Positions 1 through 11,386 of a stretch of DNA of 11,386 nucleotides are shown here, in pieces. Origin of the DNA: Candidatus Dadabacteria bacterium. GTDB lineage: Bacteria > Desulfobacterota_D > UBA1144 > Nemesobacterales > CSP1-2. The notes under the pieces were generated by a model. It did not search any database. It saw nothing but the letters and a program-made list of their open reading frames with translations, and was not told the DNA's origin. Positions within the stretch are counted from its first letter, which is position 1. Every line of letters begins with the position of its first letter. The position numbers were made by a program, and so were the translations under genes. The DNA is taken from contig PSLL01000011.1 of NCBI GenBank assembly GCA_040289575.1, positions 1 to 11,386 of the forward strand, read 5' to 3'.

Positions 1-26
1 GATAAGCAAGGTTAAAAGAGTTGGTT

Positions 27-431
27 CTACTCAGTCCTATTTATATAGCTAATTCTGGCTATAGTCCCTATCAATTCCAAGAAACCAATCCTTTTAGGTA
101 CATATATAACATTGGGAGAAGTAGATTTATACCTCCTGTGACTGGTAAGTAAAATAACCTTGGTATTAGGACTAATCAATGAGAGGAGTCCTATTAGTTC
201 ATCAATGTCTATCTCAAGTGTCGTATTATCAAGGAGCATAAATTCTGGTTTTATTGTAGTCGTATACTTTTCAACCTCCTCGCGGCTTAGGGATTCGGCT
301 ACTACTTTTATACCAGTCTCATCCTCTAGAATCTTACGGATTCCTTCTAAAAAGAGCCTTGATCTTGAGGCCAGTATTATTTGAATGGGTTTATCCAAAT
401 TCCTAATTAATCCATTTCGGTATATGTCCAA
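27..431 (-). CDS. Stand-alone, atypical NarL/FixJ-type response-regulator receiver (REC) domain protein without a DNA-binding domain
   Basis: 134 aa; TTG start with AAGGAGG 6 nt upstream. IILASRSRLFLEGIRKILE..GIKVVAE...KPEFMLLD...PNTKVILLT follows the NarL REC pattern, but the acidic DD pair is replaced by SR and there is no LuxR HTH. Confidence 0.65.
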   Translation of the reverse strand: MDIYRNGLIRNLDKPIQIILASRSRLFLEGIRKILEDETGIKVVAESLSREEVEKYTTTIKPEFMLLDNTTLEIDIDELIGLLSLISPNTKVILLTSHRRYKSTSPNVIYVPKRIGFLELIGTIARISYINRTE

Positions 432-544
432 CTTCTACCTCCTTATTTTTGCTGATTTAAGTCTCTAATCCTGTTTACATCCTTTCAGATGGTTTGCTTT
501 TGATTCAGGCTAAACCATGAGGAAGGTCTTGAAATTGATTTTAT

Positions 545-560
545 TGCAAATATCGTGCTA
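545..560 (-). promoter_or_regulatory. Sigma54-like -24/-12 promoter element upstream of the REC gene (one mismatch)
   Basis: Minus strand reads TAGCACG-ATAT-TTGCA versus consensus TGGCACG-N4-TTGCW. The mismatch is at the normally invariant first G of GG. Confidence 0.35.
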
Positions 561-639
561 TCTTAACATTGATTATCTCTGCCTAATCCCCTTGGAATGT
601 TGTCAAATTTGTTTTCCTTTAGAGCTATTGAGCATTGAA

Positions 640-656
640 GTGACAAAAAATGTCAC
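640..656. promoter_or_regulatory. Perfect palindrome GTGACA-N5-TGTCAC, probable transcription-factor binding site
   Basis: Seen directly in the divergent intergenic region between the REC gene and mltG. Confidence 0.55.
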
Positions 657-821
657 AAATGGAATTGAAATTGAAATCTTATGGCATAAGTTAACATCTA
701 CAATTTCCAAAGCTTATAGATTCTCTTGCGGTATAATATGAGTGTCTATATCGACTTTAATTGTGCCTTACAAATATTGTGAGGCCGAAATATTTCAAAT
801 CGGATTGGGGGAGTTTAAAGA

Positions 822-1847
822 ATGAAATTTAAAATGAGAGCAGTTATTATAATTGGAATTATATCTATAGCCTTTTTAGCTGGCTTTGTTTATTCTACTT
901 ATTTTGTTTCCCCGGTTCCTCAGAGAACCAAAAAGGTAACAATAGAGATTCCTAAACATTCCGGACTTAAAAGTATAGCCCTTGAACTAAAAAGGGCAGA
1001 AGTCATAAGAAGTGATAAACTATTTATTCTCTCTGTGTTGCTTAGAGGTGATAAGAGCAGATTAAAAGCCGGGGAATACGAATTTGAGCCTGGGGATTCG
1101 CTTAATGAAATAATTGAGAAACTCGTAAGGGGCGACGTAGTCGTCCACAGAATCACAATACCCGAGGGATTCACGATGAATGAAATAGCCGAGCTTTTAG
1201 AAAGAAATGGCATAATGTCCAAGGAGGCCTTTCTCGAAAGAGCCCGGAGTGCTGAGCTTGCGCGGGAGCTTCTCGGAGCCCCTTCTCTTACGAGCCTTGA
1301 AGGCTATTTATTCCCCGACTCATACTCGTATAAAAAAGGTATAACACCAGATGAACTTATACGGATGATGGTTGCGAGATTTAAGGAGGTTTACATGCCA
1401 CTTAGGACAAATTCAGGGGGACTCGATCTTACAGACCATGAGATTGTAACACTTGCGTCAATCATAGAGAAGGAGACCGGAAATATTTCTGAACGTCCTT
1501 TGGTCTCGGCGGTTTTCCATAATCGCCTTAAGCTGGGGATGAGGCTTGAGAGTGATCCTACAGTAATCTACGGAATAGACAGCTTTGACGGAAATCTTAG
1601 GAAGAAGGATCTAAAAGCTGAGACCAGATATAACACATACGTGATTTTTGGACTTCCTCCGGGACCGATTTCAAATCCCGGAAGGGATTCACTTGAGGCT
1701 GCCCTGAATCCGGCACACGTCAACTATCTGTATTTTGTATCGAAGGGAGACGGCACCCATGAATTCTCCTCTAACTATAGAGACCACAGAAGGGCCGTAA
1801 TCGAGTATCAAAAGGGGCTCGGTTCTAACGGGAAAAAACCTCAGTAA
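822..1847 (+). CDS. mltG: Endolytic peptidoglycan transglycosylase MltG (YceG family)
   Basis: 341 aa; N-terminal TM helix, LKAGEY, ITIPEG, LEGYLFPDSY, LASIIEKET (catalytic Glu), VFHNRL..GMRLESDPTV, YNTY...GLPPGPISNPG, YLYFV. Confidence 0.95.
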   Translation: MKFKMRAVIIIGIISIAFLAGFVYSTYFVSPVPQRTKKVTIEIPKHSGLKSIALELKRAEVIRSDKLFILSVLLRGDKSRLKAGEYEFEPGDSLNEIIEKLVRGDVVVHRITIPEGFTMNEIAELLERNGIMSKEAFLERARSAELARELLGAPSLTSLEGYLFPDSYSYKKGITPDELIRMMVARFKEVYMPLRTNSGGLDLTDHEIVTLASIIEKETGNISERPLVSAVFHNRLKLGMRLESDPTVIYGIDSFDGNLRKKDLKAETRYNTYVIFGLPPGPISNPGRDSLEAALNPAHVNYLYFVSKGDGTHEFSSNYRDHRRAVIEYQKGLGSNGKKPQ

Positions 1848-3894
1848 ACGGGTCTACCCTGGGTTTTATAGGAGTCGAGGGAGTATTTAGTTTTTTCTCC
1901 TTTCTCTCTATTCTGATTGTTCCGTCTCTTCCGCGGGATGCTATGAACTGGGCGCCAACTGTTTCTTCGGAAATCTTCTGAAGAATCTTAGGATAGTTTT
2001 TAGAGCCGATAAATATTGAATGAATACAAACGCCGAGCTTTTTTGCCTTTAGTCTTTCATTTAAAACCTCACAATCTCCTGATGTGGGAATTCCATCGGT
2101 GATAAAAAGTATGTGCTTGTTTCTCAATCCCCTTCCCTTAAATTCAGACAGAGCGTCCTTTAGGGCATCCTCGTAGTTTGTATTTCCAGAACACTCCGTT
2201 TTTGAGGCAAGCTGAAGTATCCAGTCATAGTCTCTGGTTAAGAACTTTCCGTTCCTTTTATATTTGTACGAGCGGTGGTTGAATTCAATATATCCAACCC
2301 TCATTTTCTTCATCCTTGCAAGCTCAATAACGCCCCGCACGACTGAAGAAGACCACTCGCTGTAGACGCCCATCATTGATGTGCTTACATCTCTTAGAAT
2401 TGCAATCTCTCCGCCAAGCGTCTCTTTCTCGCGTTTATGAACCCTAGGAAGTGTAGGCGTCGTATTTTCAGCCCAGAATATGCTCTCAAAAGGGTCAGCA
2501 TCTTCTATCTCCTCGAAGTATCTCATCCTTTTCCATCTTCTGGGCTGCCCGCCAGGATGAGGCGCATCAAGGGCGATGCTTCTTTGAAAGTTACCTTCTA
2601 AAACCTTCATCACGATCTTCACGTTCTCTGCGGCCTCAAGATTCCTTTTTCCTCCTATCCAGGAATCATCCTCATCGCCGGCATAAGGGGATTTGCTCCC
2701 ATATACCTTCTGCAAACCCTTGGGTCTTTCCCCTCCTTCCGGATGACCGCCTTGATCCTGTCCGCTGGCTGGTTTCATCTCGGATTTTTCATTCATCTGC
2801 AGGTTCATATCGCTCCTTTCCCCTGTAAGATTGTCTTTGAGCTCTTTTAGTGCTTGAAAAAAGGTTTTACGCGCCTCTGAAAGTTGATCGGACTGCCGCT
2901 CTCCCTCGGGGCTTTCTTTCTCCCTCTCGCCCGGGGCGTGCTGCTCAAATTCAGACATCGGCGGTTGTTCTATATTGCTTTTTGAGTCCTGATGGACTTT
3001 TTTTTTAGAGATTACGTCCTCAAGTATTTCATCAAGCTTGAGGAATACCTCTTCAGGTATTCGAAAAGCCGTCATGTATTTTAGAGCCTTGAGATCTTCA
3101 ACAGCGCAATGGTTTCTGCCATTGAGAACCGCATGAGACCTAATAATTTTAAGGGACTTTACAAAGAACGTTCTATCCGAGATAAGGGAATTGGATTCGT
3201 TAAGACCGTATTCCTCAATCAAAGTCTCGACGAAGTCTACCAGTGTATCCTGAACCTCGGAGGGAATATCTATGGTACTGAGTCTATTATAGTACTCGTC
3301 GAGAATCTTTCTGCTTACCCTTACTGGGACATCATACTCGAATGGTCTTTTTGAATAGAGCTTTACTACCTCTTTCGCCTCATTCCATCTCTTGCCATAG
3401 GAAAGCCCGCGGGCTTTGATCTGGAGTACGAATCGGTCGAGGTTAGCCGGGTCTAGAGGCTCGTTATAGTATTCATCGGCTGTGGGGTTGCTTGTGGCAA
3501 TTGCGGTAAGTAGGGGTATAGGGTCCTCCCCGAATTTTCGTTCATTTAGAATTCTAAGGAGCACATTAAGCGATTCTCCGGGCGCGCGTGAGATGTCGTC
3601 AAGAAGGCAAATTTCGGCAGTGAGTATTCCGCCTTTTACGATTCTCTGCTTAATGAGTTCACCTGTACCCATAACCTCCTTCGAGATGGCAAGATCGCCT
3701 ACGAGTTCTGAGAGTCTGGTGTCTCTATGGAGCTGATAGAAGAAAAAGTTGAGCTGTGCGGCTCCTGAGATGATTTCAGCAAGCATTGTCTTAGCAGTCC
3801 CCGGGGGACCCTCTATGTATATGTGCTCCCGGGAAATTACACCAAGAAGGAGAGACATCTTCACATCTTCATGCCCTATAACGAGGTTGTCCAT
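1825..3894 (-). CDS. RavA/MoxR-family AAA+ ATPase fused through a charged linker to a C-terminal VWA (ViaA-like) domain; true start probably 3932 (see findings)
   Basis: Walker A GPPGTAKT, Walker B-like CLLDDI, LNVLLRILNER, sensor-1 ATSN, Arg finger LDRF, sensor-2 ISDR. An E/Q/K/G/P-rich linker follows, then a VWA MIDAS motif DVSTS...GNTN...ITDG. Confidence 0.88.
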   Translation of the reverse strand: MDNLVIGHEDVKMSLLLGVISREHIYIEGPPGTAKTMLAEIISGAAQLNFFFYQLHRDTRLSELVGDLAISKEVMGTGELIKQRIVKGGILTAEICLLDDISRAPGESLNVLLRILNERKFGEDPIPLLTAIATSNPTADEYYNEPLDPANLDRFVLQIKARGLSYGKRWNEAKEVVKLYSKRPFEYDVPVRVSRKILDEYYNRLSTIDIPSEVQDTLVDFVETLIEEYGLNESNSLISDRTFFVKSLKIIRSHAVLNGRNHCAVEDLKALKYMTAFRIPEEVFLKLDEILEDVISKKKVHQDSKSNIEQPPMSEFEQHAPGEREKESPEGERQSDQLSEARKTFFQALKELKDNLTGERSDMNLQMNEKSEMKPASGQDQGGHPEGGERPKGLQKVYGSKSPYAGDEDDSWIGGKRNLEAAENVKIVMKVLEGNFQRSIALDAPHPGGQPRRWKRMRYFEEIEDADPFESIFWAENTTPTLPRVHKREKETLGGEIAILRDVSTSMMGVYSEWSSSVVRGVIELARMKKMRVGYIEFNHRSYKYKRNGKFLTRDYDWILQLASKTECSGNTNYEDALKDALSEFKGRGLRNKHILFITDGIPTSGDCEVLNERLKAKKLGVCIHSIFIGSKNYPKILQKISEETVGAQFIASRGRDGTIRIERKEKKLNTPSTPIKPRVDPFTEVFSR

Positions 3895-3970
3895 TTCCTC
3901 TTAAGCGCTTTAAAAGGGTTTTGATCTGTCATTTATATGCTTGCCCTCCCTTGACTTTACTCACTATTTA

Positions 3971-3999
3971 ATTCTACCTAAATAGAGATTTTCTTGCAA
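3971..3999 (-). promoter_or_regulatory. Sigma70-type promoter for the AAA-VWA gene
   Basis: Minus strand TTGCAA (3999-3994), 17 nt spacer, TAGAAT (3976-3971), followed by SD GGGAGG (3950-3945) and ATG at 3932. Confidence 0.6.
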
Positions 4000-4090
4000 T
4001 ATTGTCCCTTCTAATTAGTTTCTTAGGGATTAGCCATTAGGAATTTTTTATTTGTACCTTATGCAACTTAGTAGCTAGTTCTACCTCCAT

Positions 4091-4792
4091 TTAGTGTCTT
4101 CTGAAAATACTACCAAACCGATTTGATTCATAGGAATATCCCTTTTTCTCAAAGGGTTTCGCAAGAATAAGACCTGCAATGAATCCTCCTGTGTGAGCCC
4201 AGAACGCAATGCCCCCGTCGCTTTGAGTTACGGTAAGTGAAGCAACTCCGCTGAAGAACTGTATGACAAACCAAAATAAGAGAAAAGCGACAGCTGGGAT
4301 TTCAACAATCTGGATAAAGAAGAATATAGGAACCAGAGTAAGAACCTTGGATCTGGGAAAGTATAGAATATACGCCCCTAAAACCCCTGCGATTGCACCG
4401 CTTGCCCCAATCATCGGAATTGTGGAATGAAGATTTGCAAGAGCCTGTGAAAAGGCGGAGATCAATCCGGTAATTAGGTAGAAAAATAGGTACTTGAGGT
4501 GTCCTATCCTATCTTCGACATTATCTCCAAAGATATAGAGATAGAGCATGTTACCTATTATGTGGAGCCATCCACTGTGGAGAAACATAAATGTAAAAAG
4601 AGGATAGATGCGAAAATCCGCGTGCTCAGGAACGGTAAAAGAGGCGGGGACAAGCCCATAGTGATTTATAAAGTAGGGTAGACGGCTACCCAAAGAAAGC
4701 TCATAGAAAAATACCACTATGTTCACTATTATAAGGATGGTATTGACAATTGGAAAACTTCTCGATGGTATTGTGTCGCGAATAGGGATCAT
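4091..4792 (-). CDS. Rhomboid-family intramembrane serine protease
   Basis: 233 aa, multiple hydrophobic segments; MIPIRD start, FLHSGWLHIIGNMLYL..FGDNVE, catalytic GASG and AHTGG. Confidence 0.93.
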   Translation of the reverse strand: MIPIRDTIPSRSFPIVNTILIIVNIVVFFYELSLGSRLPYFINHYGLVPASFTVPEHADFRIYPLFTFMFLHSGWLHIIGNMLYLYIFGDNVEDRIGHLKYLFFYLITGLISAFSQALANLHSTIPMIGASGAIAGVLGAYILYFPRSKVLTLVPIFFFIQIVEIPAVAFLLFWFVIQFFSGVASLTVTQSDGGIAFWAHTGGFIAGLILAKPFEKKGYSYESNRFGSIFRRH

Positions 4793-4872
4793 AAGTAATT
4801 CTAAACTATAGTCTACATAATTACAGCCCGGGCTTCAAAAGGATTGCGCCTTATTTAATAGTTCTAAGGGAC

Positions 4873-4901
4873 TTGCAATGGGTTATTTTAAAGCTTAAAA
4901 T
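4873..4901 (+). promoter_or_regulatory. Sigma70-type promoter for the KdsC-like gene
   Basis: TTGCAA (4873-4878), 17 nt spacer, TAAAAT (4896-4901); AAGGAG SD just upstream of ATG 4934. Confidence 0.55.
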
Positions 4902-4933
4902 GAATTAACTAAATTGAACTTAAAGGAGAGAGG

Positions 4934-5416
4934 ATGCTTGAGAGGCTAAGAACCGACCTTGTGCGGAGACTCAAACCGATTAAGCTTTTGATAATAAATG
5001 CCGATGGGCTTCTTACCGAAAACCCTTATAGTGTAGGTTTTAAAAATGGAGACGCGATCAGGGCTTTGAGGGATTTAGGGATTAGGATTGCAGGATTTTC
5101 AGTAAGAAAGTCTGAGACTCTTTTCTCTATAGGGAGCCAGATTGGAATAGAACCACTCTATCAAGCCATCTCTCAAAAATCTCAATTCTATTATAAAATT
5201 AAGTCTAAGCATTTAATCTCAGATGATGGAGTCGCATTCTTAGGATGGGATCTTTCAGACCTTCCTATCATTGAGAAGGCGAGTTTTTCTATAGCTCCTT
5301 CAGACGCTGCTCTTGAGGTTAGGGCTATGTCTTATTATGTCACATACTGCAATGGCGAGGGGGCGGTAAGAGAGGCGGCCGAGCTTATATTAAAAGCGAG
5401 GGGCCATTCCATATAA
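4934..5416 (+). CDS. KdsC/YrbI-like HAD-superfamily protein with degenerate catalytic motifs
   Basis: IKLLIINADGLLT (KdsC: IKLL..DVDGVLTD), VAFLGWDLSDLP (KdsC: ..GDD..DLP), APSDA...V...YVT...GEGAVRE..ELIL. Confidence 0.75.
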   Translation: MLERLRTDLVRRLKPIKLLIINADGLLTENPYSVGFKNGDAIRALRDLGIRIAGFSVRKSETLFSIGSQIGIEPLYQAISQKSQFYYKIKSKHLISDDGVAFLGWDLSDLPIIEKASFSIAPSDAALEVRAMSYYVTYCNGEGAVREAAELILKARGHSI

Positions 5417-5446
5417 GATATTCAGATAAATCCTGTGTGGTGATCC

Positions 5447-5892
5447 CTATCTCTCATCAGTTTTGGGTTGTACCTTGATTTCTATGGATTTCGTTTCTGT
5501 TTTAGGAGGTAGCTGCGCTATGGTTTTTTCTGGCGACTGTTCCATAGCGCACCTTCCATTATAAATTCTCCCGTCCTCTATAATTAGGGATTTTGTAAAT
5601 ACATCGCCCGATACGCTGCTGTCCCTTTTTATCTCCAGCCTTTGTGACTCAACGCTCCCCTCTATTTTTCCGTGTACTATAACTTCGATGGCTTTAACTT
5701 CGCCCCTGACAATGCCCTTTTCTCCAACTACCAAAATGCCATTGGTGCTAATTTTTCCCCTTACACTTCCGTCTATTCTTGTTGAAGAAGGGGAGATGAT
5801 ATCTCCGTCAAATGTACATCCTTCGCCTATTAAAGCCACAATCTCGTCTGATCTGTGGTCTGATTGCTTATGCTTTTTCCCTTTCCAAACAT
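5447..5892 (-). CDS. Bactofilin (polymer-forming cytoskeletal protein, CcmA/BacA family); ORF track starts at GTG 5839, and the likely native ATG at 5892 is one base out of frame
   Basis: IGEGCTFDGDI....RIDG.V.G.I.....LVVGEKG.V.GEV.A..V.V.G...G.V....LEI......GD.....L.IEDG..YNG is the bactofilin beta-helix pattern; lies directly downstream of an M23 peptidase. Confidence 0.88.
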
Positions 5893-5899
5893 GGCTCAG

Positions 5900-6730
5900 T
5901 TACCTCAAAAATAAATAGTTAATGGGGTCTATGCTCTTGCCGTCTTTTATTACCTCGTAGTGTAAATGAGGACCCGTAGATCTTCCCGTTGAACCCGTGT
6001 ACCCAATTATATCCCCGGCTTTAACGCTTTGACCCTCTCTTACCCTGATTTTTGATAAGTGTCCATAGAGGGTTTGATAATCATCTTTATGCTCGATTAT
6101 AACGGTTTCTCCATAAGTTCTGTACCAACCTGCCTGCTCTACCACTCCGTCGGCAGTTGCAACTACGGGTTGTCCAAACTTTGCATCTATATCCACGCCA
6201 GAATGGAAGGCCAGTTTAGAGTTAAATGGGTCCTTCCTATAGCCAAAGCCGGAATTTATCTCGCCTGATAAGGGGGTGCCTACTGGGAAGCTCCTCACTA
6301 TATCAAATAGTTCATTAATGTTTTCTTCTACAAAGTCCGCATGTGATAGGTTTAGTTGATTTGCCGGTATGAACTCACCGCCAACGGATAGTTCATTCTT
6401 TATTCCTTTCTTGTCTAATAGTTCTTGCATTTCTAGAAGCCTCTTCTCTATATTACTCAATCTTTCTTCTAGCTTCTCTTTGTTAGTCTCGTTCCTGTTC
6501 AAATCCCCGTTTAAGATATTTATTTGGCTAATAAGCCGATTTATCGCCTCTTTTCTCTTATCTGCCCTTTTATAGAGTTCATAGGTAAGTATAAAAGATG
6601 AGAGAAAAACGGTGATGAGTCCTATTGAAGTAAAGAAAGCCAATTTAATTTGATAAAACTTAACATTAAAAGATTTTACTCCTTTGCCTCTAGTGGTAAA
6701 CATTAGGATTCTTATGTAGTCTCTTTCCAT
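5900..6730 (-). CDS. M23-family (LytM) peptidoglycan endopeptidase with N-terminal TM helix and coiled coil
   Basis: 276 aa; TM segment near residues 29-50, coiled coil, SGFGYRKDPF, Zn ligands HSGVD and HLH, YGHL, GSTGRSTGPHLHYEV; SD GGAGG upstream. Confidence 0.93.
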   Translation of the reverse strand: MERDYIRILMFTTRGKGVKSFNVKFYQIKLAFFTSIGLITVFLSSFILTYELYKRADKRKEAINRLISQINILNGDLNRNETNKEKLEERLSNIEKRLLEMQELLDKKGIKNELSVGGEFIPANQLNLSHADFVEENINELFDIVRSFPVGTPLSGEINSGFGYRKDPFNSKLAFHSGVDIDAKFGQPVVATADGVVEQAGWYRTYGETVIIEHKDDYQTLYGHLSKIRVREGQSVKAGDIIGYTGSTGRSTGPHLHYEVIKDGKSIDPINYLFLR

Positions 6731-6804
6731 GATCTTTCTCCTCCATTGAGATTCAGATAGTTTGATTACGCTACCGGTAGGCTATCTTCTTTATTGTTTC
6801 AGCG

Positions 6805-6834
6805 ACTATACCATATTCTCTATTTATATTGCAA
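6805..6834 (-). promoter_or_regulatory. Sigma70-type extended -10 promoter for the M23-bactofilin operon
   Basis: Minus strand TTGCAA (6834-6829), 18 nt spacer ending TGG, TATAGT (6810-6805). Confidence 0.5.
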
Positions 6835-7017
6835 CCCCCGCGTTGGCTCATATTAAAATTCTTTGAAACATCCCACAGGCCCGATAGAAAAACTAAGAAT
6901 TATCTATGACCTGCCTATAGTGATAGAAGACCCGTATGTGGCTTCTAACAATTTGGGTTGCAATATCGCCGACGATGTGGTTAACTAAATATTTAACGAA
7001 AAAACGGAGGGGGAAAG

Positions 7018-7734
7018 ATGAATCTAAACCAAAACACAAAAATCACATATCTTGGCCATGCGACATTTAAAATTCAGTCGCCTAATGGAAAGACTGTGTT
7101 AATAGATCCATGGGTTCAGGGGAATCCTGCCTGTCCGAAGGAGCATCAAAGGTTTGATAAGATAGATATTATGGCAATAACACATGCCCACTTTGACCAT
7201 ATAGGCGATGCCGTTGCGATTGGGAAAGAGTATAAACCCAAGGTTTTGGGGATTTATGAGACATGCGTATGGGTTAATTCAAAAGGGGTTCAGGCGATTA
7301 TGCCTATGAATAAGGGCGGCACGCAGGAAGTAGATGGAATTAAGTTTACAATGGTGCACGCCGACCACAGCTGTGGGATTCAGGATGATGAGGGAAGGAT
7401 TATATATGGCGGCGAAGCTGTGGGCTATGTCATAGAATTTGAAAATGGGTTTAAGATATACCACGCAGGGGATACGGCGGTATTCAGCGATATGAAGCTC
7501 ATTGCCGAGATATACAAGCCTGAGCTTGTTATGATTCCGATCGGAGATTTGTTTACGATGTCTCCAAAGGAGGCTGCTTATGCTTGCCGTTTCCTCTCCC
7601 CTAAGTATGTGATCCCTATGCACTACGCCACGTTTCCCGTTTTAACCGGAACCCCTGCGCAACTAAGAGAACTCACGAGTGATATTAAAGGTATGGAAAT
7701 TATAGAACTAAAGCCTGGGGAAACGTTGAGTTAG
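7018..7734 (+). CDS. Metal-dependent hydrolase, metallo-beta-lactamase fold (UPF0173/UlaG-like)
   Basis: ITYLGHATF, LIDPW..NP, THAHFDH metal motif, MNKGG, HADHS, IYHAGDT, PIGD.FTM.P, IPMHY.TFP; SD GGAGG upstream. Confidence 0.9.
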   Translation: MNLNQNTKITYLGHATFKIQSPNGKTVLIDPWVQGNPACPKEHQRFDKIDIMAITHAHFDHIGDAVAIGKEYKPKVLGIYETCVWVNSKGVQAIMPMNKGGTQEVDGIKFTMVHADHSCGIQDDEGRIIYGGEAVGYVIEFENGFKIYHAGDTAVFSDMKLIAEIYKPELVMIPIGDLFTMSPKEAAYACRFLSPKYVIPMHYATFPVLTGTPAQLRELTSDIKGMEIIELKPGETLS

Positions 7735-7760
7735 AACCCATGTCTTATATAGTTGTCATT

Positions 7761-7786
7761 GTAGGGGTGAATCTTGTATTCGCCCT
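7761..7786 (+). repeat. GTAG-type REP-like hairpin, possibly also the terminator of the hydrolase gene
   Basis: GTAG followed by GGGTGAAT-CTTGT-ATTCGCCC (8-bp stem with one G-U pair), then TATTGTTTT; 27 nt after the stop codon. Confidence 0.5.
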
Positions 7787-7851
7787 ATTGTTTTGGGCTG
7801 CAGTTTAGAGAATTTGAATTGTAGGTTGATGAACGTTTTTAGGAGGTAAAC

Positions 7852-8670
7852 ATGGCTGAGGGGAAAAGACAATATGTTAATTACATATTTTACAAAATAG
7901 ACCCAATGTGGAGGCGGCTTTCAGATGAGGAAAGGGACAGGGGCAAAAGGGAGTTTGCCGGAGTGATAGAAGAATATTCGAAGGGGCGGTTCCCTAAAAA
8001 CCGCGATTGCGATGAACAAGAGCAATCGGATGCCATCAACCGCAAGCCTCACAGTCAAGATCAGCCGAAATCTCCTATTCGTCCCTCCGGGATCACTACC
8101 CCAGAAGCCCCGATTATGGTCTACACATATTCTACATTCGGGCTTCGTGCCGATTCAGATTTTATGATATGGAGGATAGGCTATTCCCTTGAGGGTTTTC
8201 AGGAGATGTCGTCAAAGATTGTAAATACTGCGCTTGGTAAGTATCTCCATAACACCTGGTCGTTTCTGTCTATGACTAAGCATTCAACGTATGTTGATAA
8301 GCACTTCCATGAAGGACAGGAGGGTAGAAGAGCAAGGATCGTTCCGAGTCAATCTAGATACATGTTTGTATATCCGTTTGTAAAGACGACTGACTGGTAT
8401 TTACTCCCGATGGAAGACCGCCAGAGAATGATGGATGAGCATATTCAGCTTGGACATAAGTATCCGTCTGTAAAGATAAACACATCGTATTCATTTGGAC
8501 TGGATGACCAAGAGTTTATAGTCGCCTTTGAGACCGATAAGCCGGAGGACTTTATGGAAGTAGTAATGGGGATGAGAGAGCAGGAGGGAAGGAAATATAC
8601 GCTCCGAGACACGCCAATATTTACCTGTGTCAAAAAAGACATCGGAGAAATTCTCGATATGGTGGCTTGA
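7852..8670 (+). CDS. Chlorite dismutase / coproheme decarboxylase (ChdC/HemQ) family heme-binding protein with a 43-aa insertion
   Basis: YS..GLRADSDFMIW; YPFVK..DWYLLP.EDRQRMM.EH (proximal His, ChdC-type Tyr/Lys); NTSYSFGLDDQEFIVAFE; DTPIF. The distal Arg of true chlorite dismutases is not evident. SD AGGAGG upstream. Confidence 0.88.
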   Translation: MAEGKRQYVNYIFYKIDPMWRRLSDEERDRGKREFAGVIEEYSKGRFPKNRDCDEQEQSDAINRKPHSQDQPKSPIRPSGITTPEAPIMVYTYSTFGLRADSDFMIWRIGYSLEGFQEMSSKIVNTALGKYLHNTWSFLSMTKHSTYVDKHFHEGQEGRRARIVPSQSRYMFVYPFVKTTDWYLLPMEDRQRMMDEHIQLGHKYPSVKINTSYSFGLDDQEFIVAFETDKPEDFMEVVMGMREQEGRKYTLRDTPIFTCVKKDIGEILDMVA

Positions 8671-8678
8671 ATTGAAGG

Positions 8679-9587
8679 TCAACCATATTTAAAAAGCGCG
8701 AGATATCTAAGTACTGGTCTTGGAAATCTACCTATCTGCACGGGAGAAAAGGTGCCGTCGGGAGATATGAATTCAACCTCGTAGTTGCGCTCAATCAAAG
8801 CCAGAAGAAGCGATGCGATATATGTTATTTCACGCTCTACTTCTGTTCTACTTTTAGGATTGAACTCTATCGTAATCCTTTTTGATTCATCGTCCTGAAG
8901 TTCCCGCAGCATAAGCTCCCCAATCTTAGCCGTAGTTCTCCAGTGTATAAATTTTGGATTGTCCCCTTCGTGGTAGGCTCTAATTGATCTCAGATCGCCT
9001 CCGAATCCTAAACTTTCAGACTCCTTTTCACCGAATTCCTGTTGAAACGCATCTTTATCAATTGCTAGTTTCTCAACCTTTGGATAAACGAGAACCTCTT
9101 GTTCATTGCCGAAGTCAATTCTGATCCATTTTTTAAAGAAGCCAAAGGGGAACTTGGTAAATAGAATGGCTTGGGGAAATTTATTCCATCCCCTTTTTTT
9201 GAAAAGACCCCATACGGTTAAAGTCTTTGTAACTTTGGGCGGAAGATAGGACATGAATGCCCTTCTTCCCTCTATATCGATTGTCAGGGAATAGGACGGG
9301 ATGAGAATTTTTAGGTTTCTCACCGAGAACCTAAGCGGTGTCGGTGTGAGCGCAAAAACATCTTCGAGTGGATTGATTTTTATCTCAATTCCTGAGAGAT
9401 TAATCATGGACATGATGCCCGATGTGGCGATGAAGCTCAGCATCATACCGAAAATCAGGTAAAGCAGATTATTTCCTGTATTTAGCGCGGCAAAGCCTAC
9501 AAAGAACGTAAGCCCTAAAAATGTAATTCCTTCTTTTGTAGGACGGGTTCTAGCCCAGTTATCTCTTCCGAGTTTAAGCGATTTCAT
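8679..9587 (-). CDS. DUF58-domain membrane-anchored protein (MoxR-associated family)
   Basis: PTKEG..F......GFAALNTGNNLLYL N-terminal TM hairpin, KRG.......TKFPFGFF, VLVYP, and the DUF58 signature DLRSIRAYHEGDNPKFIHWRTTAK. Confidence 0.88.
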   Translation of the reverse strand: MKSLKLGRDNWARTRPTKEGITFLGLTFFVGFAALNTGNNLLYLIFGMMLSFIATSGIMSMINLSGIEIKINPLEDVFALTPTPLRFSVRNLKILIPSYSLTIDIEGRRAFMSYLPPKVTKTLTVWGLFKKRGWNKFPQAILFTKFPFGFFKKWIRIDFGNEQEVLVYPKVEKLAIDKDAFQQEFGEKESESLGFGGDLRSIRAYHEGDNPKFIHWRTTAKIGELMLRELQDDESKRITIEFNPKSRTEVEREITYIASLLLALIERNYEVEFISPDGTFSPVQIGRFPRPVLRYLALFKYG

Positions 9588-9627
9588 TCTCTAAACTTTG
9601 GGGCAGGTTTGCCCACACAAAAATACA

Positions 9628-11223
9628 CTACTTAAGTTGAATCAGTCGGCTTAAAGATTCTATGATTGAGCCTTTAAGTCTGGAGAGGTCATTGTAAATC
9701 GCAAGAAACATGATGAAGATTAAAAATGTAAGCCCTATGCGCTGACTAATCTCCAGGGTTCTTTGGCTAAGAGGACGCCTCCGTACAGATTCTATTGCCA
9801 GATAGAGCACATGACCGCCGTCTAGCATTGGGATAGGGAAGAGATTTATAAGGCCGAGATTTACGCTAATAAAAGCCATAAATTGAAGAAGCGACGGCAA
9901 TCCGTTTTGCGCCGCTGACCCGGAGACCTTGGCGATAAATATTGGGCCTGCGATGCTCTTACCAGCCGTCCCCAGGGATATCTTCCCCATGATGAGCTTA
10001 TATATAAATGAAAATAGAAGAACCGTAATCTCACCCACCAGCCTTCCTGCTTCTTTAACTCCTTCAAAAATAGATTTAAAGAACCCATACTTTTTTATAA
10101 CCTCATCCCTGTAAGGAGTGATTCCTATTGCTCCTTTATTGCTTCCCTGCAGAGGCTCAGGAGTGATTTTGACATCGAACCGGCTGTCATCTCTCTCTAC
10201 AAGAAGAGTAATCTCTTGGTTTGCTTTTTCTTTGATAATAGATGCCATCTGATACCAGTCTGAGATCTTCGTATTGTTTATTGAGAGAATCCTATCTCCT
10301 TTTTTAAGCCCCGCCTTTTTGGCCGGGGTTCCATCTATCACACCTCCGATTTTGGCCTCAATCGGCTCTCCAATCCCTATTGCCGTAGTGCCTTCGGGAG
10401 ATGAGGTGGCTTTAAACTCGATGGTTTTTATCTCTCCATTTCTTTCGACCTTTACATTGAGAAGGGAGTCGGGGTTTGATTGGAATGCGATGTTTGCATC
10501 TCTCCAGGTTTTTAAATGTTCGCCATTTATCTCAAGTATTAAGTCTCCTTTTTGAAATCCGGCTGCGCTTGCGGCTGAATTTGGCTCTACGTATCCAATG
10601 ATGGGAGGATGTTCGAGATACGCCGGAACGGTTATGCCGAGAATAAAAACAATCGGAAGGAGAAAAAAGGGAAGAGCAAGATTCATAAAGGGGCCTGCAA
10701 CGACTATCTTAAACCTATTCCATGCGGACTGATTGGAAAAGCTCCGGTCGTATTCTTTCTCAGAAAAGATTTTCGCTCCGTCCGTATCCTTAGCTGTACC
10801 CTTGATTCTTAGTCTTTTTTCCCCCCTTTCTATAATAAATGTGTATTCCCTTTCAGGGTTTTCTTTTAGATTAAATTCAAGCTGCCTCCATCTTGGGAAT
10901 GAGGGTAAATCTATCCCGTCTATGCCGATTATCTTATCTCCGGGTTTAAATCCCCCTTTCTCCGCCAAAGAGCCGGGTGATACTTGATCTATGATAAAGT
11001 TTCCTTCGCTGCCCTCGCCATACATCTTTACGTATCCGCCCAGCGGGAGCATAGAAATCAGGTATTCTGTTTCTCCACGTCTAAATCCTAGGATTTTCCT
11101 TCCAAATCCCAGAGAGAACTTCTCTACCCTTACCTTGTTCCATTTTGCCACAAGGAAATGGCCAAGTTCATGGACAAAGACTAAGACTCCTATTACAAAA
11201 ATAAATGCTAAGAACACGGTCAT
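9628..11223 (-). CDS. rseP: RIP metalloprotease RseP (M50B site-2 protease) with three PDZ-like domains
   Basis: HELGH zinc motif, FSLGFG, LPLGGYVKM, AGPFMN, two tandem PDZ domains, AGPIFI, NLFPIPMLDGGH; downstream of dxr as in the conserved dxr-rseP order; SD AGGAG. Confidence 0.95.
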   Translation of the reverse strand: MTVFLAFIFVIGVLVFVHELGHFLVAKWNKVRVEKFSLGFGRKILGFRRGETEYLISMLPLGGYVKMYGEGSEGNFIIDQVSPGSLAEKGGFKPGDKIIGIDGIDLPSFPRWRQLEFNLKENPEREYTFIIERGEKRLRIKGTAKDTDGAKIFSEKEYDRSFSNQSAWNRFKIVVAGPFMNLALPFFLLPIVFILGITVPAYLEHPPIIGYVEPNSAASAAGFQKGDLILEINGEHLKTWRDANIAFQSNPDSLLNVKVERNGEIKTIEFKATSSPEGTTAIGIGEPIEAKIGGVIDGTPAKKAGLKKGDRILSINNTKISDWYQMASIIKEKANQEITLLVERDDSRFDVKITPEPLQGSNKGAIGITPYRDEVIKKYGFFKSIFEGVKEAGRLVGEITVLLFSFIYKLIMGKISLGTAGKSIAGPIFIAKVSGSAAQNGLPSLLQFMAFISVNLGLINLFPIPMLDGGHVLYLAIESVRRRPLSQRTLEISQRIGLTFLIFIMFLAIYNDLSRLKGSIIESLSRLIQLK

Positions 11224-11247
11224 GTTTCTTTTTCTCCTGATCTGTAA

Positions 11248-11386
11248 TTATGCTATTAACGATTTTGCGGCTCTTCTTGCCCAAGCGTCGCTCTCTAGAA
11301 TCTCTTCAAGTGCATCACCCGGAAGGATTTTATGCGTTTCCATTACCCGGTTTACTATATTTAGAATTTCTGTAAATTTTAGTTTC
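11248..11386 (-). CDS. dxr: 1-deoxy-D-xylulose 5-phosphate reductoisomerase, 3' end only (runs off the window; not in the ORF track)
   Basis: Manual translation KLKFTEILNIVNRVMETHKILPGDALEEILESDAWARRAAKSLIA* matches the Dxr C-terminal pattern (F..I......H......LEEI...D.WAR); sits immediately upstream of rseP. Confidence 0.85.
   Translation of the reverse strand, partial: KLKFTEILNIVNRVMETHKILPGDALEEILESDAWARRAAKSLIA

Follow-up and report, generated by a model that had tools for sequence, protein, structure and literature searches.

MoxR-type AAA+ ATPases and their VWA partners are widespread, poorly understood chaperone-like machines. In the RavA-ViaA pair (compared here through 3nbx, 6q7l and 2r44) the ATPase is functionally paired with a VWA/MIDAS protein, and the two are encoded by separate genes. 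In the CobS-CobT cobaltochelatase motor, as presented in the relevant parts of two preprints (bioRxiv 10.64898/2026.10.09.757910; 10.64898/2026.07.21.739949), an AAA+ hexamer works with a VWA adaptor and one globular VWA region is seen to face the ring pore, a structural precedent for fewer VWA than ATPase subunits being engaged. CobS and CobT are, in those parts, separate polypeptides with a known client, CobN, and no recoding, and the comparison drawn with them below is by analogy only.

Two other AAA+ genes are known to yield a pair of products from one gene. In dnaX, according to the sections of PMC3711429 that deal with this gene, tau and gamma are made by transcriptional slippage on an A9 run in Thermus thermophilus and by -1 frameshifting on A_AAA_AAG in E. 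coli; the in-frame A9 gene supplies a single ring complex with two AAA+ subunits, one full-length and one truncated, and relatives exist whose long form requires recoding. Frameshifted chlD genes, the precedent that the initial annotation of our locus had cited, are in print in Antonov et al. 2013 (PMC3711429) and Kuznetsov et al. 2022 (PMC9227772). As described in the passages devoted to them, they encode an AAA+ module joined by an acidic linker to a VWA domain, with a poly-A run at the AAA/linker junction, and both a small (AAA-only) and a medium (AAA-VWA) subunit come from the one gene; split forms require a -1 shift and in-frame fused forms occur in other taxa. With 'magnesium chelatase' AAA/VWA poly-A cassettes in E. 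coli, the first of these papers reports frameshifted product at 10% for A7, 40% for A9 and 63% for A11.

The window analyzed here is a stretch of 11,386 nucleotides from a Candidatus Dadabacteria bacterium (contig PSLL01000011.1), in which a single gene joins a MoxR-like ATPase to a VWA domain and carries nine consecutive A's between them (Table 1). We put at about 0.7 the probability that this A9 is a selected recoding site, by which one gene would specify both a 689-aa AAA+-linker-VWA chain and a shorter one, of some 307-314 aa, with the AAA+ module only. RNA polymerase would slip on the run, so that some transcripts gain or lose an A; alternatively or additionally, the ribosome may slip -1 on A_AAA_AAA. 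In the window gene the long form would be the default and the short form would come from slipping, whereas in most related species, where the run is one base out, the short form would be the default and the long form would require the slip. Both forms share the ATPase module and would presumably assemble together into MoxR-type rings, with a tethered VWA (MIDAS) adaptor on only some of the subunits, as with ChlI/ChlD or CobS/CobT in class I chelatases. We infer slippage in this organism, its efficiency, its step of action and the co-assembly of the two forms; that a short form is made from the in-frame window gene is suggested by the conservation described below.

Table 1. Features of the MoxR-VWA gene, in window coordinates
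Feature	Coordinates	Strand	Remarks
Whole gene: MoxR-like AAA+ module, charged linker, VWA	1825..3894	-	689 aa, 78.3 kDa (P0001); from ORF, translation and Pfam
AAA+ ATPase module, codons 1-296	3007..3894	-	Walker A GPPGTAKT; AAA_5/bpMoxR/AAA_3 and AAA_lid_8 (Pfam); body of the predicted short product
SD-like GAGG (Glu-Asp codons)	3018..3021	-	Ends 11 nt 5' of the A9 run
A9 run, Lys297-299 (AAA AAA AAA)	2998..3006	-	Proposed slippage/frameshift site
TAG, +1 frame	2970..2972	-	Overlaps ATA GAA (Ile-Glu); predicted end of the 307-aa chain from messages with A8 or A11
TGA, -1 frame	2951..2953	-	Terminates the predicted 314-aa product of an A10 message or a -1 ribosomal shift
Linker, codons 300-495	2410..2997	-	Acidic, Glu/Gln/Pro-rich; from translation and AlphaFold2 model
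VWA domain, codons 496-664	1903..2409	-	MIDAS-type motif D502-x-S504-x-S506; Pfam VWA/VWA_2/VWA_3

When the minus strand was re-read (CTT GAG GAC GTA ATC TCT AAA AAA AAA GTC), the run, its three lysines and both shifted-frame stops proved to lie exactly where they had first been placed. The run starts at gene nucleotide 889, in codon 297, phase 0. Read as A10, the gene would end in ...KKKSPSGLKKQYRTTADV* (314 aa, 35.5 kDa), with SPSGLKKQYRTTADV as the -1 tail beyond the run; read as A8, it would end in ...KKKSIRTQKAI* (307 aa, 34.8 kDa), with SIRTQKAI as the +1 tail. The +1-frame TAG also terminates the short product in some split orthologues (A11-type, G009). An AlphaFold2 model of the protein (16-sequence alignment, mean pLDDT 63) is confident up to about residue 300; since its last confident helix (287-306) ends at 306 and pLDDT falls below 50 over 304-340, the run stands at the boundary of AAA module and linker, in agreement with the earlier placement. 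The linker itself is mostly modeled at low confidence, with predicted helices at 336-366 and 416-443.

Pfam assigns bpMoxR/AAA_5/AAA_3 to residues 4-162, AAA_lid_8 to 219-274 and VWA to 497-647. The MoxR-family core and lid (PF20030, 70.6 bits; PF07728, 70.1; PF07726, 40.2; PF17868, 28.0) and the VWA models (PF13768, 32.8 bits; PF13519, 32.5; PF00092, 30.7) all score above cut-off, and the DxSxS motif is present. In the 16-sequence alignment D502, S504, S506, T599 and D600 are invariant, as are D99 and D100 of the Walker B motif, which is DD where the usual form is DE. In the PDB the ATPase module is matched best by the sequences of 2r44_A and RavA, over residues 4-274, and the AAA_lid_8, AAA_5 and bpMoxR domains are a further likeness to the MoxR family. 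The window protein is nevertheless not a RavA orthologue, because the RavA equivalog model NF010054 gives 66.8 bits against a cut-off of 681, with only residues 11-327 aligning; unlike RavA, moreover, it has the VWA part fused, or in relatives presumably recoded, onto the ATPase.

Is the protein then a chelatase subunit? It has the ChlD/BchD/CobT-type architecture of AAA module, acidic/Pro-rich linker and VWA(MIDAS) domain, but its AAA module is MoxR/RavA-like, not ChlI-like: PF01078 (Mg_chelatase) reaches 18.2 bits against a cut-off of 20.3, over residues 5-43 only, and TIGR02442 reaches 20.9 against 779.45. A search for CobN/ChlH (PF02514) gave no match in the organism's own genome, which is 95.35% complete; in a control search the family was present in 5 of 14 known genomes. 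A chelatase function was rejected on these two grounds, the missing CobN/ChlH and the chelatase models below their cut-offs. The chlD/dnaX device would sit here in a different AAA+ family, in another complex than the clamp loader served by dnaX, and, compared with chlD, in other taxa, namely Dadabacteria and relatives of a protein labeled Tectimicrobiota. Literature searches found no description of recoding in MoxR-VWA genes. The part of the PMC3711429 supplement that was searched holds no MoxR/VWA/AAA_5 cluster; a related GeneTack cluster may stand in the remainder.

A recoding site can be recognized by a slip-prone homopolymer (A7 or longer, and 8-9 or longer for transcriptional slippage) that is conserved at the nucleotide level in one position. 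Such a run is found here. All 108 loci with the N-terminal half have at least nine consecutive A's at the junction. These loci give 84 distinct junctions (24 loci have a junction identical to another), of which 82 could be evaluated; L065, which is without the N-terminal half, and L064 and L103, which have N's at the junction, were left out. The run measures A9-A12 in every one of the 82 orthologous Candidatus Dadabacteria loci that could be evaluated, which are related species rather than independent samples, and its length and codon phase combine in 11 ways, single lengths being open to mis-assembly as all the genomes are MAGs. The initial annotation had proposed looking for a run of at least 8 A's with all-AAA lysine codons in orthologues: every orthologue examined has it, none lacks the run, and none has mixed AAA/AAG codons in it. 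It had also raised the possibility of orthologues with the VWA half out of frame, and these make up the majority, with 65 of the 82 in the -1 frame, 17 in frame (fused, including the window gene) and none in +1.

An A9 run by itself is not rare, as 19 A/T runs of nine or more occur in the 3.06-Mb genome, and several of them seem to read as A on the sense strand within long open frames. A second apparent candidate, an A9 run in an RF1-like gene on contig C101, was discarded since its frame break is an assembly gap of N's. To judge from the aligned loci, it is the conservation of the run at the junction, not its mere presence, that exceeds chance. No nucleotide island of the junction region is better conserved than the run. 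No other invariant lysine column is all-AAA, either among the 17 fused loci (0 of 14) or among all 82 (0 of 10); AAA and AAG are mixed in these columns, and over the remaining lysine codons of these genes AAA makes up 53% (2310 AAA, 2042 AAG).

These comparisons bear on the idea that the run in the window gene is a silent relic, an ancestral split and slippage-dependent gene having been fused by a one-base change so that the A9 has no role today beyond encoding Lys-Lys-Lys and slipped products, if any, are noise. Being in frame, the window gene would function as a normal gene with one product, and the first-branching Dadabacteria clade is split, so that fusion may be derived (on a midpoint-rooted FastTree tree only). 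A search for RNA sequencing runs with this DNA gave none. We nevertheless consider such a relic unlikely. All 17 fused loci, which belong to at least four separately derived groups, keep nine or more A's while the other invariant lysines mix AAA and AAG, and one locus, L015, retains A10 although its lysine codons elsewhere are 4 AAA and 47 AAG (8% AAA). Seven further fused loci lie at 83-89% identity to the Tectimicrobiota-labeled protein P0042 and at about 50% to the window protein. They keep A10 at the same junction at a GC of 0.52-0.58, and a stop closes their +1 frame immediately behind the run. In 16 of the 17 fused Dadabacteria loci a +1-frame stop follows 7-8 codons after the run, by way of ATA, GTA, TTA or CTA and while the residue varies between Ile, Val and Leu; the background for Ile/Leu/Val codons is 24%, and few independent lineages lie behind the 16.

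The frame state has changed repeatedly. On a FastTree tree (SH-like support, midpoint root, the joining of the outgroup to the marine clade being a possible long-branch artefact) the fused state requires five changes, at least four of which are forced by well-supported branches. Close relatives can differ by a single A and have opposite states: L025 is A10 and split where L011 and L012 are A11 and fused, and L074 is A12 and fused beside L063, which is A11 and split. Either setting is thus tolerated, as would be expected if both yield both products. The same pairs could be taken as a sign of phase variation in the DNA, replication slippage switching the VWA half on and off in sub-populations and genomes showing the majority state. 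Poly-A/T tracts can also cause this, as noted in a part of PMC3711429, and two metagenome contigs, L118 (A12) and L140 (A10), have the VWA half in +1. We regard phase variation as improbable, more so than a relic, because the state is fixed clade-wide (-1 in each of 23 A10-type, 24 A11-type and 9 marine species) and because +1 is absent from the 82 species-level loci even though one-base DNA steps should go in both directions. Logan contigs from four soil metagenome DNA runs in two studies, two of which runs may be the source sample, all have A9 and no indels, a weak argument as minor variants are dropped in contigs. The VWA half of split species is, moreover, under strong purifying selection (22680 synonymous versus 2041 non-synonymous differences), and the product is a cytoplasmic chaperone-type protein rather than a surface antigen.

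A second mark of a recoding site is a constrained downstream frame without its own initiation site, and this is found in the orthologues, the window gene being in frame. In 64 of the 65 split loci there is no ATG, GTG or TTG in the -1 frame between its opening and the run, and in 35 of the 65 this frame begins only with the run (T+AA = TAA). Past the run, a start is first met 13 to 393 nt downstream. Nearly all of the 24 A11-type split loci share an ATG at +192 to +219; an earlier start lies between +57 and +66 in 5 of the 24, and three have a TTG between +153 and +162. Is the stretch before the shared ATG translated? Codons 12-62 past the run were analyzed in these 24 loci, the first 11 being omitted as the two frames overlap there. 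Variation by codon position is 23/12/45, and single-base codon differences are 3807 synonymous versus 1533 non-synonymous, the pattern of a coding sequence, and in most A11-type loci it is one that no start codon reaches. A_AAA_AAG, the site of the E. coli dnaX shift, stands in phase in the split Dadabacteria forms.

Genes for MoxR ATPases commonly lie beside those for separate VWA proteins, and the split relatives might on that ground be taken as two ordinary, translationally coupled genes, the window gene being a fusion and the run incidental. An ATG 34 nt past the run in 21 of 23 loci of the A10-type clade (L077-L099) would suit this explanation, as would the high-GC relatives L129-L135, which have an AAA-only gene without an A-run. 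It is the least probable of the alternatives and we think it very unlikely indeed: it leaves unexplained the split loci without a -1-frame start before the run and the A11-type loci whose first near-common start lies past conserved, constrained coding sequence. In most loci, too, the C-terminal half is aligned by tblastn from query residues 296-298 onward, where the run stands, and an incidental run would not stay all-A as the region's best conserved island. Together with the conserved run and the -1 orthologues, the purifying selection on the -1 frame supports the proposal that a MoxR-VWA gene may use a device of the dnaX/chlD type.

A third mark, conserved stimulators of the kind found in E. 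coli dnaX, was not seen. That gene has a conserved SD and hairpin, at least in the account given in the dnaX sections of PMC3711429, whereas neither is conserved in the MoxR-VWA loci. RNAalifold applied to 27 diverse junctions returned no pairs, and hence no conserved RNA structure around the run. The SD-like GAGG reported 11 nt upstream of the A9 is present in the window but is not a conserved element, an SD-like motif occurring 5-20 nt upstream of the run in 28 of the 82 loci. Stimulators such as an SD or a hairpin are not needed for slippage on long runs. As no conserved SD or RNA structure was found, the A-run itself is likely to act as the recoding signal.

A broader reading, which we hold tentatively and at slightly under even odds, is that the poly-A run is a family-wide rheostat of an undescribed one-gene MoxR ring, the ratio of bare to VWA-tethered subunits being set by run length and frame. 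Dadabacteria and a second phylum would then apparently have flipped between 'long by default' and 'short by default' several times without ever losing the run. If this were true, sub-stoichiometric, covalently tethered adaptors would be essential to MoxR-VWA chaperone function. A recoding site kept across a whole candidate phylum would in any case suggest that both forms are needed; it would give a direct genetic handle on their ratio, through synonymous AAA-to-AAG changes or changes of run length, and would add a non-chelatase case to the short list of cellular poly-A slippage genes. For annotation, most Dadabacteria genomes can be expected to show two genes, or an ATPase and a start-less fragment, at the MoxR-VWA locus.

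The gene neighborhood of the 82 loci, with mltG and a rhomboid gene, suggested no client. Of these loci, 70 keep the convergent mltG and 8 the rhomboid gene upstream.

On the minus strand the window's MoxR-like gene reads CTT GAG GAC GTA ATC TCT AAA AAA AAA GTC, and the initial annotation had proposed that slippage on the nine A's lets it encode both an AAA-only and an AAA-VWA subunit. The coordinates and peptides given there all proved correct when the window sequence and its translation were re-read (see table). An A9 run is by itself not beyond chance: the 3.06-Mb genome has 19 A or T runs of at least nine, several of which, by our reading, are A when a long open frame is read in its sense direction. 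It is therefore cross-genome comparison that carries the case for this run. (The longest homopolymer in the genome, 16 A on the plus strand at 6599-6614 of contig C88, coincides with the beginning of a minus-strand open frame of 130 codons and is possibly part of a promoter or a leader tract.)

Features of the window and of P0001, the product of its MoxR-like AAA+/linker/VWA gene
Feature	Position	Strand	Remarks
AAA+/linker/VWA gene	1825-3894	-	ORF; full product 689 aa, 78.3 kDa
A9 run	3006-2998	-	codons 297-299, phase 0 of the 1825-3894 ORF
Stop after +1 A	TGA 2953-2951	-	tail KKKSPSGLKKQYRTTADV; product 314 aa, 35.5 kDa
Stop after -1 A	TAG 2972-2970	-	tail KKKSIRTQKAI; product 307 aa, 34.8 kDa
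Walker B position	3598-3603		LLDD, D99 D100; listed as codons 98-99
bpMoxR/AAA_5/AAA_3	residues 4-162		Pfam
AAA_lid_8	residues 219-274		Pfam
VWA models	residues 497-647		Pfam
mltG (YceG)	822-1847	+	convergent; overlaps 3' end of AAA-VWA gene by 23 nt, 1825-1847
Rhomboid gene	4091-4792		upstream
302-aa ORF	8679-9587	-	weak DUF58 match, 21.3 bits, below cut-off

Relatives in Candidatus Dadabacteria were searched in 61 genomes (the window's own and 60 of the same order), where the gene is either a single frame or two adjoining matches meeting at residues ~297-300; 79 further loci were added from one-genome-per-species contigs. Two expectations, that orthologues would conserve the run and that some would have the VWA half out of frame, were borne out. 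At least nine A's occur at the junction in all 108 loci holding the N-terminal half. Removal of identical junctions left 84, and two with N's at the site were dropped. In the remaining 82 the linker-VWA half is in frame in 17 (fused loci), in the -1 frame in 65 (split loci) and never in the +1 frame; run length (A9-A12) and codon phase occur in 11 different pairings. The zero frame of split loci stops 7-12 codons from the run start; their -1 frame lacks any start codon ahead of the run in 64 of 65 cases, and opens at the run itself in 35.

In the A11-type split loci (n = 24) we examined codons 12-62 after the run, which lie upstream of an ATG at +192 to +219 common to nearly all of them; in a few, a candidate start occurs sooner. 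Variation there is 23/12/45 by codon position, and synonymous versus non-synonymous differences number 3807 versus 1533. From this pattern the codons are predicted to be translated and, in most of the 24 loci, to be reachable only via the run.

Is the short form still made where the gene is in frame? The run is kept in 17 of 17 fused loci, with a +1-frame stop 7-8 codons past it in 16. This stop is carried by ATA/GTA/TTA/CTA codons, a type that makes up 24% of Ile/Leu/Val codons in the background, while the amino acid varies between Ile, Val and Leu; the same stop ends the short product in A11-type split loci and in the related genome G009. Retention of both the run and the nearby stop suggests, with few independent lineages behind it, continued production of the short form.

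A FastTree tree requires five changes for the fused state, of which supported branches force at least four. Most of the window's family is fused, but the A10 gene of G009 is split next to two A11 congeners with fused genes; likewise locus L074 (A12, fused) adjoins L063 (A11, split). These contrasts indicate that single A's are gained and lost over evolutionary time. Both settings persist while the run itself always stays, as expected if either yields both proteins. L120 is a metagenome contig of comparable GC (0.44) that is very similar to the window around the junction. There the run is followed by ATC (Ile) and not by GTC (Val), giving A10 with the gene still in frame, so runs can lengthen by substitution and not by indel alone.

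Conservation is also evident at the nucleotide level, the run being the main conserved island in a 27-sequence DNA alignment. Outside the run, AAA accounts for 53% of the Lys codons of these genes, and none of the other invariant-Lys columns is all-AAA (0/14 in fused loci, 0/10 across all loci). One orthologue, L015, has 4 AAA versus 47 AAG Lys codons, yet A10 at the junction.

Homopolymers of at least eight are the usual signal for transcriptional slippage according to passages of PMC3711429, which also report reporter tests of chelatase cassettes (10% frameshifted product for A7, 40% for A9, 63% for A11). The presence of at least nine A's everywhere, more than the seven of a ribosomal heptamer, fits this mechanism. 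Ribosomal -1 shifting may nevertheless operate, since 35 split loci carry A_AAA_AAG in phase. The SD-like GAGG upstream of the run is indeed present in the window, but such a motif was found in only 28 of 82 loci, and no conserved RNA pairing was found flanking the run.

The nearest solved structures by sequence are the MoxR-type protein 2r44 and RavA, over residues 4-274. P0001 scores far below the RavA equivalog cut-off (66.8 vs 681 bits) and below those of chelatase models; a class I chelatase subunit was ruled out because CobN/ChlH is absent from the 95% complete genome. In an AlphaFold2 model (16-sequence alignment, mean pLDDT 63.3) the last confident helix spans 287-306, pLDDT falls below 50 at 304-340, and the VWA domain is folded from ~496 to 664, which places the run at the predicted ATPase-module/linker junction. 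The VWA D-x-S-x-S motif (502-506) is invariant in that alignment, as are D99 and D100, more distant homologues included. Walker B usually has the form hhhhDE, so ATP hydrolysis may be slow or different in the whole family.

Comparative evidence thus supports the proposal that this gene has a putative recoding site and two products. The device would be that of dnaX and of frameshifted chlD as described in parts of PMC3711429 and PMC9227772; the family here, however, is MoxR-like whereas that of chlD is ChlI-like, and the genome lacks a CobN partner. Literature on slippage or frameshifting with MoxR, VWA, chlD and chelatases, including part of the PMC3711429 supplement, gave no description for MoxR-VWA genes; what appears new is a known device in this family. 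Passages of cobaltochelatase preprints (bioRxiv 10.64898/2026.10.09.757910; 10.64898/2026.07.21.739949) describe a single VWA globular region located at the pore of an AAA+ ring, which by analogy supports a ring whose ATPase subunits outnumber its engaged adaptors.

Of the 82 orthologous loci, 70 retain the mltG neighbour but only 8 the rhomboid gene. Classical MoxR/VWA operons of the Bat type usually come with a DUF58 protein. Further MoxR paralogues lie on contigs C82 and C126 of the window's genome.

KKK is also usual at the junction of fused homologues that share ~50% identity, some of them carrying Tectimicrobiota or Entotheonellaceae labels; among 10 outgroup sequences aligned with P0001, three lack KKK and one has KKN. 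A10 occurs, as CGA or AGA then AAA AAA AAA, in seven metagenome loci (GC 0.52-0.58) that share 83-89% identity with one such homologue, and a +1-frame TAG or TAA comes directly after it. The VWA half is in +1 in a related contig (L118, A12) and a Dadabacteria-type contig (L140, A10), and in -1 in another lineage (L142, A10). In the high-GC relatives L129-L135 (metagenome contigs, GC 0.70-0.73), a fused paralogue with AAA and VWA parts, sharing 34-37% identity with P0042 (a homologue labelled Tectimicrobiota), precedes an AAA-only gene (54-58% identical) that has no A-run, a two-gene version of the same two products. In L129, L131, L134 and L135 the next ORF starts VKISVEVNGQ..., which we take to resemble small 2Fe-2S subunits of the CoxS type, which may point to a role in dehydrogenase maturation.
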